Source: Anaeromyxobacteraceae bacterium (lineage in GTDB: Bacteria; Myxococcota; Myxococcia; Myxococcales; Anaeromyxobacteraceae). Taken from it: a stretch of DNA of 64,000 nucleotides. Below the pieces are notes generated by a model. The model saw nothing but the letters and a program-made list of their open reading frames with translations, searched no databases and had not been told where the DNA came from. The translations under genes were made by a program, and so were the position numbers. The DNA is taken from positions 1,152,001 to 1,216,000 of the forward strand of contig JASGHJ010000002.1 of the NCBI GenBank assembly GCA_047602405.1, written 5' to 3'. Of the stretch, positions 1 to 64,000 are shown in pieces. Numbering within the stretch: position 1 is the first letter of the stretch; the number at the start of each line of letters is the position of its first letter.

Positions 1-47
1 GCGCCGCCGCAGCTCCTGTCGACCCGGCGCGACCTCCGGAGGACGCC

Positions 48-1844
48 ATGAAGGAGTACGCCGCCCCGCTTCGCGACATGCGCTTCGTGCTGCGGGACCT
101 CGCCCCGCTCGACGAGGTGACCCAGCTCCCCGGCTACGCGGACACCTCGCACGAGCTCGTCGACGAGATCCTCAAGGAGGCAGGCAAGTTCGCGGCCGGC
201 GTGCTCTCGCCGCTGAACCGGCAGGGCGACAAGGTCGGCGCGAAGTGGAAGGACGGCGAGGTCACCACCGCGCCGGGCTGGAAGGACGCCTACCGGCAGT
301 TCGTCGACGGCGGCTGGAACGCGCTCTCCTTCTCGCCGGACCACGGCGGCCAGGGGCTCCCCCGCCTCGTCGCGACGCTCGTCGAGGAGATGTGGAACGG
401 CGCGAACATGGCCTTCGCGCTCTGCCCGATGCTCACGAAGGGCTCCATCGAGGCCCTCGAGCTGTGCGGCTCCGACGAGCTCAAGGAGCGGTACCTCGGC
501 AAGCTCGTCTCCGGCGAGTGGGCGGGCACCATGCTCCTCACCGAGCCGAACGCGGGCTCGGACCTCGCGGCGGTGCGCACGAAGGCGGTCCCGCAGGGCG
601 ACGGCACCTTCAAGCTCACCGGCCAGAAGATCTTCATCACCTACGGCGAGCAGGACCTCACCGAGAACATCGTCCACCTCTGCCTCGCCCGCACCCCGAC
701 CGCGCCCGAGGGCGTGAAGGGCATCTCGCTCTTCGTCGTGCCGAAGTTCCTCCCGGCGGAGGGCGGCGGCCTCGGCAAGCGCAACGACGTCCGCTGCGTC
801 TCGATCGAGCACAAGCTCGGCATCCACGGCAGCCCGACCGCCGTGCTCGCGCTCGGCGACGGCGAGGGCGCGGTGGGCTGGCTCGTGGGCGAGGAGAACC
901 GCGGCCTCGAGTACATGTTCATCATGATGAACGCCGCCCGGTTCCAGGTCGGCATCGAGGGCGTCGGCCTCTCGCAGCGCGCCTACCAGGCCGCGGTCGA
1001 CTACGCGCGGGAGCGGCTCCAGGGCACCGAGCTCGGCTCGAAGAGCCGCGACCGCGTCGCCATCGTCCGCCACCCCGACGTGCGCCGGATGCTGATGGAG
1101 ATGCGGGCCCGCACCGAGGCGATGCGGGCGCTCGCGTGCGTGGTGGCGTCGGCCACCGACGCGGCCCGGCTCCACCCCGACGCCGCCCGCCGGAAGGCGG
1201 CCGGGGCCTTCGTCGACCTCATGATCCCGGTCGTGAAGGGCTGGAGCACCGAGAACGCGAACCTCGTCACCTCGCTCGGCGTCCAGGTCCACGGCGGCAT
1301 GGGCTACGTCGAGGAGACCGGCGCGGCGCAGCTGTACCGCGACGCGCGCATCACCACGATCTACGAGGGCACGACCGGCATCCAGGCGGCGGACCTCATC
1401 GGCCGCAAGGTGGCGCGGGACGGCGGCGCGGCGCTCCTCGCGGTGCTCGGCGAGATGCGCGCGACCGAGGCCGCGCTCAGGAAGGAGGACGGCTCCGCGC
1501 AGCAGGCGATCGCGGCCCGGCTCGGGGAGGGCATCGCCGCCCTCGAGAAGGCCGGGCGGTGGGTCGCGGCCACCTTCGCGTCCGACGTCCGCCGCGCCGC
1601 GGTCGGTGCGGTCCCGTTCCTCGAGCTCGCCGGCGTCGTCGCGGGCGGCTGGCAGATGGGCCGGGCGGCGCTCGCCGCCGCGAAGCACCTGCGCGCCGGC
1701 GGAGGCGACGCCGCGTTCTACAAGGCGAAGCTCGTCACCGCGCGCTTCTACGCCGAGCAGGTCCTCGTGAAGGCCGCCGGCCTCGCCGCCGCCGTCACCG
1801 ACGGCGCCGAGGGCGCGCTCGCGATCGAGGACGAGCAGCTCTAG
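48..1844 (+). CDS. Acyl-CoA dehydrogenase (long, DmdC/AidB-like clade)
   Basis: GTMLLTEPNAGSD, GQKIFIT, EHKLGIHGSPT, QVHGGMGY and IYEGTTGIQA motifs; GGAGGA RBS upstream. Confidence 0.93.
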   Translation: MKEYAAPLRDMRFVLRDLAPLDEVTQLPGYADTSHELVDEILKEAGKFAAGVLSPLNRQGDKVGAKWKDGEVTTAPGWKDAYRQFVDGGWNALSFSPDHGGQGLPRLVATLVEEMWNGANMAFALCPMLTKGSIEALELCGSDELKERYLGKLVSGEWAGTMLLTEPNAGSDLAAVRTKAVPQGDGTFKLTGQKIFITYGEQDLTENIVHLCLARTPTAPEGVKGISLFVVPKFLPAEGGGLGKRNDVRCVSIEHKLGIHGSPTAVLALGDGEGAVGWLVGEENRGLEYMFIMMNAARFQVGIEGVGLSQRAYQAAVDYARERLQGTELGSKSRDRVAIVRHPDVRRMLMEMRARTEAMRALACVVASATDAARLHPDAARRKAAGAFVDLMIPVVKGWSTENANLVTSLGVQVHGGMGYVEETGAAQLYRDARITTIYEGTTGIQAADLIGRKVARDGGAALLAVLGEMRATEAALRKEDGSAQQAIAARLGEGIAALEKAGRWVAATFASDVRRAAVGAVPFLELAGVVAGGWQMGRAALAAAKHLRAGGGDAAFYKAKLVTARFYAEQVLVKAAGLAAAVTDGAEGALAIEDEQL

Positions 1845-2257
1845 GCCGGATCGCCGGCGCCGGCCCCGGCCGGCGCCGCCCCGCGCGCGCGGAGCCAGGC
1901 GCCGAGGAGCACGCAGGGGGCCGCGGTCACGACGAGCGCGACGGGGTACCAGCGCGGCCCCAGGTCGGGGTTCGCGACGGCGACCGCGAGGCCCGCGAGC
2001 CCGAGGAGCGTGCCGATCGCGGCGAGCCAGGCGGCGTGGCGCATCGGGCGCGCCGGCGCCAGCCGCGCGGTGATCCAGCCGCCGAGCACGGTGAAGGCGA
2101 CCCGGTAGGCCGTGGCGAGCCCGAAGAGGCCGTCGCTCATGCGCGCGCCCCAGGGCGGGTAGACGCCGGCGGAGTGCAGCGCCTGGTCCGCGGCGATCGA
2201 GAGGGCCGCCGTCGCGACGAGGCCCGCGACCACCGCGAGCACGCTCCGGCCCTTCAC
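1841..2257 (-). CDS. Small 4-TM hypothetical membrane protein
   Basis: GTG start overlaps the SRPBCC stop (GTGA coupling); four hydrophobic segments; LGPRWYPVALV motif. Confidence 0.75.
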   Translation of the reverse strand: MKGRSVLAVVAGLVATAALSIAADQALHSAGVYPPWGARMSDGLFGLATAYRVAFTVLGGWITARLAPARPMRHAAWLAAIGTLLGLAGLAVAVANPDLGPRWYPVALVVTAAPCVLLGAWLRARGAAPAGAGAGDPA

Positions 2258-2757
2258 GGCTTCACCCGGCCGGCGAGCAGCCGCTCGAGCTTCCCGAGCT
2301 CGCCGTCCCAGCCCATGACCGCGCGCTTCGTCCAGGTCTCGTCGTGCATCCGGTCGGTGGTGAGGAGGAGCTTCACGCCGCCGTCGGCGGGGTAGAGGTC
2401 CACCGTGACCTCCACGTCGTAGGGCGCGACCCCCGGGATGAAGTCGGCCGCGTGCTGGTAGACGAGCCGCCGGTGGGGCTCGACCACCGTGTAGCGGAGG
2501 CGGGCGGCGGTCGTGGTGGGCGCGTTCTGGGTCTTCATGAACGCGATCATCTCGGGCGCGACCGCGATCATGTCGTACTCGCACACGCCCCCGGGCCTCA
2601 CGTCGAGCGACCGGACCTCGACGCGGAAGCCGTCGGGTCCCCACCACGACTCGAGGCCCTCCTTCGTCGTCCAGAGCTCCCACACCTCCGCGAGCGTGCC
2701 GCGGAGCTGCCGGGTGAGGGTGATGCGGTCCTTCTTCTGCGCGGGGGACGTGGTCAT
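2254..2757 (-). CDS. SRPBCC/AHSA1-domain protein
   Basis: VWELWTTKEGLESWWGPDGF...LDVRPGG...GWDGELGKL pattern; ATGA coupling to ArsR. Confidence 0.9.
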   Translation of the reverse strand: MTTSPAQKKDRITLTRQLRGTLAEVWELWTTKEGLESWWGPDGFRVEVRSLDVRPGGVCEYDMIAVAPEMIAFMKTQNAPTTTAARLRYTVVEPHRRLVYQHAADFIPGVAPYDVEVTVDLYPADGGVKLLLTTDRMHDETWTKRAVMGWDGELGKLERLLAGRVKP

Positions 2758-3095
2758 GGCGCTCCGGGCGTGCGGGTACGGCGGTGGCGCTGGCGCTCCT
2801 CGAGGGCGCGCTCGAACCGGTCGAGGCGGCCCTCCCAGAGCCGGCGGTAGCCGTCGATCCACGCCTCGAGCCGCTGGAACGGCTCGGGGCGCAGCGAGTA
2901 CATGCGGCGCGGACCCTCCGGCCGGACCTGGACGAAGCCGGCCTCGTGCAGGATCCGCAGGTGGCGCGAGACGCCGGACTGGTGGATGTCGACCCGGGCG
3001 ACGAGGTCGTTCACCGACTGCTCGCCGGCGCGGAGCGCCTCCACGATGCGGAGGCGGTTCGGATCGGCGAGGGTCTCGAAGAAGGTGGTCTGCAT
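2754..3095 (-). CDS. ArsR/SmtB family transcriptional regulator
   Basis: FETLADPNRLRIVEAL...QSGVSRHLRILHEAGFV winged HTH; alternative start at 3143. Confidence 0.92.
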   Translation of the reverse strand: MQTTFFETLADPNRLRIVEALRAGEQSVNDLVARVDIHQSGVSRHLRILHEAGFVQVRPEGPRRMYSLRPEPFQRLEAWIDGYRRLWEGRLDRFERALEERQRHRRTRTPGAP

Positions 3096-3133
3096 GGCGA
3101 CGGCGGGGCGCTGGGTGGGCGAAGCACTGCGGT

Positions 3134-3157
3134 ACATATGCATCGTAGTGCATATGT
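3134..3157. promoter_or_regulatory. Probable ArsR operator (inverted repeat)
   Basis: ACATATGCA-N6-TGCATATGT perfect 9-bp AT-rich IR directly upstream of arsR. Confidence 0.7.
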
Positions 3158-3506
3158 GGACGCGATCGAGCGCCCGGGTGGGGCGCGGCTGCCCGGGGAG
3201 GGTGCAGCCGCCTGCCCGGTTCGCGCGCTGCGGCGGCTCGCCGCGGCGGTGAACTCGCCGGGATCGCTGCGATCGTGCGGGGGAGCGGCCGGCCCGAAGC
3301 TTGCTCTCCGGGTGGCCGGCTCGCGCCGGCTCCGCCCACTCAGCCGCGTCGGCGCGCGCCGCAGTGACTCACGGTCGGCGCGGGGAGGCTCCGGTCCAGG
3401 GAACCGGACCTCCTCGCGCCGGTCGGCCCGCACGCCGGCGCGTTCGACGCTGGGTCGACGCGATTGGGCTTGAACGTCCACCGCGCGGGGCGCATGGTCC
3501 CGCGCC

Positions 3507-4283
3507 GTGACCGAGCTGGACCCGCTGATCGCCGAGGCCCGCCTCGAGCACAACCTGAGGCGCGCGCTGCCGACGCTGGCGGTCGCGGCCGCGGTGGTCT
3601 TCTGCCACGTGCTCTACTTCGCGACGCCGGGCGGCGATCCGGGGTCGGTGCAGGCGCGGTGGGAGGGCCTGCTCGAGGTCGCGCACGAGGGGCTGTTCGT
3701 GGCGCTCGTCGCGCTGACGCTGCTCGTCTGGCACGCCGGGCGCGCGCGGCCGGCCCCCTGGCGCGCCGTGGTCCCGCCGGCCATCGCGCTGGTGGCCACC
3801 GCGGGGGGTGCCGTCCTCGCGGGGATCGACCAGCTCGTGACCGCGGCGATCACCCCCTACCTCATCGCGTCGTTCGGGGTGCCGCTCCTCGTCCGGCTCC
3901 CGATCTGGCAGGCCGCGGCGATCCAGCTCGCCGGGATGGCGCTGCTCGCGCAGGGGATCCTCGCGCACCAGGTCGCCGCGGCGGGGCGCATCTCCGCGCT
4001 CGTGAACGGCCTCTCGGTCTCCGCGCTCGGCGTGGCCCTCGGCGCGACGCTCACCCGGGCGTTCGAACGCGCGGAGGGGGCCCGCCTCGTCATCGCGCGG
4101 CAGGGGAAGGAGCTCGCGGAGCTGCGCGGCCTGCTCCGGATCTGCGCCTACTGCGGCCGCATCCACGAGGAGGGGAAGTGGGAGCGGCTCGACCACTACG
4201 TCGCGCGGCACACCGCCGCGGAGCTGTCGCACGGCATGTGCGAGGACTGCTTCGCGAAGGAGCTGGCGAAGCTGAAGCCCTGA
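3507..4283 (+). CDS. Multi-TM sensor-like protein with C-terminal CxxC...SHGxCxxC Zn-ribbon
   Basis: About 6 TM segments, a coiled coil, then GLLRICAYCGRI...W...Y...LSHGMCEDC. Confidence 0.8.
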   Translation: MTELDPLIAEARLEHNLRRALPTLAVAAAVVFCHVLYFATPGGDPGSVQARWEGLLEVAHEGLFVALVALTLLVWHAGRARPAPWRAVVPPAIALVATAGGAVLAGIDQLVTAAITPYLIASFGVPLLVRLPIWQAAAIQLAGMALLAQGILAHQVAAAGRISALVNGLSVSALGVALGATLTRAFERAEGARLVIARQGKELAELRGLLRICAYCGRIHEEGKWERLDHYVARHTAAELSHGMCEDCFAKELAKLKP

Positions 4284-4287
4284 GCCG

Positions 4288-4740
4288 TCAGGGCAGGGTG
4301 CCGTCGAAGGTGTAGAAGTGCTTCCCGTCCGGGTCGATGCGGATGGTGAGCGTCCCCTCCAGCCCCGCGAGCGCGCCGGAGCCCGAGCCGGGCACCACCG
4401 CGATGGTCAGGGCCTGGCCGCCCGGGGTCATCGTGCCGACGTGGGTGAGCATGAACGCGCCCTCGCGCCCCGCGAGCTTCCCCTGCACACGGTCGAGGGC
4501 GACGTAGGCGGCGAAGGCCTCCTTCACCGTCGACGAGGCCATCATCTCCCCCGCGGCGATCGCGTCGAGCTCGCCGTGGAAGGTCTTCTCGATCGAGAGG
4601 CGAGGGAACGCGCCGGGGCGGGGGTCGGCGATGGGCGCGACCTTCACGTCGAAGGCGCCGGAGGCGTGGAGCTTCATGCGGGTAGACTCCTTGGGCGCGG
4701 CGGCCGCGAGGGCCACGAGGGCGGCGGTGGCGAGGGTCAT
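4288..4740 (-). CDS. DUF3224 family protein (signal peptide)
   Basis: ASGAFDVK, KTFHGEL, YVALDRVQGKLAGREGAF, VVPGSGSGALAGLEG, GKHFYTFD. Confidence 0.85.
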   Translation of the reverse strand: MTLATAALVALAAAAPKESTRMKLHASGAFDVKVAPIADPRPGAFPRLSIEKTFHGELDAIAAGEMMASSTVKEAFAAYVALDRVQGKLAGREGAFMLTHVGTMTPGGQALTIAVVPGSGSGALAGLEGTLTIRIDPDGKHFYTFDGTLP

Positions 4741-4800
4741 GGCCGGAGTGTGACCGTACCCCGGGTTCGCGGCTTGAAGAAACGCGTCCTCGCCCGGTGC

Positions 4801-5349
4801 TCACCCGTCGTCGCGAGGGAGCACGACGAGCGTGACCCGCCCCGCGCGCCGCCACTCCTTCTCGAAGTCGGCGAGCTTGCGCTCCCGGGGCCCGCGCGCC
4901 GGATCCATGGTGCGCACCCGCCCCCGCACCGCGTCGAGCCCGGTCACCACCTCGTAGTGCGGGTACTGCTTGAAGAGGTGCCGCTGCACGACGCCCACGA
5001 GCACCGGCCGCCCGCGCGCGAGCTCCCGCTCGAGGTCGGCGCGCTCGCCCTCGAGCAGGAAGGCCTGGAGCCCCTGGCTGCGCGCGTAGTCGCGGAGCGC
5101 CACCGCGCGCAGGGGCTCGCCGGCGCCCCCGGCGGCCACCGCGATGGTGCGCTGGGGCACCGGCCGATCCCAGCGCGCCAGCACCGCCGCGAGCGCCGCG
5201 GCGCCACAGCCCTCGCGGCTCGTCTGCCGGACCGTGCGGACGCCGTCCGCGACGAGCCAGCCCGACCCCGCGGGCGCCGAGGCGGAGCGGGCGCCCGCGC
5301 AGGCGCTCGCGGCGAGCGCCAGGGCGGCCGCGAGCGCGAGGCGCCTCAT
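4801..5349 (-). CDS. C39-like cysteine peptidase lipoprotein
   Basis: Lipobox-like LAASAC; Q-x5-C (QTSREGCGAAAL), HYEVVTG and DPARG give the Cys-His-Asp triad; no ABC domain. Confidence 0.85.
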   Translation of the reverse strand: MRRLALAAALALAASACAGARSASAPAGSGWLVADGVRTVRQTSREGCGAAALAAVLARWDRPVPQRTIAVAAGGAGEPLRAVALRDYARSQGLQAFLLEGERADLERELARGRPVLVGVVQRHLFKQYPHYEVVTGLDAVRGRVRTMDPARGPRERKLADFEKEWRRAGRVTLVVLPRDDG

Positions 5350-5639
5350 CGCACGGTGAGCAGCAGGACCACGAGGAGGGCCACGATGATGGCGCCGCTC
5401 GTGATGTACACGCCGCTGTCGCCGCCCGCGTAACCGCCCACCTTCGGCGCCGCCGCGCGGTCGCGCTCGGCGTACCCCTGGACCTCGCCGGCCGCGGGCG
5501 CCGGGGTCGCGGCCGGCGCGGTCTCCGCCGGCACCGCCTTCGCGTGGGTACCCCGGGCGGGGCGAGGCTCCGCGGCGCGCGCGAGCGCGGGCGCGGAGAA
5601 GAGGAGGGCGAGCACGGCCCCCAGCACGAGCTTCCGCAT
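5346..5639 (-). CDS. Small secreted protein with AGG motif and C-terminal TM helix (PA2779-like, putative C39 substrate)
   Basis: Sec signal MRKLVLGAVLALLFSAPALA; ends YAGG-DSGVYITSGAIIVALLVVLLLTVR; ATGA coupling to the peptidase. Confidence 0.75.
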   Translation of the reverse strand: MRKLVLGAVLALLFSAPALARAAEPRPARGTHAKAVPAETAPAATPAPAAGEVQGYAERDRAAAPKVGGYAGGDSGVYITSGAIIVALLVVLLLTVR

Positions 5640-5772
5640 GATGGTTCCCCCTGGGAGGGCCCGCGCTCCGGCCGGGCGGCCGGGCGTGTCGATCCCTCCC
5701 GCTCGAAACCTCGGGAGGCACGGGCCAGGGCGCAACCTCCGCCGCCCGCGCCCGCCCGCCCGCGTCCCGGGC

Positions 5773-7117
5773 TCAGCCCGCCCGCGCCCCGAGCCGCCGA
5801 CGCACGAAGCCGATGTGCTCGCGCAGGACGTAGAACTGGTCGGCGAACGCCACCGGGAGCCTGAGCGCGTCGGCCCGGGCCTCCAGCGCGTCGAGCCGCC
5901 CCGCGAGCGCCGCCCCGTCCTCGCCGCCGCTCGCGCGCAGGTCGCGCTCGAGCTCGAGGAGCGCGCCGTAGATGCGCAAGAGCCGGAGCCGGATTCCGCC
6001 AGCGGTAGATCGTGGGCAGGAGCCGGAAGGCCGGGACGAGGAGGAGCACGAGCGGGACGAGGGCCCACAGGAACCGGTCGGCGAGGCTCGCGGCCCAGAA
6101 CGGGAGCACCTTGTAGAGCCAGCGCTTGCCCGACTGGTAGTAGCGCCGGGCGTCGTCGCTGAGGGGCAGGTCGTGCTCCCGTGCGGCGGGGAACTCCCCG
6201 GCCTTCGCGAGCAGGCCGGCGCGGCCGTGGACCTCGCGCAGCGTCTCGAGGAGGAGGTCGGAGATCGCGGGGTGCAGGTCGGCGCGCGCGACGAGCTCGA
6301 CGCTGGAGGCGGCGAGGGCGAGGTCCGCGGCGGGGAGGTTGGTCGAGAGCTCGAGGGCGCCCATGGGGATGACGAGGCGGTCGAGGTACGGGAACCTGCG
6401 GACGATGGCGTCGAGCTGCGAGAGCTGGATCGCGTGCAGCGCGGGGTGGCCGACCAGGCCCCGGATGACCTTCGGCGAGGCCGAGTCGCCCATGAGGAAC
6501 GCGGCGTCGACCTGGCCCTTCTGCAGCGCCTCGCCGAGGGCGTCGTCGTCGAGGTCGACGAACTCGGTGCCGTTGCCCGCCTCGACCCCGCTCGCCTTGA
6601 GGAGCGTGGTCGCGAGCACGCGCGTGCCGCTGCCCTCGGGGCCGACCACGAGCCGCTTGCCGTTGAGGTCGAAGAGCCGGTCGGGCGGATCGCCGCGCAC
6701 GATGATCCAGAGGGGCTGGCGCCCGATGGTGCCGAGCGAGGCGAGCTCCCGGCGGGCCTCGCCCGGCGCGGGGTCGGGCAGCTTCACGCCCACCTGCACG
6801 AAGCCCACGTCGACGTCGGCGGCCGGGTCGGAGAGCCGGCGCAGGTTCTCGAGCGAGCCGTGCGAGGGCACGAGTCGGACCGTGACCCCGCTGCGCTCCA
6901 TGGCGGCCCGGTAGCGCTCGGCGGAGCGCTGGAACGAGGAGCCGTCGGGCCCCGACGCGATCGTGATGGTCTTCGGCGGCGCGGGGCGGATCCAGTGCAG
7001 CACCGCCCAGACGCCCAGCGCGAGGACGAGGGCGAGCGGGATGGCGGAGAGGACGAGCTCGCGCCGGGAGGCGGTGGCGAGGAGCCGCCCGAGGCGGCCG
7101 GGGCTTGCCGGTTCCAT
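5773..7117 (-). CDS. TAXI-family TRAP solute-binding-like membrane protein; +1 frameshift at ~5994
   Basis: TIASGPDGS, GSLENL, GPEGSGT, LPFWAASL; deleting one T at 5994/5995 restores YRWRIRLRLLRIYGAL and joins ORF 5773-5979. Confidence 0.85.
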
Positions 7118-7181
7118 GGCTGGCCCCGGTCTTACCACGGAGACCGCCCCGGGCCGGCCCGGAGCGGTCGCCCGACCCCGG

Positions 7182-10100
7182 TCAGTTCGGGATCGGGTTG
7201 TGGCAGAGCGTGCAGTACGCCGGCTTGGGGTTCTCCGGCGGGTGCTTGAACGCCCAGCGCGTCGTGTAGGTCGTGCCCGTGGAGGTGGTCACGAGCCCGG
7301 CCGGCGCGTCGTGGCAGTTGCCGCAGTCGACCGCGAGCTTCGCGCCCGCGCGGTCCACGAGGAAGTGGCGGTCCACGGTGTACGTCTTCGTGTTGCCCTT
7401 GTACGACGCGGTCACCGACGTGAGCGTGTACGGGCGCGAGTCGCCGGCGCCGCTCGCCTTCGTGGTGGCCTTGTTCCAGGCGGTGCTGACGAGGTCGCTG
7501 CCGTACTCGTGGCAGGTGTTGCACTGCAGGGTGATGAGCGTGCCCACGCCCGCGGGCGAGTTGTGGTCGTAGCCGATCGCCGCCTTCCCGCCGATGCCGC
7601 CGGTGTGGCAGGCCGAGCAGGGGTTCGCCGCGGTGTCGGGGTGGGCCAGGTTCGCGAGGCCGGCCTGGACGTAGGTCGTGGGCGCCGGCGGGGCCGGGAC
7701 GTTGAAGCCGCCCACCGTCAGGAGCGCGGGGGCGCCGGCGCCGAGCCAGTTGGGCGCCGAGGCCGAGCCGGTGCCGGGCCAGTCGTGGCACTCGCTGCAG
7801 TCCTTCGTGGTGGAGGCGTTCGTGAACGTGGAGTGATCCTGGGCCGCGAAGGTCGCCCCGGGCTTCTCGCCCAGGTGGCACGCCGAGCAGCGCCCGGTCG
7901 TCGCGTTCCTCACGTACGGCGCGGTGGACGTGAAGCTCGCGTGGAACCGCGCCTGCGCCCACTCCTTGCCCGCGATGCCCGCGGCGGTCGAGGTGCCCGC
8001 CTGCGCGTGGCAGAAGTTGCACTCGTGCGTCGTGACGTTCGAGTTCGCGTGGTCGATGCGGGCGAGCGTCGTCGAGACCACGCCCGAGGCCGCGCTCGCG
8101 GTGGTCTTCGTGGTGGAGTCGGTCACCCCGGCCGGGAGGTTGTTGCCGGTGCCCTGGACCGTGCCGTTGCCGTTCGCGGTGCCGTGGCAGGTGGAGCAGG
8201 CCGCGTTCGTGCGGCCGGCCACGTGGTAGACCGACGCCTTCGACCACGCCGACCCCGAGGCCTTCGCGTCGGCCTGGTGGCAGGGGGCGCACTCGGCGCC
8301 CTTCACGCCGGTCGCCTGGTGGCTCATCCACTGCAGCGTGTTGGACGTGCCGTTCGCGCCCTGCGGGAACGCATACGCGACGGTGCCCTGGGTCGTGCCC
8401 GCGGGGGCCGAGCCCGTGTGGCAGGCGAGGCAGGCGGTGGGCTGGGCGGTGACCTTCGGGTGGAGCGCGCCGGTCTTCCACTGCGCCGCGGTCGAGGCGA
8501 CGGTGCTCTGCGCGAGCGCGGTCGTGTGGCAGACCTCGCAGGCCTGCTGCGTGAGGACGGCCGCACGGTGGGCCATCGCGTAGGTGGTCCCCGACGTCAC
8601 GTCGGCGGCCGTGCTCGCCATGAGCGGGTAGTGGCACAGGACGCAGTCGGCCGGGACGGCGGCGCCGATGTTCTTGTGGAACGCGCCGTCGTTCCAGGCG
8701 CCGCCCACCGCCGCGGGGCCGGGCTTGTGGTGGCAGGTCGAGCAGTCGAGGTCGTCGACGCTGTTCGCGGTGACCCCGTCGATCACCGTCGCGGCCTTGA
8801 AGGTCGCCGAGTGATCCATGGAGACGAGGTGGTTCGTCCCGGCCGCCTCCACGATGCCGCCCGGCCACATCGGCGCGTGGCAGTCCGAGCAGTGCGCGGT
8901 CGGCTGCGGCAGCGGCGACACCGCGCCGTTGAGGGTCGGCTTGTAGCCCGCGAGCGCGGTGTGGAAGGTGCCGGTGGTGAAGTCGAGCACGTTGCCGCTC
9001 GCGTCGTAGGGCGCGTGGCAGTGCCAGCACTTCGTGTTGTCGGGGGCGCTCTCCGGGCCCGGGCTCACGGCCGCCGGGATGCCGGCCGAGACGTGGGACA
9101 TGCCGCCGTAGAGCGTGAGCGAGGTCGAGGTGTAGCCGGTCACGAACGTGCCGGTCCGGGTGAGCAGGAGCTCGGTGATCGTGACCTTGGAGTTCGGGTC
9201 GGAGACGATGGTGGCGCCCGGGTAGCCGCTCGCGTCGCGCCAGTCGCCGCCGGGCAGCTGGTAGCTCACGTAGGCGCCGCGGGTCACCGTCTTCGAGTGG
9301 CAGCCGATGCAGTCGCCCTTGCCCGAGGTCGCGTGGTCGAAGTTCGGGGTCACGAGCGCCGCCCACTCCGCGGGCGTGTGGCCCGGCTGGAGGTCGAGCC
9401 GCTGGCTCATGTGGCAGGCCATGCAGGTGGAGGGCTTCCGCGCGGCGTGGTCGAAGCCCCCCTTCGCCCAGTTGTGGTTCGTGCCCCACTGGCCGGTGCC
9501 CGGGTTCGCGTGGCAGACCGCGCAGTCCATGCCGTTGCCGTGCTTCACGCCGGCCGGGTTCGTGCCGTAGTCGAACGGGCTCGTCTGGAAGGTCGTGGAG
9601 AGCCAGCCGGTGGTCGAGGTCGGGCGCTGCCCCTCGTGGCAGGGCAGGCAGGTGCTCGGCGTCCCCGCGGCGGCGGTGTGGAACTTGCCGCCCTTCCAGG
9701 ACGTGACGCCCGCGCCGGTGCCCGCGTGACAGGTCGAGCACTCGCCGGTCGCGCCGTTCGCGTGATCGAACGTGCGCTGCCCGGGCGGCGCCGTCACGGC
9801 GGTCGTGATCGCGGCCGTCGGGCGCGAGTTCGCGTGGCAGTCGAGGCAGGAGGCCGGCTGGGCGCCGAGCGAGGCGTGGTAGAGCGCCGCCGGGCCGTTG
9901 CCGGTCCTGGGCGTCGCCCACGAGGCCGCCGTGGCCCCGGGGGCCACGTGGCAGGCGCCGCAGTCGGACGTGAGGAGCGGCGTCGTGCCGGGCTTGCCGT
10001 TCACCCACGCGACGGCGTCGTGCTTCATCTCGCCGGAGGCCGGGCTGCGGGCCGGGCTCGTGGCGGTCGGGCCGACGAAGCCGACCGGCATCGCGTCGGC

Positions 10101-10847
10101 GTGGCAGCTCGAGCAGGTGGTGGGCTGCGCCGTGCCCGACGCGGTGAGCGAGGCGTGCAGGACGCCGGGGAAGGCGTTGCCGTTCGCGAGCTGCGCGTGG
10201 CAGGTGTTGCAGCCCGCCAGCACCGTCGCGGTCAGGGCCGGCGACTGGTGGTCCATCGACATCGGGAGCTTCTGCGGCTGGGCGGAGAGCGAGGCGAGGG
10301 TCGTGCCGACGTAGGCGGGCACGAGCCCCGTCACCGTGACCGCGCGCGCGGGGTCCCCGACGAGCACGCCGGGGGCGCCGGCGTGCGCCCACTCGGTGGT
10401 GTTGTGGCAGGTCGCGCAGTCCTCGCCGCGGGTCGGGATGTGGGTGAAGCCGGCCTTCGGGAGGCGGGCGAACGCGGCCGCGACGTCGTGGCAAGCCGCG
10501 CAGCCGGAGGTGACGCCGGTGTGCGAGAAGCCGAGCTTGACCGGCGGGTTGTGGCACGCGAGGCAGGAGGCCGTCTCGAACCGGTACTCGGCCCGGATGA
10601 GGTGGAGCCGGTCGGTCACGTCCTTCGCGTGCGTGTGGCAGTCGGTGCACGTGACGACGGCGAACGTGCTCGGATCCGAGTGGCAGGTCGCGCACTCGAA
10701 GGCGTGGTCGCCCGTGTCGACCGGGAAGTACCGGTGGGTCGACGCGGTGATGCCCTTCGAGTCGGCGCCGCCGCCCAGGTCGCAGGCGCACAGCGCCGCG
10801 AGCGAGAGCGCAGCGAGCGCGGTCGGGCGGGAGGTCGTCTTGGTCAT
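7182..10847 (-). CDS. Large multiheme c-type cytochrome lipoprotein (29 CxxCH)
   Basis: 29 CxxCH motifs counted by eye in ~1221 aa; N-terminal signal with lipobox-like LAALCAC. Confidence 0.93.
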   Translation of the reverse strand: MTKTTSRPTALAALSLAALCACDLGGGADSKGITASTHRYFPVDTGDHAFECATCHSDPSTFAVVTCTDCHTHAKDVTDRLHLIRAEYRFETASCLACHNPPVKLGFSHTGVTSGCAACHDVAAAFARLPKAGFTHIPTRGEDCATCHNTTEWAHAGAPGVLVGDPARAVTVTGLVPAYVGTTLASLSAQPQKLPMSMDHQSPALTATVLAGCNTCHAQLANGNAFPGVLHASLTASGTAQPTTCSSCHADAMPVGFVGPTATSPARSPASGEMKHDAVAWVNGKPGTTPLLTSDCGACHVAPGATAASWATPRTGNGPAALYHASLGAQPASCLDCHANSRPTAAITTAVTAPPGQRTFDHANGATGECSTCHAGTGAGVTSWKGGKFHTAAAGTPSTCLPCHEGQRPTSTTGWLSTTFQTSPFDYGTNPAGVKHGNGMDCAVCHANPGTGQWGTNHNWAKGGFDHAARKPSTCMACHMSQRLDLQPGHTPAEWAALVTPNFDHATSGKGDCIGCHSKTVTRGAYVSYQLPGGDWRDASGYPGATIVSDPNSKVTITELLLTRTGTFVTGYTSTSLTLYGGMSHVSAGIPAAVSPGPESAPDNTKCWHCHAPYDASGNVLDFTTGTFHTALAGYKPTLNGAVSPLPQPTAHCSDCHAPMWPGGIVEAAGTNHLVSMDHSATFKAATVIDGVTANSVDDLDCSTCHHKPGPAAVGGAWNDGAFHKNIGAAVPADCVLCHYPLMASTAADVTSGTTYAMAHRAAVLTQQACEVCHTTALAQSTVASTAAQWKTGALHPKVTAQPTACLACHTGSAPAGTTQGTVAYAFPQGANGTSNTLQWMSHQATGVKGAECAPCHQADAKASGSAWSKASVYHVAGRTNAACSTCHGTANGNGTVQGTGNNLPAGVTDSTTKTTASAASGVVSTTLARIDHANSNVTTHECNFCHAQAGTSTAAGIAGKEWAQARFHASFTSTAPYVRNATTGRCSACHLGEKPGATFAAQDHSTFTNASTTKDCSECHDWPGTGSASAPNWLGAGAPALLTVGGFNVPAPPAPTTYVQAGLANLAHPDTAANPCSACHTGGIGGKAAIGYDHNSPAGVGTLITLQCNTCHEYGSDLVSTAWNKATTKASGAGDSRPYTLTSVTASYKGNTKTYTVDRHFLVDRAGAKLAVDCGNCHDAPAGLVTTSTGTTYTTRWAFKHPPENPKPAYCTLCHNPIPN

Positions 10848-11044
10848 GTCGTCACGCCCCAGCGTGAGGGCCGGCGGGGCTACCATTCATCGCCGGGTAA
10901 AACACTCTCCATGCTGCGGCATCCTGCCGCAAGATGGGGAAGTCAGTGGGGCTGTGGTGGAAGGTCCCACCCGGAGCGGGGAAGCGTTGAAATTCCTGGC
11001 GACACCGAGAGTGGAGTGTCGCCCGGGTGGGGAGGCCCACCCCA

Positions 11045-11401
11045 TCAAGGCCGCACCCCCGGCACGCGGCCCAGGTTCGCCTCGATCCAGGTCCCCAGCG
11101 CCTCGACGTGCGCCGCGATCTCCCGCCCGAGCGGCGTGAGCGCGTACTCCACCCGTGGTGGAACCTCGGCGTAGGCCTTCCTCGCGACGAAGCCGTCCTC
11201 CTCGAGCTGCCGGAGGGTCTGCGCGAGCATCTTCTCCGACACGCCGCCGATGCCGCGCCGGAGCTCGCCGAAGCGCCGCGTGCCCTCCAGGAGCACGAGC
11301 AGCACGAGGGCGCCCCACCGGCTCGTCACGTGGTCGAGCACGCGCCGGGAGGGGCACCGCGGGTTCGTGAGGTCGCCCTGGAGGAGGCCCTTCTTCGTCA
11401 T
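11045..11401 (-). CDS. HxlR-family transcriptional regulator (YtfH/QorR-like)
   Basis: CPSRRVLDHVTSRWG, RFGELRRGIGGVSEKMLAQTLRQLE, VPPRVEYALTPLG. Confidence 0.93.
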   Translation of the reverse strand: MTKKGLLQGDLTNPRCPSRRVLDHVTSRWGALVLLVLLEGTRRFGELRRGIGGVSEKMLAQTLRQLEEDGFVARKAYAEVPPRVEYALTPLGREIAAHVEALGTWIEANLGRVPGVRP

Positions 11402-11425
11402 GCCCCCATCCTAGCCGGATTCTGA

Positions 11426-11445
11426 TACTTACCGGAAGGTAGGTA
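11426..11445. promoter_or_regulatory. Probable HxlR-family operator
   Basis: TACTTACC-GGAA-GGTAGGTA imperfect IR between the divergent regulator and oxidoreductase, followed by a second degenerate copy. Confidence 0.6.
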
Positions 11446-11558
11446 CTTGCCAGTGGGAAGCAGCGGCGTTACGGAACGCATGTCGGCGCGGGGAGCCTCC
11501 GCAGTCCCGGTGAACCCACCCCGCGCCAGCACCCATTTCCGAACGGAGCCCGCACCCC

Positions 11559-12413
11559 ATGATCCTCGTCACCGGCGCCACCGGCCACCTCGGCCGCCTC
11601 GTCGTCGAAGGCCTCACGAAGAAGGTCCCCGCCGCGCAGATCGTCGCCGGCGCCCGCACCCCCGCGAAGGCGAGCGACCTCGCCGCGCGGGGCGTCCAGG
11701 TCCGCCACCTCGACTACGATCGCCCGGAGACCATCGAGGCCGCGCTCCGCGGCGTCGAGAAGGTCCTCCTCGTCTCGGGCAGCGAGATGGGCCGGCGCCT
11801 CCCGCAGCACACGAACGTCGTGAACGCGGTGGCGAGGGCCCGCCCGAAGCTGCTCGTCTACACGAGCATCCTGAAGGCCGACCGCTCGCGCATCGGCCTC
11901 GCCGACGAGCACCTCGCCACCGAGAAGCTCGTCACCGCGTCGGGCGTGCCGTACGTGCTCCTCCGGGACGGCTGGTACATCGAGAACTACACGGCGAACC
12001 TGGCCGGCGCGCTCGCCTCGGGCGTGCTCCTCGGGGCGGCCGGGTCGGGCAAGGTCTCGCCGGCCGCGCGGGCCGACTACGCCGAGGCGGCCGTCGCGGT
12101 CCTCACGCAGGACGGCCACGCCGGGAAGACGTACGAGCTCGCCGGCGACCGGGCCTACACGCTCGCCGACCTCGCCGCGGACATCGCGAAGGGGAGCGGC
12201 AAGCCGGTCCGGTACCAGGACCTCCCGGAGCGGGAGTACAGCGGGATGCTGCAGAAGTTCGGCCTGCCCGCGCCGGTGGCCGACATGCTCGCGAACGCGG
12301 ACGTCGGCCTCTCGCTCGGCGACCTCGAGGACTCGAGCGGCACGCTCCAGAAGCTCATCGGCCGGCCCACGACGACCTTCGCCGAGGGCGTGGCGGCGGC
12401 GCTGCAGGGCTGA
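11559..12413 (+). CDS. NmrA-like NAD(P)H quinone oxidoreductase (QorB/YtfG-like)
   Basis: ILVTGATGHLG, EHLATE, LRDGWYIENY, ARADYAEAA, LIGRPTT; divergent HxlR partner. Confidence 0.9.
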   Translation: MILVTGATGHLGRLVVEGLTKKVPAAQIVAGARTPAKASDLAARGVQVRHLDYDRPETIEAALRGVEKVLLVSGSEMGRRLPQHTNVVNAVARARPKLLVYTSILKADRSRIGLADEHLATEKLVTASGVPYVLLRDGWYIENYTANLAGALASGVLLGAAGSGKVSPAARADYAEAAVAVLTQDGHAGKTYELAGDRAYTLADLAADIAKGSGKPVRYQDLPEREYSGMLQKFGLPAPVADMLANADVGLSLGDLEDSSGTLQKLIGRPTTTFAEGVAAALQG

Positions 12414-12665
12414 CCCGCCGCCGACCCGGTCGACGCCGCCCGGCGGCCGCGCCGGCGTACGCGACGGTACGCACGCGCCGCGGCACGGGCACCGCAAACG
12501 TCCGCTCCGGTACACCTGCGGTACCTCGCGCGGGCGCGTTGCTCCACACCCGACGTCCCCGCGCACCACCCCAAGCGGCCCGGGAACGGTCGCACCCCGG
12601 CGGCGCTAGTGTGCCGATCACTCACAGTCATCTATGGGGGTGGCTGTGCTCGCATCGAGGCAACC

Positions 12666-13571
12666 ATGAAGATCGGATGGCTCGCGGCACGAGGGCTGCT
12701 CGTGGCGGTGGCGTTGCTCGTCGGCATGGGGGACGCGCAGGCCTGGCACGTGGAGGGGCGGGTGACGTGCTCGGGGAACGGCCTGCCGCTCGGGAACGTG
12801 GTGGTCAACGTCGTGAACGTCGCGGACGGGAGCCTCCTGTCGGCGACGACCGACGACGACGGCAACTACTGGCTCGCGCTGCCGGATGCGTCGGCGTCGT
12901 TCCAGGCCACCCTCGACCTCACCTGGGTGGGCGGCGGCACCGTCCTCGCCCCGGGCCAGCCCGCGGGCTTCAGCACGACCGACGCGGACTGGGCGATCAC
13001 CCTCGACTGGGTGGTGGAGTCGGCGGGCTGCGGGCGCCTCGGGTGCTGGCTGACCGCCGGCGGGGCCAAGTTCAGCGGTACGCCGCAGGGCTACGCCGAG
13101 AAGGGCCCGCAGGTGAACTTCGGCGGCAACGTCTACCCGAGCTGCGACGTGAACGGCGGGCAGGGCGGCCAGTGGAACCACCTCGACAAGGCCCAGAAGC
13201 TCCACTTCCAGGGCAACATCATCCAGGTCGACCGCTGCGGGAACGTGGACGGCATCCCGCCCGGCTCGACCTCGCCGGTGACCCCGTACAACTTCATCGA
13301 GTTCAGCGGCACGGGCCGCGTGAAGTCCACCGCGGGCAACGGGGTGGATCTCCCGTTCGTGTGCTTCCAGGCCCGGGCGGAGGACCGCAACGAGCCCGGC
13401 TCGAGCGGGACCCGCGACGGCGCGAAGAAGGACCGCTACTTCATCCGCGTGTTCGACTGCACCACCGGCGCCACGATCATCATGCTCGAGGATCCGGCGC
13501 AGCCGGGCCCGACCGACCCCGCCGCCATCACCGACGGCAACCTGCAGCTCCACGTGTCGAGCTGCTTCTGA
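12666..13571 (+). CDS. Secreted Cys-containing protein with post-COAP-1-like C-terminal domain
   Basis: Signal peptide ending AQA; WLTAGG...NFGGN...EDRNEPG...DRYFIRV...ITDGNLQLH pattern. Confidence 0.65.
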   Translation: MKIGWLAARGLLVAVALLVGMGDAQAWHVEGRVTCSGNGLPLGNVVVNVVNVADGSLLSATTDDDGNYWLALPDASASFQATLDLTWVGGGTVLAPGQPAGFSTTDADWAITLDWVVESAGCGRLGCWLTAGGAKFSGTPQGYAEKGPQVNFGGNVYPSCDVNGGQGGQWNHLDKAQKLHFQGNIIQVDRCGNVDGIPPGSTSPVTPYNFIEFSGTGRVKSTAGNGVDLPFVCFQARAEDRNEPGSSGTRDGAKKDRYFIRVFDCTTGATIIMLEDPAQPGPTDPAAITDGNLQLHVSSCF

Positions 13572-13635
13572 CCGGCGCGGGCCCCGCCGCTCGTCCCCGG
13601 GCGGGCGGCGGGGCATCCGTCGTAAGCTCCGCGGG

Positions 13636-14571
13636 GTGAAGGCCCTCCAGTTCGACGCCTACGGCCCCATCGAGCGGCTCGTCTTGCGGGACGTCCCGCC
13701 GCCGCGGCCGCGCGGCGGGCCGCTCGTCCGGGTCCGGGCCGCGGCGCTCAACCCGAAGGACGCGCTCTTCAGGAAGGGCCGGTTCCGGCTCCTCTCCGGC
13801 CGCCGCTTCCCGAAGTTCACCGGCGTCGACTTCGCGGGCACCGTGGAGGTTGCGCACGGCGAGCTCCGCGCCGGCGACGCCGTATTCGGCGCGCTCCACG
13901 AGTGGACCTTCGCGCGGGGCACGCTCGCGGAGCTCGTCGCGCCCAGGGCCGCCGAGGTGGCCCGGCTGCCGCCGGGCGTGGAGCCGGCCCACGCCGCCGC
14001 GACCGCGCTCGTGGGGCTCACCGCGCTGCAGGCGCTCCGCGACCTCGCGCGGGTGGGGCCCGGGGCGGAGGTCCTCGTGAACGGCGCCTCGGGCGGCGTC
14101 GGCACGGTCGCCATCCAGCTCGCGCGGCTCCTCGGCGCGCGGGTCACGACCGTCTCGAGCGACGCCACCGCCGCGCTGTGCCGCGCGCTCGGCGCGGCCG
14201 AGGCGGCCGGCTATGGCGCGCTCGACGACCTCCTGCGCTCCGGCCGCTTCGACGCGGTCTTCGACGTCTTCGGCAACCTGCGCTTCGCGCGGGCCCGCGG
14301 CGCGCTGCGCCGCCGCGGCGTCTTCGTCTCCACGGTGCCGAGCCCGCACCGCCTCCTGCGGGAGGTCCTGAGCCGGCGCTCGGCGCAGGAGGAGCGGCTC
14401 GTCATCGTGCGGCCGAACCGGGCGGACCTCGACGCGCTCGGCGCGTGGCTCCAGGCGGGCGCGCTGCGGGCCGTCGTCGACGGGCGGTTCCCGCTCGCCG
14501 GCCACGCCGAGGCCTTCCGGCGCCTCGAGTCGAGGCACGCGCACGGGAAGCTCGTGATCGACGTCGGGTGA
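13636..14571 (+). CDS. NAD(P)-dependent MDR alcohol dehydrogenase / quinone oxidoreductase
   Basis: VRVRAAALNPKD, GVDFAGTV, VLVNGASGGVG, HAHGKLVI. Confidence 0.9.
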   Translation: MKALQFDAYGPIERLVLRDVPPPRPRGGPLVRVRAAALNPKDALFRKGRFRLLSGRRFPKFTGVDFAGTVEVAHGELRAGDAVFGALHEWTFARGTLAELVAPRAAEVARLPPGVEPAHAAATALVGLTALQALRDLARVGPGAEVLVNGASGGVGTVAIQLARLLGARVTTVSSDATAALCRALGAAEAAGYGALDDLLRSGRFDAVFDVFGNLRFARARGALRRRGVFVSTVPSPHRLLREVLSRRSAQEERLVIVRPNRADLDALGAWLQAGALRAVVDGRFPLAGHAEAFRRLESRHAHGKLVIDVG

Positions 14572-14687
14572 TTGGCGGGGGGAGGGCGCGAGCGGGCGAG
14601 ACCCCTCCTGTACCGTCCGGTGCATTGCATCCTGCAAACAAATCACCCCGGGTGAATTCCCCGTTGGGGCGGGCTCCCGGCCCGAAC

Positions 14688-14701
14688 TTGACCTGGATCA
14701 A
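14688..14701. promoter_or_regulatory. Crp/Fnr-type binding site
   Basis: TTGAC-CTGG-ATCAA, 1 mismatch to TTGAT-N4-ATCAA, ~75 bp upstream of the ATG at 14776. Confidence 0.65.
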
Positions 14702-14775
14702 GCGGCTCTGGAATCGTGACGGAGCGTGCAAGGAAGCACGCTGCTCGCTCAAACCCCGTCTCTCCCGGAGTCCAA

Positions 14776-15732
14776 ATGACCAGGTCGTCAACGTTCGGGT
14801 TGGCGTCGTCCCTCGTGTTCGCCGCCGCCCAGCTCGCCGGCTGCGGACAGGAGCCCGCAGATCTCACCGGCACCGCCGAGGAGGCCCTCGCGCCGGTCGA
14901 GACCGGGGCGCCGCAGCTCGTCCCGCACCGGCTCAGGGGCGCCGCCGAGGGCGCCGTCACGGTGGGCAGCACCGGCGTCGTCACGCCGGCGATCACCCAC
15001 CACGGCGGCCCGGTCATCGGCACGCCGACCGCCTACGTCATCTGGCACGGCAACTGGAACCAGGCGAACGGCTCCGACAACGCCGCGGGCCAGCAGATCG
15101 TGCGGGACTTCCTCGCGAACGTGGGCGGCTCGCCTTACTTCAAGATCAACCAGACCTACTCGATCGCCTCCACCGCGGTGACCGGCAACGTCGGGTACGG
15201 CGGCGAGGCGACGAGCACGAGCACGAGCACCCGCCTGCGCGACGCCGACATCCTGAAGATCGTCAACGGCACCCTGGACAGCGGGGCGCTCCCCTACGAC
15301 CCGAACGGCGTCTACTTCGTGCTGACGTCCTCGAACGTGGCCGAGAGCTCCGGCTTCTGCACGAAGTACTGCGGCTGGCACACCGCCGGCACGGCGACGA
15401 AGGGCCACGTGCGCTACTCGTTCGTGGGCAACGCCAACCGCTGCCTCTCCGGCTGCGCCGCGCAGAGCGTCTCGCCCAACGGCAACGCCGGCGTCGACGG
15501 CATGGTCTCCGTCATCGCGCACGAGCTCGAGGAGGCGACGAGCGACCCGGACCTCAACGCCTGGTACGACAGCGGCGGCGCGGAGAACGCGGACAAGTGC
15601 GCCTGGACGTTCGGCAACTACTCCACGCTCCCGAGCGGCGCGGCCTACAACATGACGCTCGGCGCCCGGAACTACCTCATCCAGCGCAACCTGAAGCACG
15701 CGGCGAGCGGCGACACCTGCACCCTGCAGTAG
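14776..15732 (+). CDS. Lipoprotein with EXORDIUM/phosphate-induced protein 1 (Phi-1)-like domain
   Basis: Lipobox LAGC; GVYFVLTS, FC..YCGWH, YSFVGN...C..GCA, PNGNAGVDGMVSVIAHELEE..SDP..NAWY, ENADKC. Confidence 0.8.
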   Translation: MTRSSTFGLASSLVFAAAQLAGCGQEPADLTGTAEEALAPVETGAPQLVPHRLRGAAEGAVTVGSTGVVTPAITHHGGPVIGTPTAYVIWHGNWNQANGSDNAAGQQIVRDFLANVGGSPYFKINQTYSIASTAVTGNVGYGGEATSTSTSTRLRDADILKIVNGTLDSGALPYDPNGVYFVLTSSNVAESSGFCTKYCGWHTAGTATKGHVRYSFVGNANRCLSGCAAQSVSPNGNAGVDGMVSVIAHELEEATSDPDLNAWYDSGGAENADKCAWTFGNYSTLPSGAAYNMTLGARNYLIQRNLKHAASGDTCTLQ

Positions 15733-15808
15733 CGCGGCGGCGCGCCCCGGGGGGCCAGGCCCCGGGGCGTTGCGCGGCGGGCGCGCCCGTGGAACCCTGC
15801 GCGGCTCC

Positions 15809-16681
15809 ATGGGCGCGCTCGTCCTCACCATCCAGTCGCACGTCGCGTTCGGCCACGTCGGCAACGACGCGGCCGTGTTCCCGCTCCAGCGGCTCGGCCT
15901 CTCGCCGGTCGCCGTCCACACGGTCCAGTTCTCGAACCACACCGGCTACGGCGCGTTCCGGGGCCAGGTGTTCGCCGCGGACCACGTCCGCGAGGTCGTC
16001 GCCGGGCTGCGCGACCGGGGCGTGCTCCCGCGCGTCGAGGCGGTGCTCTCGGGCTACCTCGGGGACGCGTCGATCGGCGAGGTGATCCTCGAGGTCGTCG
16101 CGGAGCTCCGGGCGCTGCGGGCCGCCGCCGGGCTCCCGCCGCCGCTCTACTGCTGCGATCCGGTCATGGGCGACGTCGGGCGCGGGATCTTCGTGCGCCC
16201 GGGCATCCCCGAGTTCCTGCGCGACCGCGCGCTCGCCGTCGCCGACGTGCTCACGCCCAACCAGTTCGAGTTCGAGGCGCTCACCGGGGGCCCGCTCGGC
16301 TCGCGCGCGGAGGCGGTCGCGCGGGCGCGGGCGCTGCTCGGCGCCGGCAGGCGCGCGGTGGTCGTGACGAGCCTTCGCACGCCCGACGTCCCGGCCGGAC
16401 AGCTCGAGACGCTCGCCGTGGCGCCGGGCGGGGCGGTCACGGTCGAGACCCCGTTCCTCCCGCTCGAGCCGCCCCCCAACGGCATGGGCGACGTGTTCAG
16501 CGCGATCTTCCTCGGCGCGCTCCTCCGCGGCGCGGACGTTCCCGAGGCCGCCGCCCACGCGACCTCCTCGCTCTTCGGGCTCGTGGCGCGCGTCGCACCC
16601 GGCTCCCGGGACCTCCCGCTCGTCGACGCGCAGGAGGAGCTCGTGACGCCCTCGCGCCGCTTCGAGGCGCGGGCGGTCTGA
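15809..16681 (+). CDS. pdxY: Pyridoxal kinase
   Basis: IQSHVAFGHVGN, TVQFSNHTGYG, CDPVMGD, TPNQFE, NGMGD. Confidence 0.93.
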   Translation: MGALVLTIQSHVAFGHVGNDAAVFPLQRLGLSPVAVHTVQFSNHTGYGAFRGQVFAADHVREVVAGLRDRGVLPRVEAVLSGYLGDASIGEVILEVVAELRALRAAAGLPPPLYCCDPVMGDVGRGIFVRPGIPEFLRDRALAVADVLTPNQFEFEALTGGPLGSRAEAVARARALLGAGRRAVVVTSLRTPDVPAGQLETLAVAPGGAVTVETPFLPLEPPPNGMGDVFSAIFLGALLRGADVPEAAAHATSSLFGLVARVAPGSRDLPLVDAQEELVTPSRRFEARAV

Positions 16682-16706
16682 GTCCGCCGGCCCGCCGGGC
16701 GGGCGG

Positions 16707-17201
16707 TCAGGCCATCCAGCCCGGGATCGCGGCGGCCTGCTTCACCCAGGCGGACAGCTGGGCCTCGTCGCGGGCATCGTGCTCGCGAAGGTCGAGGTAG
16801 CGCACGTCGCGCTGCTTCGACGCGCCGGGCGGCAGCGGCTGGAGCGCGGCGCCCTTGAAGAAGGTCACCTTCAGGTAACGGTCGAAGCAGTGGAACGAGA
16901 GGAACCAGCCCTGGCCCTCGACGCCGTAGAAGGGCGAGTTCCACTTCACGGCCTTCTTCACGCCCGGCACGCTCCGGGTGACGACGCCGTCGACCCACGC
17001 GCCGAGCTCGCGCTTCCAGCCGGGGACGGCGCGGAGGTAGGCCTGCACCGGCGCGTCGCCGTCGGCCTTCGCGATTTGCGGGTTGCCGCCGGAGAGGAGC
17101 CTCGGGGGGCTCGCGTTCGTCCTCGCACGCGCCATCGCCTTCGGCCTGGGCTTCGGGGTGGACTTCGCCTTCGCAGGGCGGGGCTTCGCGCGGGTGGCCA
17201 T
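16707..17201 (-). CDS. DUF1801 (YdhG-like) protein
   Basis: LLSGGNPQIAKADGDAPVQAY, KAVKWNSPFYG, KVTFFKG. Confidence 0.85.
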   Translation of the reverse strand: MATRAKPRPAKAKSTPKPRPKAMARARTNASPPRLLSGGNPQIAKADGDAPVQAYLRAVPGWKRELGAWVDGVVTRSVPGVKKAVKWNSPFYGVEGQGWFLSFHCFDRYLKVTFFKGAALQPLPPGASKQRDVRYLDLREHDARDEAQLSAWVKQAAAIPGWMA

Positions 17202-17365
17202 GCGCCGGATGCTCGCAGATCCGGGGCCCTCACCGGAAGTGGCGGCGAGCCGGAGAACGATCGGGTCGCGCCCCTCGAACCGGTCGGCCTCGCGCGCCCG
17301 CTCGACTCGCCCGCGTCCCGCCCGGGACCGATGAGAACGTCCGGCCCGCGCAGTAGAAGGGGATC

Positions 17366-18025
17366 ATGAGCAAGCTCCGGGTCGAATCCTTCACGATCTC
17401 CCTCGACGGCTACGGCGCGGGCCCCGCGCAGTCGCTCGAGCACCCCCTCGGCGTCGGCGGCGAGCGGCTGCACGGCTGGGCCATGGCGACCCGCACGTTC
17501 CAGCAGAAGGTCTTCGGGAATCCGGACGGCGGCGAGGCCACCGGCGTCGACGAGGCGTTCGCGCGGCGCGGCTTCGAGAACGTCGGCGCGTGGATCCTCG
17601 GCCGGAACATGTACGCGCCGACGCGCGGCCCCTGGCAGGAGGACGGCTGGAAGGGGTGGTGGGGCCCGAACCCGACGTACCACTGCCCGATCTTCGTGCT
17701 CACGCACCACGCGCACGCGCCGATCGAGATGGAGGGCGGGACGACCTTCCACTTCGTGACCGACGGCATCCACCGCGCCCTCGAGCGGGCCCGCGAGGCC
17801 GCGGGCGGCAAGGACGTGCGGGTCGGCGGCGGCGCCGCGACCATCCGGGCGTACCTGACGGCGGTGCTCGTGGACTCGATGCACCTCGCGATCTCGCCGG
17901 TGCTCCTCGGCCGCGGCGAGCCGCTCCTCGCAGGCCTGGACCTGCCGAAGCTCGGCTACGCGGTCGCGGAGACCTCGCGCAGCGAGCGCGCCACGCACGT
18001 CGTGATCGCGAGGGCGGGGAGGTAG
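17366..18025 (+). CDS. Dihydrofolate reductase / RibD C-terminal family protein
   Basis: ISLDGYGAGP, WILGRNMY, FVLTHH, GGAATI, PVLLGRGE. Confidence 0.9.
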   Translation: MSKLRVESFTISLDGYGAGPAQSLEHPLGVGGERLHGWAMATRTFQQKVFGNPDGGEATGVDEAFARRGFENVGAWILGRNMYAPTRGPWQEDGWKGWWGPNPTYHCPIFVLTHHAHAPIEMEGGTTFHFVTDGIHRALERAREAAGGKDVRVGGGAATIRAYLTAVLVDSMHLAISPVLLGRGEPLLAGLDLPKLGYAVAETSRSERATHVVIARAGR

Positions 18026-18044
18026 GCGGCCGGGAGGCGCGCGC

Positions 18045-18506
18045 TCAGTACTCGCCCTTGATCACGAAGAACGAGCCGCGGATCGTCCCCGCGAGCTTCG
18101 ACTTCTGCCGGGCGAACTTGAACTTCGAGAGCTCCGCCGGCACGTCCATGCCGTCGGAGAGCTTGAAGCCGACGGCGCGCTTCTTCTTGTCCTTCAGGGT
18201 GTACAGCACGTTGATCGAGAGGCCGCTCTCGTAGAACACGTACGCCCACTTGATCCCCTCGACCTCGAACAGCGTCGCCTCGAGCGGCGGCGACGCGATC
18301 GCGAGGTCGCGCTCCTTCAGGATCTTGTGCACCCATCCGACCGTGCGCTTCGCCTCGTCCGCCGGCTTCGTCGCGAACTCGTGGTCGTACTTGTTCCTGA
18401 AGTAGCGGGCCTCGTTGGCGCGCAGGCCGGCGAGGGCCTTCGCCACCGGCGAGGACTCGAGGCCCTCGGTGGAGACGTTCTCGAAGTCGACGATCCCGGG
18501 CATCAT
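18045..18506 (-). CDS. Conserved-looking hypothetical protein
   Basis: GGAGGA RBS, typical codon usage; GLESSPVAKALAGLRANEARYF and VFYESGLSINVLY blocks; function not recognised. Confidence 0.75.
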   Translation of the reverse strand: MMPGIVDFENVSTEGLESSPVAKALAGLRANEARYFRNKYDHEFATKPADEAKRTVGWVHKILKERDLAIASPPLEATLFEVEGIKWAYVFYESGLSINVLYTLKDKKKRAVGFKLSDGMDVPAELSKFKFARQKSKLAGTIRGSFFVIKGEY

Positions 18507-18516
18507 GTCCTCCGCG

Positions 18517-18590
18517 ATGAGCTCATCCGCGTGGTTCCACGGTACCAAGGCCGACCTCGCGCCGGGCGGTCTCATCGAGGTCGGTCGGGC
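18517..18590 (+). pseudogene. arr: N-terminal remnant of a rifampin ADP-ribosyltransferase (Arr)-like gene
   Basis: MSSSAWFHGTKADLAPGGLIEVG matches the Arr N-terminal FxHGTKAxL..GDL motif; similarity ends inside the 3' end of the convergent RidA gene. Confidence 0.55.
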
Positions 18591-18997
18591 AGGATCGCGG
18601 TCGCCTCGATCTCGACGAGGACGTCCGGTGACATCCCCATGCCCGCCACGCGCAGCACGGTGATGGTGGGCGGGTTCTCTCGCGGTCCCCAGCGGCGCAT
18701 CCAGGCCTCGAGGCCGGGGCGCAGGTCGAGGTCGCCCTTCACGTAGATGCCGAGGCGGACGAGGTCCTCGATGCGTCCCCCCGCGGCCTCGAGCACCCCG
18801 AGCACGTTGTCGACCGCCCTGGCCGTCTGCTCGGCGAGGTCGGTGCCGACCACCTTCCCGTGCTCGTCGACACCGTCCTGTCCCCCGATGAGGAGGGTGC
18901 GGGCGCCTGCCGGCAAGACGATCCCCTGCGAGAAGGCTGGACTCCTGAGCATCCCGTCCGGGTTGAGGTACCGGGGCTTCGCGTCGCGATCGGTCAT
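18572..18997 (-). CDS. RidA/YjgF family protein
   Basis: PAFSQG, IGGQ, EQTARAVDN, PPTIT, LVEIEATA. Confidence 0.88.
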   Translation of the reverse strand: MTDRDAKPRYLNPDGMLRSPAFSQGIVLPAGARTLLIGGQDGVDEHGKVVGTDLAEQTARAVDNVLGVLEAAGGRIEDLVRLGIYVKGDLDLRPGLEAWMRRWGPRENPPTITVLRVAGMGMSPDVLVEIEATAILPDRPR

Positions 18998-19045
18998 CCG
19001 GGAAGGATGCGTCGTGCGAGCGCCGGGCGCCCCTGCCGGTGGGGA

Positions 19046-19405
19046 CTATGCGCGCAGGACGCTCTCGAGCTTCTTCCCCTTCGCGAGCTCGTCCACGAGC
19101 TTGTCGAGCCAGCGGATCTTCTGCATCAGCGGGTCCTCGACGTCCTCCACCCGCACCCCGCACACCACGCCCGTGATGAGCTTCGCCTTCGGGTTCAGCC
19201 TCGGCGCCTTCGCGAAAAAGGTCTCGAGGTCGGCGCCCGACGCGACGACCCGCTGGAGCGCCTTGCCCTCGTAGCCGGTGAGCCAGGCGATGACCGCGTC
19301 GAGCTCGGCCTTCGTGCGGCCCTTCTTCTCGACCTTCGCGACGTAGAGCGGGTAGACGCTGCCGAAGGACATCGCGAAGACGCGGGGTCTCGTGGGCGTG
19401 GGCAT
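19046..19405 (-). CDS. DUF2200 family protein
   Basis: SVYPLYVAKVEKKGRT, WLTGY, ITGVVCGVRVE, LDKLVDELAKGK. Confidence 0.9.
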   Translation of the reverse strand: MPTPTRPRVFAMSFGSVYPLYVAKVEKKGRTKAELDAVIAWLTGYEGKALQRVVASGADLETFFAKAPRLNPKAKLITGVVCGVRVEDVEDPLMQKIRWLDKLVDELAKGKKLESVLRA

Positions 19406-19504
19406 TCGAGGCGTGAGGATGACATGCCGGCGGCCGGGTTCGCACGCCGCTTTAGGGGATCGCCGGACTACCTCCCCCCGACCCCTGGACCGATACTCGC
19501 GGCC

Positions 19505-20359
19505 GTGCTGCTGACCCGGTTCCAGAGCCGCTTCCTCGACCCCGCGGTGGAGCGGCGGTTCCGGGAGGAGGCGCACGCGGAGGAGACCCGCCTCCTCGCC
19601 GCCGTCCAGGGGACCTGGTTCCTCGTGCTCGTGCTGTACGCACGGAACGACTTCCTGCTCTTCGAGGGGGCGCAGCTCCACGCGCTCCTCGCGGTCCGCG
19701 CCGTGATGCTCGCGGCGCTCGTCGCGCCGGTCGTCGTCGGGCGCCTGGACCGAGGGCCCGTCCGCCGGGACGCGAGCGCGTTCCTCTCCGTGGTGGTGGT
19801 CGTGCTGGGCGGGCTCTACGTGACCTCGACCCGCCCCGGCACGATCTCGCCCGCCTTCGCGACGAACGTGGTGGGGATCCTCTCGTCCTGGGTGCTCCTC
19901 CCGCTGCCCTGGCGCCTGCAGGCCCTCTCCGGGCTCGTCGTGACCGCCGGCGCGCTCGCCACGGTGCTCCTCCGCCCGCACGCCTGGACCGCCGTGGAGG
20001 TCTCGCGCCTCGTCATCGAGTTCATCCTCGCGAACGCGATGGGCGCGTGGACCTCGCTCCTCTTCCACCGCACCCGCCGCCAGCGCTGGGACGAGCTCCT
20101 GCAGCGCCGCGAGGCGGAGCTCGCCCTGCGCGAGGTGAACGGCGCGAACGAGAAGCTCGTCGGTGAGCTCCGCGGGGCCCTCGAGCAGGTGAAGACGCTC
20201 AAGGGCCTCCTGCCGATCTGCATGCACTGCCACAAGATCCGGAACGACACGGGCTACTGGAGCCGGCTCGAGCAGTACATCGAGGAGCGGACGGACGCGG
20301 CCTTCAGCCACGCGCTGTGCCCGGACTGCTACCGGCAGCACTACGACGCGGGGCGGTGA
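19505..20359 (+). CDS. Multi-TM sensor-like protein with C-terminal CxxC...FSHxxCPxC Zn-ribbon
   Basis: About 6 TM segments, a coiled coil, then VKTLKGLLPICMHCHKIRNDTGYW...FSHALCPDC; GTG start inferred. Confidence 0.8.
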   Translation: MLLTRFQSRFLDPAVERRFREEAHAEETRLLAAVQGTWFLVLVLYARNDFLLFEGAQLHALLAVRAVMLAALVAPVVVGRLDRGPVRRDASAFLSVVVVVLGGLYVTSTRPGTISPAFATNVVGILSSWVLLPLPWRLQALSGLVVTAGALATVLLRPHAWTAVEVSRLVIEFILANAMGAWTSLLFHRTRRQRWDELLQRREAELALREVNGANEKLVGELRGALEQVKTLKGLLPICMHCHKIRNDTGYWSRLEQYIEERTDAAFSHALCPDCYRQHYDAGR

Positions 20360-20383
20360 GCCGGCGGCGGAGCGGGCCCTTCG

Positions 20384-20890
20384 TCAGGCCACCCCGTCCG
20401 CCCGCAGGGCGGCGAGGAGCGCGTCGAGCTGCGCGTGGACCTCCTTCGCAGCCTCGTGGGCCCCGTCGGCCTCGAGCGCCTCCTTCGAAGGATAGAGCTC
20501 GCTCACGACCACCGTCGTCATCCCGTCCTTCTCCTCGAAGGTGACCGTGGTGGTCGACGCGTCCGCGCCCGACTCCTCGTTGGTCCAGACGAGGCGCCGG
20601 TTCGGGACCACCTCGACGTACCGGCCGAAGAAGTCCATCGGCGGGTGCGGCTCCATCTTGAACGTGAGCTTGTAGGTGCCCCCCGTGCGGACGTCCATCT
20701 CGCAGGACACGAGCGACATGGGGATCGACCTCGGCACCCACCAGCGCTTCATCAGCTCGGGCTTCGTCCATGCGTCGAACACGAGGCGCGCGGGTGCGTC
20801 GAACGTGCGCGTCACGACGCGCTCGCGTTCGGACTTCCGCTCCACCGTGGTCTGGTGCTTCGGCGATTCACTTGCCCTTGTCGCGCCCAT
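20384..20890 (-). CDS. SRPBCC/AHSA1-domain protein
   Basis: TRTFDAPARLVFDAWTKPELMKRWW, CEMDVRTGG. Confidence 0.9.
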   Translation of the reverse strand: MGATRASESPKHQTTVERKSERERVVTRTFDAPARLVFDAWTKPELMKRWWVPRSIPMSLVSCEMDVRTGGTYKLTFKMEPHPPMDFFGRYVEVVPNRRLVWTNEESGADASTTTVTFEEKDGMTTVVVSELYPSKEALEADGAHEAAKEVHAQLDALLAALRADGVA

Positions 20891-21230
20891 GGCTCTTTTC
20901 CTTTCGCTTGAGTTCCTCGACGACGTCTTCCAGCCGATCGAAACGTGCGGCCCACAGGCGGCGGTAGTTCTCGAGCCACCTTGCTTCCTCTTCGAAGGTG
21001 CGTGCGCCGAGCCGGCAGGTGCGCACGCGCCCGACCTTCTCCGTCGTGACGAGCCCGACCTCCTCCAGGATGCTCACGTGCTTCTTCATGCCCGTGAGCG
21101 TCATGCGGAACTTCTCGGCGAAATCCGTGATCGACGCGTCGGCCCGCGTGAGCTCCTCGAGGACGCCGCGCCGGGTCGCGTCCGAGAGCGCGCCGAACGA
21201 CGCGTCGAGGGTGGAGTGATACTGAACCAT
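20868..21230 (-). CDS. ArsR family transcriptional regulator
   Basis: LDASFGALSDATRRGVL, KHVSILEEVGLV, KVGRVRTC. Confidence 0.9.
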   Translation of the reverse strand: MVQYHSTLDASFGALSDATRRGVLEELTRADASITDFAEKFRMTLTGMKKHVSILEEVGLVTTEKVGRVRTCRLGARTFEEEARWLENYRRLWAARFDRLEDVVEELKRKEKSHGRDKGK

Positions 21231-21242
21231 GTGGTTCACTAT
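21219..21242. promoter_or_regulatory. Probable ArsR autoregulatory operator overlapping the start codon
   Basis: ATACTGAACCA-TG-TGGTTCACTAT inverted repeat (10 of 11 bp match) spanning the ATG. Confidence 0.7.
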
Positions 21243-21410
21243 AGAGCGAGCGCCGGGGTGATGCAAGGGGAGGGGCCTCCCGGTTGGAGGGGGGAGACGG
21301 CGGCAGGGCGGGCGATCGTGCTCCTGCGCGCGGACCCGCTCGTGAAGCGGGCGCGGTGGCCGGGCCAGGTGATCCAGAGGAAGAGGTACCAGCTGCCACC
21401 GGCGGGTCTG

Positions 21411-21488
21411 TATCAGTCGCCGCGCTCACGGGCTGCACAACCCCGTAAACTCCACACCCGTGGTGTCCACGAGACCGGAGCAAGCCCA
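21411..21488. mobile_element. Possible IS3-family terminal inverted-repeat remnant
   Basis: Reverse complement of 21463-21488 is TGGGCTTGCTCCGGTCTCGTGGACAC, resembling IS3-family ends (TG...GTGGACA); upstream YQSP recalls the OrfB C-terminal GYxSP motif; no transposase present. Confidence 0.45.
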
Positions 21489-21522
21489 GGGTTCCACCCC
21501 GCCTTCCCGTACGGAGTGACGG

Positions 21523-21942
21523 ATGACCACCATGGAGCCCTCATCCCGGTTCGCCTCGATCGTCGGCGGGTTGCTCCTCGGAGGCTTCGGCGGGCTCTTC
21601 ACCCTGTTCGGGCTCGCCTTGCTGTTCGCCGGGTGGTCCGACAAGTTCCAGCCGGTCGTCGCGATCGTGCTCGGACTCGGGCCCGGACTCGTCATGCTGG
21701 AGACGGGCGTTCGAGTCCTCCTCGGCCGCCCACGCGCTGATGGCGCCTACGTGCATCCGGCCGTCCGCGTGACGATCGGGCTCCTGTTCCTCTTGATCGC
21801 GATCTTCGGAGCCGTGGATGGATTCACGCGGGGAGCGCTGACGTTCAGGACCGCGTTGCGGATCGTCGGCTACGTCGCGACGGGCGTGATGATCGTTCGC
21901 GGCCGCCTCTTCGGGCGTGAACCGTCCGCTCGCAACTCGTAG
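21523..21942 (+). CDS. Hypothetical 4-TM membrane protein
   Basis: Four hydrophobic segments; more A/T-ending codons than neighbours; start at 21523 or 21532. Confidence 0.65.
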   Translation: MTTMEPSSRFASIVGGLLLGGFGGLFTLFGLALLFAGWSDKFQPVVAIVLGLGPGLVMLETGVRVLLGRPRADGAYVHPAVRVTIGLLFLLIAIFGAVDGFTRGALTFRTALRIVGYVATGVMIVRGRLFGREPSARNS

Positions 21943-22051
21943 AAGTGCGGGCTCTCCGGGAGGGAGGAGCACGCCGACGGAGGGCTTCTGGCCCCGTCCC
22001 TCTACTCGGGCCGGCGAATGGCTGGGGAACGGGGAGGGGCGGACCGAGGGC

Positions 22052-22090
22052 AAAAAGAGAGGGGTTCCGCTAGGTCACGGAACCCCTCTC
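22052..22090 (-). terminator. Intrinsic terminator of tRNA-Asn
   Basis: 13-bp stem GAGAGGGGTTCCG/CGGAACCCCTCTC followed by T5 on the minus strand. Confidence 0.85.
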
Positions 22091-22096
22091 AGGAAC

Positions 22097-22172
22097 TGGC
22101 TCCCCAGGCATGACTCGAACATGCGACCCGGTGATTAACAGTCACCTGCTCTGCCAACTGAGCTACTGGGGA
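22097..22172 (-). tRNA. tRNA-Asn(GTT)
   Basis: 76-nt cloverleaf: TCCCCAG/CTGGGGA acceptor stem, GGTGA-CTGTTAA-TCACC anticodon arm, TTCGA T-loop, encoded CCA. Confidence 0.97.
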
Positions 22173-22271
22173 ATGGCAGGGCGGCGAATCTAGAGGAGGG
22201 TCCCTGTACCGTCAAGGGGGTTCCCGCGAAGGCGGGCGGTGCGGCGGTGCCGCCGTATACTCCGGGTACCG

Positions 22272-23096
22272 ATGGCAGAAGACTCCAACGCCCGCGCCCG
22301 TTTCGCGGCGCTCCTCGACCGCGACCCCGTCCCGCTGGACGAGGCGGCGCTCGCCATCGCGGCGGAGGACGACCCGGCGCTCGAGCCGGAGGTCTACCTC
22401 ACCCGGCTCGACAGCCTCGCCGAGCGCGTGCGCGAGCGCGCACCCTCCGGCGCGGCCTCGACCCTGCGCGTCCTCCGGGAGGTGCTGCACGCGGAGGAGG
22501 GCTTCCGCGGGAACGACGTCGACTACTACGACCCCCGGAACTCCTTCCTGAACCAGGTGCTCGACCGCCGCCTCGGCATCCCCATCTCGCTCTCGGTCGT
22601 CTGGATCGAGGTCGCCCGGCGGGCGGGGCTGCGCCTGCAGGGGGTCGGTTTCCCCGGTCACTTCCTCGTGAAGTACGCGTCGAAGGGCGGCCCGGAGGTC
22701 TTCGTCGATGCCTACCACGGCGGCGAGATGCTCTCGGCCGACGAGTGCGCGGCCCGGCACCACGCCCGCTCGGGCCAGGATCTCGACCGGCGGCACCTCG
22801 AGGGCGTCACGCCCCGGCAGATCCTCTCCCGGATGCTGCACAACCTCAGGCGCATCTACACCGAGCGGAAGGAGCCCGTGGGCGTCTGGTGGGTGGCCGA
22901 CCGGCTCCTCATGCTCGCGCCGGGGCAGCTCGAGGCGCTCCGGGACCGCGGGCTCGCCGCGGCGAAGCTCGGCGGCGTCGAGGCGGCCACCGCCGACCTC
23001 GAGGAGTACCTCGGGAAGGCGCCGCGGTCGCCGGAGGCCGCCGAGGTGCGGGCGATGCTGCTGCGCCTGCGGTCGAACCGGCCGCTCGCGAACTGA
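22272..23096 (+). CDS. SirB1/YchA family transglutaminase-like TPR protein
   Basis: GFRGNDVDYYDPRNSFLNQVLDRRLGIPISL, GVGFPGHFL, RMLHNL, RDRG. Confidence 0.92.
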   Translation: MAEDSNARARFAALLDRDPVPLDEAALAIAAEDDPALEPEVYLTRLDSLAERVRERAPSGAASTLRVLREVLHAEEGFRGNDVDYYDPRNSFLNQVLDRRLGIPISLSVVWIEVARRAGLRLQGVGFPGHFLVKYASKGGPEVFVDAYHGGEMLSADECAARHHARSGQDLDRRHLEGVTPRQILSRMLHNLRRIYTERKEPVGVWWVADRLLMLAPGQLEALRDRGLAAAKLGGVEAATADLEEYLGKAPRSPEAAEVRAMLLRLRSNRPLAN

Positions 23097-23098
23097 GC

Positions 23099-23262
23099 TT
23101 CACGGGGTGCTCGGCGCACCCCGCCCCACGGAGCGGAGCTCCGCGGGGCCCCACCCCGGCAGCGGGTTCACGGGGTGCTCGGCGCACCCCGCCCCACGGA
23201 GCGGAGCTCCGCGGGGCCCCACCCCGGCAGCGGGTTCACGGGGTGTTCGGCGCCCCCGCCCC
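23099..23262. repeat. 68-bp tandem REP-like palindromic repeat (2 identical units plus a partial)
   Basis: Units start at 23099, 23167 and 23235; each has hairpins CGGGGTGC/GCACCCCG and CCCCACGGAGC/GCTCCGCGGGG; lies between convergent genes. Confidence 0.9.
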
Positions 23263-23270
23263 CAGCGTCC

Positions 23271-23552
23271 TCATCCGCCGCGCGCGAGCCGGTCGCGGAG
23301 CGCCCGGGCCCGACGGCGCCAGCCCTCGTCGAGCTCCCGCCAGTCGATGCCCTCGACGGCGGCGATCACCCCGTAGAAGGCGTTCACGTTCAGCCGGAGC
23401 GGGTAGGCCTCCGCCCAGCGGATGCACGCCTCCTCCCAGCCGAGCTCCCGCAGGTCCTCGACCGTCTCGAGCCCGATCGAGGCGAGCTCGGGCGCACAGG
23501 TCGGGCCAAGGAGCGGGCGGGCCTTCCCGGGCGGGCGGGCAGGAGGGGGCAT
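23271..23552 (-). CDS. TfoX/Sxy C-terminal domain protein
   Basis: LGP...LASIGLETVEDLRELG...YGVIAAVEGIDW..L. Confidence 0.75.
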   Translation of the reverse strand: MPPPARPPGKARPLLGPTCAPELASIGLETVEDLRELGWEEACIRWAEAYPLRLNVNAFYGVIAAVEGIDWRELDEGWRRRARALRDRLARGG

Positions 23553-23603
23553 GGGGCAGTCGTAGTGCGCGGTGAGCGCTGGCGCCACGGGGTGAGCTGC
23601 CCA

Positions 23604-23677
23604 GCGCAGACGTCTGCGCGGCGGGGCGTTCTACGGTCGGGGGCTGCCGTCAGGGCCTCCGGCGCAGACGTCTGCGC
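23604..23677. repeat. Two copies of the perfect 16-bp palindrome GCGCAGACGTCTGCGC
   Basis: Copies at 23604-23619 and 23662-23677; near-identical third copy at 25301-25316. Confidence 0.85.
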
Positions 23678-23893
23678 ACGTCGCCACGGGGTTCGACGAG
23701 CTTTGAGCACCGCGGAGCCCCGGCCACCATTTCGAGGCCGGCCGTCGGGCCCTGGGGTCGGCTCTCGGGCCCCGGAGGTCCGCCGTTCGTCCGGTAGGTC
23801 CGCGGATCGGACGGGGCCGACCATCGGATCAGCCCTGAGCCCCAGCTGGATCGTGCGATCTCACTGTCAGACCGGGGTGGCAGGATCGCGGGC

Positions 23894-25870
23894 ATGGACG
23901 CGTGCACGGCCAGCGAGCTCGTCGCGGCGGCGCTCCCGGAATTCACTCCGGGTGCCGAGCCGACGGATGCGGCCGCGAGCGGCAGGGCCGCGGACGAGGT
24001 CCCCAGGAGCGAGGCCGCCGGGAACGAACCCGCCGCGAACGACGCCGCCGCGAACGAGGCCGCCCGCGGGGATCCGCTCCGCGAGCGCTGGGACCTGCAC
24101 GCGCCGCGCTGGGAGTACCCGTCTTTCACGATGCTCGAGCTTCGAGAGCTGGTCCTCCGCGGCGAGGGCGGCCCGGAGAAGTTCGAGCGCGCGCTCGCGC
24201 AGGCCGCCTGCATGCGCAGCGCGCTCGAGCTCAGCCTCGGCGCGATCTTCGCCACATTCACGGAGGGTGACCGCCTCGCCCGGCAGGGGTTCTCCAACCT
24301 CGGTGACCTCACCGAGAACCTCTTCGGCGTCCGCCGGCGTGCGGCGCAGGTGGCGGCGCAGCTCGCGAAGGCGCTTCGGGAGCGGCCTCTGCTGAGGGCC
24401 GCGGCGTACGAGGGGCTCGTGACCCCGTCGGCGGCGCTCGCGGTCCTGCCGGTCGCGGTCGGCGACGACGAGGAGCGCTGGGTGGAGGAGGCGAAGGTCC
24501 AGCCGGTCCGGAAGCTGAAGCAGCTCGTGAAGGAGGCCCTGAAGGAGCGGAAGGCGCTGCCGGGGCCGGATGCGGCCGCAGAGCAGGCGGAGGCGGACGA
24601 GGAGCCGTGGGTCCGGCTGCGCGTGCCGATCTCCGACGAGGACCACGCGGATCTCCGCAGCGCCATGGCCCTCGCCGGCGAGCTCGTCGAGAGCTCGCAC
24701 CGGCACGTGCAGCTCGAGGCGCTCGCGCAGGAGTACCTGTCGGAGCACCCGGGAGACGAGTCGGTCGCCGCCGAGGCGGAGCGGGCGGTGGAGCGGCGGC
24801 TCCACCCGCTCGACGTCCAGACGAAGCGCGACGCCGCGGAGGCGAAGCTCGAGGACGAGACCTCCCACTGGGAGGTCCTCGACCCGGTCCACGCCGTCGC
24901 GGCCCTCGACGTGGATCCGAACGCCCTCGCCACGGACGACGAGCTCATGGCGACGGGCCTCGGCATCGCCTCCGAGCTCAAGGCCTGGGACGACTTCATG
25001 GGCTGGTGCTCGGCCGTCGTGAAGGGCACGCACACCCACCGCGAGGCGGGGTTCGTGGACTTCCGGCACTACGCGACCGAGCGCCTCGGCGTCCCGGCCC
25101 GCACCATCGAGACCCGCGCCGCGCTCGAGAAGCACCTCTGGGAGAAGCCGGAGCTCCGGGTGGCGAAGGAGATGGGGCTCACCTACTCGAAGCTCCTCCT
25201 CCTGAAGGAGGTCCCTCAGGTCGACCTCCTCAAGATGGCCCAGCGGGCGGAGAAGCTCACGGTCATCGAGCTCCGGGAGGCGATCCAGGCGAAGGCCGAC
25301 GCGCAGATGTCTGCGCTGAAGTTCTTCGAGGCCCGGGTGCCGCGGAGCGTCGCGGTGCTGCTCGAGCAGGCGTTCCAGGTGTCGCTGATGAGGCGGGTGC
25401 CGGAGGAGCGCCCCACAGAGGAATCAGCCCCCTGCGTGGATGGGTGCGAGCACGACGGAAAGCACGGGAAGGACAAGGGAACGCCGAAGCCGCCCGCCGA
25501 GCCGCCCGCCGAGCCGCGCCTCGACGGACCCTTCCTCGGCGAGCTCGCCCGCCACTTCATCCAGGCCTGGTGCAACGAGCGCACGAAGCCGAAGACCGTC
25601 TCCCAGAAGCAGCGGGCGAAGTACCGGCGCTGCCAGTTCCCGGGCTGCAGCCGCCGGAGCTGCCAGGGCCACCACATCGAGTTTCGCAGCCGCGGCGGCT
25701 CCGAGGACGACTGGAACCGGATGCCGCTCTGCGCCTACCACCACCTCGTCGTGGTCCACGAGGGCTTCGCCACCATCACGGGCATCTTCCCAGACGCCGT
25801 CGAGTTCCGCGTGAACGGCGTCGTCTGGAAGGACGGCCAGTTCGGGAGGAGGCGCAGCGAGCGGGTCTGA
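23894..25870 (+). CDS. DUF222-like repeat protein with C-terminal HNH endonuclease domain
   Basis: RCQFPGC...HHIEFRSRGGS...N...LCAYHH...H; two internal repeats (GFSNLGDLTENLFGV / GFVDFRHYATERLGV). Confidence 0.85.
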   Translation: MDACTASELVAAALPEFTPGAEPTDAAASGRAADEVPRSEAAGNEPAANDAAANEAARGDPLRERWDLHAPRWEYPSFTMLELRELVLRGEGGPEKFERALAQAACMRSALELSLGAIFATFTEGDRLARQGFSNLGDLTENLFGVRRRAAQVAAQLAKALRERPLLRAAAYEGLVTPSAALAVLPVAVGDDEERWVEEAKVQPVRKLKQLVKEALKERKALPGPDAAAEQAEADEEPWVRLRVPISDEDHADLRSAMALAGELVESSHRHVQLEALAQEYLSEHPGDESVAAEAERAVERRLHPLDVQTKRDAAEAKLEDETSHWEVLDPVHAVAALDVDPNALATDDELMATGLGIASELKAWDDFMGWCSAVVKGTHTHREAGFVDFRHYATERLGVPARTIETRAALEKHLWEKPELRVAKEMGLTYSKLLLLKEVPQVDLLKMAQRAEKLTVIELREAIQAKADAQMSALKFFEARVPRSVAVLLEQAFQVSLMRRVPEERPTEESAPCVDGCEHDGKHGKDKGTPKPPAEPPAEPRLDGPFLGELARHFIQAWCNERTKPKTVSQKQRAKYRRCQFPGCSRRSCQGHHIEFRSRGGSEDDWNRMPLCAYHHLVVVHEGFATITGIFPDAVEFRVNGVVWKDGQFGRRRSERV

Positions 25871-25949
25871 ACGTGGAGGCGATGGGGGGGCGAGCGAGGC
25901 CCGGCGGGCCCGTCGAGCCCGCACGGCGGGCGTCGGGCGTCGCGCGCGC

Positions 25950-26309
25950 CTACCCCTTCAAATCCTTCTCCCGCGCCGCCACCGCGGCCTGAGGCTCCTC
26001 GAGCTTCCTCATCCGGAGCCGCTCGACGGGCACGCCGTTCAGGAGGTGGCTCTCGACGATCTCCGGGACGTCCTCGAGCTTCACGCCGCCGTACCAGACG
26101 CCCTCGGGGTAGACGACGATCGAGGGGCCGAACGAGCACGCGTCGAGGCAGCCCGAGTTGTTGGCGCGCACGGCCTTCCGGAGGCCGCGCTTCGCGACCT
26201 CGGCCTTGAGCGCCTTCTGGATGTCCTGGCCGGCCTGGCCGCAGCAGCCCTTCGGGTCGTCGGGCGCGCGGACGTTGCCGCAGACGAAGACGTGGTGCTT
26301 GAAGCGCAT
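25950..26309 (-). CDS. Thioredoxin-like [2Fe-2S] ferredoxin
   Basis: HVFVCGN..KGCC, SGCLDACSFGP, VYPEGVWY. Confidence 0.92.
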   Translation of the reverse strand: MRFKHHVFVCGNVRAPDDPKGCCGQAGQDIQKALKAEVAKRGLRKAVRANNSGCLDACSFGPSIVVYPEGVWYGGVKLEDVPEIVESHLLNGVPVERLRMRKLEEPQAAVAAREKDLKG

Positions 26310-26319
26310 GGGGTCGGTC

Positions 26320-27118
26320 CTAGTGCCCGGGGTTCGGCTTCGCCACGATCTGTCCCCGCGGCACGACGAGCAGCGCGCCGCCGGAGACGCCGAGGTCCTC
26401 TCCCACGAGGTGCCCGGAGGCCTCGCTGGCGAGGTACAGCACCGCGTGCACCACGTCGTCCACCTCGGCGACGCGCTGGTTCGGGAGCGCGCCGGCGATG
26501 TCGGCGCCGATCTCCTTCAGCTCCGCCTCGGCCATCGGTGTGCGCACCCATCCCGGCGAGACCATGTTCACGCGCGTCCTCGGCGCGAGCTCCACGGCGA
26601 GGCTCATCGCGAGCGACTGCAGCGCGCCCTTCGTCGCCGCGTAGTGCCCGTGGGCGGCCTCGCCGCGCTGGCCGGCGGTCGAGCCGATGAAGATCACGCT
26701 GCCGCGCCGCTGCTGGCCCAGGAACGGGAAGAGCTCCCGCACCAGGTAGAACGCGCTGAACGTGTTGACCCTGAAGATCTCCTCGAGCTGCGCGGCCTGG
26801 ATCCTGTCCGCCGCGCCGGGGTTCCGAGATCGCCGCCGAGTGGACGAGGCCGTCGACGCCGCCCATCCGGCGCGCGGCCTCGCGGACGAGCGCCACGCAG
26901 CCCGACTCCTCGCCGAGCTCCGCGCCGATGGCGAACGCGCGCCCGGGGTACCGCCCGGCGAGCGCCTCGGCGGCGGCCCGGTTGGAGCGGTAGTGCACCG
27001 CCACCTGGCCGCCCTGCTCGAGGAGCGCCTCCGCCGTCGCGAGCCCGATGCCCGACGACGCGCCGGTCACGATCGTGCGCCGCCCCTCCAGATCCTCGTA
27101 CCGCGCGAGCACCTTCAC
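26320..27118 (-). CDS. SDR family oxidoreductase; +1 frameshift at ~26826
   Basis: TGASSGIG in one frame, YAATK and VNMVSPG in the next; deleting one base restores HSAAIWNPGAADRI. Confidence 0.88.
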
Positions 27119-28062
27119 CGCTGCTTCCTCCCTGGACCGTGCGTGGCGCGGGGGCTGCGCTGGCCCCGAGCGCTCCGCGGGGCCGCGCCGACCGCACCCA
27201 CGAGCTCCAGCACCTGCACGAACGACGAGATCGCGACCGGCCAGCGCGCGGGCGTCTCCTCGGCCACGTGGCGCTTCGTCACCGACGCGGCCGAGATGAT
27301 GGCGAGCCGGTCGCGGTACTCCCACGAGACGTAGGTCCCGTACTCGGCCCAGATCCCGGCGACGCCGCACGCCTTCGCGGCGGGCATGTCCTTCTTCACG
27401 TTGTCGCCGACGTAGACCACGTCGCGCGGCGCGAAGGAGAAGTCCTCGAGGATGCGCCGGAGCCCCGCGGGGTTCGGCTTCTCGGCCTCGTGGGGCAGCT
27501 CGACGACCGGCGTCTTCGACCGGTAGTGCCCCGCCTCCTGCCGCCGGCGGATCTCCGGGTCGACGTTCTCGGGCAGGGGGTAGCCGGGCAGCGTGTAGAG
27601 CGCGTCGAAGTGGCCGTCGAGCTTCAGGTGCTTGAGGCGCAGCTCCGCGGCGTTCCGCGGCGCGTCGCTGAGGCCGATGACGGCGACGCCTCGCCGGCGG
27701 AGCTCGTCGAGCGTCTCGCGGACGCCGGGGTAGGGGCGCAGGTAGCGCTCCCGGGCGGCGGCGAACGCCTTCCGGGCCGGGTCGAGCACGAGCGCGCGGA
27801 AGGAGTCGAAGTCGGCCTCGTACGGCTTGAAGAGCTCCGACTCCTGGATGGCGAACGGGTACTCGTTCGACTCGTAGCGGGCGTACACCGCCTTCAGCGA
27901 CTGGACGATGCGGACGCGCGGGAGCCCGGTCGTCGCCTCGAGCGAGGCGACCATGGCCTCGAGGCAGGGGACGATGTAGTCGACCCACGGGTACAGCGTG
28001 TTGTCGAGGTCCGTGACGACGGCCCGGATGCGCGGCGCTCTGGTCGGCACGGGGCGCACCAT
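27115..28062 (-). CDS. HAD family hydrolase
   Basis: TDLDNTL, PYPGV, KPNP, YVGDNVKKD. Confidence 0.9.
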   Translation of the reverse strand: MVRPVPTRAPRIRAVVTDLDNTLYPWVDYIVPCLEAMVASLEATTGLPRVRIVQSLKAVYARYESNEYPFAIQESELFKPYEADFDSFRALVLDPARKAFAAARERYLRPYPGVRETLDELRRRGVAVIGLSDAPRNAAELRLKHLKLDGHFDALYTLPGYPLPENVDPEIRRRQEAGHYRSKTPVVELPHEAEKPNPAGLRRILEDFSFAPRDVVYVGDNVKKDMPAAKACGVAGIWAEYGTYVSWEYRDRLAIISAASVTKRHVAEETPARWPVAISSFVQVLELVGAVGAAPRSARGQRSPRATHGPGRKQR

Positions 28063-28119
28063 ACCGCGAATCCTCCCGTCCCGGACCGGACTCCAAGGCC
28101 CAGGGAAGCGGAAGGGACG

Positions 28120-28161
28120 GGGACGAGGCAGGGACGAGGCAGGGACGAAGCAGGGACGAAG
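28120..28161. repeat. 11-bp tandem repeat GGGACGA(G/A)GCA, ~4 copies
   Basis: Units at 28120, 28131, 28142 and 28153 (partial) in the divergent HAD/ECF intergenic region. Confidence 0.8.
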
Positions 28162-28236
28162 AGAGGTCTGGGGATGCTGCTCGAGGTTGCCCTCCCGGGG
28201 TCGTCCCGGTTACTGCTCGACGGAGGAGGCCTCCTG

Positions 28237-28818
28237 GTGCCAGAGCCGACCCCCGACGCAGCCCTGCTCGCGCGCTCCGCCGAGGGCGACCGCGCCGCGT
28301 TCGAGACGCTCGTGGACCGCCACGGCGACGCCATGTACCGCCTCGCCGTCCGGACCTGCGGGGCGGGGCGCGAGGCCGACGACGCCGTGCAGGACGCGCT
28401 CCTCGCCGCGTGGCGGGCGGCCGGCACCTTCCGGGGGCAGAGCGCGGTCCGCACCTGGCTCCTGCAGGTCGTCGTGAACGCCTGCCACCGCCGGCACCGC
28501 CTGCGCGCCGGCCAGCCCAGCCACCCGGCCTCCGTCGAGGAGGCCGCGCTCGTGCCCGCGCCGGAGACCGGCCCGGAGGAGCGCACGGCGGCGCGCGAGG
28601 TCGGGCGGGCCATCGACGCCGCGCTCGCCGCGATGGCGCCCGAGGCGCGGGAGGTGCTCGTGCTGCGCGACGTCGAGGGGCTCTCGGGCGAGGAGACCGC
28701 GGAGGCGCTCGGCCTCGAGCTCGCCGCCATGAAGAGCCGGCTGCACCGCGCCCGGCTCGAGCTGAAGCAGAGGGTGGAGGCCGTGCTGGGCCACCCGGTC
28801 GAGGAGGTGGTCCCGTGA
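28237..28818 (+). CDS. ECF sigma-70 factor
   Basis: GDRAAFETLV, DAVQD, FRGQSAVRTWL, LRDVEGLS, KSRLHRAR; GGAGGAGG RBS before GTG. Confidence 0.92.
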   Translation: MPEPTPDAALLARSAEGDRAAFETLVDRHGDAMYRLAVRTCGAGREADDAVQDALLAAWRAAGTFRGQSAVRTWLLQVVVNACHRRHRLRAGQPSHPASVEEAALVPAPETGPEERTAAREVGRAIDAALAAMAPEAREVLVLRDVEGLSGEETAEALGLELAAMKSRLHRARLELKQRVEAVLGHPVEEVVP

Positions 28819-29087
28819 GCGCCACGAACGCCGGCCTGACCTGCGAGGAGGTCCTCGCGCTCCTCTCCGACTACCTCGACGGCGAACTGTCCCCGGTCGA
28901 CCTCGGCAAGGTCGAGGCCCACCTCTCGGCGTGCGACGGCTGCACGAAGTTCGGCGGCCAGTTCCGGGCCACGGTGGGCGCCCTGAGGAGCCACCTCCGC
29001 TCCGCCGCGGGCCCGCGCCTCCCGGACCGCATCCGAGCCCGGCTGGACGCCCTGCTGGCCGAGAAGCCGAAGGCCCCGAAAGAGTAG
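28815..29087 (+). CDS. zf-HC2 anti-sigma factor (cytoplasmic)
   Basis: C...LSDYLDGEL...EAHLSACDGC; GTGA coupling to the sigma factor. Confidence 0.9.
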   Translation: MSATNAGLTCEEVLALLSDYLDGELSPVDLGKVEAHLSACDGCTKFGGQFRATVGALRSHLRSAAGPRLPDRIRARLDALLAEKPKAPKE

Positions 29088-29138
29088 GGGAAACGGCGGG
29101 GGTGCGTTCGGACGCCCCACCCGTGTACCATCCGGCCC

Positions 29139-30743
29139 GTGACCACGGCGGATCGGTACGCACTCCTCGCGAAGCTCCCCGACGCTGGCCCCTACACCCG
29201 CTACCTCGCCATCGAGCGCGGCGCGGTCCCGCGCGCGGTCGTCGTCTCGCAGGCCCCGGCGTCGGTGTCCGACGACCCCGCGAAGCTCGACGCGCTCGTG
29301 CGCGACGCCGAGGCCGCGGCCCGCCTGCGCCACGCCCACGTGCTGCCCTCGCTCGGGCTCGAGACGGTCGGCGACGGCACCGCGCTCGTCGAGGCCTACC
29401 GCGCCGGCGTCACGCTCCGCGAGCTCCTCGCGGCGGGCGGCCGGTTGCCCGCTCCGGTCGCCGGGCGCATCGCCGCCGACGTGTGCGCGGCGCTCGGGAA
29501 GATCCACGCGTTCCAGACCGGCGACGGCCGGCCGCTCGTGCACGGACACGTGGGCGCGGAGCACGTCTGGATCGCCGACGGGGGCGAGGCGCTCCTCTGC
29601 GGCCTCGGGACGGGCGGCGGGGGCAGCGCCGTCGAGGACGTCCGGGGCGCGGCGGCGGTGCTCGGCGAGTGCCTCTCCGGCGAGCCCGTCGGCGAGCGCT
29701 TCGACGCGCCCGGCGTGCCGCCCGGGGTCGCCTCGGTGGTGAGCCGCTACCGCAGCGCCGCGTCCGCGGTGCTCGGGCCGGCCGCGCTCGGCGAGGCCGT
29801 CGCCGCCGCCATGAAGCCCGGCCTCGCCGGACGTGACGCGGTCGCCGCGTGGGTCGACCAGGTCCTCCCGCACGCGCAGGGCATCCGCGCCGAGCGCGCG
29901 CAGCTCCTCGAGGACGCGCTCGGGCCGGAGGCGCGCTTCGGCGGCGCCGCGGCCGGCTCGCGCGGCAAGCAGAAGGAGGCGGACCGGCCGACGCCCGCGC
30001 CGATCCCGCACGACGACCACGAGCAGGACGACGAGCTGCCCGCGGAGGAGATCGCGGTCGACCAGATCATCGACACGGCGTCGCTCCGGGCGAAGACCGT
30101 CCCCATGCTCCGCGCCGTCACCGACGAGGACATCCTCGCGATGGCCGTGGAGCCGACGCCGGTCGCGGTGCCGGCCCCGTCGCCCGCCGCCACCCCGCCC
30201 GACGCCGCGCGCGCGTTCCCCGCGCCGGCCGCCCCCGCCGCGAGCCGGGGGCGCTTCCTCGCGCTCGTGGCGGCCGCCTTCGCGCTCGTGGGGTTCCTGG
30301 GTGGCTTCGCGTTCTCGCGCGCGGGGTCCCCGCCGCCTCCGCCCCGGTCCGCGTCGGTCTCGGCCGCTGCCCCCGCGGCGCCGTCCACCCCCGCGCGCCC
30401 CGCGCCTGCGCCCGAGCCGCCCCCGGCGCCGAAGGCGGTGCCCGCGGCCGCGAAGCGCCCGGCCTCCCCGCCCGCCCGCCGTGCGGCGGCGCCTGCGCCG
30501 GCCCCCGCCCCGTCTCCGGGAAGCTCCGACCGCGAGCACGTCCTCGGCGGGCTGCTCACCGTCACCGCGCCGGACGGCGCGAGCGTGCTCCTCGACGGCA
30601 AGCCCCTCGGCACCGGGTCCTTGAAGAAGACCATCCCGGCCGGCAACCACCGCGTGGAGGTGCAGTTCCGCGGGGCGCAGGTGGGGGAGGACTTCGAGAT
30701 GCTGTCGGGCGGGACCTACGAGTACCAGGTCCGGGCGAAGTGA
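29139..30743 (+). CDS. Ser/Thr pseudokinase with TM helix and PEGA-like domain
   Basis: Kinase-like AARLRHAHV, GVTLRELL and LVHGHV, but catalytic motifs are degenerate; TM, Pro/Ala linker, APDGASVLLDGK..G. Confidence 0.75.
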   Translation: MTTADRYALLAKLPDAGPYTRYLAIERGAVPRAVVVSQAPASVSDDPAKLDALVRDAEAAARLRHAHVLPSLGLETVGDGTALVEAYRAGVTLRELLAAGGRLPAPVAGRIAADVCAALGKIHAFQTGDGRPLVHGHVGAEHVWIADGGEALLCGLGTGGGGSAVEDVRGAAAVLGECLSGEPVGERFDAPGVPPGVASVVSRYRSAASAVLGPAALGEAVAAAMKPGLAGRDAVAAWVDQVLPHAQGIRAERAQLLEDALGPEARFGGAAAGSRGKQKEADRPTPAPIPHDDHEQDDELPAEEIAVDQIIDTASLRAKTVPMLRAVTDEDILAMAVEPTPVAVPAPSPAATPPDAARAFPAPAAPAASRGRFLALVAAAFALVGFLGGFAFSRAGSPPPPPRSASVSAAAPAAPSTPARPAPAPEPPPAPKAVPAAAKRPASPPARRAAAPAPAPAPSPGSSDREHVLGGLLTVTAPDGASVLLDGKPLGTGSLKKTIPAGNHRVEVQFRGAQVGEDFEMLSGGTYEYQVRAK

Positions 30744-30801
30744 CCGCCCCGCGGCGTCAGCGGCCGGGCCAGCAGCTCAGACAGCAAGCTCGGCCAGCGA
30801 C

Positions 30802-33009
30802 TCAGCCGCGCGCCGCCGCGTCCAGGATCGCCCGCACGCGCTCGAGCAGCGCGCGCGCGGTGAACGGCTTCGCGAGGAACTCGACGCCGGGCGCGAGCAC
30901 CCCGCGCGTCGCGATCGCGTCGGCGGTGTAGCCCGACACGTACAGCACCGGCAGCCCGGGGCGCGCCGAGCGCAGCGCCTGGGCGACGTCGCGGCCGCCG
31001 ACCCCGGGCAGCACCACGTCGGTGACGACGAGGTCGAGCCGGCCGCCCCGCGCGAGCTCGATGGCCTCCTGGCCCTGGCTCGCGACGAGCACCTGGTAAC
31101 CGGCCCCGCGGAGCACGCGGACGGTGAGGCTCCGGACGAGCGCGTCGTCCTCGACCACGAGCACGGTCTCGGTGCCGCGGCGCGGGTTCGCGAGGGGGTT
31201 CTCGGCCACCGGCGCCGGCGTGGGGCTGCCGGTCCGCGGGAACCGAATCTCGAAGGTGGTGCCGCGGCCGGGCGTGGAGTCGACGGAGATGTGGCCGCCC
31301 GCCTGGTCGACGATGCCGTACACGGTGGCGAGCCCGAGGCCGGTGCCGGCGCCCGGGCCCTTCGTCGTGAAGAACGGCTCGAAGAGGTGCTCCTTCACCT
31401 CCGGCGCCATGCCGGTGCCGGTGTCGCGCACCGCGAGCGCCACCCAGGCGCCGTGGCGCTGCCGCGCGTCGGCCTCGTGGGCCTCCACGTTGCGCACCGC
31501 GATGGCGAGCCGGCCGCCGCCGGGCATCGCGTCGCGCGCGTTCACGGCGAGGTTCATCAGCACCTGCTCGAGCTGGCCGGGGTCGGCGTGCACGGGCCAC
31601 ACGCCGGGCACGGTCGAGACCGAGAGCTCCACGTCCTCGCCGAGGACGCGGCGGAGGAGCTTCTCGGCCTTCTTCACCACCTCGCCGAGGTCGAGCGCCA
31701 CGGGCGCGATGACCTGCTTGCGGGCGAAGGCGAGGAGCTGGCGGGTGAGGTCGCGGGCGCGCTCGCCGGCCGCGTGGATCGCCTCGACGTCCTCGACGTT
31801 CGGGGCCAGGCCGCGCGCGGCGGCCGCCTTGAGCTCGGAGGAGCAGGTGAGGATGACGGTGAGGAGGTTGTTGAAGTCGTGCGCGACGCCGCCGGCGAGC
31901 CGCCCGATGGCCTCCATCTTCTGGGCCTGGCGCAGCTGCGCCGCGAGGCGGTCGCGCTCCGCCTGCGCCTGCTTGATGGCGCCGATGTCGCGGGTGATGG
32001 AGAGGACGCAGGCCTCGCCGGCGAGCTGGATGAGCGCGGCGGACATGAGGCCGGTGACGATGCGGCCGTCCTTGCCGCGGAACTGCGCCTCGAGGTTCTC
32101 CACCCGCCCCGCGGCCCTGAGGCCGTTCACGAGCCGGTCGCGATCGGTCGGGTCGACCCAGACCCCGAGCTCCACCGCGGGGTGGCCCACCACGTCGTCG
32201 GCGGTCCAGCCGGTGAGGCGGGTGAAGCCGTCGTTCACGGCGACGTAGACGCCGTCGGCGAGGCGGGTGACGTTCACCGCGTCGGGGCTCGTCATGAAGG
32301 CGAGGCGGAACCGCTCCTCGCTCTCGCGCAGGGCCACCTCGGTCTCGCGGTGCTCCTCGATGGCGCGCTCGAGCGCGAGGTTGCGCTGGGCGAGCTCGCG
32401 GGTGCGCTCGCGGACCTTGCGGTCGAGCTCGTCGGCGAGGAGCCCGAGCTCCTCGAGGAGCGTGCAGTTGTCGAGCCGCGCGACCACGAGCTCGACGAGG
32501 CGGTGGAGGAAGATCTCCGAGCGGCGCAGGCGGGCGGCGCCGCGGTCGTCGGCGAAGAGGAACGCGCCCTCCGGCACGGCGCGCGAGCGGAACGGGATGA
32601 GCAGCACCGCCGCCGGCGCGAAGCGGAACGCGGCGCCCAGGCCGGAGTCGGCGCAGGCGGGGCCCTCGAGGAGCCGGCTCGCGACGGCGAGGTGTTCCGG
32701 CAGCCGGCCGGAGAGGGTGAGCGACGGGCGCATGGGCGGCGCGTCGGAGAAGCTCGTGAAGTGCTCGAGGATCGTCGCTTCCGTGCCGCCCAGCGAGAGG
32801 CACGCGCAGAGCGGGATGTCCTTCAGCATCGAGATGCGCTCGAGTCCGGCGCGCAGGATCGGGCCGCGCTCCTTGAGCGCGTGGATCTGCTCCGCGACGA
32901 GGCCGAGCAGGAGGGCGTCCTCGTGCCCCTCGGTCAGGCTCGAGTTCTCCTCCTCGAGGAGCGAGAGCCGGCGCTCGAGGGCGCGAAGCTCCTCGTCGTG
33001 ATGGCTCAC
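30802..33009 (-). CDS. PAS-domain hybrid histidine kinase/response regulator
   Basis: LAGGVAHDFNNLL, NLAVNARDAM, FEPFFTTK, GTGLGL; REC domain VLVVEDD/TDVVLP/KPF. Confidence 0.95.
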   Translation of the reverse strand: MSHHDEELRALERRLSLLEEENSSLTEGHEDALLLGLVAEQIHALKERGPILRAGLERISMLKDIPLCACLSLGGTEATILEHFTSFSDAPPMRPSLTLSGRLPEHLAVASRLLEGPACADSGLGAAFRFAPAAVLLIPFRSRAVPEGAFLFADDRGAARLRRSEIFLHRLVELVVARLDNCTLLEELGLLADELDRKVRERTRELAQRNLALERAIEEHRETEVALRESEERFRLAFMTSPDAVNVTRLADGVYVAVNDGFTRLTGWTADDVVGHPAVELGVWVDPTDRDRLVNGLRAAGRVENLEAQFRGKDGRIVTGLMSAALIQLAGEACVLSITRDIGAIKQAQAERDRLAAQLRQAQKMEAIGRLAGGVAHDFNNLLTVILTCSSELKAAAARGLAPNVEDVEAIHAAGERARDLTRQLLAFARKQVIAPVALDLGEVVKKAEKLLRRVLGEDVELSVSTVPGVWPVHADPGQLEQVLMNLAVNARDAMPGGGRLAIAVRNVEAHEADARQRHGAWVALAVRDTGTGMAPEVKEHLFEPFFTTKGPGAGTGLGLATVYGIVDQAGGHISVDSTPGRGTTFEIRFPRTGSPTPAPVAENPLANPRRGTETVLVVEDDALVRSLTVRVLRGAGYQVLVASQGQEAIELARGGRLDLVVTDVVLPGVGGRDVAQALRSARPGLPVLYVSGYTADAIATRGVLAPGVEFLAKPFTARALLERVRAILDAAARG

Positions 33010-33105
33010 GCGGCCCGCCCTGTGTATCCCGCCGTCTTCACCCGGGAATCCCCTCGATACCCGTCGATACCACGATGGGGATCGGGGTCCAGTTCCCGGC
33101 TGCCG

Positions 33106-35385
33106 CTACGCGTACCCCCAGCGCCGCCGGAGCAGCCACTCGGCGGTCAGGAGCCCCGCGAGCAGCGCGAGCCAGCCGCCGCGGTCCCAGATCGGCACGC
33201 TCCTGCGGCGGCCGATCTCGACCACCTCGGGGTCGGCGAGCCTGAGGTCGGGCAGGTCGCCGGGCAGCGCCGCGGCGTTCCCGCCGGTGGCCGCCGCGAT
33301 CGCCGAGAGGAGCTCCGGCCGCGGCGCCGCGTCGGCGTCCTCGGGGCCCGCCCCGCGCACGGCCACCGCGGCGGTCGCGACCTCCTGCCCGTCCTCGCTC
33401 CGGGCGTTGACCTTGTAGGCCCCCGGCCCGGGCGGCTGCAGCTCGATCCGCGCGTTGCCGTCGTCGCCCGCCACCGCCTCGCCGCGGGCGACGGACTTGC
33501 CGTCCTCGGACACGAGCTCGGCGGTCACGCGCTTCCCGGCGCGCGGCCCGAAGTCGGGGCCCCGCACGGCGACCGTGAGGCCGACCGGCGCGCCGGGCTC
33601 GACCGCGGGCGCGTCGGGCTCGACCTGCAGCGGCGAGAGGCCGGGGTCGCGCACGAGCCAGCGCAGGGCCGCGTTCCAGAAGCGCAGGTAGGCCCGGTTG
33701 CCCTGGCCGAGCTCGGCGGCCTGGAACCCCCAGCGCCAGGAGGCGTCGGTCGCGACCGCGAGCGAGCGCCCCTGGCCCACCTCGCGGATCGCGACCACCG
33801 GCGCGGGCCGGCCGCCGACGAGCGCCTCGGGGGCCTCGAGCAGCACGGAGGCGCCGGCGCTCGCCGCGAGGGGGCGGGTGAGGTTCACCGCGGTGATGGG
33901 CGGGAGCGCCGCCCAGAGCGCCTCGTTCTGGCCCTCGCTCGCCGCGAGCCGCACGAGCGGGTGACGGCGCCCCTCCGGCGTGAGCCGCGGGCGCGCCTCG
34001 CCCTCGCGCATCGGGAGCCCGTTGACGAGCTCGACCGGCAGCACCTCGGCGAGCGGGGTGTCGCCGTACTGCCCGTCGGCGAACGAGAGCTCGCCGCCCA
34101 CCATCGCGAGCGCGCCGCCCCCCTTCACGTAGTCCCGGATGCCGGGCAGGTAGCGCTCGATGCCCATCGAGCGGTACGGCGCGTAGGCGAAGTTCGCGAA
34201 GATGATCGCGTCGAACGTGCGGAGCTGCTCGCCGAAGATCTCCTGCACCGGGAACGGGATGAGCGACAGGTCCTGCTGCGGGCCAGGGTCGTCCGAGGTG
34301 GAGCGCAGGATGTAGAACGACACGAGGTCGACGTTCGGATCCTGCTTCAGCACCGAGCGCAGGAAGCGCACGTCCCAGCTCGGCCGGCCGGCGACGAGGA
34401 GCACCCGCACCCGGTCCCGGATCACCCGCAGCACGAACGAGCGCTGGTTGTTCTCGACGACCGCCTCCCCGGGGAAGACCGGGGCGGCCACCGTGAACAC
34501 GAAGGTGCCGGTCTGGTCGGGCGCGAAGGGGATCGGCACGGTGTAGCGGTCACGGCCGGGCTCGAGCTTCACGTTCGCGGTCGAGACCACCGCGCCCTCG
34601 CGCCGCAGCACGAGCTTCACGTCCTCGCTCCCGAACCCGCGGGCCCGCAGCGTCACCTCGGCGGTGAGCGAGTTCCGCACGAAGGCGAAGTCGTCCACCG
34701 CGACCCGCTCGACCGCGAGGTCGCGGGGCGCGCTCCGCCCGGTGGACGCGGTGTTCACCGGCACGCCGAGCGCCTCGATGCGGGCCTTCGCGGCGGGGGA
34801 GAGGCCCTCGGCGAGCTCGGCGTTGTCGGCGCCGTCGGAGACGACGAGCACGCCGGCGAGCTTGCGGGACGAGCCGCTCCCGGCCGCGGCGGCCTCGAGC
34901 GCGCCCACGAGGTCGGTCCGGCCGGCCTTCGACGCGAGCGGGCCCTTCGCGAGCTCGGCCGGGTCGAGCGGCGACAGCTCCTGCCCGAACGTCGACCACT
35001 CGACGTCCACCCGATCGGCGAGCCGGCCGAGCGCGGCCCGGCCCCTCGCGAGGGCCTCGGCGGCGGCCTCGGCGCGGCTCGGCCCGCCGGGCTCCACCGG
35101 GAAGTTCATCGAGCGGGAGGCGTCGAGGAGGACGGCGAGGCGGTTGCGCACCCGGGCGGTCTGGAGCAGCTCGACCGCGGGCTCGAGCGCGAGGAACACC
35201 GCCACCGCGGCGGCGACGGCCCGCAGCGCCACGAGCGCGGCCTTCCGGGCGCGGCGGGGCTCGCCGCGCAGGCCGCGCCAGGCGAGGAGGACGGAGGCGA
35301 GGGCGGCGGCGACGACGAGCGCGATCGCCCAGGTCGGCAGCGGGCTCTGCGCGGCGAGGCGCCAGCTGTCGTACGTCCCCTCCAC
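33106..35385 (-). CDS. Membrane protein with vWA-like and glutamine-amidotransferase-like domains
   Basis: LLDASRSM, SDGADN, VLLVAGRPSWD, GGALAMVGG, EWLLRRRWG. Confidence 0.8.
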   Translation of the reverse strand: MEGTYDSWRLAAQSPLPTWAIALVVAAALASVLLAWRGLRGEPRRARKAALVALRAVAAAVAVFLALEPAVELLQTARVRNRLAVLLDASRSMNFPVEPGGPSRAEAAAEALARGRAALGRLADRVDVEWSTFGQELSPLDPAELAKGPLASKAGRTDLVGALEAAAAGSGSSRKLAGVLVVSDGADNAELAEGLSPAAKARIEALGVPVNTASTGRSAPRDLAVERVAVDDFAFVRNSLTAEVTLRARGFGSEDVKLVLRREGAVVSTANVKLEPGRDRYTVPIPFAPDQTGTFVFTVAAPVFPGEAVVENNQRSFVLRVIRDRVRVLLVAGRPSWDVRFLRSVLKQDPNVDLVSFYILRSTSDDPGPQQDLSLIPFPVQEIFGEQLRTFDAIIFANFAYAPYRSMGIERYLPGIRDYVKGGGALAMVGGELSFADGQYGDTPLAEVLPVELVNGLPMREGEARPRLTPEGRRHPLVRLAASEGQNEALWAALPPITAVNLTRPLAASAGASVLLEAPEALVGGRPAPVVAIREVGQGRSLAVATDASWRWGFQAAELGQGNRAYLRFWNAALRWLVRDPGLSPLQVEPDAPAVEPGAPVGLTVAVRGPDFGPRAGKRVTAELVSEDGKSVARGEAVAGDDGNARIELQPPGPGAYKVNARSEDGQEVATAAVAVRGAGPEDADAAPRPELLSAIAAATGGNAAALPGDLPDLRLADPEVVEIGRRRSVPIWDRGGWLALLAGLLTAEWLLRRRWGYA

Positions 35386-35386
35386 C

Positions 35387-36157
35387 TCAGCTCCGGCGCC
35401 TGAGGATGAAGGGGAGGTGGACCGCGTCGTCCTTGTAGTCGGTGCAGAGCGCGTACATCGCGAGGTTCACGCCGGTGCGGATGGCGGTCTCGCGCTGCGC
35501 CTCGCCGCCCGGCGTGCACGGGTACTCCCAGTCGCCGAGCTCGGTGCGGGCCCAGGCGCCGCCGAGGTCGTTCTGCGAGTACGCGACCGCGACGCGCCCG
35601 TCGAGCAGCTGCCCCTCCATCCAGGGCTTCACGAGCACCCGGCCCCCCTGCCGGTCGAGCAGGTAGAAGCTCTTCCAGAGCACGTGCTCGCGGGCGATGG
35701 GCGCGAGCGGCGAGGCGGGGAGCACCTTCGCGAGCTCCCTGCGGACGGACGCGTCGAAGCCGGTGCCGTCGGAGCCGTCGGCGGAGTCGACGAGCAGGAA
35801 CCCGCCGTACTGCAGGAACCGGCGCAGCCCGTTCCGCTCGGCGTCGGTGAGCGCCGGCATGGGCCCCGCGCCCGCGAGGTACAGCCAGGGGGTGCGGTGG
35901 AGGCCCGGGCGGTCGAGGCGGACCTGCGCGACCTCGGTGGCCGACTCGATCGAGGTGCGGCGCCCGAGCTCCCACCCCAGCCGGCGCAGGGCGCTCGGGC
36001 GCGGGTTCCAGGACCCGCCGTGCTGGACCTGCGCGAGGACCACCCGGGACGCGTCCGAGAGGGCGCGGGCGCGGTACGGGAGGAGGAGCGTGCCCGCGGT
36101 GCCCGCGAGCCCGCGCAGCAGGGCGCGGCGGGAGAGCGGGCGAGGGGTTCCGGGCAT
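35387..36157 (-). CDS. DUF4159 domain protein (Tat signal)
   Basis: LSRRALL twin-arginine signal; LRRFLQYGGFLLVD, NDLGGAW, GVNLAMYALCTDYKDD. Confidence 0.85.
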   Translation of the reverse strand: MPGTPRPLSRRALLRGLAGTAGTLLLPYRARALSDASRVVLAQVQHGGSWNPRPSALRRLGWELGRRTSIESATEVAQVRLDRPGLHRTPWLYLAGAGPMPALTDAERNGLRRFLQYGGFLLVDSADGSDGTGFDASVRRELAKVLPASPLAPIAREHVLWKSFYLLDRQGGRVLVKPWMEGQLLDGRVAVAYSQNDLGGAWARTELGDWEYPCTPGGEAQRETAIRTGVNLAMYALCTDYKDDAVHLPFILRRRS

Positions 36158-36227
36158 CGACAGGCACCATGTTAGGGCGGATCCGGCCCGTCCGCACGGC
36201 GTCTTCGATGGTACATTCCGGCCCCGG

Positions 36228-36479
36228 ATGGCTCGAAAGGAACGGGTGAAGGCGGCGGCCGGCGTCGACCGCCTCGAGGGGCTCCTCGCCGCGGGCGACC
36301 ACGCCGGCGCCCGGCGGGAGGCGGCCCGGCTCCAGGCGGACGCGGGGGCCGGCGAAGACGCCCGCGCGCGCGCGGCCGGGGCGCTCGCCTCGCTCGCCCC
36401 GGAGCGCGCGGCGCTCGCGCTGGGCGCGCTCTCGCTCCTGGCGGCCGCCCTGATTTTCGGCTGGCTCCTGACCCGGTGA
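36228..36479 (+). CDS. Small hypothetical membrane protein
   Basis: ATG ORF filling the gap; C-terminal TM helix. Confidence 0.6.
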   Translation: MARKERVKAAAGVDRLEGLLAAGDHAGARREAARLQADAGAGEDARARAAGALASLAPERAALALGALSLLAAALIFGWLLTR

Positions 36480-36483
36480 CCGC

Positions 36484-37158
36484 GTGATCGACGATCCCTC
36501 CATGGTCGGCGCGCTCGGGTCCCGCGCGCGGGATCTGCTCGCCGGGCTCGGCGCGGCGACCGCGCTCGTCCGGGGCAGCGGCGCGGCGGCGGCCGCCGGC
36601 GTGGCCCTCCTGGGCGTCGTCGCGCTCACCGTCGCGGGGCGCGCCGAGCGGGTCCTCGCCGGCCTGGGCGGGGCCGCCGCGGGCGCGCTCGGGGCGTACG
36701 CGTTCCGGGGCGGGCTCGCGCTCCACCTCGGGTTCTCGGCCTCGACCTCGGCGCTGGCCGGCGCCGCGATGTGCGGGCTCCTCTCCGCCGCCCTCCCGCG
36801 GCTCTTCCCGTTCGTCGCCGCCGCGATCCCCGCCGCGATGCTCGGCCTCGGCGTCCCCATCGCGGGGCGCCCGTGGGCCGGCGCGCTCGCCGGGGCCGCG
36901 GTGGGAGGGCTGCTCGCCGCGGCCTTCGCGCGGAGCGTCTCGATCGTGCTCGCCTCGGTCGGCGGCGGGCTCCTGCTCGCGGTGGGCGGCCTCGCGCTGC
37001 TCGAGCGGTACCCCCTCGCGGCGGCCGCCGCCTCCCGGCCGGTGGTGGTGCTCGGGGTCGCGCTCGTGCTCGCCGTCGCCGGCACCGCGCTGCAGCTCGA
37101 GCGCAGGACGCCGCCGGCGCTCGACGCGCGCCGGCCGGCGGACCGCTCGATCTCCTGA
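36484..37158 (+). CDS. Hypothetical polytopic membrane protein (DUF4203-like)
   Basis: About 7 hydrophobic Gly/Ala-rich segments. Confidence 0.65.
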   Translation: MIDDPSMVGALGSRARDLLAGLGAATALVRGSGAAAAAGVALLGVVALTVAGRAERVLAGLGGAAAGALGAYAFRGGLALHLGFSASTSALAGAAMCGLLSAALPRLFPFVAAAIPAAMLGLGVPIAGRPWAGALAGAAVGGLLAAAFARSVSIVLASVGGGLLLAVGGLALLERYPLAAAAASRPVVVLGVALVLAVAGTALQLERRTPPALDARRPADRSIS

Positions 37159-37168
37159 GCCGGGAAGG

Positions 37169-38206
37169 CTAATCCTCCGGCGGCCCGAGCAGCTCGAAGT
37201 CCGGGATCTGCTCCCGCACGTAGTCGCGCAGCCGCCCGGTGAGCTTGGCCTCGATCTGCCGGGCCCGCTCGCGGGTGAGCTTGAAGTGCGCGCCGATCTC
37301 CTGGAGCGTCAGCGGCGGCTCGCCGTCGGGCGGCATCAGCCGGCGCTCGAAGATGTAGCGCTCCTTCTCGTCGGTGATGGTGCCCGCGAACTCGGCGAGC
37401 TTCTCGCGGAAGAGCTGGCGGAGCTGCTCGTCGCCCATCCGGTCGTCGGCGAGCGCGCCGTCGTGGGCGGGGACGCGGTCCATCCCGGTCTGGCGGGAGT
37501 CGCCGTCGTCGGCGCGGAGCGGGGCGTCGAGCGAGAGGTCGTCGCTCGCCATACGCGCCGACATCTCCTCGACCTCCGACTCCTCGACCTGGAGGTTCTT
37601 CGCGAGGAGGCGCGGCGTCGGCTCGATGCCGCGGGCGAGGAGCTTCTCGCGCTCCTTGGCGAGGTTGAAGAAGAGCTTCCGCTGCGCCTGGGTGGTGCCG
37701 AGCTTCACGAGGCGCCAGTTCTCCATGATGAAGCGGATGATGTAGGCGCGGATCCACCAGGCGGCGTAGGAGGAGAGCTTCACGCCCTTCCACGGGTCGT
37801 ACTTCTTCACGGCCTGCATGAGGCCGAGGTTGCCCTCCTGCACGAGGTCGAGGAGCTGGAAGGCGGTCCGCCGGTACTCGTGGGCGATCTTCACCACGAG
37901 GCGCAGGTTGGAGGCGACGAGCTTGTAGGCCGCGTCCACGTCGCCCGTCTCGCGGTAGTGCACCGCGAGCTCGTGCTCCTCCTCGCGGGTGAGCACCGGG
38001 TGCCGGGAGACCTCCGCGAGGTACGCCCGCAGGGGGTCGTACCGGACGAGCCCCGCGTCGTCGCGCTTGCGGGCGGGCGGGGCGGCCGGGGCTGGCGGCA
38101 GCGGGGCGAGCGCGTCGTCGGCCTCCTCCGCCTCCGGCACGACCTCGGGCTCGGCCTCGGTGTCCTGGGAAGCCTCGATGTCCTTGGGGGATTTCGATCC
38201 GGCCAT
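37169..38206 (-). CDS. rpoH: RpoH (sigma-32)-like sigma-70 factor
   Basis: LVASNLRLVVKIA, DLVQEGNLGLM, YAAWWIRA, RpoH box TTQAQRKLFFNL, TRERARQIE. Confidence 0.9.
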   Translation of the reverse strand: MAGSKSPKDIEASQDTEAEPEVVPEAEEADDALAPLPPAPAAPPARKRDDAGLVRYDPLRAYLAEVSRHPVLTREEEHELAVHYRETGDVDAAYKLVASNLRLVVKIAHEYRRTAFQLLDLVQEGNLGLMQAVKKYDPWKGVKLSSYAAWWIRAYIIRFIMENWRLVKLGTTQAQRKLFFNLAKEREKLLARGIEPTPRLLAKNLQVEESEVEEMSARMASDDLSLDAPLRADDGDSRQTGMDRVPAHDGALADDRMGDEQLRQLFREKLAEFAGTITDEKERYIFERRLMPPDGEPPLTLQEIGAHFKLTRERARQIEAKLTGRLRDYVREQIPDFELLGPPED

Positions 38207-38447
38207 GGGGTGGGATGCGGCCGTTCGTGCGGCCGAACGGGTCTCCTGTGATATAGAGACCCGGCTCCGCGCGCAACGGCGCGGATGCCACACCGGCGCA
38301 TGGCGGGCCTCGCGGAACGGCGCGGGTCCCGGTGCCGGAACCCCGGAATCCACGGGGACACCGAGGCTCACGCGGTATCGAGCGAAGCTCTGCCATGCGC
38401 CATCACAGTCCGCCGCGCCCACGTGCGCGGTGGTGATGGAGAACAGC

Positions 38448-40403
38448 ATGGAGAACGAGCAGCAGGGGCCCGCGGCCGAGCAGGGCCTCGGGCCGGCAGG
38501 CCGCGCGGAGCCTTCGGACGTCGCGGCCGCGGCACCTTCCGACTACATCGCCACGGCGTCCTTCGACGAGCTGGGCATCTCGGAGCCGGTCCGGCGCGCG
38601 ATCGCCGAGCGCGGCTACACGAAGCCCACCCCGGTCCAGGCCGCGACCTTCAAGCCGGTCCGCGCCGGCAAGGACGTCATCGTCCGGTCGAAGACCGGCA
38701 CCGGCAAGACCGCCGCCTTCACGATCCCGATGCTGGAGCGGATCCCCGACGGCCGCCGCAAGCCCTCGGTGCTCGTGATGACGCCCACCCGCGAGCTCGC
38801 CATCCAGGTGGCCGAGGAGATGACCGCGCTCGCGAAGCACCGCGACCTGTCGGTCGTCACCATCTACGGCGGCGCCTCGATGGGCGACCAGCTCGACAAG
38901 CTGCAGAAGGGCGCGGAGCTCGTGGTGGGCACCCCGGGCCGCATCTACGATCACATCCGCCGCCGCACCCTCGACCTCGACGGCTGCATGGCCTGCTGCC
39001 TCGACGAGGCCGACGAGATGCTCAACATGGGCTTCTTCGAGGAGGTGACGCGGATCCTCAGCCACCTCCCCGACGGCTGCCAGCAGCTCCTCTTCTCGGC
39101 CACCGTCCCCGCCGACATCGAGCAGATCATCCGGGAGTACCTCACCGAGCCCGAGACCATCCTTCTCTCCGGCGACGAGTACCGGGTCGACAACATCCAC
39201 AACGTGATGTACCCGGCGGTGGACTCCTACCCGAAGCCCCGCAACCTCCTCTACATGGTCGAGAAGGAGGAGCCGGAGGCGGCGATCGTCTTCTGCAACA
39301 CCCGCAGCGACACCTCGCTCGTCACCGCGGTGCTCAACCGCAACGGCTACGACGCCGAGCTCCTGAACGGCGACCTCCCGCAGAAGGAGCGCGAGCGGGT
39401 GATGGCGAAGGTGAAGCGCGGCGAGGTCCGCTTCATGGTGGCGACCGACATCGCCGCCCGCGGCATCGACATCTCCGACCTCTCGCACGTCATCAACTAC
39501 TCCTTGCCCGAGGACCCGGCGATCTTCCTCCACCGGGTCGGCCGCACCGGCCGCATCGGCAAGAAGGGCACCAGCCTCTCCATCGTCTCGGGCGCCGAGA
39601 TCCACACGCTCACGGCGCTCCAGAAGAAGTTCGGGATCACCTTCGAGGAGCGGACGCTCCCCACGCCCGAGGAGGCGCGCAAGGCCTGGAGCGATCGCCA
39701 CGTCGGCGAGCTCAAGGAGGCGATGAGCGCCTCGATCTTCGAGGCCTTCATCCCGCTCGCCCAGGAGCTCAAGACCCGCCCCGACGGCGACTACCTCATC
39801 GCCTACGCGCTCAAGTACTTCTTCACGCACCACCGCATGGAGCGGGCGCAGGACCGCGAGAAGGCCGAGCACAAGAAGGAGCAGCACGAGACCAAGCTCG
39901 AGCACAAGGAGCACAAGGAGGAGAGGCGCGAGCGCCGCGAGCCGCGCGAGGGGCGCGAGCGCGGTCCCCGGCGTGAGCGGGGCGAGCGCGGTGAGCGGGG
40001 CGAGGGGCGCCGCGAGCGCCGCGACGGCGACGGGCCGCGCCGCGAGCGCAGCCGCCGCGAGGAGCCGAGCACGCCCTCCGTCGAGGTGCCCGCCACGCTG
40101 CAGGGCGGCGAGGCCGCCCCGGCCGAGGGCGCCGCAGACGCGCCGGCGCGCGAGGCCCGCCCGCCGCGGTCCCGGATCTTCGTGGGCGCGGGCGAGCAGG
40201 AGGGCGTCGACGACGCCGGCGTCCGCGCCTTCGTGGAGGCCCACGCGCCCGGCACCGAGCTCGGCGCGGTCGAGCTCCGCCGCTCGCACGTCTTCCTCGA
40301 GGTGAAGCCCGAGGCCGGCGACGCGCTCGTCGCCGCGCTGAACGGCAAGGAGCTCGGCGGCAAGGCCGTGCTCGTCGAGAAGGCCCGCCGCCGCCGGCGG
40401 TAG
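38448..40403 (+). CDS. DEAD-box RNA helicase with C-terminal DbpA-like RNA-binding domain
   Basis: Q motif, TGTGKT, PTRELA, TPGR, DEAD, SAT, ARGID, HRVGRTGR. Confidence 0.95.
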   Translation: MENEQQGPAAEQGLGPAGRAEPSDVAAAAPSDYIATASFDELGISEPVRRAIAERGYTKPTPVQAATFKPVRAGKDVIVRSKTGTGKTAAFTIPMLERIPDGRRKPSVLVMTPTRELAIQVAEEMTALAKHRDLSVVTIYGGASMGDQLDKLQKGAELVVGTPGRIYDHIRRRTLDLDGCMACCLDEADEMLNMGFFEEVTRILSHLPDGCQQLLFSATVPADIEQIIREYLTEPETILLSGDEYRVDNIHNVMYPAVDSYPKPRNLLYMVEKEEPEAAIVFCNTRSDTSLVTAVLNRNGYDAELLNGDLPQKERERVMAKVKRGEVRFMVATDIAARGIDISDLSHVINYSLPEDPAIFLHRVGRTGRIGKKGTSLSIVSGAEIHTLTALQKKFGITFEERTLPTPEEARKAWSDRHVGELKEAMSASIFEAFIPLAQELKTRPDGDYLIAYALKYFFTHHRMERAQDREKAEHKKEQHETKLEHKEHKEERRERREPREGRERGPRRERGERGERGEGRRERRDGDGPRRERSRREEPSTPSVEVPATLQGGEAAPAEGAADAPAREARPPRSRIFVGAGEQEGVDDAGVRAFVEAHAPGTELGAVELRRSHVFLEVKPEAGDALVAALNGKELGGKAVLVEKARRRRR

Positions 40404-40586
40404 CGCACCGCGGCGTCCGGTCCAGGACCCCTACGTAAGCGCTAGCGCGCCGCGCTGGAGGTCCGCACGGACCGGCGCGGGCGCACGCCTGCGGGCTCCC
40501 TCGACTCCGGGATTTTCACGGACCGGGTACATGCGCTAGAGGGGGAGTGCGGCGGATCCGCGTTCGCTCGACCGAGCGGGGGATAC

Positions 40587-42005
40587 ATGCACCCACATGC
40601 CAGGTACGCCGCAGCACTCGCGCTCGTCCTCGCCGTCGTCCCGGCGCGGGCCGAGGACCTCGCGGCCGCCTCGCGACGCGCGGCGGACGCGCTCGCGACC
40701 GTGCTCGCGGCGGCCCCGGAGCGGGCGACGGTGAAGGCGATCGCGGTCCCGCCGCTCGGCGTGCAGGGTGGGGTCGGGGCGGATCAGGGCGTGCGCGCGG
40801 CCGAGGCCCTCGGGGCCCGGCTCGCCACCGTCGCCCGGGTGAGCGTGCTCGACGCGCAGACCTTGAAGGGCGTGCTCGGTGAGGCGCGCCTCTCGGCGCT
40901 GAACGGCAACCTCCGCGCCGACGAGCCGGCGCTCACCTCCCGCAACCTCGCGCAGGCGATCGTCACCGGCACCGTGGCCGTGGAGGGCGACCACCTCCGC
41001 CTCACCGCGCGCCTCGTGCTCGTGCCGTCGGGCAAGCTCCTCGCCCAGGCGCAGGGCCAGGCCGACGCCGTCGTGTCCGCCGCGGTCCCGGTGCCGCCCC
41101 CGCCCGCGCCGGTGGGGAGCTCGGCGGCCTCCCGCGCGACGGCCGAGCCGCAGCGCATCGAGGTCGCGATGCGCAGGGTCGCCGACGGCCTCGCGGCCGG
41201 CTTCGCGAGGCTCCCGGGCAACGCCCGCTACCACCGCCTCGCGGTGCTGCCGCTCGGCGAGGTGGGCGACCGCGTGCAGAAGCAGCGCCTCGGCACCGTG
41301 GTGGCCGCCGAGCTCGCGACCGACCTCCGCCGGGATCACGGGCTCCTGCTGGTGGAGCGCGAGCGCCTGGGGCAGGTGCTCGGCGAGCTCAAGCTCCAGC
41401 AGATGACCTCCCCCGACTCCTCCACCACCGCGAAGATCGGCCAGCTCGCCGAGGCGCAGGCGCTCGTGATCGGCTCGGTGGCCGAGGCGGGCGATCGCTA
41501 CCTCGTCACCGCGCGGATCGTCGCCACCGAGACGGGCGAGGCGCTCGCGGCCGAGTCCGCGAGCGTGCCCGCCGCCGGGCTCGTCGCGCTCGCCTCCGAC
41601 GCGGTCGTGCTCCGCACCCGCGGCGACGCGGCGTTCCGCAGCCTCCTCGTGCCCGGCCTCGGCCAGGCCTACAACCGGCAGAAGGCGAAGGCCTGGGCCT
41701 TCGGCGGCGCCGCGCTCGCGCTCGCGGGTGGGGCGGCCGTGTTCCACCTCTCCGGCACCTCGTCGAGGTCCGACTACGACAAGGCCACCTCCTCCGAGGT
41801 CGCCACGAAGGCCTACGACGACGCGCAGACCTCCTTCCGCACCCGCAACTGGCTGCTCGCCGGGCTGGGCGCGGTCTGGGCGGTGAACGTCATCGACGCC
41901 TACGCGTCCGGCGTGGACGGCGAGGCGGCCCTGGGCGGCGGCGTCGCGATCGCGCCGGTGGCCGCGCCCGGCGCGGGCGGCCTGGTCGTCGCGGGCCGGT
42001 TCTAG
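40587..42005 (+). CDS. Secreted CsgG/TolB-N-like domain protein with hydrophobic DUF5683-like C-terminus
   Basis: Signal peptide; LVERERLGQVLGELKLQ, IGQLAEAQALVIGSV, ARIVATETGE; RSLLVPGLGQAYN. Confidence 0.7.
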   Translation: MHPHARYAAALALVLAVVPARAEDLAAASRRAADALATVLAAAPERATVKAIAVPPLGVQGGVGADQGVRAAEALGARLATVARVSVLDAQTLKGVLGEARLSALNGNLRADEPALTSRNLAQAIVTGTVAVEGDHLRLTARLVLVPSGKLLAQAQGQADAVVSAAVPVPPPPAPVGSSAASRATAEPQRIEVAMRRVADGLAAGFARLPGNARYHRLAVLPLGEVGDRVQKQRLGTVVAAELATDLRRDHGLLLVERERLGQVLGELKLQQMTSPDSSTTAKIGQLAEAQALVIGSVAEAGDRYLVTARIVATETGEALAAESASVPAAGLVALASDAVVLRTRGDAAFRSLLVPGLGQAYNRQKAKAWAFGGAALALAGGAAVFHLSGTSSRSDYDKATSSEVATKAYDDAQTSFRTRNWLLAGLGAVWAVNVIDAYASGVDGEAALGGGVAIAPVAAPGAGGLVVAGRF

Positions 42006-44291
42006 GCGGCGGGGACCGTCACCCGCCCGAGCGCCTGGGCGACCTTCGCGAGCAGCTCCTCGCCGGTGAACGGCTTCGCGAGGATCGCCTCGCCCGGCGC
42101 GAACCCGAACGGCTCGCCCGAGCCCGGCAGGGCCGGGTAGCCCGACATGAACAGCACCGGCAGGCCGGGGTGCTCGGCGACGATCCGGTCGCGGAGCTCG
42201 CGCCCCCCGATGCCGGGCATCACCACGTCGGTCAGCAACAGATCGATCCCCTCGTGCCGCCGCGCGAGCGCGAGCGCGCCGGGGCCGTTCTCGGCCTCGA
42301 CGACCGCGTAGCCCGCCGACGAGAGCACCCGGTTCGCGAGCTGCCGCACGAGCGGCTCGTCCTCGACGAGGAGGATGGTGCCGGCCCCGGGGGCGCGCGC
42401 GGGGGCCGCCCCGCCGGGCGCGGCCGCGGCCGCGGGGGCCTCGGGCTCCTCGGCCGCGCCGGGGAGGGTGATGCGGAAGGTGGTGCCGCGGCCCGGCGCG
42501 CTCTCGAGCTCGAATCTCGCCGCCGTGCTGCTTCACGATGCCGTGGCAGGTCGAGAGGCCCAGCCCGGTGCCCTTGCCGATCGGCTTCGTGGTGAAGAAG
42601 GGCTCGAACGCCCGCGCCTGCTGCGCCGCGGTCATCCCCACGCCCGAGTCGTGCACCGACAGCACCGCGGCGCCGTCGGGGCGCGCGGCCGTCGAGAGCT
42701 CGATCACGCCGCCGCCGGGCATGGCGTCCCGGGCGTTCACGGCGAGGTTCATCAGCACCTGCTGGAGCTGCCCCGCGTCCCCGCGCACCCGCAGGAGCCC
42801 GGGCGAGGTGGACACCCGCACCTTCACGTCCTCGCCGATGAGGCGGGGGAGGAGGTCGTGGAAGCCGCGCACGACCGCGTTGAGGTCGATCACCTTCAGC
42901 TCGAGGCGCTGGCGGCGGCTGAAGGCGAGCACCTGCGCGGTGAGGGCGCGGGCGCGCTCGGCGGCGTGGGTGATCGTCTCGAGGTCCTCGTGCGCAGGAT
43001 GGGCCTGGGGGAGGCCGTCCTTCACGAGGCGCGCGCAGACGAGGATCGGGGTGAGGAGGTTGTTGAGGTCGTGGGCGATCCCGCCCGCGAGGCGGCCGAC
43101 GGCCTCGAGCCGCTGGGTCTCCTCGAGCCTGAGGCGCAGCCGCTCGCGCTCCTCAATCTCCCGGCGGAGCGCGCGGCGCGCGAGCACGAGCCGCCGGTTC
43201 ACCGCGAGCAGCACGGCCGCGAAGGCGAGGAGGGCCAGGAACGCCACCGCGGCGGCGGCGACCTCCGTCCGGTGCGCGCTCCAGAGGGTCTCCGGCGCGT
43301 TCACGAGCCCGGTCCCGGCCGGGATCGCGGTGACGTCGAGGCCCGCGCGCGCGGCCGCCGCCACGTCGACGGCCCGGCGGACGCCGGAGCTGCCCTCGAT
43401 GCGAGCCGGGCCGCCGTCGAGCAGCGCGAGGGCGAGCTCGGCGGCCCGCCGGCCCTGCAGCGCGCCGGAGAGCAGGCTGCCGCCGACGATCCCGTGGCCG
43501 AGCTGGAACTCCCACAGGCCGTAGACCGGGGCGCGGCTCACCGCCGAGACGCGCGCGGCCACCTCCTCGTAGGCGTGGACCGCCCCGAGCCGATCGGTCA
43601 CGAAGGACGCGAGGAGGAGCGCGTCGCCCGGCCCGAGGCGGCGGGCGAGGGCCTCGACCTCCGCCATCGAGAGCCCCTGCGCGAACTCCACGGCGAGCCC
43701 CGAGCCGGCGAGGGCGGGGTCGCCCCGCAGCCGCGGACCGATGGCCTGGCTCGTCTCGGTCTGGTCGAGCACCACCACGAGCCGGCGCAGGTCCGGCTGC
43801 AGCGCCCGCGCCAGCGAGAGCGTCCCGGCGACGTCCACGTCCTCGAGCACGCCGGAGACCCGCGCCGCGCCGCTCGCGTGGTCCGCGCCGTTCACGCCGC
43901 AGAACGCGACGGCGACGGCCTCGCCGCCGAGCTCGGCCCGGTGGGTGAGCACGAAGTCGAGGGCGGCGTCGTCGGTCGCGACGATCGCGGCCCAAGGCTC
44001 CGGCGGCCGGTGGGCGGCGAGCAGGCCGAGCACGGCGCGCTCGTGGGCCGGCCCGCGGAAGTGCTTCGAGTCGAGGTAGAAGACCGACGGGACGTACCCG
44101 GGCCAGCGGGCGCGGAGGACCTCGAAGATGCCGTCGTTCTCCTGGTCGGTCCAGGTGAGGCCGCGGTGGTACGAGTGCAGCACGAGGAGCTGCGGCGGCG
44201 CGTCGGCGGCGGGAGGGCCGGACGCCGGCGCGGCGCCGGCGTGTGCGGCGATCGCGAGCGCGAGCAGTCGGGCGGTGGCGCGGACGGTCAC
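42002..44291 (-). CDS. Hybrid histidine kinase/response regulator with periplasmic ABC-substrate-binding-like sensor; +1 frameshift at ~42513
   Basis: LVLHSYH..WT, GHGIVGG, AGGIAHDLNNLL, GTGLGL; deleting one A restores EIELESAPGRGTTFRI and fuses the REC ORF 42002-42349. Confidence 0.88.
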
Positions 44292-44436
44292 GCGGGGTCG
44301 GCCTCGTTCGGGCCGACTCTACCAGAGGGCGCGCCGGCGCCGGCGCGAAGCGATGTCGCGCGGGGCGGGTCGTCAGCGCGCTGACGCACCCCCCGGTGAG
44401 CGCGGCCGGCGGGCGGATCGCGAGCGGATCGGCGGC

Positions 44437-45732
44437 TCAGTTGAGCGCGACGGACTCGCCGCGCAGGCGCGCCTGGAGGGGCGCGATCTTCGCCCTGTAG
44501 TCCTCGAGCTGCGCGGCGGGGATCGGCGCCTCGCGCGGCAGCTGGAGCGTCAGCGGGTTCACCGCGTGTCCGCCCTTCTTCACCATGTAGTGGAGGTGCG
44601 GCCCGGTCGCGAGGCCGGTCTGGCCGGTGTAGCCGATGATCTGCTTCTGGGCGACGCCCTTGCCGGCGGAGACGGCGACGCTCGACAGGTGGCAGTAGAC
44701 GGTCTCGAAGCCGTTCCGGTGACGGAGCGTGACCGCCTTCCCGCAGCCGCCGTTCCAGCCGGCCTGCTCGACGCGGCCGTCGCCCACCGCCCACACCGGC
44801 GTGCCGACCGGCGCGCCGTAGTCGACGCCCTCGTGCATGCGCGTGTAGCCGAGCACCGGGTGCTTGCGGCTGCCGAAGCGGGAGGTGAGGTGCGCGTACT
44901 TGAGCGGCGACTTCAGGAACCCGCGCTGCGCGCTCTGGCCCGCGTCGTCGTAGTAGCCGGGCTTGCCCTCGGCGTCGACGTAGCGGAACAGCCGCCGCGT
45001 GCCGGTGGTCTCCCCGACGTACTCCGCGGCGAGCACGTCGCCGTAGCGCAGCGGCTGCCCGTCGGCGAGCACGCGCTCGACCACCACCCGGAGCACGTCG
45101 CCCTGCTGGACGTCCCGGTAGAAGTCGACGTCCCACGCGAGGACGTCGGAGGCGAGCACCGCGAGGGCCGGGTCCTCGCCCGCGGCGGCCATCGACTCGT
45201 AGAGCGACGAGGCGACCTTCACCTCCACCCGGCGGACCTCGGTCGTCACCTCGACCGGTCGCTTCGAGGCCTCGAGTGCGCCCGCGGCGGTGCGCTGCAC
45301 CGTCCACTCGTCGGCGCGCCCCTGCCGGTAGGTGAAGCGGTGGAGCGAGCCGTCCTCCGCCCGCTCGACGCGGAGCTGGTCGCCCGCCCGGGCCTTGCGG
45401 AACGGCACGTGCGGCTCGAGCGCCTTCAACGCCGCCGTCGCGTCCGCCGCGGCGAGCTCCATCTTGAAGAGCGCCTGGCCAATCGTCTGGTTGTGGGCGA
45501 GCCGGAGGGTGAGCTCCTTGAACCTCGCGGGCGGCGCGATCAGCGCCGCCTGGACCGGCGCGGGCGCGGCCGCCGGCGCCGTGGCCGGGGGCGGCGGGGG
45601 CGCGGACAGCACGATCCCGCGCAGGTAAGCGAAGGAGCCGGCCCCGGCGAGGGCGACGGCGAGGCCAGCGAGCAGCGCGGCCTTCGAGCGGCGCCTGGGG
45701 AGGGGTTCGGTAGAGCTCACGCGTCGCACCAT
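44437..45732 (-). CDS. M23 family peptidoglycan endopeptidase (MepM-like)
   Basis: HEGVDY, YCHLS, TGLATGPHLHY; N-terminal TM; start at 45732 or GTG 45720. Confidence 0.92.
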   Translation of the reverse strand: MVRRVSSTEPLPRRRSKAALLAGLAVALAGAGSFAYLRGIVLSAPPPPPATAPAAAPAPVQAALIAPPARFKELTLRLAHNQTIGQALFKMELAAADATAALKALEPHVPFRKARAGDQLRVERAEDGSLHRFTYRQGRADEWTVQRTAAGALEASKRPVEVTTEVRRVEVKVASSLYESMAAAGEDPALAVLASDVLAWDVDFYRDVQQGDVLRVVVERVLADGQPLRYGDVLAAEYVGETTGTRRLFRYVDAEGKPGYYDDAGQSAQRGFLKSPLKYAHLTSRFGSRKHPVLGYTRMHEGVDYGAPVGTPVWAVGDGRVEQAGWNGGCGKAVTLRHRNGFETVYCHLSSVAVSAGKGVAQKQIIGYTGQTGLATGPHLHYMVKKGGHAVNPLTLQLPREAPIPAAQLEDYRAKIAPLQARLRGESVALN

Positions 45733-45879
45733 AGCAGGGGAGGGCGCTTTAACCCACTCCCCGGCCGTAAAGGCGACCCATGCTTCGAGCGCTCGGCCGA
45801 GGTCGGGCCGCGGAACACCCAACGTTGGTTCATCACCAGCACCCAGCAGCGTCGGCCGACCTTGGTCCGCCGCGTCCGA

Positions 45880-46127
45880 GGGCGAAACGCGTCTCCGCAG
45901 CGCCGGCCGGCGGAGGTCGGGCTCTCCACGTCTCCAGTGCCCTAGCGATTGCAGGCCAAGGGATGTGTGCGTGTGACGGCATGGCGCGCGCAGCGCGCTG
46001 TGCCGTCACGCGCAACTCAACCGCAGGCCTGCCGCGGCCTGATCATCGCAGCAGCAACGATTCCGGGCTTCGGCAGACATACACGGACCGACGCAGCCGG
46101 CCGGCGTCGCGGAGGCGCGTTTCGCCC
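45880..46127 (+). repeat. ~250-nt nested hairpin element (32-bp imperfect terminal IR plus 22-bp central stem)
   Basis: Arms at 45880-45911 and 46096-46127; central stem 45968-46014; non-Watson-Crick pairs are mostly G-U on the + strand. Confidence 0.75.
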
Positions 46128-46161
46128 CCACGGAACCCGCCCGCCGACGTCTCGGGGAGAC

Positions 46162-47661
46162 CTACAGCTCCACCCGCCGGTCCGAGTGCTCGCGCCCGTC
46201 GAAGCGGAACATCACGCCCCGCCCTTCGACCTTGGACACGAGGTTCACCGGCCGGCGCCAGAGCGACTGCACGTTCTTGAGCGTGTCCCGCATGTAGTCG
46301 AGCTTGAGGTCGACGCCGTCGTGACGGTGCACGAGGAGGAGCTCGCCGCGGTTGTCGTGGTTCCCGTCCTCGACCGAGATGCTGGGCTGGCCGAAGTTGG
46401 TGAGCATGTGGAGGAGCTTCTCCTTCACCTTGCGGAAGTCGCGCTCCATGATCTCCCAGCGCTGGTGCTTGTCGCTGTACCCGAAGGTGAAGAGCTTCTG
46501 CTCCACACAGAACTCGAGGTTCAGGAACTCGTCGATGAAGGTGACGTCGTTGTAGTGCTTGCGGACCTCGAAGATCTTCTCGCGCCCGAGCCCGAGCCGC
46601 TTGTCCCAGTGCTTGCGCTCCACGTAGGAGTCGCACTCGTCGTACTCCTTGCCGAAGCGCCCCTTGTTCCAGCGGTCCTCGATGTCGCGCCAGAGCTCGA
46701 CGCCGAGCTTGTAGGGGTTGAGCTGCCCGGGCTGGGTGGCGAGCGTGCCGGAGTGGTGGTCGGCGTAGTCGATGATCTCGGAGGCGTCGAGCGCCTTCTG
46801 CGTCATGATCGTGGAGTGCCAGTAGGTGGCCCACCCCTCGTTCATGATCTTGGTCTGGCCCTGGGGCGCGAAGTAGTAGGCCTCCTCGCGGATGATCGAG
46901 AGCACGTCGTGCTCCCAGCGCTCGAGCGGCGCGTGCTCGAGGAGGAACAGCAGCACGTCGCGCTCCGGCCGCTCCGGGAACTTCTTCTTGCGGGTGGCCT
47001 CGTCGTCGAGCTTCTTCTGCTCGGCGGCCAGGAACGCGGGCGGGTTGATGTACTCCCGCATGTACTCGCGGTCGGCCTTGAGCCCCTGGGCCACCTTCCG
47101 CTCGGCCTCGGCCCCCTCCGGCTCCTCGCGGTCGGGGCGCCGCTTCACGTAGGGTGACTGGTAGTCGATGAGGTTCTCGAGCGAGAGGCAGCGGTCGACG
47201 AAGTCCTCGACCGGCTCCACCCCGAGCTTGTCCTGGTAGCGGCGCACGCGCGTGGCGTGGTTCGCCATCTCGTCCATCATCTTCCGGTGGGTGTGCCGGA
47301 ACATGAAGTTGTTCTTGAAGAAGTCGACGTGGCCGAAGACGTGGGCCATCACGAGCTTCTGGTCGACGTCGGCGTTCGACTCGAGGAGGTAGGCGTACGA
47401 GGGGTCGTTGTTGATCACCATCTCGTAGATCTTCGAGAGGCCGTACTCGTAGCCCTTCGAGAGCCGCTCGTACTCCATCCCGAAGCGCCAGTGCGGGTAG
47501 CGGTTCGGGAAGCCGCCGTACGCGGCCACCATGTTGATCTCGTCGAAGGAGAGCACCTCGAAGACCGTGTCGAAGAAGTCGAGGCCGTAGCCGCGGGCGT
47601 AGCCCTCGATCTTCTTGCGGAGGTCGTGCAGGTGCGCCGGGATGTGGGCCTTGCGGTCCAT
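46162..47661 (-). CDS. spoVR: SpoVR/YcgB family protein
   Basis: [49 protein letters not shown]. Confidence 0.95.
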
Positions 47662-47666
47662 GCGCG

Positions 47667-48773
47667 CTACTTCCCCGTCCCGAGGAACGTCTTGATGGAG
47701 GCGTAGATCGCGTCCTTGTCGGCGATCTCCGAGAGCGCCACGTTCTCCTTCGCGCCGAGGGCCTCCTTGAGGTCCTTGATGAACTGGCCCGAGCCGTACG
47801 GGCTCTCCACCTGGCCGTAGGAGAAGAGGTTCACCGCCGGCAGGATCCTGTCGCGGAGGAGCTCGACGCAGACCCGGGTGTCGTCGGCGCTCCAGTTGTC
47901 GCCGTCGGAGAAGTGGAACGGGTACACGTTCCAGCTCGTGGGCGCGTAGTCGGTCTCGATCATGTCGAGCGCGAGCTTGTAGGCGGAGCTGATCATCGTG
48001 CCGCCGGACTCGCGGGTGTGGAAGAACGTGTCGCGGTCGACCTCGCGCGCGACGGCGTCGTGGATGATGTAGCGGGTCTCGAGCCCCTTGTAGTGGCGGC
48101 GCAGCCAGGTGTCGATCCAGAAGGACTCGATCCGGACGATCTCCTTCTGCTCGTCGCCCATCGAGCCGGACACGTCCATCATGTAGATGACGACCGCGTT
48201 GGTCTCCGGGAGCGGGACCTGCTTCCAGGTGCGGTAGCGGCGGTCCTCGCGCATCGGCACGATGACCGGCACCTTCCAGTTGTAGCTGCCGCTCGCGATC
48301 TGGCGGCGCAGGGCCTGCTTGTAGGTGCGCTTGAAGTGGCGGAGCGACTCGGGCCCCTGCGGCGCGATGCCGGTGTAGCGGACGCGGCTCGCGACGATGC
48401 GGTCCTTGCCGCGCGGCTGGATCCGGGGGAGGGCGAGCTCCTCGCCGAGGATGTCGGCGAGCTCGTCGAGGGAGACGTCCACCTCGAGCAGGTGCTGGCC
48501 CTCGCCCTGGCCGGCCTGCCCGCTGCCGGGCTCGCCGTCGCCGGGCGAGAGCGGATCGCCGGGATCCCCCTCGCCCTGGCCCACGCCGCCCTGCGACTTC
48601 TCGCCGAACCGGAAGTGCGGGATGTCGATGGTCGGGACGGGGATGGTGACGAAGTCCTTCCCCTTCTTCCCGATCAGCTCCCCCTTCTGCACGTACTTCT
48701 TGAGGTTGCTCTTGATCCGGCCGCGGACGATGTCGCGGAAGCGGGCGTGGTCCTGTTTGATCTTGAGGGACAT
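47667..48773 (-). CDS. yeaH: YeaH/YhbH (DUF444) family protein
   Basis: [29 protein letters not shown]; lies between prkA and spoVR. Confidence 0.93.
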
Positions 48774-48776
48774 TCC

Positions 48777-50846
<2,070 letters not shown>

Positions 50847-51042
50847 CTCATGTCCCTCGGGGCGCGCCAGGCGGCAGGCGCATGGAGGAGCATAAGGTTC
50901 TCCCCGCGGCGGCGCAGAGCGCCAGCGTCCCGCCGGGGTCCCCGAAGGGTGGCTCGAAAACACCACACCTCGCGGCGCGGCGCTCGCTGCCGCCCGGCGC
51001 GGGTGCCCGGACTCCTGGCATCCGGGCCGGTCGAACGGGCCG

Positions 51043-52095
51043 TCAGCGGGTCGGCTTCGCGCGCCTGAAGAACTCGACCTGCCAGGTCCGCACCGCCGCG
51101 GCGTGGCACGCGAGGTCGGGGCAGAACACGTGCGAGCCGTCGTTCCGGGAGACGAAGTACAGGTCCTTGCACGCGATCGGCGCGAGCGCGGCCGTGAGCG
51201 CCGCGGCGCCGGGGCTCGCGATCGGCCCGGGGGGCAACCCCGCGGTCGTGTAGGTGTTGTACGGGTGGGCCGCTGCGAGGTCGGCCTTCGTGATGTTCCT
51301 CGACCAGCGGCCCGTGCGGAGCATCGCCGCGTACATCACCGTGGGGTCGGTCTGCAGCCGCATCCCGAGCCGCAGCCGGTTGTGGAACACGCACGAGATC
51401 CGCGGCCGCTCGTCGGGGCGCCCCGTCTCCTTCTCCACGATGGAGGCGAGCGTCACCGCCTGCCCGAGGTCGAGCTTCACGCCGGGGGCGCGCCCCGCGT
51501 TCGCCTTCTCCCACTCGGCCTTGAAGCGCTCGACCATGCCCTCGGCGATGCCGCGCGCCGACACGCCGCGCGCGAAGGAGTAGGTGTCGGGGAAGAGGAA
51601 GCCCTCGAGCGTGGGGTAGGGGAGGCCGAGCGACCGGGCGAGCGCCGGGTCGCGCGCCGCCGCCAGGAAGTCCCCGGCGGAGGCGAGCCCGCTCCGCTCG
51701 ACGATGGGCGCGATCTCGTCCGCGCGGAGCCCTTCCGGCACGGTGAAGTGGTGGAGCTTCACCTCGCCGCGGTAGAGCCGCTCGAAGACGTCGTCGGGGC
51801 GCAGCGGGCCCGAGAAGGCGTACTCGCCCGCGCGGAAGCCGCGCGGGTCGCGCTTCACGAAGCGCAGGTAGCGCCAGGCGGTCTCCTCGTCGACGAGGAC
51901 GCCGCCCTGGGCGAGGAGGCGCACGGTCGCGCGGCCGCTCGCGCCGGGAGGCACGACCACGACCTTCTCGTCGGGCCCGCCGTACGGCGTCTCGCGGAAC
52001 GCCTCGAGCGTGCGCCACGCGAGGAACGCCGCGGCGCCCGCCGCGAGCGCGGCGAGGAGGGCGAGCACGAACACGATCTTCAGGAAGCGCTTCAA
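51043..52095 (-). CDS. mltG: Endolytic transglycosylase MltG
   Basis: [43 protein letters not shown]. Confidence 0.95.
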
Positions 52096-52535
52096 GGGTC
52101 CTGGCCTCCGTCGCCGGGTTCGCCGGGGCGCGGGCCGGCGTCGAGCCAGCCCTGCAGGATCACCGCCGCGGCCTCGGCGTCCACCCTCTCACGGATCGTG
52201 CGCCCGGGCACGCCCTGCCCGCGCAGGCGCTGCTCGGCCTCGAACGTCGAGAGCCGCTCGTCGAAGAGCACGGCCGCGAGCCCCGCCGCCTCGAGGCGCG
52301 CGGCGAAGGCGCGGGCGTGGCGCGCCGCGGGCCCCTCGGTGCCGTCCATGTTGAGCGGCAGGCCGACGACCGCGCGGGTCACCTCCCATTCGCGCGCGAG
52401 CGCGACGATGCGGGCGACGTCGGCCTCGGCGGAGACGTGGCGCACGGTCTCGAGGGGGCGCGCGGTGCGCAGGACCTCGTCCGCGAGGGCGAGGCCGATG
52501 CGGGCCTTGCCGAGGTCGACACCGAGGGTGCGCAT
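52092..52535 (-). CDS. ruvX: YqgF/RuvX RNase H-like nuclease
   Basis: LGVDLGKARIGLA, VVGLPLNMDG, DERLST, DAEAAAVILQ. Confidence 0.95.
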   Translation of the reverse strand: MRTLGVDLGKARIGLALADEVLRTARPLETVRHVSAEADVARIVALAREWEVTRAVVGLPLNMDGTEGPAARHARAFAARLEAAGLAAVLFDERLSTFEAEQRLRGQGVPGRTIRERVDAEAAAVILQGWLDAGPRPGEPGDGGQDP

Positions 52536-52664
52536 CGGGGTCGGAATCTAGGCCGCGCCCGGCGGGCGGTCAAACCGGCCGCGCGGCGGACCGTCGGCCG
52601 AGGCGCGGACCTGCGGCCACGCGGGGGCCGCGCGCAAGCGGCCGGGATCACGGGAGGTGCTCGC

Positions 52665-52680
52665 TGGCACGGCGCTCGAA
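52665..52680 (+). promoter_or_regulatory. Possible sigma54 promoter
   Basis: TGGCACG-N4-TCGAA: perfect -24 element, variant -12 (GA instead of GC), ~55 bp upstream of ATG 52736. Confidence 0.45.
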
Positions 52681-52735
52681 TTGTGGGCGAGCACGGGCCC
52701 GCGGGCCCGCGACCTCGAGAAAGGACCCCGGCCCC

Positions 52736-53701
52736 ATGAGCACGTCGATCCCCCTCTCCCTCGTCACCCAGACCGCCTCGCCGCCCGGCGCGCTCGCCGC
52801 GGCGGAGACCTGCGGCGGAGTCTCCGCCCACGCCGCCCGGAAGCGGCCGCCGAGGCCGGCGCCGTCGGGTCCCGGGGCGGCGCTCGACGCCTTCGTGAAG
52901 GCGGTCGCGCCGGACCTGTACGCGGCCGGAGGGAGCTTCGTGGCGTCGCAGGCGCGGGCGGCGCTCGGGCCCACCGGGCTCGGCGCCGGGGCCCCGGCGG
53001 TGGCCACCTCGACCACGACGTCCACGACGAGCACGCGCAAGACCACCGCCAGCGGCGCAGCGCTGCCGAGGGAGCTCGCGTTCCTGAACGACCCGAAGCT
53101 CTCGATCCAGGACAAGGTCTTCCGGCTCCTGCTCTGGATCCAGCAGAAGTACGATCGCGACGTCGAGGCGAAGATGAAGGAGCTCGGCGGCGCGTCGAAG
53201 TCGAGCGCCTCGTCCTCCTCGGGCGGCACGAGGCCGGCCGCGAAGCCAAAGAAGAAGGGCCTCCTCTCGAAGGTGACCCGGTTCGCCGAGGCCGCGTTCC
53301 CGATGGTCGGGCTCTCGATGGAGATGCTGCGCAGCCCCCAGGGGCGCAAGGCGCTCGAGCAGATCTCCGGGCCGCTCCTCGGCGCGGCCGCGGTCGCGCT
53401 CGGCGCGCCCCAGCTCGCGCCGGTGGCGGCGAAGCTCGGGCCCTCGCTCGTGGCCGGCCTCGCCGACGCCCAGGACGCGCTGCTCGGGGAGGCGCCGGTG
53501 AAGCGCAGGGCGAGCTCCGGCGGCTCCGGGAGCTCGGGCGGCTCGAGCACGTCGGCGACGACGGGCTCGAAGGACGAGAAGACGCTCGCGATGGAGCTCG
53601 AGTACCTGCTCGAGCGGCAGAAGTTCGCGACCTCGCTCCTCTCGAACTGCATGCGGTCGATGCACGAGACCTCGATGTCGGTGGTCAACAACATCCGCTG
53701 A
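52736..53701 (+). CDS. Hypothetical protein with T3SS needle/filament-like C-terminal helix
   Basis: No Sec signal; low-complexity Ser/Thr/Gly linkers; ends LLSNCMRSMHETSMSVVNNIR. Confidence 0.65.
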   Translation: MSTSIPLSLVTQTASPPGALAAAETCGGVSAHAARKRPPRPAPSGPGAALDAFVKAVAPDLYAAGGSFVASQARAALGPTGLGAGAPAVATSTTTSTTSTRKTTASGAALPRELAFLNDPKLSIQDKVFRLLLWIQQKYDRDVEAKMKELGGASKSSASSSSGGTRPAAKPKKKGLLSKVTRFAEAAFPMVGLSMEMLRSPQGRKALEQISGPLLGAAAVALGAPQLAPVAAKLGPSLVAGLADAQDALLGEAPVKRRASSGGSGSSGGSSTSATTGSKDEKTLAMELEYLLERQKFATSLLSNCMRSMHETSMSVVNNIR

Positions 53702-53709
53702 GGCGCGCC

Positions 53710-54153
53710 ATGGACCCGACGAAGCCGACGCGCCCCGAGGCCCTCGCCTACGACCCCACCGTCCACGGCCTGCCGCCCGAGGTGGGCGACGCCATCGCCG
53801 CCCTCGCCGAGGCGGAGCTCGCCGCCGGCCGCCTGGAGACCGCGCGGGCGCTCCTCGAGGGGCTCGTCGTGACGAGCCCGGAGGATCCCGGAGGCTGGGC
53901 GCTCCTCTCCCGCACGCACCGCCGCCTGGGGCAGCCCCTCGCCGCCCGGTTCTGCGCCGAGGTCGCCCTGAAGCTCGACCCGGCGTCCGGCGAGGCCGGG
54001 CTCGCCCGGGCCGAGAGCCTCCTCGCGCTCCCGGACGCGCGCGAGGAGGGGGCCCGCGCGCTCGAGGCGCTCCGGGCGCACCCGACCGCGGGTCCGCGGG
54101 CCTGCGCGCTCCTGGGCGCCCTGAGCGGGGCGGCCGGCGGGCTCGCCGGGTGA
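53710..54153 (+). CDS. Small TPR protein, SycD/LcrH chaperone-like
   Basis: GRLETARALLEGLVVTSPEDPGGWALL...ALKLDP...LARAESLL; 147 aa; begins 8 bp after the preceding gene. Confidence 0.65.
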   Translation: MDPTKPTRPEALAYDPTVHGLPPEVGDAIAALAEAELAAGRLETARALLEGLVVTSPEDPGGWALLSRTHRRLGQPLAARFCAEVALKLDPASGEAGLARAESLLALPDAREEGARALEALRAHPTAGPRACALLGALSGAAGGLAG

Positions 54154-54210
54154 GGTTTTCAGGCTTCTAGAATTGGCGTCTGAGCCGGAATCCCCAGCGA
54201 CAGACGGCGC

Positions 54211-54240
54211 TTGACGGTTTCAGCCTCGTTCGGGGATAGT
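54211..54240 (+). promoter_or_regulatory. Probable sigma70 promoter of the csp gene
   Basis: TTGACG-N18-GATAGT, ~105 bp before the ATG (long 5' UTR typical of csp genes). Confidence 0.55.
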
Positions 54241-54344
54241 TCGCGCCCAGGCCGCGTCCCAGAAGGCACGGCCGGGCGGACCGGCGGTCGGTGCGCCCTA
54301 CTGCATCACGCTCGACAGAGCTCGACAGCAAGGACTCGAAGCGT

Positions 54345-54545
54345 ATGGCGACCGGCACCGTGAAGTGGTTCAACGACGCGAAGGGCTACGGCTTCATCTC
54401 CCAGGAGGGTGGCGAGGACGTGTTCGTCCACCACACCGCCATCCAGATGGACGGCTTCCGCACGCTCAAGGAGGGCGAGCGGGTCGAGTTCGAGGTCACC
54501 CAGGGCCCGAAGGGGCTCCAGGCGGCCAACGTCCGCAAGCCGTAG
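54345..54545 (+). CDS. Cold-shock protein (CspA family)
   Basis: [31 protein letters not shown]. Confidence 0.97.
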
Positions 54546-54563
54546 CGGCAGGCGTCGATGACG

Positions 54564-54594
54564 GCGGCCCCGGGAGACCGGGGCCGCTTCGTTT
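54564..54594 (+). terminator. Intrinsic terminator of the csp gene
   Basis: GCGGCCCCGG-GAGA-CCGGGGCCGC followed by TTCGTTT. Confidence 0.8.
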
Positions 54595-54652
54595 CAGGAG
54601 CACGTTCGTTTCAGGAGCACGTGACGCGGTCCCACGAGAGAGGAGCGGCGGC

Positions 54653-55771
54653 CTGAGCACGTCCCCCACCGCCGCACCCCGGAAGCTGTGGCTCGACTGG
54701 CAGCGCGGCCTCGCCGTGCTGTTCATGATCCAGTGGCACGTCCTCGACTGGTGGCGCGCGCCGGGCTCGGAGCAGGGCGCCTGGCTCCCCACGTTCGAGG
54801 CGCTCCGCTACGTCGGCGGCTTCGCCGCGCCCGGCTTCATGTACATGGCCGGCCTCTCCCAGGCGCTCGCCGACGCCGCCCTCGAGCGCAAGGGCGTCGC
54901 GCCCGCCGAGCGCCGCCGCCGCGCGCTCGGCCGTGCGCTGTGGGTGCTCGGGGTCTCCTACGGCATCCGGTTCGTCCTGTTCGTGCTCTCCTGGTGGAAG
55001 GACGGCGCGTTCGACGAGCTCTTCAAGGTCGACGTCCTCGACGTCATCGCCGTGGGCCTCGCCGCCTCGGCGGTGCTCTCGGTCGGCCGCGGCCGCCTCG
55101 CCGGCCCGCTCCTCGCCGCGGCCGGCGCCGCCGTGGTGGTCTTCACCACCCCGCTCGTCGCCGGGGCGCTCTCCCACCTCGACGCCGCCGGCGGCCCCTG
55201 GCGTGCGCCGAACAAGCTCGTCGACGTCCTGCTCGCGTTCGCGTGGGGGAAGCCCCCGCGCTCGATCTTCTGCTCCTTCAACTGGATCGCCTTCGTCCTC
55301 GCCGGCGCCGCCGTCGGGCCGCTCGCCCGCGGCCCGCGCCGCCCGCTCGCGTGGCTCGCGCTCGCCGCGGCCGCCTACGGCCTGGGCTCCTGGTCGAACC
55401 AGTGGCCGCCCGTCTACGCGTTCCAGAACTTCTGGCGCGCGTCGCCCTCCTGGTTCCTCATGCGCCTCGGCTACGCGCTCGCGATCTCCGGCGCGCTCCA
55501 GCTCCTCCCCGACCTCCTCGACCGCCCGACCCGCTGGCTCACGCTCCTCGGGCGCCAGTCGCTCGTCGCCTACGTCGCCTCGGTCCAGCTCACCTACGGC
55601 GCGGTCGCGAACGTCGTGAAGCGATCGCTCTCGTTCCCGGCGACGCTCGCCGGCGTCGTGGCGATGACGGCGCTCACCTGGGCGATCTGCATGGGCTGGG
55701 AGCGCCTGCAGGCGTGGCGGAAGGGCAGGCCGCGCCCGTCCGCGCCGCCGTCCGCCGCGACCGCGGCGTGA
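54653..55771 (+). CDS. DUF1624 / HGSNAT-like membrane acyltransferase
   Basis: LDWQRGLAVLFMIQWH, AAPGF, VDVLDVIA, LGRQSLVAYV; start uncertain (CTG at 54653 after GAGGAG). Confidence 0.8.
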   Translation: MSTSPTAAPRKLWLDWQRGLAVLFMIQWHVLDWWRAPGSEQGAWLPTFEALRYVGGFAAPGFMYMAGLSQALADAALERKGVAPAERRRRALGRALWVLGVSYGIRFVLFVLSWWKDGAFDELFKVDVLDVIAVGLAASAVLSVGRGRLAGPLLAAAGAAVVVFTTPLVAGALSHLDAAGGPWRAPNKLVDVLLAFAWGKPPRSIFCSFNWIAFVLAGAAVGPLARGPRRPLAWLALAAAAYGLGSWSNQWPPVYAFQNFWRASPSWFLMRLGYALAISGALQLLPDLLDRPTRWLTLLGRQSLVAYVASVQLTYGAVANVVKRSLSFPATLAGVVAMTALTWAICMGWERLQAWRKGRPRPSAPPSAATAA

Positions 55772-55792
55772 TCACCGAACGGGTTCCGAGGA

Positions 55793-56037
55793 CGGCCGGC
55801 TCGCCGGGCCTCTCCGCACCGCTTGGCCTTGGGCAAAGGCCCGCCGCGTCGGGGATCCTGGGGGCGGAGGAGAGCCGCTGGTGACCCGCGGCGCGTCCAC
55901 GCATGCCAGGCGAGCGACCGTGGCCGTGAGGGATCGGGTTCAGCGGTTCGCCTGGCATGCTCCGCGCAGATCGCGGCGCCGTCTTTGGGCGGGCCTGCCG
56001 AAAGCCGGCGGTGCGGAGAGGCCCGGCGATCCGGCCG
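55793..56037 (+). ncRNA. Structured non-coding element, copy A (putative ncRNA or REPIN/MITE-like)
   Basis: Self-complementary ends; shares identical 58-, 35- and 12-nt blocks with inverted copy B; stems covary between copies. Confidence 0.55.
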
Positions 56038-56166
56038 CCTGCGATCGAGGCCGAACGGCGAAGGGCCGTTTCGGCGAGAGGGACGGGACTGGACCGGACG
56101 GACCGGACCCGCTCGTCTCGCGAGCTCCGCGAGTACAGCTCGCCTCACCCCATCTCCACGCCACGA

Positions 56167-56436
56167 GGACGCATCGCGGGGTCTCTCCGCACCGCCGGCT
56201 TTCGGCAGGCCCGCCCAGAATCGCAGCCGCGATCTGCACCAAGCGTGCAAGCCGAGGCGGCCAGCACCGCATCGCCTTCGTCGCCGCCCCGCGGCCATCC
56301 GCGACGCCCCTTCCGCCTCGGCTGGCACGCGTGGTGGTGCCGCGGCCCTCCCATCCGAGGCACCGCCCCCAGGATCCCCGACGCGGCGGGCCTTTGCCCA
56401 AGGCCAAGCGGTGCGGAGAGACCCCGCGAGGCGTCC
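56167..56436 (-). ncRNA. Structured non-coding element, copy B (inverted relative to A)
   Basis: 56363-56420 is the reverse complement of 55810-55867; 56183-56217 is the reverse complement of 55986-56020. Confidence 0.55.
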
Positions 56437-56529
56437 GCACGGACCCGCCACGAGACGCAAGACGGAAGACGCACGGAAGACGCAAGACGGACCCGCCGCA
56501 AGAAGCCGGCCCGTCGGCACCGCCACCCG

Positions 56530-58419
56530 CTACGGTCCCGACGCCGCCGGCTCGACCACCGGGGCCGGCGCGGGCGCCGCCACGAACGCGAGCGGCTCCG
56601 CGAGCGCCGCGATGAGCCCTTCGTCGCCGATGACCCCGTGCTGGGCCATGTGGAGCAGGATCTCCCCGACGCGCTGCTCGAGGTACGGCGTCGGCGCGCC
56701 CTGGGCGCGCACGGCGTCGGCGCGGACCGGGTTCGGGATCACCGCCGCGAGGAACGCCGCCTCCTTCACGGTGAGCGCGCGGGCGTCCTTCCCGAACCAG
56801 TGCCGCGCCGCCGGGCCGATGCCGAACACGCCCGGGCCCCACTCGGCGAGGTTCAGGTAGATCTCGAGGATCCGCGCCTTCGGCAGCGTGGCCTCGAGGG
56901 CGATCGCGCCGAGCGCCTCCCGGACCTTCCGCGCGAGGACCTTGTCGCGCGTGAGCCAGAGGTTCTTCGCGACCTGCTGGGTGATGGTGGAGCCGCCGCG
57001 CACGACCCGGCCCTGCTCGAGGCCGGCCTGGAGCGCGTTCGTGAGCTCGTCGAAGTCGAAGCCGGCGTGGCCGAAGAAGCCGGCGTCCTCGCTCGTCGTG
57101 ACCGCGCGGACGACGTGCTCGGGCAGCTCCGCGATGGGGACGTAGTCCGGGTTCTCCGGGCCGATCGTGAACGGCGCGCCGCCGTCCGGCGCGTACCGGA
57201 ACGGTGCCTTCAGCGCGACCGGCGGGGCCTTCCGCGCCGCGGCCCGCATGCGGGCGAGGTCGAGCCCCGCCTCCACGCGCCAGGTGCTTGGCTCCCGGAG
57301 CGCGCCCGAGAGCGCGAGCTCGGCGTCGAGGTCGCCGGGCGGGCGGGGCGCCTCGTCCGGCGGGCCGAGGCCGGGCGGCAGCGAGGCGGCGAACGCGGCG
57401 AACGCGACGTGGCGCGCGTCGAGCGCGAGCTCGAAGGGGAGGGCGCCTTCGAGCCGGACCTGCCCGGACAGCGCCGCCGCGAGCGCCGACCCGAGGGCGA
57501 GCTGCCCGCCGCGCCAGGAGAGCGTGCGGCTCGCGCGGTCCCAGGCGAGCTCGCCGGACGCGGCGAGGCGGAAGGGGCCGACCGGCGCGGGGTCGATCCG
57601 CGCCGCCTGCACGACGAGCCCGTCGACGCCCGCCGTCACGCTCCCGCTCGCGCGCGAGAGGTCGCGCGGGGCCGAGGCGTCGAGCACGATGGCGGCGGCG
57701 CCCGCGCGGACGTCGGCCGGGAGGTGGGCGCGCAGCGCCTCGCCGAGCGCGCCGGCGCGGAGCCCCTCCGCCCGGAGCGCGACGCGGAGCTCCCCGGCGG
57801 GCGCGCCGCCCGGGAGGCGGACCACGAGGGCGATCCGCCCCGCGTCCGGCAGGCGCGCCTCGGCCCGCACGAGGTCGGGCTCCGGCCAGGCGTCGAGGTC
57901 GAAGGGCCCGAGGTCGGCCGCGGCGCCGCCGAGCGGCACCGCGACGACGAGCCCGCGCACGTGCACGCGCGGCCAGGCGCGAGGCCGCGGGGCGGCCCCG
58001 GGCCGCGAGGGCGAGGCGGCGCGGCGGTCCGCGAGGGCGCGCAGCGCGGCGGGTCGGGTGGCGTCCACCCGGACGCCGTGCAGGCGCAGGGACGCGATCT
58101 CGAGGCGCCCGGCGAGGAGCGCGAGCGGGGCGGCGCGCAGGCGGAGCCGCTCGACCGTGACCGCCGGCGCCTCCGGGGTCCCGCCGAGCGCGAGCGGACC
58201 GGCGACGACGCGGAACAGCGGGTCGACCGCGACCGGCCCCAGCGCGACCTCGCCGACCCGGGCCCGGAGCGCGCGCTCGGCGCGGTCGCGCAGCGCCTCG
58301 CGCACGCCCGGCAGCCACGCTGCAACCTGCAGCGCGGCGTACACCCCGGCGAGCACCGCGAGCGCGAGGAGCGCCCTCCGGAGGCGCGCGGCGCGGGGTT
58401 TCGGGGGGCGGATCGCCAT
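56530..58419 (-). CDS. Monofunctional peptidoglycan transglycosylase (GT51) with long N-terminal extension
   Basis: SEDAGFFGHAGFD, RGGSTITQQVAKNL, RKVRE, KARILEIYLN, GIGPAA. Confidence 0.9.
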   Translation of the reverse strand: MAIRPPKPRAARLRRALLALAVLAGVYAALQVAAWLPGVREALRDRAERALRARVGEVALGPVAVDPLFRVVAGPLALGGTPEAPAVTVERLRLRAAPLALLAGRLEIASLRLHGVRVDATRPAALRALADRRAASPSRPGAAPRPRAWPRVHVRGLVVAVPLGGAAADLGPFDLDAWPEPDLVRAEARLPDAGRIALVVRLPGGAPAGELRVALRAEGLRAGALGEALRAHLPADVRAGAAAIVLDASAPRDLSRASGSVTAGVDGLVVQAARIDPAPVGPFRLAASGELAWDRASRTLSWRGGQLALGSALAAALSGQVRLEGALPFELALDARHVAFAAFAASLPPGLGPPDEAPRPPGDLDAELALSGALREPSTWRVEAGLDLARMRAAARKAPPVALKAPFRYAPDGGAPFTIGPENPDYVPIAELPEHVVRAVTTSEDAGFFGHAGFDFDELTNALQAGLEQGRVVRGGSTITQQVAKNLWLTRDKVLARKVREALGAIALEATLPKARILEIYLNLAEWGPGVFGIGPAARHWFGKDARALTVKEAAFLAAVIPNPVRADAVRAQGAPTPYLEQRVGEILLHMAQHGVIGDEGLIAALAEPLAFVAAPAPAPVVEPAASGP

Positions 58420-58535
58420 GAGAGCGGGCCTGTTTACAGCCGCTTGGACGCTCGATCAACCGGGCGGGTGGGACCCGTGTGACGGCGTATGCGTGAAGGA
58501 AGAGATCCCCGGGCAACCGGTTATATTCCCGGAGG

Positions 58536-59669
58536 ATGGACAGGACCGCGACGCCGATTCCCAGGCCCCGGCGCCGCCGCGATCACGTCGCGGCGCGCGT
58601 CGCGCTCGCGCTCCTCGTCTCGCTCCTCGCGAACGGCCTGCTCCTGTGGATCGCGGTCGTCACCGGCGCCTTCGACGTCGGCAAGCCCGTGAAGGTCTCG
58701 CAGGTCTCGCTCTCGCAGCTCTCCGCCTCCGACTGGGCGAAGAACCGGGGCGCCGCGGCGCCGCCGCCGGCCCCTCCGCCGCGGCTCGTGCCGGTCCCCG
58801 AGCCCACCCAGGACGGCGGCACGGTCGTGAAGCTCCCGCCCGGCGCCGACGGGAAGCCGCCGAAGGAGGCCCGCTTCCTCGCCGAGCGCGACCAGTCCGT
58901 CGAGCGGGAGACCGTCTCGCGCTACGCGACCGGCCACGACGGCCCCGTGCTCCCCGCGCCCCAGCTCGCCGGCAAGCCCGCCCCCCAGCCTCCGCCGAAG
59001 GGCGAGCAGCAGCCGGAGCGGAAGCCCGAGGACGCGAAGCCCCGGAAGGACGGCGCCAGGCCGCAACGCGAGCAGCTCGCGATGCTCGACCCCTCGCGCG
59101 AGGGGCTCGTGCCGCCGCCCGCCGAGGCGCGCCGACGCCAGGCCGGTGAGGCCGCTGGCGATCCGCGCAAGGCCTCCCCCGCGACGGAGCCCGACCTGAC
59201 CCCGCGCGCGCCCGGCCTCGGCAGCCTCGCGACCGGCGCGCCCAACGAGGACGGGATGGGGCAGGGGCTCGAGGAGGGCGACGTCACCGCCCTCAACACC
59301 CGCAAGTCCGAGGTCGCGAAGTACCTCAACTCGTTCGGCGACCGCATCGCGAGCTGGTGGCGCGGCCGCACCCGCGCCGCCATCGGCGAGCGCGATCCCG
59401 AGGCGCGGATCTTCTTCTACAAGGACCGCACGGCGGTGTTCCTGGTGCGGATCGAGTCGAGCGGGCAGCTCGCCGAGGTCCGGCTGCTGCAGTCGTCGAA
59501 CGTGGACTTCTTCGACCAGATCGCGCTCTCGGCCATCCGGCAGGCCGCGCCGTTCCCGCCGCCGCCCGCGAGCGTGCTCGACCGCACCGGCGAGTTCCGC
59601 TTCACGCAGGGTTTCACCGCGCAGGGCCCGCAGGCGCCGCGCGGCTGGGACTGGCGCCCGGGCCAGTAG
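58536..59669 (+). CDS. TonB C-terminal domain protein
   Basis: N-terminal TM, Pro-rich linker, IESSGQL...QSSNVDFFDQIALSAIRQAAPFPPPP. Confidence 0.85.
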   Translation: MDRTATPIPRPRRRRDHVAARVALALLVSLLANGLLLWIAVVTGAFDVGKPVKVSQVSLSQLSASDWAKNRGAAAPPPAPPPRLVPVPEPTQDGGTVVKLPPGADGKPPKEARFLAERDQSVERETVSRYATGHDGPVLPAPQLAGKPAPQPPPKGEQQPERKPEDAKPRKDGARPQREQLAMLDPSREGLVPPPAEARRRQAGEAAGDPRKASPATEPDLTPRAPGLGSLATGAPNEDGMGQGLEEGDVTALNTRKSEVAKYLNSFGDRIASWWRGRTRAAIGERDPEARIFFYKDRTAVFLVRIESSGQLAEVRLLQSSNVDFFDQIALSAIRQAAPFPPPPASVLDRTGEFRFTQGFTAQGPQAPRGWDWRPGQ

Positions 59670-59780
59670 CCGGTCCCCCCCCCCCGCCGCTCGCGCACCG
59701 GCCGTGCGGCCCGCACCGCGGGTCGCCGGATCGCGCGCCGTCACCCCGCCGTGACACGGCGCGACTAGGATGCGCGGCAT

Positions 59781-61711
59781 GGTGCGTCGTGGAAGCTGCA
59801 CCGATCCAGCCGGTGAGAGTCCGGTCCGGGTAATCGCCGGAGAGCCCGGAAGCAGGCACCAGCTTGTCCGGGAGACCGGGCATGCCGAGCGGTGCGTCGA
59901 AAGCCTCACGTACGGAGGAAGCGAAGCGGCGGGCCGCAACAAGGTGAACGCTTCAGCCTCGACAGATCCTCAGCCGAAAGGTGTTCGGGAGCGCCGAGCC
60001 GGTCATGCCACGGCGAAGGCGATGCACAGCGTCCTTGGTCCGGAACGGACGCTGGGGCTCCCCGGGGTAGGGGCGGCGGCACGTCGCGAAGGATCGGTGT
60101 GGAACACGAGAGACCCTCGCCGGCAGCCCGCGTCGGGCAGAGACCGAGCGCATAAGACGGGAGTCGAAAGCGCGAGGAGCCGGAAGGGAGTCCGAGGGGC
60201 CCGTAGTACCGGTGAGGCGCGGGATAACCGCGCGGAGGGAAGGGGCCCTGCTTTGGTCGCGTCGGCACTGGGGGTAAGCGCGAGGGCATGGCCGTGAGGC
60301 CCAACACCCCCATCGACAAAGTGCGAGAACTCCAGCGCCGGCTTTACGTGGCCGCCAAGCGGAGCAGCACGCGGCGCTTTCACGCATTGTACGACCGGAT
60401 CTGCAGGGGTGACGTCCTGCGGGAAGCGTGGAAGCGGGTGCGCAGCAACGGAGGCGCGGCAGGGGTGGACGGCGAGTCCATCCGGGCCATCGAGGAGAGC
60501 GGAGTCGAGGCGTTCCTCGAAGGGATCCAGGCCGATCTCCTGGCAGGCGAATACCGCCCCCTCCCGGTGAGGCGGCGGTACATCCCGAAGGCAGACGGAA
60601 AGCAGCGGCCGCTCGGGATCCCGACGGTGCGGGATCGCGTGGCGCAGATGGCTGCGAAGTTGGTGCTCGAGCCGATCTTCGAGGCCGACTTCCTGTCGTC
60701 GAGCTACGGGTTCCGGCCGAAGCGGAGCGCGACGCAGGCGCTGGAGGCCATCCGCGAGGCTGGCAACCAGGGTCACAACTTCGTGCTCGACGCCGACATC
60801 AAGGCGTACTTCGACAGCATCGACCAGCAGAAGCTGATGGCGATGGTGGCGGAGCGGATCTCGGACCGCAGGGTGCTGAAGCTCCTGCGGAAGTGGCTGG
60901 AGGCCGGGGTGATGGAGGAGGGCACGGTGAGAAACCCCGTGGCGGGAACGCCACAGGGTGGAGTGATCTCGCCGCTGCTCGCCAACGTCTACCTGCACGA
61001 GCTCGACCGGATCTGGGCGCAGAGGTGCAAGCACCTCGGCGTCCTGGTGCGGTACGCCGACGACTTCGTCGTGATGTGCGGGACGGAGTCGAAGGTGAAC
61101 GAGGCGAGGCGGCGCGTCGAGCTCATCATGGCGCGCCTCGGCCTGACGCTGCACCCGGAGAAGACGCGGATCGTCGATCTGAGGCGAGGAAAGGAAGGCT
61201 TCACCTTCCTCGGGTGCGTGAACCGGAAGCGGCGCAGCATCCAGCGGCGCCCCGACCGGCACTACATGCACCGCTGGCCCTCACCGAAGGCGATGACCCG
61301 CGTCCGCGAGCGCGTCCACGAGCTGACGGACGTGCGCAGGAGCGGGGCGAAGGACGTGAAGGAGGTCATCGCGTCCGTGAACCCCGTCATCCGGGGCTGG
61401 GCCAACTACTTCCGGACCGGAACAGCGGATTGGGAGTTCAACCGCGTCGACTGGTACGTGCACGAACGGATCACGCGCTGGCTCCATCGGCGCGGTGGTC
61501 AGCGGACTCGCTATCAGTACGAGGCTTGGCCCTTCGAACGTCTCTTCGAGCTTGGCCTGCACCGCTGCATGGGCCGCGTCCGCTACCCCGCGCAAGCTGC
61601 CGCGCGAAGACCATCGTTAAGCCGTGTGCGGGAAACCCGCACGCACGGTTTGAAAGGAGGCCCTGGAACCAGGCTGGCCTAACGGCCGGTACTGCGCCAG
61701 GATCGACCAAT
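59781..61711 (+). mobile_element. Group II intron (full length) inserted at the mgsA start codon
   Basis: 5' GTGCG at 59782; domain V AAGCCGTGTGCGGGAAACCCGCACGCACGGTTT at 61619-61651; domain VI ending ...CGACCAAT; internal RT ORF. Confidence 0.92.
60288..61682 (+). CDS. ltrA: Group II intron reverse transcriptase/maturase (no endonuclease domain)
   Basis: [67 protein letters not shown]. Confidence 0.97.
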
Positions 61712-62210
61712 GCCGAACCGCCGCGTCCCGATGAAGCCCGTGAAGAACGTCGTCCTCATCGCCCACGACTCGAGGAAGCAGGATCTCCTGGAGTGGGTGA
61801 AGTACAACCAGCCCGTCCTCCGCGAGCACCGCCTCTTCGCCACCGGCACGACCGGAGGCCTCGTGCAGACCGCGACCGGCCTGCCGGTGACCCGCTTCAA
61901 GAGCGGCCCGCTCGGCGGCGACCAGCAGGTCGGCGCCAAGATCGCCGAGGGCGACCTCGACGTGCTCGTGTTCTTCTGGGATCCGCTCGAGCCGCAGCCC
62001 CACGATCCGGACGTGAAGGCGCTGCTCCGCATCGCGGTGCTCTACAACGTGCCGACCGCCTGCAACCGCGCCACCGCCGACTTCCTCGTGGCGTCGTCGC
62101 TCTTCCACGGCGCCTACGAGCGCCTCGTGGAGGACCACGAGGCGGCTCGCGAGGCGTGGCTGAAGGCGCAGGCGGCGGCGATCGCCGGGCCCGCGCCGGC
62201 CCGGCGCTAG
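61710..62210 (+). CDS. mgsA: Methylglyoxal synthase
   Basis: LIAHD, ATGTTG, SGPLGGDQQVGA, FFWDPL.PQPHDPDVKALLR, ACNRATAD. Confidence 0.97.
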   Translation: MPNRRVPMKPVKNVVLIAHDSRKQDLLEWVKYNQPVLREHRLFATGTTGGLVQTATGLPVTRFKSGPLGGDQQVGAKIAEGDLDVLVFFWDPLEPQPHDPDVKALLRIAVLYNVPTACNRATADFLVASSLFHGAYERLVEDHEAAREAWLKAQAAAIAGPAPARR

Positions 62211-62215
62211 CGCCT

Positions 62216-62267
62216 CCGCTCGTCCCCGAGCCCTTCGACGGGCTCAGGGGGAACGGAGTCGAAGGAC
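62216..62267. repeat. REP-like palindrome between convergent mgsA and gcvPB
   Basis: CCGCTCGTCCCCGAGC-CCTTCGACGGGCTCAGGGGGAACGG-AGTCGAAGG; nested self-complementary units resembling GTCCTGAGC..GTCGAAGG-type repeats. Confidence 0.6.
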
Positions 62268-62269
62268 GA

Positions 62270-63835
62270 CTACTTCACGTCCATCCCAGGCTTCCAGCGC
62301 AGGACGGGCTTCCGCGCCGCGCGGGTCTCGTCGAGGCGCTGGCGCACCGGCTTCTGCGGGGAGGCCTTGAGGGCCGCCGCGTCGGTCTTCGCCTCCTCGG
62401 CGATGGCGCGCATCGCGGCGACGAAGCCGTCGATGGCCTCCTTCGACTCGGTCTCGGTGGGCTCGATCATGAGCGCGCCGTGCACCACCAGCGGGAAGTA
62501 GATGGTGGGCGGGTGGAAGCCGTGGTCGATGAGCCGCTTCGCGACGTCCATCGTCGTGACGTCGTGGGCCCCCTGCGCGGCGTCGTCGAAGACCACCTCG
62601 TGGAGCGAGTCGGTCTCGTAGGGCAGGTGGAACACGTCGCGCAGCTTCGCCCGGACGTAGTTCGCGTTCAGCACGGCGAGGCGGCCGGTGAGGGCCACGC
62701 CCTCCGGGCCGTACTCGCGGATGAGCGCCCAGGCCCGGACGAACATGCCGAAGTTGCCCCACCACTCGCGGATCTTGCCGACCGTCTGCGGGCGCTCCTT
62801 CGGATCCGTGACGAGGCGGTACTGCTCGCCCTCCTTCACGACGACCGGGAGCGGCTGGTAGGGCGCGAGCGACGCCTTCATCGCGACCGGGCCGGAGCCC
62901 GGCCCGCCGCCGCCGTGCGGCGTCGCGAAGGTCTTGTGGAGGTTGTACTGGATGACGTCGAACCCCATGTCGCCGGGGCGCGCCACGCCGAGCAGCGCGT
63001 TCATGTTCGCGCCGTCGCCGTACACGAGCCCGCCCTTCGCGTGCACGATCTCGGCGATCTCCCCGATGTGGCTCTCGAAGATCCCGAGCGTGTTCGGGTT
63101 CGTGATCATGATGCAGGCGACGTCCTCGTCCATCGCCGCCCGCACCGCGTCGGGGTGGAGCTTGCCGTCCTCGCCGGAGGCGACCGGGACGACGTCGTAA
63201 CCGTTGAGCGCCGAGGAGGCCGGGTTCGTGCCGTGCGCGGTGTCCGGGATCAGCACCTTCTTGCGCGGGTTGCCGCGCGCCTCGTGGTAGGCGCGGATCA
63301 GCATGAGCCCGGTGAGCTCGCCCTGCGCGCCCGCGGCCGGCGAGAGCGCGGTGCAGTCCATGCCGGCGATCTCGGAGAGCGCGCGCTCGAGGCCGTACAT
63401 GAGCTCGAGCGAGCCCTGCACGAGCGCGGGCGCGGCGAGCGGGTGCGCGTTCGCGAAGGCGGGCAGGCGCGCGAGCGCCTCGCTCGACTTCGGGTTGTAC
63501 TTCATGGTGCAGGAGCCGAGCGGGTAGAACCCGGTGTCGATGCCGTGGTTCCACGCCGAGAGGCGGGTGAAGTGGCGGACCACCTCGAGCTCGGAGAGCT
63601 CGGGCAGCCCGGCCACCTCGGCGCGCAGCAGCGCCGCGGGCAGCTCGGAGGCGGGCTCGGCCTTGCCGCCCGGGGGCGGCAAGGAGACGCCGGAGCGCCC
63701 GGGCGAGCCCTGCTCGAAGACGAGCTTCTCCTCGTAGGCGATGCCGCGGGTGGCTCCGCCGACGCCGACGTCGTCGCGGGCACCGCCGCCCGCGCCCTCG
63801 TTCATGGTGGGCTTCCAGCCGGTCGCGTTGGCCAT
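62270..63835 (-). CDS. gcvPB: Glycine dehydrogenase subunit 2
   Basis: FYPLGSCTMKYNP, PAAGAQGE, AHGTNPAS, NLHKTFATPHGGGGPGSGP, MIEPTETE. Confidence 0.97.
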   Translation of the reverse strand: MANATGWKPTMNEGAGGGARDDVGVGGATRGIAYEEKLVFEQGSPGRSGVSLPPPGGKAEPASELPAALLRAEVAGLPELSELEVVRHFTRLSAWNHGIDTGFYPLGSCTMKYNPKSSEALARLPAFANAHPLAAPALVQGSLELMYGLERALSEIAGMDCTALSPAAGAQGELTGLMLIRAYHEARGNPRKKVLIPDTAHGTNPASSALNGYDVVPVASGEDGKLHPDAVRAAMDEDVACIMITNPNTLGIFESHIGEIAEIVHAKGGLVYGDGANMNALLGVARPGDMGFDVIQYNLHKTFATPHGGGGPGSGPVAMKASLAPYQPLPVVVKEGEQYRLVTDPKERPQTVGKIREWWGNFGMFVRAWALIREYGPEGVALTGRLAVLNANYVRAKLRDVFHLPYETDSLHEVVFDDAAQGAHDVTTMDVAKRLIDHGFHPPTIYFPLVVHGALMIEPTETESKEAIDGFVAAMRAIAEEAKTDAAALKASPQKPVRQRLDETRAARKPVLRWKPGMDVK

Positions 63836-63837
63836 GG

Positions 63838-64000
63838 CTAACCCTTCACCTCGCGCGCGAACAGCTCGATGAGCTCCGGCGTGTGGACCTCGGTGGCGAC
63901 GCACAGGAGCGCGCCCTTGGACCAGGGCCGCCCGGGGTACCAGCGCCCGAGCGGCGCGCCGGCCACGATCCCCTTCTTCGCGAGCCGGGCGACCACCGCC
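63838..64000 (-). CDS. gcvPA: Glycine dehydrogenase subunit 1 (3' end only, runs off the window)
   Basis: ...[17 protein letters not shown]...[10 protein letters not shown]...EVKG-stop directly upstream of gcvPB. Confidence 0.85.

Follow-up and report, generated by a model that had tools for sequence, protein, structure and literature searches.

The paired hairpins analysed here form one inserted copy of a multi-copy mobile repeat family, a conclusion about which there is little doubt. The pair lies in the window, i.e. the complete 64,000-nucleotide stretch of Anaeromyxobacteraceae DNA under study. What stays constant across the family is a short upper stem, the two arms of which together spell GGC-(N)-GC with the spacing of a sigma54 promoter. 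The wider reading, which we regard as about evenly balanced, is that this is a gene-less inserted repeat likely delivered in trans by an IS4-family transposase, each hairpin of which likely assembles a sigma54-type promoter on the folded strand.

The hairpin pair and its family

The two inverted copies, A and B, lie between convergent genes, with the coordinates and arrangement given in the original prediction, in a host genome with a GC content of 74%. The features of the site (window coordinates) are:

54659..55771, + strand: left host gene (3′ part), an acyltransferase/HGSNAT-like membrane protein (Pfam PF01757, PF07786), outside the element
55772..56529, no strand: whole inserted block between two convergent stop codons (from the comparison with sister genome G010 and from read contigs)
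55793..56037, + strand: hairpin copy A, short apex type (fold, profile search)
55832..55845, + strand: lower core of copy A, GGCAAAGGCCCGCC, with its partner strand at 55988-55999
55846..55885, + strand: internal loop of copy A, the large G-rich side of an asymmetric loop, containing a variable segment of ~17 nt
55891..55908, + strand: 5′ arm of the conserved module in copy A, complement TGGCATG-N7-GCGC, GG intact, spacing 3 nt in excess
55953..55971, + strand: 3′ arm of the module in copy A, TGGCATG-N4-GCGC, followed by an unpaired AGAT
56038..56166, no strand: spacer without genes, including the purine-rich 3′ tails of A and B
56167..56436, − strand: hairpin copy B, long apex type (fold, profile search)
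56232..56250, − strand: 3′ arm of the module in copy B, TTGCACG-N4-GTGC, with an unpaired AGAT next to it, GG broken, spacing correct
56323..56340, − strand: 5′ arm of the module in copy B, complement TGGCACG-N7-GTGC
56453..56490, + strand: short stuttered repeats outside copy B
56530..58419, − strand: right host gene, a transglycosylase (Pfam PF00912), outside the element

A profile search of the window's own genome found 20 full copies and one partial copy, and reading of the loci added one half copy and two collapsed remnants. The family occupies 14 loci in this genome (seven facing pairs, two pairs with a collapsed partner and five singles); paired copies always face each other, and deleted and collapsed copies are common. 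The loci lay between converging genes in 10 of 14 cases according to a crude gene caller, and in all 14 when stop codons were inspected by eye; the background obtained with the crude caller was 77/186 for a small REP and 947/4029 for all adjacent ORFs. At other family sites, the spacer between paired hairpins holds foreign ORFs or REPs, and stutters like those at 56453..56490 lie beside several other copies. Strand-biased stutters of 6–17-nt units were also seen to replace or flank hairpin elements at the same gaps (L094 and many other intergenic gaps). At another locus (L036, 1533-2399, − strand), an ORF of lower GC content (61%) and up to 288 codons, with no Pfam or NCBIfam match, lies between two A-type hairpins, and in G012 (L391, 2300-3600) a facing pair 1.6 kb apart surrounds small foreign-looking ORFs, one of them cysteine-rich.

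The sister genome G010 has 10 nt in place of window positions 55768-56542, and there the stop codons of the two genes overlap. Contigs from sequencing runs X1, X3 and X8 (three studies) join across the same site, and the two flanking genes are contiguous in 8 of 35 other genomes of the genus. Since the block is missing from G010, from these eight further genomes and from the run contigs, the window copy is an insertion; a search for empty sites in relatives, which had been proposed as a check, thus found them. Nine of the 14 loci were tested against G010: all eight with adjacent flanks were empty, while the ninth has its flanks on different contigs. One of the empty sites keeps a short remnant, so some absences are losses. 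G010 itself carries three damaged copies, one of which shares the gene gap of the C1 copy of the window's genome, with the opposite facing. Together with the 20 full copies and the TIR/TSD-bounded versions found in relatives (see below), the empty orthologous sites bear out the suggestion that this is a non-autonomous mobile element. The orientation of the elements with respect to replication showed no bias (4/11 B-type ends on the exposed strand, as determined from skew in the own genome), and other sequencing reads contained family pieces in four runs and no usable element ends.

A search with a model of the core found the family in G020, in which the lower stem is diverged and the upper stem kept. 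A pattern derived from the upper stem matched 11 of 363 genomes of the order (24 matches in G051, eight in G021 and four in G020), the reversed control giving one match, and BLAST with a G051 hairpin added five genomes. The final structure model, for which a limited number of candidates was scored in each genome, had matches in at least 19 of 92 genomes of the bacterial family, with up to 35 copies each among the matches listed; of 151 genomes from the whole phylum it matched at least three, and those listed all belong to this bacterial family. The copies resolved in other genomes lie in convergent gaps in 13 of 33 cases only, and many are antisense to the upstream gene. The lower core GGCAAAGGCCCGCC is near-invariant within the own genome only and diverged in G020; the matches to the lower-core pattern (7 loci in genome_contigs, 11 in metagenome_contigs and 0 in viral_contigs) were all due to chance, none being supported by the profile, and this pattern is specific to the own lineage. 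Nothing real was found when the G051 element was compared with plasmids, and the G051 TIR gave 49 single matches and no pairs in viral contigs. Isolated motif matches, one each in G045, G062, G095 and five genomes from other families, were not counted towards the family. One G020 locus (L395, G020:C16:1040546-1041660) bears three hairpin copies in head-to-tail arrangement, 440–535 nt apart.

Folding and the strand that carries the signal

Both hairpins folded far better than shuffled sequences (z = −8.9 for A and −10.0 for B; 0/200 shuffles equal). The pairing-preserving, two-sided changes between A and B on which the original prediction relied are present in both copies, and covariation held up in the larger alignments that it had called for: it was detected in 22 of 59 predicted pairs when the 20 own-genome copies were compared, and in 16 of 23 pairs with 23 copies from 10 genomes, a figure that none of 500 shuffles reached and that the kinship of the sequences inflates. 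The proposal of an invariant core was not supported. The 58-, 12- and 35-nt blocks are indeed identical between A and B, but the 58- and 35-nt blocks vary across the family, the other 18 own copies showing 3–21 differing columns relative to copy A in the 58-nt block and 1–9 in the 35-nt block. A and B agree in these blocks because hairpin modules have been swapped between copies, and since the family copies are mosaic, the 58- and 35-nt blocks are no family invariants.

A guide-like role had been suggested for the variable segments. These, however, matched their own flanks no better than the flanks of other copies (6.95 v 6.72, 4.85 v 4.82 and 7.35 v 7.49 nt), and the suggestion was not supported; the match between variable loops and a target or flank by which a guide or bridge RNA would be recognised was not found. 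Two further interactions considered by eye, one pairing the left variable segment with the apex as a pseudoknot and the other forming a helix over the large loop, were rejected since sequence changes break both. In Rfam, no family reached the gathering threshold for window positions 54500-57500, where three weak matches lie outside or edge the hairpins, or for three loci from G051, G021 and G020; this agrees with the view that the element is not a known Rfam family. One of the weak matches, to sX12, stems from the terminator hairpin behind the gene at 54346-54594, which we take to be of the cold-shock type.

The element had been thought to be under selection as a folded single-stranded RNA or DNA, with G-U pairs favouring one strand. 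A folded single strand is supported. The evidence for a bias towards the given strand is mixed. With RNA energies this strand is more stable in 20/20 own copies, and the consensus pairs contain 62 G-T cells on it versus 14 A-C; with DNA energies, however, only 14/20 copies prefer it. The most conserved box points the other way. Its mismatches on the given strand are C-T (27), C-A (18) and G-T (1), so the opposite strand is favoured there (G-A and G-T on the complement, on which the GG is non-template), and the conserved signal favours DNA over RNA.

Alternatively, the functional form might be an RNA. Transcripts of the given strand, arising by read-through or independently, would then fold into a rod acting as a 6S-like decoy or template for sigma54-RNA polymerase, or would set the stability of the 3′-ends of convergent mRNAs. 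6S RNA, too, is rod-shaped, and its asymmetric central loop could pass for a promoter; here apex, bubble and closing stem are laid out similarly, the RNA energies and the excess of G-U over A-C cells fit, and the paired own copies are sense to the adjacent gene. Unlike 6S RNA, the element is multi-copy and mobile, keeps promoter-like letters and has no Rfam match. Moreover, the box mismatches would be C-U and C-A in an RNA of the given strand, the would-be non-template arm would have no GG, several of the copies lie beyond terminator-like hairpins, and many copies of other genomes lie antisense to the gene upstream. We judge a functional RNA unlikely.

IS4-family ends and candidate movers

Versions of the element with defined ends were found in relatives. 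In G051, the facing pair is contained in an element of 773–783 bp with a 15-bp TIR and, in five distinct intact elements, a 10–11-bp TSD; the copies are ~98% alike, and TAG lies directly outside 17 of 26 TIRs. In G046, a Tn5/IS50-like IS has a TIR that agrees with that of the G051 shell in 14 of 18 positions; its 11-bp TSD lies within TAG-N7-CTA. In G048, a TIR of an IS4 subgroup was present at all 14 loci examined (31 matches in all), with a 10-bp TSD in two of four closed elements, one of these with a mismatch; nearly the same TIR bounds an autonomous IS4 in G051 (two copies) and in the window's genome (five copies; NF033592). A TSD of about 10 bp is listed as an IS4-family signature in Table 1 of PMC2266710. 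The element contains no transposase; IS4 elements with similar TIRs exist in G000, G051 and G046, and no IS bearing the shell's own TIR was found in G051 (81% complete) or G048 (91% complete). Four loci (L216, L237, L243 and L244) hold elements of the IS4 subgroup with 10–12-bp target duplications centred on CTAG or TTAG, i.e. stop codons. The TAG-containing targets of the IS4 family would explain the position of the element between converging stop codons.

In the own genome, no TSD was found at the 13 loci tested, and a TIR-like relic was present at one of the 14 loci only, the window copy and 12 others being without an IS4-type TIR; 25 loci checked in other genomes had no IS4-type ends by the pattern used. 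The shells may have decayed in this genome; alternatively, they were acquired later and the hairpins have a second way of moving. Since the G051 and G048 shells belong to different IS4 subgroups, they may be later captures. The G051 and G048 versions share with the non-autonomous elements of the IS4 family (MITEs and mobile insertion cassettes, as described in the part of PMC2266710 available) their TIRs, a 10–11-bp TSD, the absence of a transposase and TAG-containing targets. They differ in the interior, which is a conserved structured pair found in two IS4 shells and also shell-less, and the window copy has neither TIR nor TSD.

Other mobile elements use the hairpins as a landing pad, namely IS110 and group II introns. 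In G051, an IS110-family element sits at one fixed site of the 3′ arm in about seven elements (L178 and L184, 1612-3010 in element orientation). In eight hairpin elements of that genome (L250-L254 and L257-L259), one and the same group II intron end is inserted two bases within the TIR; this intron seems to home on a MITE end. The window contains a group II intron too (59770-61711; RT/maturase ORF at 60288-61682, PF00078 and PF08388), and its RT is present in the genome in seven full copies and one internally deleted copy. None of the Y1, IS110 and intron genes of the own genome carries the element.

A REPIN-type (RAYT) mover, as had been considered originally, was not supported: none of the six Y1 genes of the genome is flanked by the element, and the bounded versions have IS4-family ends. 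The more general possibility is an oversized REPIN- or BIME-like element moved as single-stranded DNA by an HUH (Y1) transposase, the conserved mismatch and bulges being the recognition site of the enzyme and the likeness to sigma54 sites arising by chance. The genome does have, besides its six Y1 genes, about 180 small REPs, TIRs are absent in most lineages, and the inverted pairs, the gene-end location and the conserved bulges are REP-like in the terms of PMC3733652. According to the same source, in the part available, REPINs, BIMEs and TIRtrons share with the element the character of intergenic palindromic repeats, in inverted pairs near gene ends and with a patchy distribution, but their units measure 20–40 nt compared with the 250–300 nt seen here; the element has no associated Y1 gene that could be found, and the GTAG-type tag of REPINs occurs at the stem foot in few copies only. 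The bounded copies, moreover, carry a TIR and TSD of the DDE type, and the conserved letters coincide, at a fixed spacing, with the positions that sigma54 contacts; motifs comparable to it occur about once per 100 kb in the own genome. Movement by a Y1 enzyme is accordingly improbable.

Two separate repeat families were noted in passing. A REP-like palindrome of ~55 nt with GTAG and a GAA-capped stem occurs at L044 (943-1000) and about 180 other G000 sites, with a longer relative upstream of a RAYT-like gene (G000:C2:1325321-1326052). At window positions 23099-23260, two identical 68-nt tandem units and a partial third directly follow a stop codon and belong to another intergenic family.

The two-arm module and its likeness to single-strand promoters

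The module has the consensus GCRM-N7-YRYGCCR on the 5′ arm and YGTCAYR-N4-NTGCA on the 3′ arm, with exact TTGCA in several genomes. For comparison, the nifH promoter reads CTGGCACG-N4-TTGCA, and sigma54 contacts the GG and GC on the non-template strand, the bases after GC being melted in the closed complex (PMC9770992, as far as its text was available). The second G is a G in 134 of 135 E. coli sigma54 sites (own count from Tables 1-2 of PMC4591121).

The motif was tallied in 34 distinct versions from 20 genomes, with G102 and G019 parsed by eye; four copies from G021 were excluded. On the 5′ arm, the complement carries GG in 34/34 versions, with a spacer of 7, 9 or 10 nt and never 4 (an excess of 3–6 nt). 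The 3′ arm has the 4-nt spacer in 33/34, with GG absent in 30/34 (GT 25, GA 4, TG 1; GG 4), and the base after its GC is A in 33/34 and bulged in the 23 copies parsed. The pair involving the second G is open in 20 of 23 sequences, while the neighbouring pairs are kept in 23/23 and 22/23, and the GC pairs are kept as well. When read across the two arms, GG and GC are 10 nt apart in 32 of 34 versions (31 by script), compared with 3 of 34 on a single arm. The tally is partly circular: the motif itself led to G021 and G051, and a model that includes it supplied 13 versions. Obtained without the motif pattern were the 20 own copies, one copy from G010, two from G020 and the genomes found by BLAST. 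On the 3′ arm, GA replaces GC in the G009 copy and in the four G021 copies excluded from the tally.

Since the 5′ arm is right in its letters and the 3′ arm in its spacing, the putative promoter is expected to be whole mainly in folded single-stranded DNA. Judging from these letters, the module is somewhat more probably than otherwise a folded site of the sigma54 type. Copy A of the window is one of three versions with GG-N10-GC on the 3′ arm already in double-stranded DNA; its 3′ arm keeps the GG, as 4/20 own copies do, and has C in place of T before GC. E. coli sigma54 is recorded as binding one TGTCA site and several with C before GC (PMC4591121). Given this TGTCA binding and the three single-arm versions, the site would not be absolutely off in double-stranded DNA.

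In the genome there are a single RpoN box and 31 motifs of the activator type; no activator site was seen with the module, and most copies have no gene behind them. According to the available text of PMC4005640, the sigma54 holoenzyme requires an ATP-driven activator even on pre-melted DNA, and binds early-melted DNA without activator with sub-nanomolar Kd. A GT-for-GG change is also present in hairpins of another kind, those of four cassettes of two convergent four-helix-bundle-like genes each (L387-L390), where it occurs in 8/8 gene-facing arms in the own genome. The family model does not recognise these hairpins (best E 0.017), so the short motif alone is common to both.

If the element were a plain MITE, with hairpins as passive filler and a functionless motif, its covariation would stem from template switching and inter-arm gene conversion. 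The mosaic nature of the copies, the frequency of deleted and collapsed ones and the landing of IS110 and group II introns in the element all suit such a view. Arm-to-arm correction, however, would erase mismatches, and one mismatch, the 3–6-nt excess and a 2–4-nt bulge persist at ~50% alignment identity; the module also persists while TIRs and lower stems are replaced. A functionless MITE thus appears quite improbable. On another view, the 3′ arm holds an ordinary double-stranded sigma54 site that is weak or silent, or the module is a trap that keeps inactive holoenzyme at gene ends as a roadblock between converging genes. This would be consistent with the spacing of that arm, with the TGTCA site bound in E. 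coli (PMC4591121), with the activator-independent binding to early-melted DNA (PMC4005640) and with the convergent setting of the own loci (10/14 or 14/14), but is very unlikely, since it leaves the GG of the other arm (34/34, with its off-size spacer) unexplained and only 13 of the 33 resolved copies in other genomes are convergent.

The closest parallels to a folded sigma54-type site are the single-stranded DNA promoters Frpo and ssi of F and ColIb-P9 (PMC9849209 and bioRxiv 2023.02.15.528439, in the parts available), with which the element shares a long non-coding hairpin whose fold would build the promoter boxes. The single-strand promoters described in these texts use sigma70 boxes (−35/−10), whereas the letters of the element match sigma54 (−24/−12; GGC..GC with 10-nt spacing). 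Frpo and ssi, on which RNA polymerase initiates only when the single strand is folded, lie in the conjugative leading region, upstream of early genes; the element lies between host genes, with no transfer genes listed in its 2.5-kb flanks and no transfer origin seen. A further difference is that its copies are many, chromosomal and arranged in facing pairs, mostly without a gene behind. In the literature searched (mostly openly accessible, main texts), neither the hairpin family nor a sigma54 single-strand promoter was found. Since the window copy has neither the ends of an IS4 MITE nor the boxes of Frpo, it was filed under neither; the element is best read as working like a MITE that carries a pair of Frpo-like hairpins with sigma54 letters.

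According to this preferred reading, the complementary strand would fold so that the intact GG box of one arm comes into register with the correctly spaced GC box of the other, looping out the 3–6 extra bases and keeping the nucleotide that follows GC out of pairing, a state also seen in the closed complex of sigma54. The start site would be placed in the large internal loop: in copy A, sigma54 geometry would put it at ~55978-55987, opposite the large loop side at 55846..55885. Host sigma54-RNA polymerase would bind the fold; given activation, it would transcribe the 3′ arm in the direction of the spacer. The facing arrangement would provide each strand with one working copy. The likeliest, if speculative, use would be to prime second-strand synthesis on DNA that enters, or becomes exposed, in single-stranded form, giving a cut-and-paste transposase double-stranded ends; we hold such a priming role to be somewhat unlikely. 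Frpo, from the work of Masai and Arai, reportedly also primes DNA synthesis. The own-genome copies would be older ones with decayed ends. Taken further, and rather unlikely as a whole, the element may be a selfish, gene-less one with a sigma54-specific single-strand promoter on each strand; the exposed strand would recruit host RNA polymerase without a classical enhancer and prime conversion to the double-stranded form, and IS4-family transposons would have captured the pair at least twice as an aid to establishment from incoming single-stranded DNA.

What is new here is the sigma54 reading linked to a mobile hairpin family, together with the IS4 shells. The 34 versions from 20 genomes form a natural mutagenesis series, in which one arm is right in sequence and the other in spacing, and they give the exact oligonucleotides with which to ask if folded DNA can be loaded with sigma54 and if a hairpin makes the activator dispensable. 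Many long-hairpin repeats at the ends of bacterial genes are unexplained; for one of them there is now a candidate function, and such a repeat has been seen within IS4-family ends, which points to movement by IS4-family enzymes.

Follow-up and report, generated by a model that had tools for sequence, protein, structure and literature searches.

A group II intron occupies the start of the methylglyoxal synthase gene mgsA in the window (the whole 64,000-nt stretch of Anaeromyxobacteraceae DNA analysed here). Judged from comparative sequence evidence, it homes, with a probability of roughly 0.7, to predicted leaderless gene starts by base-pairing to the start codon as well as to the -10 box, and expresses its reverse transcriptase (RT) from the start codon that it captures. 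Slightly less firmly, it can be considered to represent a widespread, undescribed group II lineage, a promoter-and-start-codon trap on leaderless genes that would combine -10/start pairing, a 3-nt exon, an RT translated from a stolen start and a spare AUG at its 3' end. The features on which these readings rely are listed in Table 1.

Table 1. Features of the mgsA locus and of its intron (window coordinates)
Feature	Position	Strand	Remarks
Upstream TonB C-terminal-domain gene	58536..59669	+	TIGR01352 / PF13103; context, could give read-through transcription
GC-rich hairpin	59732..59763	+	RNA fold; no shared target feature
TAGGAT, -10-like box	59766..59771	+	7 nt 5' of the start codon; also in the empty allele of G010
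Inferred IBS2		+	3' part of the TAGGAT box (59766..59771) and the next base
IBS1, GGCATG	59776..59781	+	ends with host start codon ATG 59779-59781 (= 5' exon end); exact complement of EBS1 60004-60009
Group II intron	59782..61712	+	1,931 nt, GUGCG ... ACCAAUG
Leader frame	59779..60297	+	172 codons from the captured ATG across domains I-III; no Pfam match
EBS2, GAUCCUC	59965..59971	+	3 bases past the distal helix of DI (5' strand); complements the target core AGG[A/C]T[C/G]
Delta U60003 (partner A59955), then EBS1 CAUGCC	60003..60009	+	hairpin loop
J2/3, CGA	60193..60195	+	gamma = C60193, pairs with terminal G61712
Intron-encoded RT/maturase	60288..61682	+	464 aa, YADD, no endonuclease domain; runs through DV, stops in DVI loop
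Domain V	61619..61652	+	fold
Domain VI	61656..61708	+	fold; A61706, unpaired and seventh from the end, is the inferred branch point
AGGA in the 3' strand of domain VI	61699-61702	+	fold
Intron-terminal AUG	61710..61712	+	in frame with mgsA
3' exon, mgsA (methylglyoxal synthase)	61713..62210	+	from codon 2; NF003559, 211 bits

The intron and the intron-free allele

The element displays the features of a mobile group II intron, namely a 5' GUGYG, a ribozyme of six domains including V and VI (DV, DVI), an intact RT/maturase, both filled and empty sites, and multiple copies. Domain I (DI) is matched by Rfam RF02003 (59807-59944, E 3e-18), beginning 25 nt past the 5' end, and the RT frame, which begins 506 nt into the intron, matches TIGR04416 (431.6 bits, above the cut-off) as well as PF00078 and PF08388. 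Neither Pfam nor NCBIfam detected an endonuclease (En) family in the protein. The DV/DVI region folds with a z of -4.7, both domains being well formed. The canonical AY 3' end is absent and replaced by AUG with a compensatory gamma C, which is treated as a variant that keeps the element within the group. A phage search returned no match to the intron. The host genome has a G+C content of 74%.

Excision of the intron yields an mgsA starting M-P-N-R-R, with 13 residues before VVLIAHD, the same offset as in E. coli MgsA (1B93). Among 40 other genomes searched, 14 contain mgsA, and the closest, G010, carries an intron-free allele with the same upstream TAGGAT followed by ATG CCG AAC. The claim of the preliminary description that excision restores mgsA is thus borne out by both comparisons, the intron-less allele showing none of the sequence which that description held to be incompatible with its reading; its statement that the intron supplies an ATG in frame with the downstream gene is also correct. 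A stem-loop does precede the site as was described, but it is not special (MFE z -0.71, against -0.59 to +1.83 at the other seven insertion sites of the genome). Not being enriched at these eight sites, it was rejected as a signal of the IIC type.

Insertion sites

Mapping of the other copies, as proposed in the preliminary description, showed that the host genome contains eight, 99.6-100% identical and one with an internal deletion, all of which directly follow a start codon (seven ATG, one GTG). All end with ACCAATG and open ORFs of 148-595 codons. The genes concerned encode a LysR regulator, two histidine kinases, GalT and MgsA, while three had no Pfam match at a threshold of 1e-8 in the scanned part of each ORF. 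All six sites looked up in G010 are empty; this genome has its own copy elsewhere, 94% identical, in which EBS1 reads CAC, the site GTG and the intron end GTG.

The wider set consists of the best 80 of at least 594 loci, which are related by descent. In total, 59 5' ends were called, including that of the window, of which 40 were first seeded with a pattern requiring RTG. A 5' motif restricted to the intron gave 55 unique calls out of 81, preceded by ATG (43), GTG (7), TTG (1) or another triplet (4); three of the latter four are wrong calls or lie outside the clade. One locus (L092), wrongly called at both ends, was removed before the covariation and frame counts, and another (L057) was too short for the tree. 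On the 3' side, no EBS3 partner was identified for the first exon base (G16, C16, A15, T5 in 52 introns).

Upstream of the start codon, seven of the eight genomic sites carry TAGG[A/C]T at a distance of 6-8 nt, with TAGGCT in four of the eight; the eighth reads GAGGAT and lacks TAnnnT. In the pages of PMC3160421 on leaderless genes, the published signature of such genes is a TAnnnT located some 12 bp upstream of the start codon. In the host genome, for which 4,527 gene starts were obtained with a simple predictor made for this analysis, the box occurs 154 times at a spacing of 6, versus about 6-16 times at spacings of 12-24 and ~1 before internal ATGs. At 6-8 nt, it is present at 7/8 intron sites versus 317/4,527 predicted starts (p 6e-8). 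The same holds for 54 of the 56 sites with enough flank in the wider set of introns, and for relatives at the true register (51/52, compared with 0-2/52 at 49 shifted registers). The target genes are, therefore, likely to be transcribed as leaderless messengers, as far as such signatures can tell. A sigma-70 scan of 58300-62400 found no full promoter, a result of low information since the scan demands a -35 box.

The 5' element shared by the sites is the TAnnnT box and not AGGA. The preliminary description was right that AGGA stands 7-8 nt upstream of both ATGs, but the upstream one is not common to the sites, given the four with TAGGCT, and is better read as part of the TAGGAT -10 box. At mgsA, this AGGA could also act as a weak Shine-Dalgarno (SD) word on read-through RNA from the upstream gene. 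A true AGGAGG is found at that position of mgsA in two to three congeners.

Probable recognition of the -10 box

EBS2 was located relative to the distal DI helix, as set out for IIB introns in the relevant part of PMC8643678, and it very probably pairs with the -10 box, according to the covariation between the two. Over the variable positions of 54 introns, 126 Watson-Crick pairs are formed, versus 73.7 +- 5.9 after permutation and 55-63 when the sequences are slid. The excess persists inside seven subclades (124 versus 82.4 +- 5.2), and among 16 sister pairs each EBS2 fits its own site better than the swapped one in 10 cases, with six ties and no reverse case (10/10 informative pairs). Covariation involves EBS2 positions 1, 3 and 4, which face the base that follows the box and the last two of the variable bases within it (36, 44 and 28 pairs, versus 22, 24 and 13 when permuted). 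Position 2 is an almost invariant A opposite the last T of the box, and positions 5-7 displayed no covariation in the 54 introns. Within the host genome, a comparison which removes host bias, EBS2 matches the seven occupied sites that carry the box better than it matches the other starts with a box (p 2.5e-5), with GG in all seven versus 46/317. An additional EBS2a pairing was unsupported, the position, judged by eye, being mostly C and facing a target base A.

The leading TA of the box is mostly unpaired, and EBS2 would favour a G at the first position. As EBS2 does not read the first T, a preference must be added by protein contact, promoter opening or selection. Targeting by EBS1 and EBS2 pairing alone, with an incidental -10 word and a promoter preference due to selection against other insertions, would differ from the favoured model solely in how TA is chosen. 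This alternative finds some support in the eighth site, where GAGGATC is a perfect EBS2 match devoid of the first T. In addition, among candidate sites limited to predicted starts, T comes first in 17/41, so that 7/8 occupied sites with T only gives p 0.01. It is nevertheless unlikely. Among 372 candidate sites chosen by sequence only, the first base is T in 40 and G, the better-pairing base, in 195, whereas T is found at 7/8 occupied sites (p 1e-6). TA is also kept at 54/56 sites across phyla although EBS2 pairs with neither base in most of them, and the near identity of the genomic copies (99.6-100%) leaves little time for selection.

If the target genes are leaderless, IBS2 would exist in DNA only, in agreement with the passage of PMC3753933 in which EBS2 is dispensable for the splicing of IIF introns and a role in mobility is proposed.

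Extent of the intron

As a G flanks both sides, the exons alone cannot discriminate between 59781-61711 and 59782-61712, which give an identical product. In IIB introns, delta lies immediately 5' of EBS1. The delta-delta' pair, 60003/59955 here, covaries (55 A-U and 3 C-G in 58 introns), and fixes the EBS1 register in the loop U-CAUGCC (60003-60009). In this register, EBS1 has C as its first base and faces GGCAUG, the last base of which is G59781, so that the entire start codon is exon. At the other end, J2/3 is CGA instead of the usual RGA. In the 65 introns with a called end, a set that relied on a motif list for its 3' ends and that includes the mis-called L092, gamma is C with a terminal G in 58 and G with an AC end in four, J2/3 not being found in three. 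Lastly, with G61712 as the last base of the intron, A61706 comes seventh from the end, the same position as in Ni.ha.I1 and in Bacillota relatives. The intron almost certainly extends, therefore, over 59782-61712, with an ordinary GUGCG start after a complete codon, an unusual AUG end and a targeting of start codons.

The preliminary description had placed the G at the other end, assuming an extra 5' G (5'-GGTGCG), an insertion inside the codon (AT^G), a canonical AU end, and a nearly silent outcome owing to a rebuilt ribosome-binding site and ATG. This reading yields the same ligated exon and is favoured by the AGGA before each ATG, by the SD-like word before the terminal RTG in 18/55 introns, and by one relative (L041) in which ATT precedes the intron, which fits its register unless the host codon mutated after insertion. 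It is, however, very improbable: once the position of delta is set by its covariation, EBS1 opens with C, which requires that the exon end in G; the C of gamma covaries with the terminal G; and the branch A would become sixth from the end. Moreover, four of the eight sites read AGGC, and 37/55 intron ends are without an SD-like word, so that the rebuilding of a ribosome-binding site is not general; in the mgsA copy, the word lies in the DVI stem.

Probable expression of the reverse transcriptase from the captured codon

The captured start codon opens a reading frame that runs into the intron. Here, the leader that starts at the captured ATG stops at TGA 60295-60297, which overlaps a GTG of the RT frame (60294) and is situated 7 nt downstream of the RT ATG. 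It is kept in seven of the eight genomic copies (a 1-nt insertion shifts the frame of the last, leaving 12 codons), and the G010 copy retains it despite 30 substitutions. In the wider set, the captured frame is open over at least 300 nt in 51/58 introns. The leader is fused to the RT frame in 30 introns, coupled to it by stop/start in 20 (mgsA copy included), and neither in eight. Coupling was defined as a leader stop within -8 to +9 nt of an ATG/GTG of the RT frame, which is the case for 20/28 non-fused leaders, for a background of 0.13. Fused and coupled states each occur in several subclades, and kin share states. These conserved frames make it likely that the captured start codon drives RT expression.

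Alternatively, the open ribozyme frame could be a by-product of high G+C with no part in RT expression, given the 69% G+C of the 5' half, a leader peptide without Pfam match and the lack of fusion in the mgsA copy. Such a by-product is hardly credible, since neither of the other two frames is ever open over 300 nt (0/58 each), in 39/58 introns the RT frame is a whole number of codons away even though 5' halves vary between about 510 and 630 nt, non-fused leaders end so often at the RT start, and the frame survives the substitutions of the G010 copy.

The 3' end and the fate of the host gene

Almost all introns of the clade have the terminal AUG. The presence of ATG at both ends in 7/8 genomic copies might evoke a 3-bp target-site duplication outside the intron, which can be discarded because the end triplets often differ (GTG before and ATG after at C2:1786956; six GTG/ATG, two ATG/GTG and one TTG/ATG in relatives) and the last G takes part in the gamma pair.

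An ORF of at least 100 codons begins at the terminal RTG in 40 of the 45 introns with enough flank, versus 6 and 19 in the other frames. Of the downstream ORFs scanned in relatives, 32/42 have Pfam matches, to unrelated families including class I tRNA synthetase, a DNA polymerase III clamp-loader subunit, MnmE and SmpB. The presence of normally essential genes among these targets is compatible with near-silent insertion. A promoter rebuilt at the 3' end was rejected as a general feature, TAnnnT being present there in only 7/55 introns.

In the mgsA copy, the RT frame stops 27 nt before the terminal AUG, while the RT of most relatives stops before DV. As this frame passes DV and stops in the DVI loop, ribosomes finishing the RT could expose the AGGA of the DVI stem. 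No RNA run covered as much as half of the region, and no spliced or circular joint at the intron ends was found among the joints listed for seven RNA runs, which are contigs of other organisms. A metatranscriptome contig of 1,927 nt (X15), roughly 92% identical, spans 59793-61712 plus four letters and has no flanks; it fits a collapsed repeat as well as it fits excised RNA.

Proposed mechanism and its consequences

In the proposed mechanism, the ribonucleoprotein would reverse-splice into single-stranded sense DNA, probably at the replication fork like other En-minus introns. EBS1 (CAUG) would read the start codon and 1-3 further bases, and EBS2 would read 4-5 bases of the -10 box, whose distance varies, a preference for T at the box start being added by the protein, the opened promoter or selection. 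The host promoter would then yield an RNA beginning AUG-GUGCG. Ribosomes loaded at the captured AUG would translate domains I-III and continue into the RT in the case of a fusion, or stop and restart on an overlapping RT start in the mgsA copy. The host mRNA would be recovered by splicing, in which the 5' exon could measure as little as 3 nt. The terminal AUG, permitted by the compensatory gamma change to a C-G pair, would let unspliced or half-spliced RNA give the native protein, mgsA translation from it being possibly coupled to the RT stop upstream.

If true, a fourth mode of targeting would join those directed at homing sites, terminators and attC sites, and it would be the first to address promoters, perhaps in the form of open complexes. 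A retroelement would read a promoter element by RNA-DNA pairing and ensure its own transcription and translation at each new site, in contrast with the usual picture, in which bacterial group II introns avoid host genes. The fusion of a host start codon to an RT in bacteria parallels mitochondrial introns. Group II ribozyme splicing of a 3-nt 5' exon, competition between ribozyme folding and translation through domains I-III, and the use of the terminal AUG as a fail-safe all become testable. In practice, the insertion sites of the family would mark leaderless starts in uncultured bacteria, and the variable IBS1-IBS2 spacing would be unusual for targetron design.

Relationship to known group II introns

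The AUG-ending introns form a single clade of 65 rows in two trees of 92 RT sequences (FastTree 0.989; IQ-TREE SH-aLRT 98), spanning Myxococcota, Acidobacteriota, Planctomycetota, Pseudomonadota, Actinomycetota and others. The nearest named relatives, on long branches, are Ni.ha.I1 (g3/class F, 41% identity) and Rh.sp.I1 (unclassified, 45%). The clade is sister to the group containing Ni.ha.I1 in FastTree (0.992), a relation that IQ-TREE does not recover, in trees holding only four named references and no named CL1 sequence; the FADD of g2 is absent. The lineage thus lies near class F, and one of So.us.I2, My.va.I1, D.a.I1 or the g4 members, which are outside the trees, may belong to it. No description of an AUG-ending start-codon lineage was found in the literature covered; Michel 2007, Simon 2008 and the Zimmerly database, outside this scope, may include single members.

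As far as the sections of PMC3552965 and PMC3753933 on class F / g2-g5 and unclassified En-minus introns go, these share with the lineage an RT-X protein without En, a length of about 1.9-2.1 kb, a IIB-like RNA and EBS2. The differences reside in the ends and the sites: Ni.ha.I1 and an intron present in eight copies in another genome (G051) have AC/AU ends, a gamma G or A, and do not sit at start codons, and Ge.ur.I1 ends with AC. The eight-copy intron of G051 is a different, AC-ending intron.

Insertion at initiation or termination codons characterises the subgroup IIB1 / CL1 lineage (Avi.groEL and EcKTE56.groEL) in the portion of PMC12584367 devoted to it. On that account, both it and the mgsA intron sit at translation signals of host genes (8/8 copies here), and Avi.groEL also replaces a host codon by one made with intron sequence. 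The mgsA intron nonetheless does not belong to the Azotobacter groEL lineage, cited as an example in the preliminary description, because the 300-700 nt 5'-subterminal insertion in domain I and the C-terminal En, given there as defining IIB1/CL1, are both absent from it. Unlike IIB1/CL1 as so described, the mgsA intron also has numerous unrelated targets within one genome, ends in AUG and sits at targets with a -10 box.

Group IIC introns, in the parts of PMC4424553 dealing with their targets, are likewise specialised on a recurring expression signal, have numerous sites in a genome and rely on an effective IBS1 that is short. They do so without EBS2, by reading a hairpin in the DNA where transcription units end, whereas the mgsA lineage has EBS2, targets the start and shares no hairpin. 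In some known introns, translation of the intron protein begins at the host start and passes across the 5' half of the ribozyme, a feature that the mgsA lineage would share. These introns rely, however, on the long coding upstream exon of a fixed gene, while the mgsA lineage would use the start codon alone, recaptured at each insertion, and, unlike them, displays stop/start coupling in 20/58 introns.

A last resemblance concerns strand bias. The sense strand is the locally G-rich strand for all eight genomic copies, barely so for two of them, and host genes have the same bias; the corresponding part of PMC8919778 reports it for class F introns.

Intron 3' End and Domain VI

The main intron closes with a sequence similar to its target: its 3' end reads AGGATC, a 6-nt spacer and ATG. 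EBS1, the intron segment that pairs with the start codon, may also pair with this 3' end. A terminal GTG is found in two of the three members with EBS1 CAC, versus 2 of about 50 with EBS1 CAU (cases cited: the window and relatives' loci L108 and L060). The position adjoining the inferred branch-point A is G in all eight copies of the window's own genome, and T in the copy of G010, a relative with an intron-free mgsA, and in most other relatives. This G disrupts one pair of domain VI (DVI), but the element spread all the same.

In the relatives' loci L019 and L074, other sequence (starting GTGTG in L019) breaks DVI directly after domain V (DV), which suggests a nested intron or insertion.

Coordinates of the features discussed
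Location	Feature
Window 61698-61712	3' end of the main intron
Window 61705	Neighbor of the branch-point A
Window 55940-56600	Long GC-rich inverted repeats
G000 (window's genome), contig C1, 1300399-1302089	Copy with internal RT deletion
G000, contig C2, 1786956-1788887	Copy with 1-nt insertion
L019, from 4310	Other sequence interrupting DVI
L074, from 1629	Other sequence interrupting DVI

Variant Copies, Leader Frames and 5' Ends

Two copies in the window's genome are altered: the deletion in the reverse transcriptase (RT) is in-frame and leaves 384 aa, and with the insertion, the leader frame, opened by the captured start codon, stops after 12 codons. In L045 and L047, the leader is only about 40 codons long and ends in an ATGA overlap, from which the RT frame is open for about 500 nt; these are frameshifted leader-RT fusions, apparently rescued through stop/start coupling. 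About 19 members, mostly from Actinomycetota (L035-L093 range), begin with TTGCG or TCGCG, not GTGCG.

Other Intron Lineages

The Paenibacillaceae introns L064, L073, L079 and L094 form a separate Bacillota clade ending in ACTCTAG, with J2/3 CGA where found; their sister introns end in ACTCTAC, with J2/3 GGA. This clade represents a second switch to terminal G, apparently independent of that in the main lineage, with the end forming a TAG triplet. Terminator-like hairpins with T runs precede introns L088-L090. Another genome, G051, carries eight copies (L137-L144) of a different, En-minus, AC-ending intron, sister to the class F intron Ni.ha.I1, with a recurring AATCATC insertion site and several copies apparently lying within repeated elements.

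Window Repeats and mgsA Upstream Regions

The inverted repeats lie between converging genes, and their ORF translations are mirror-like on both strands. Within the genus, mgsA starts vary between SD-led (AGGAGG) and TA-box forms (upstream regions L003-L014), and in several of these alleles the word GTCAC occurs 30-60 nt ahead of mgsA.
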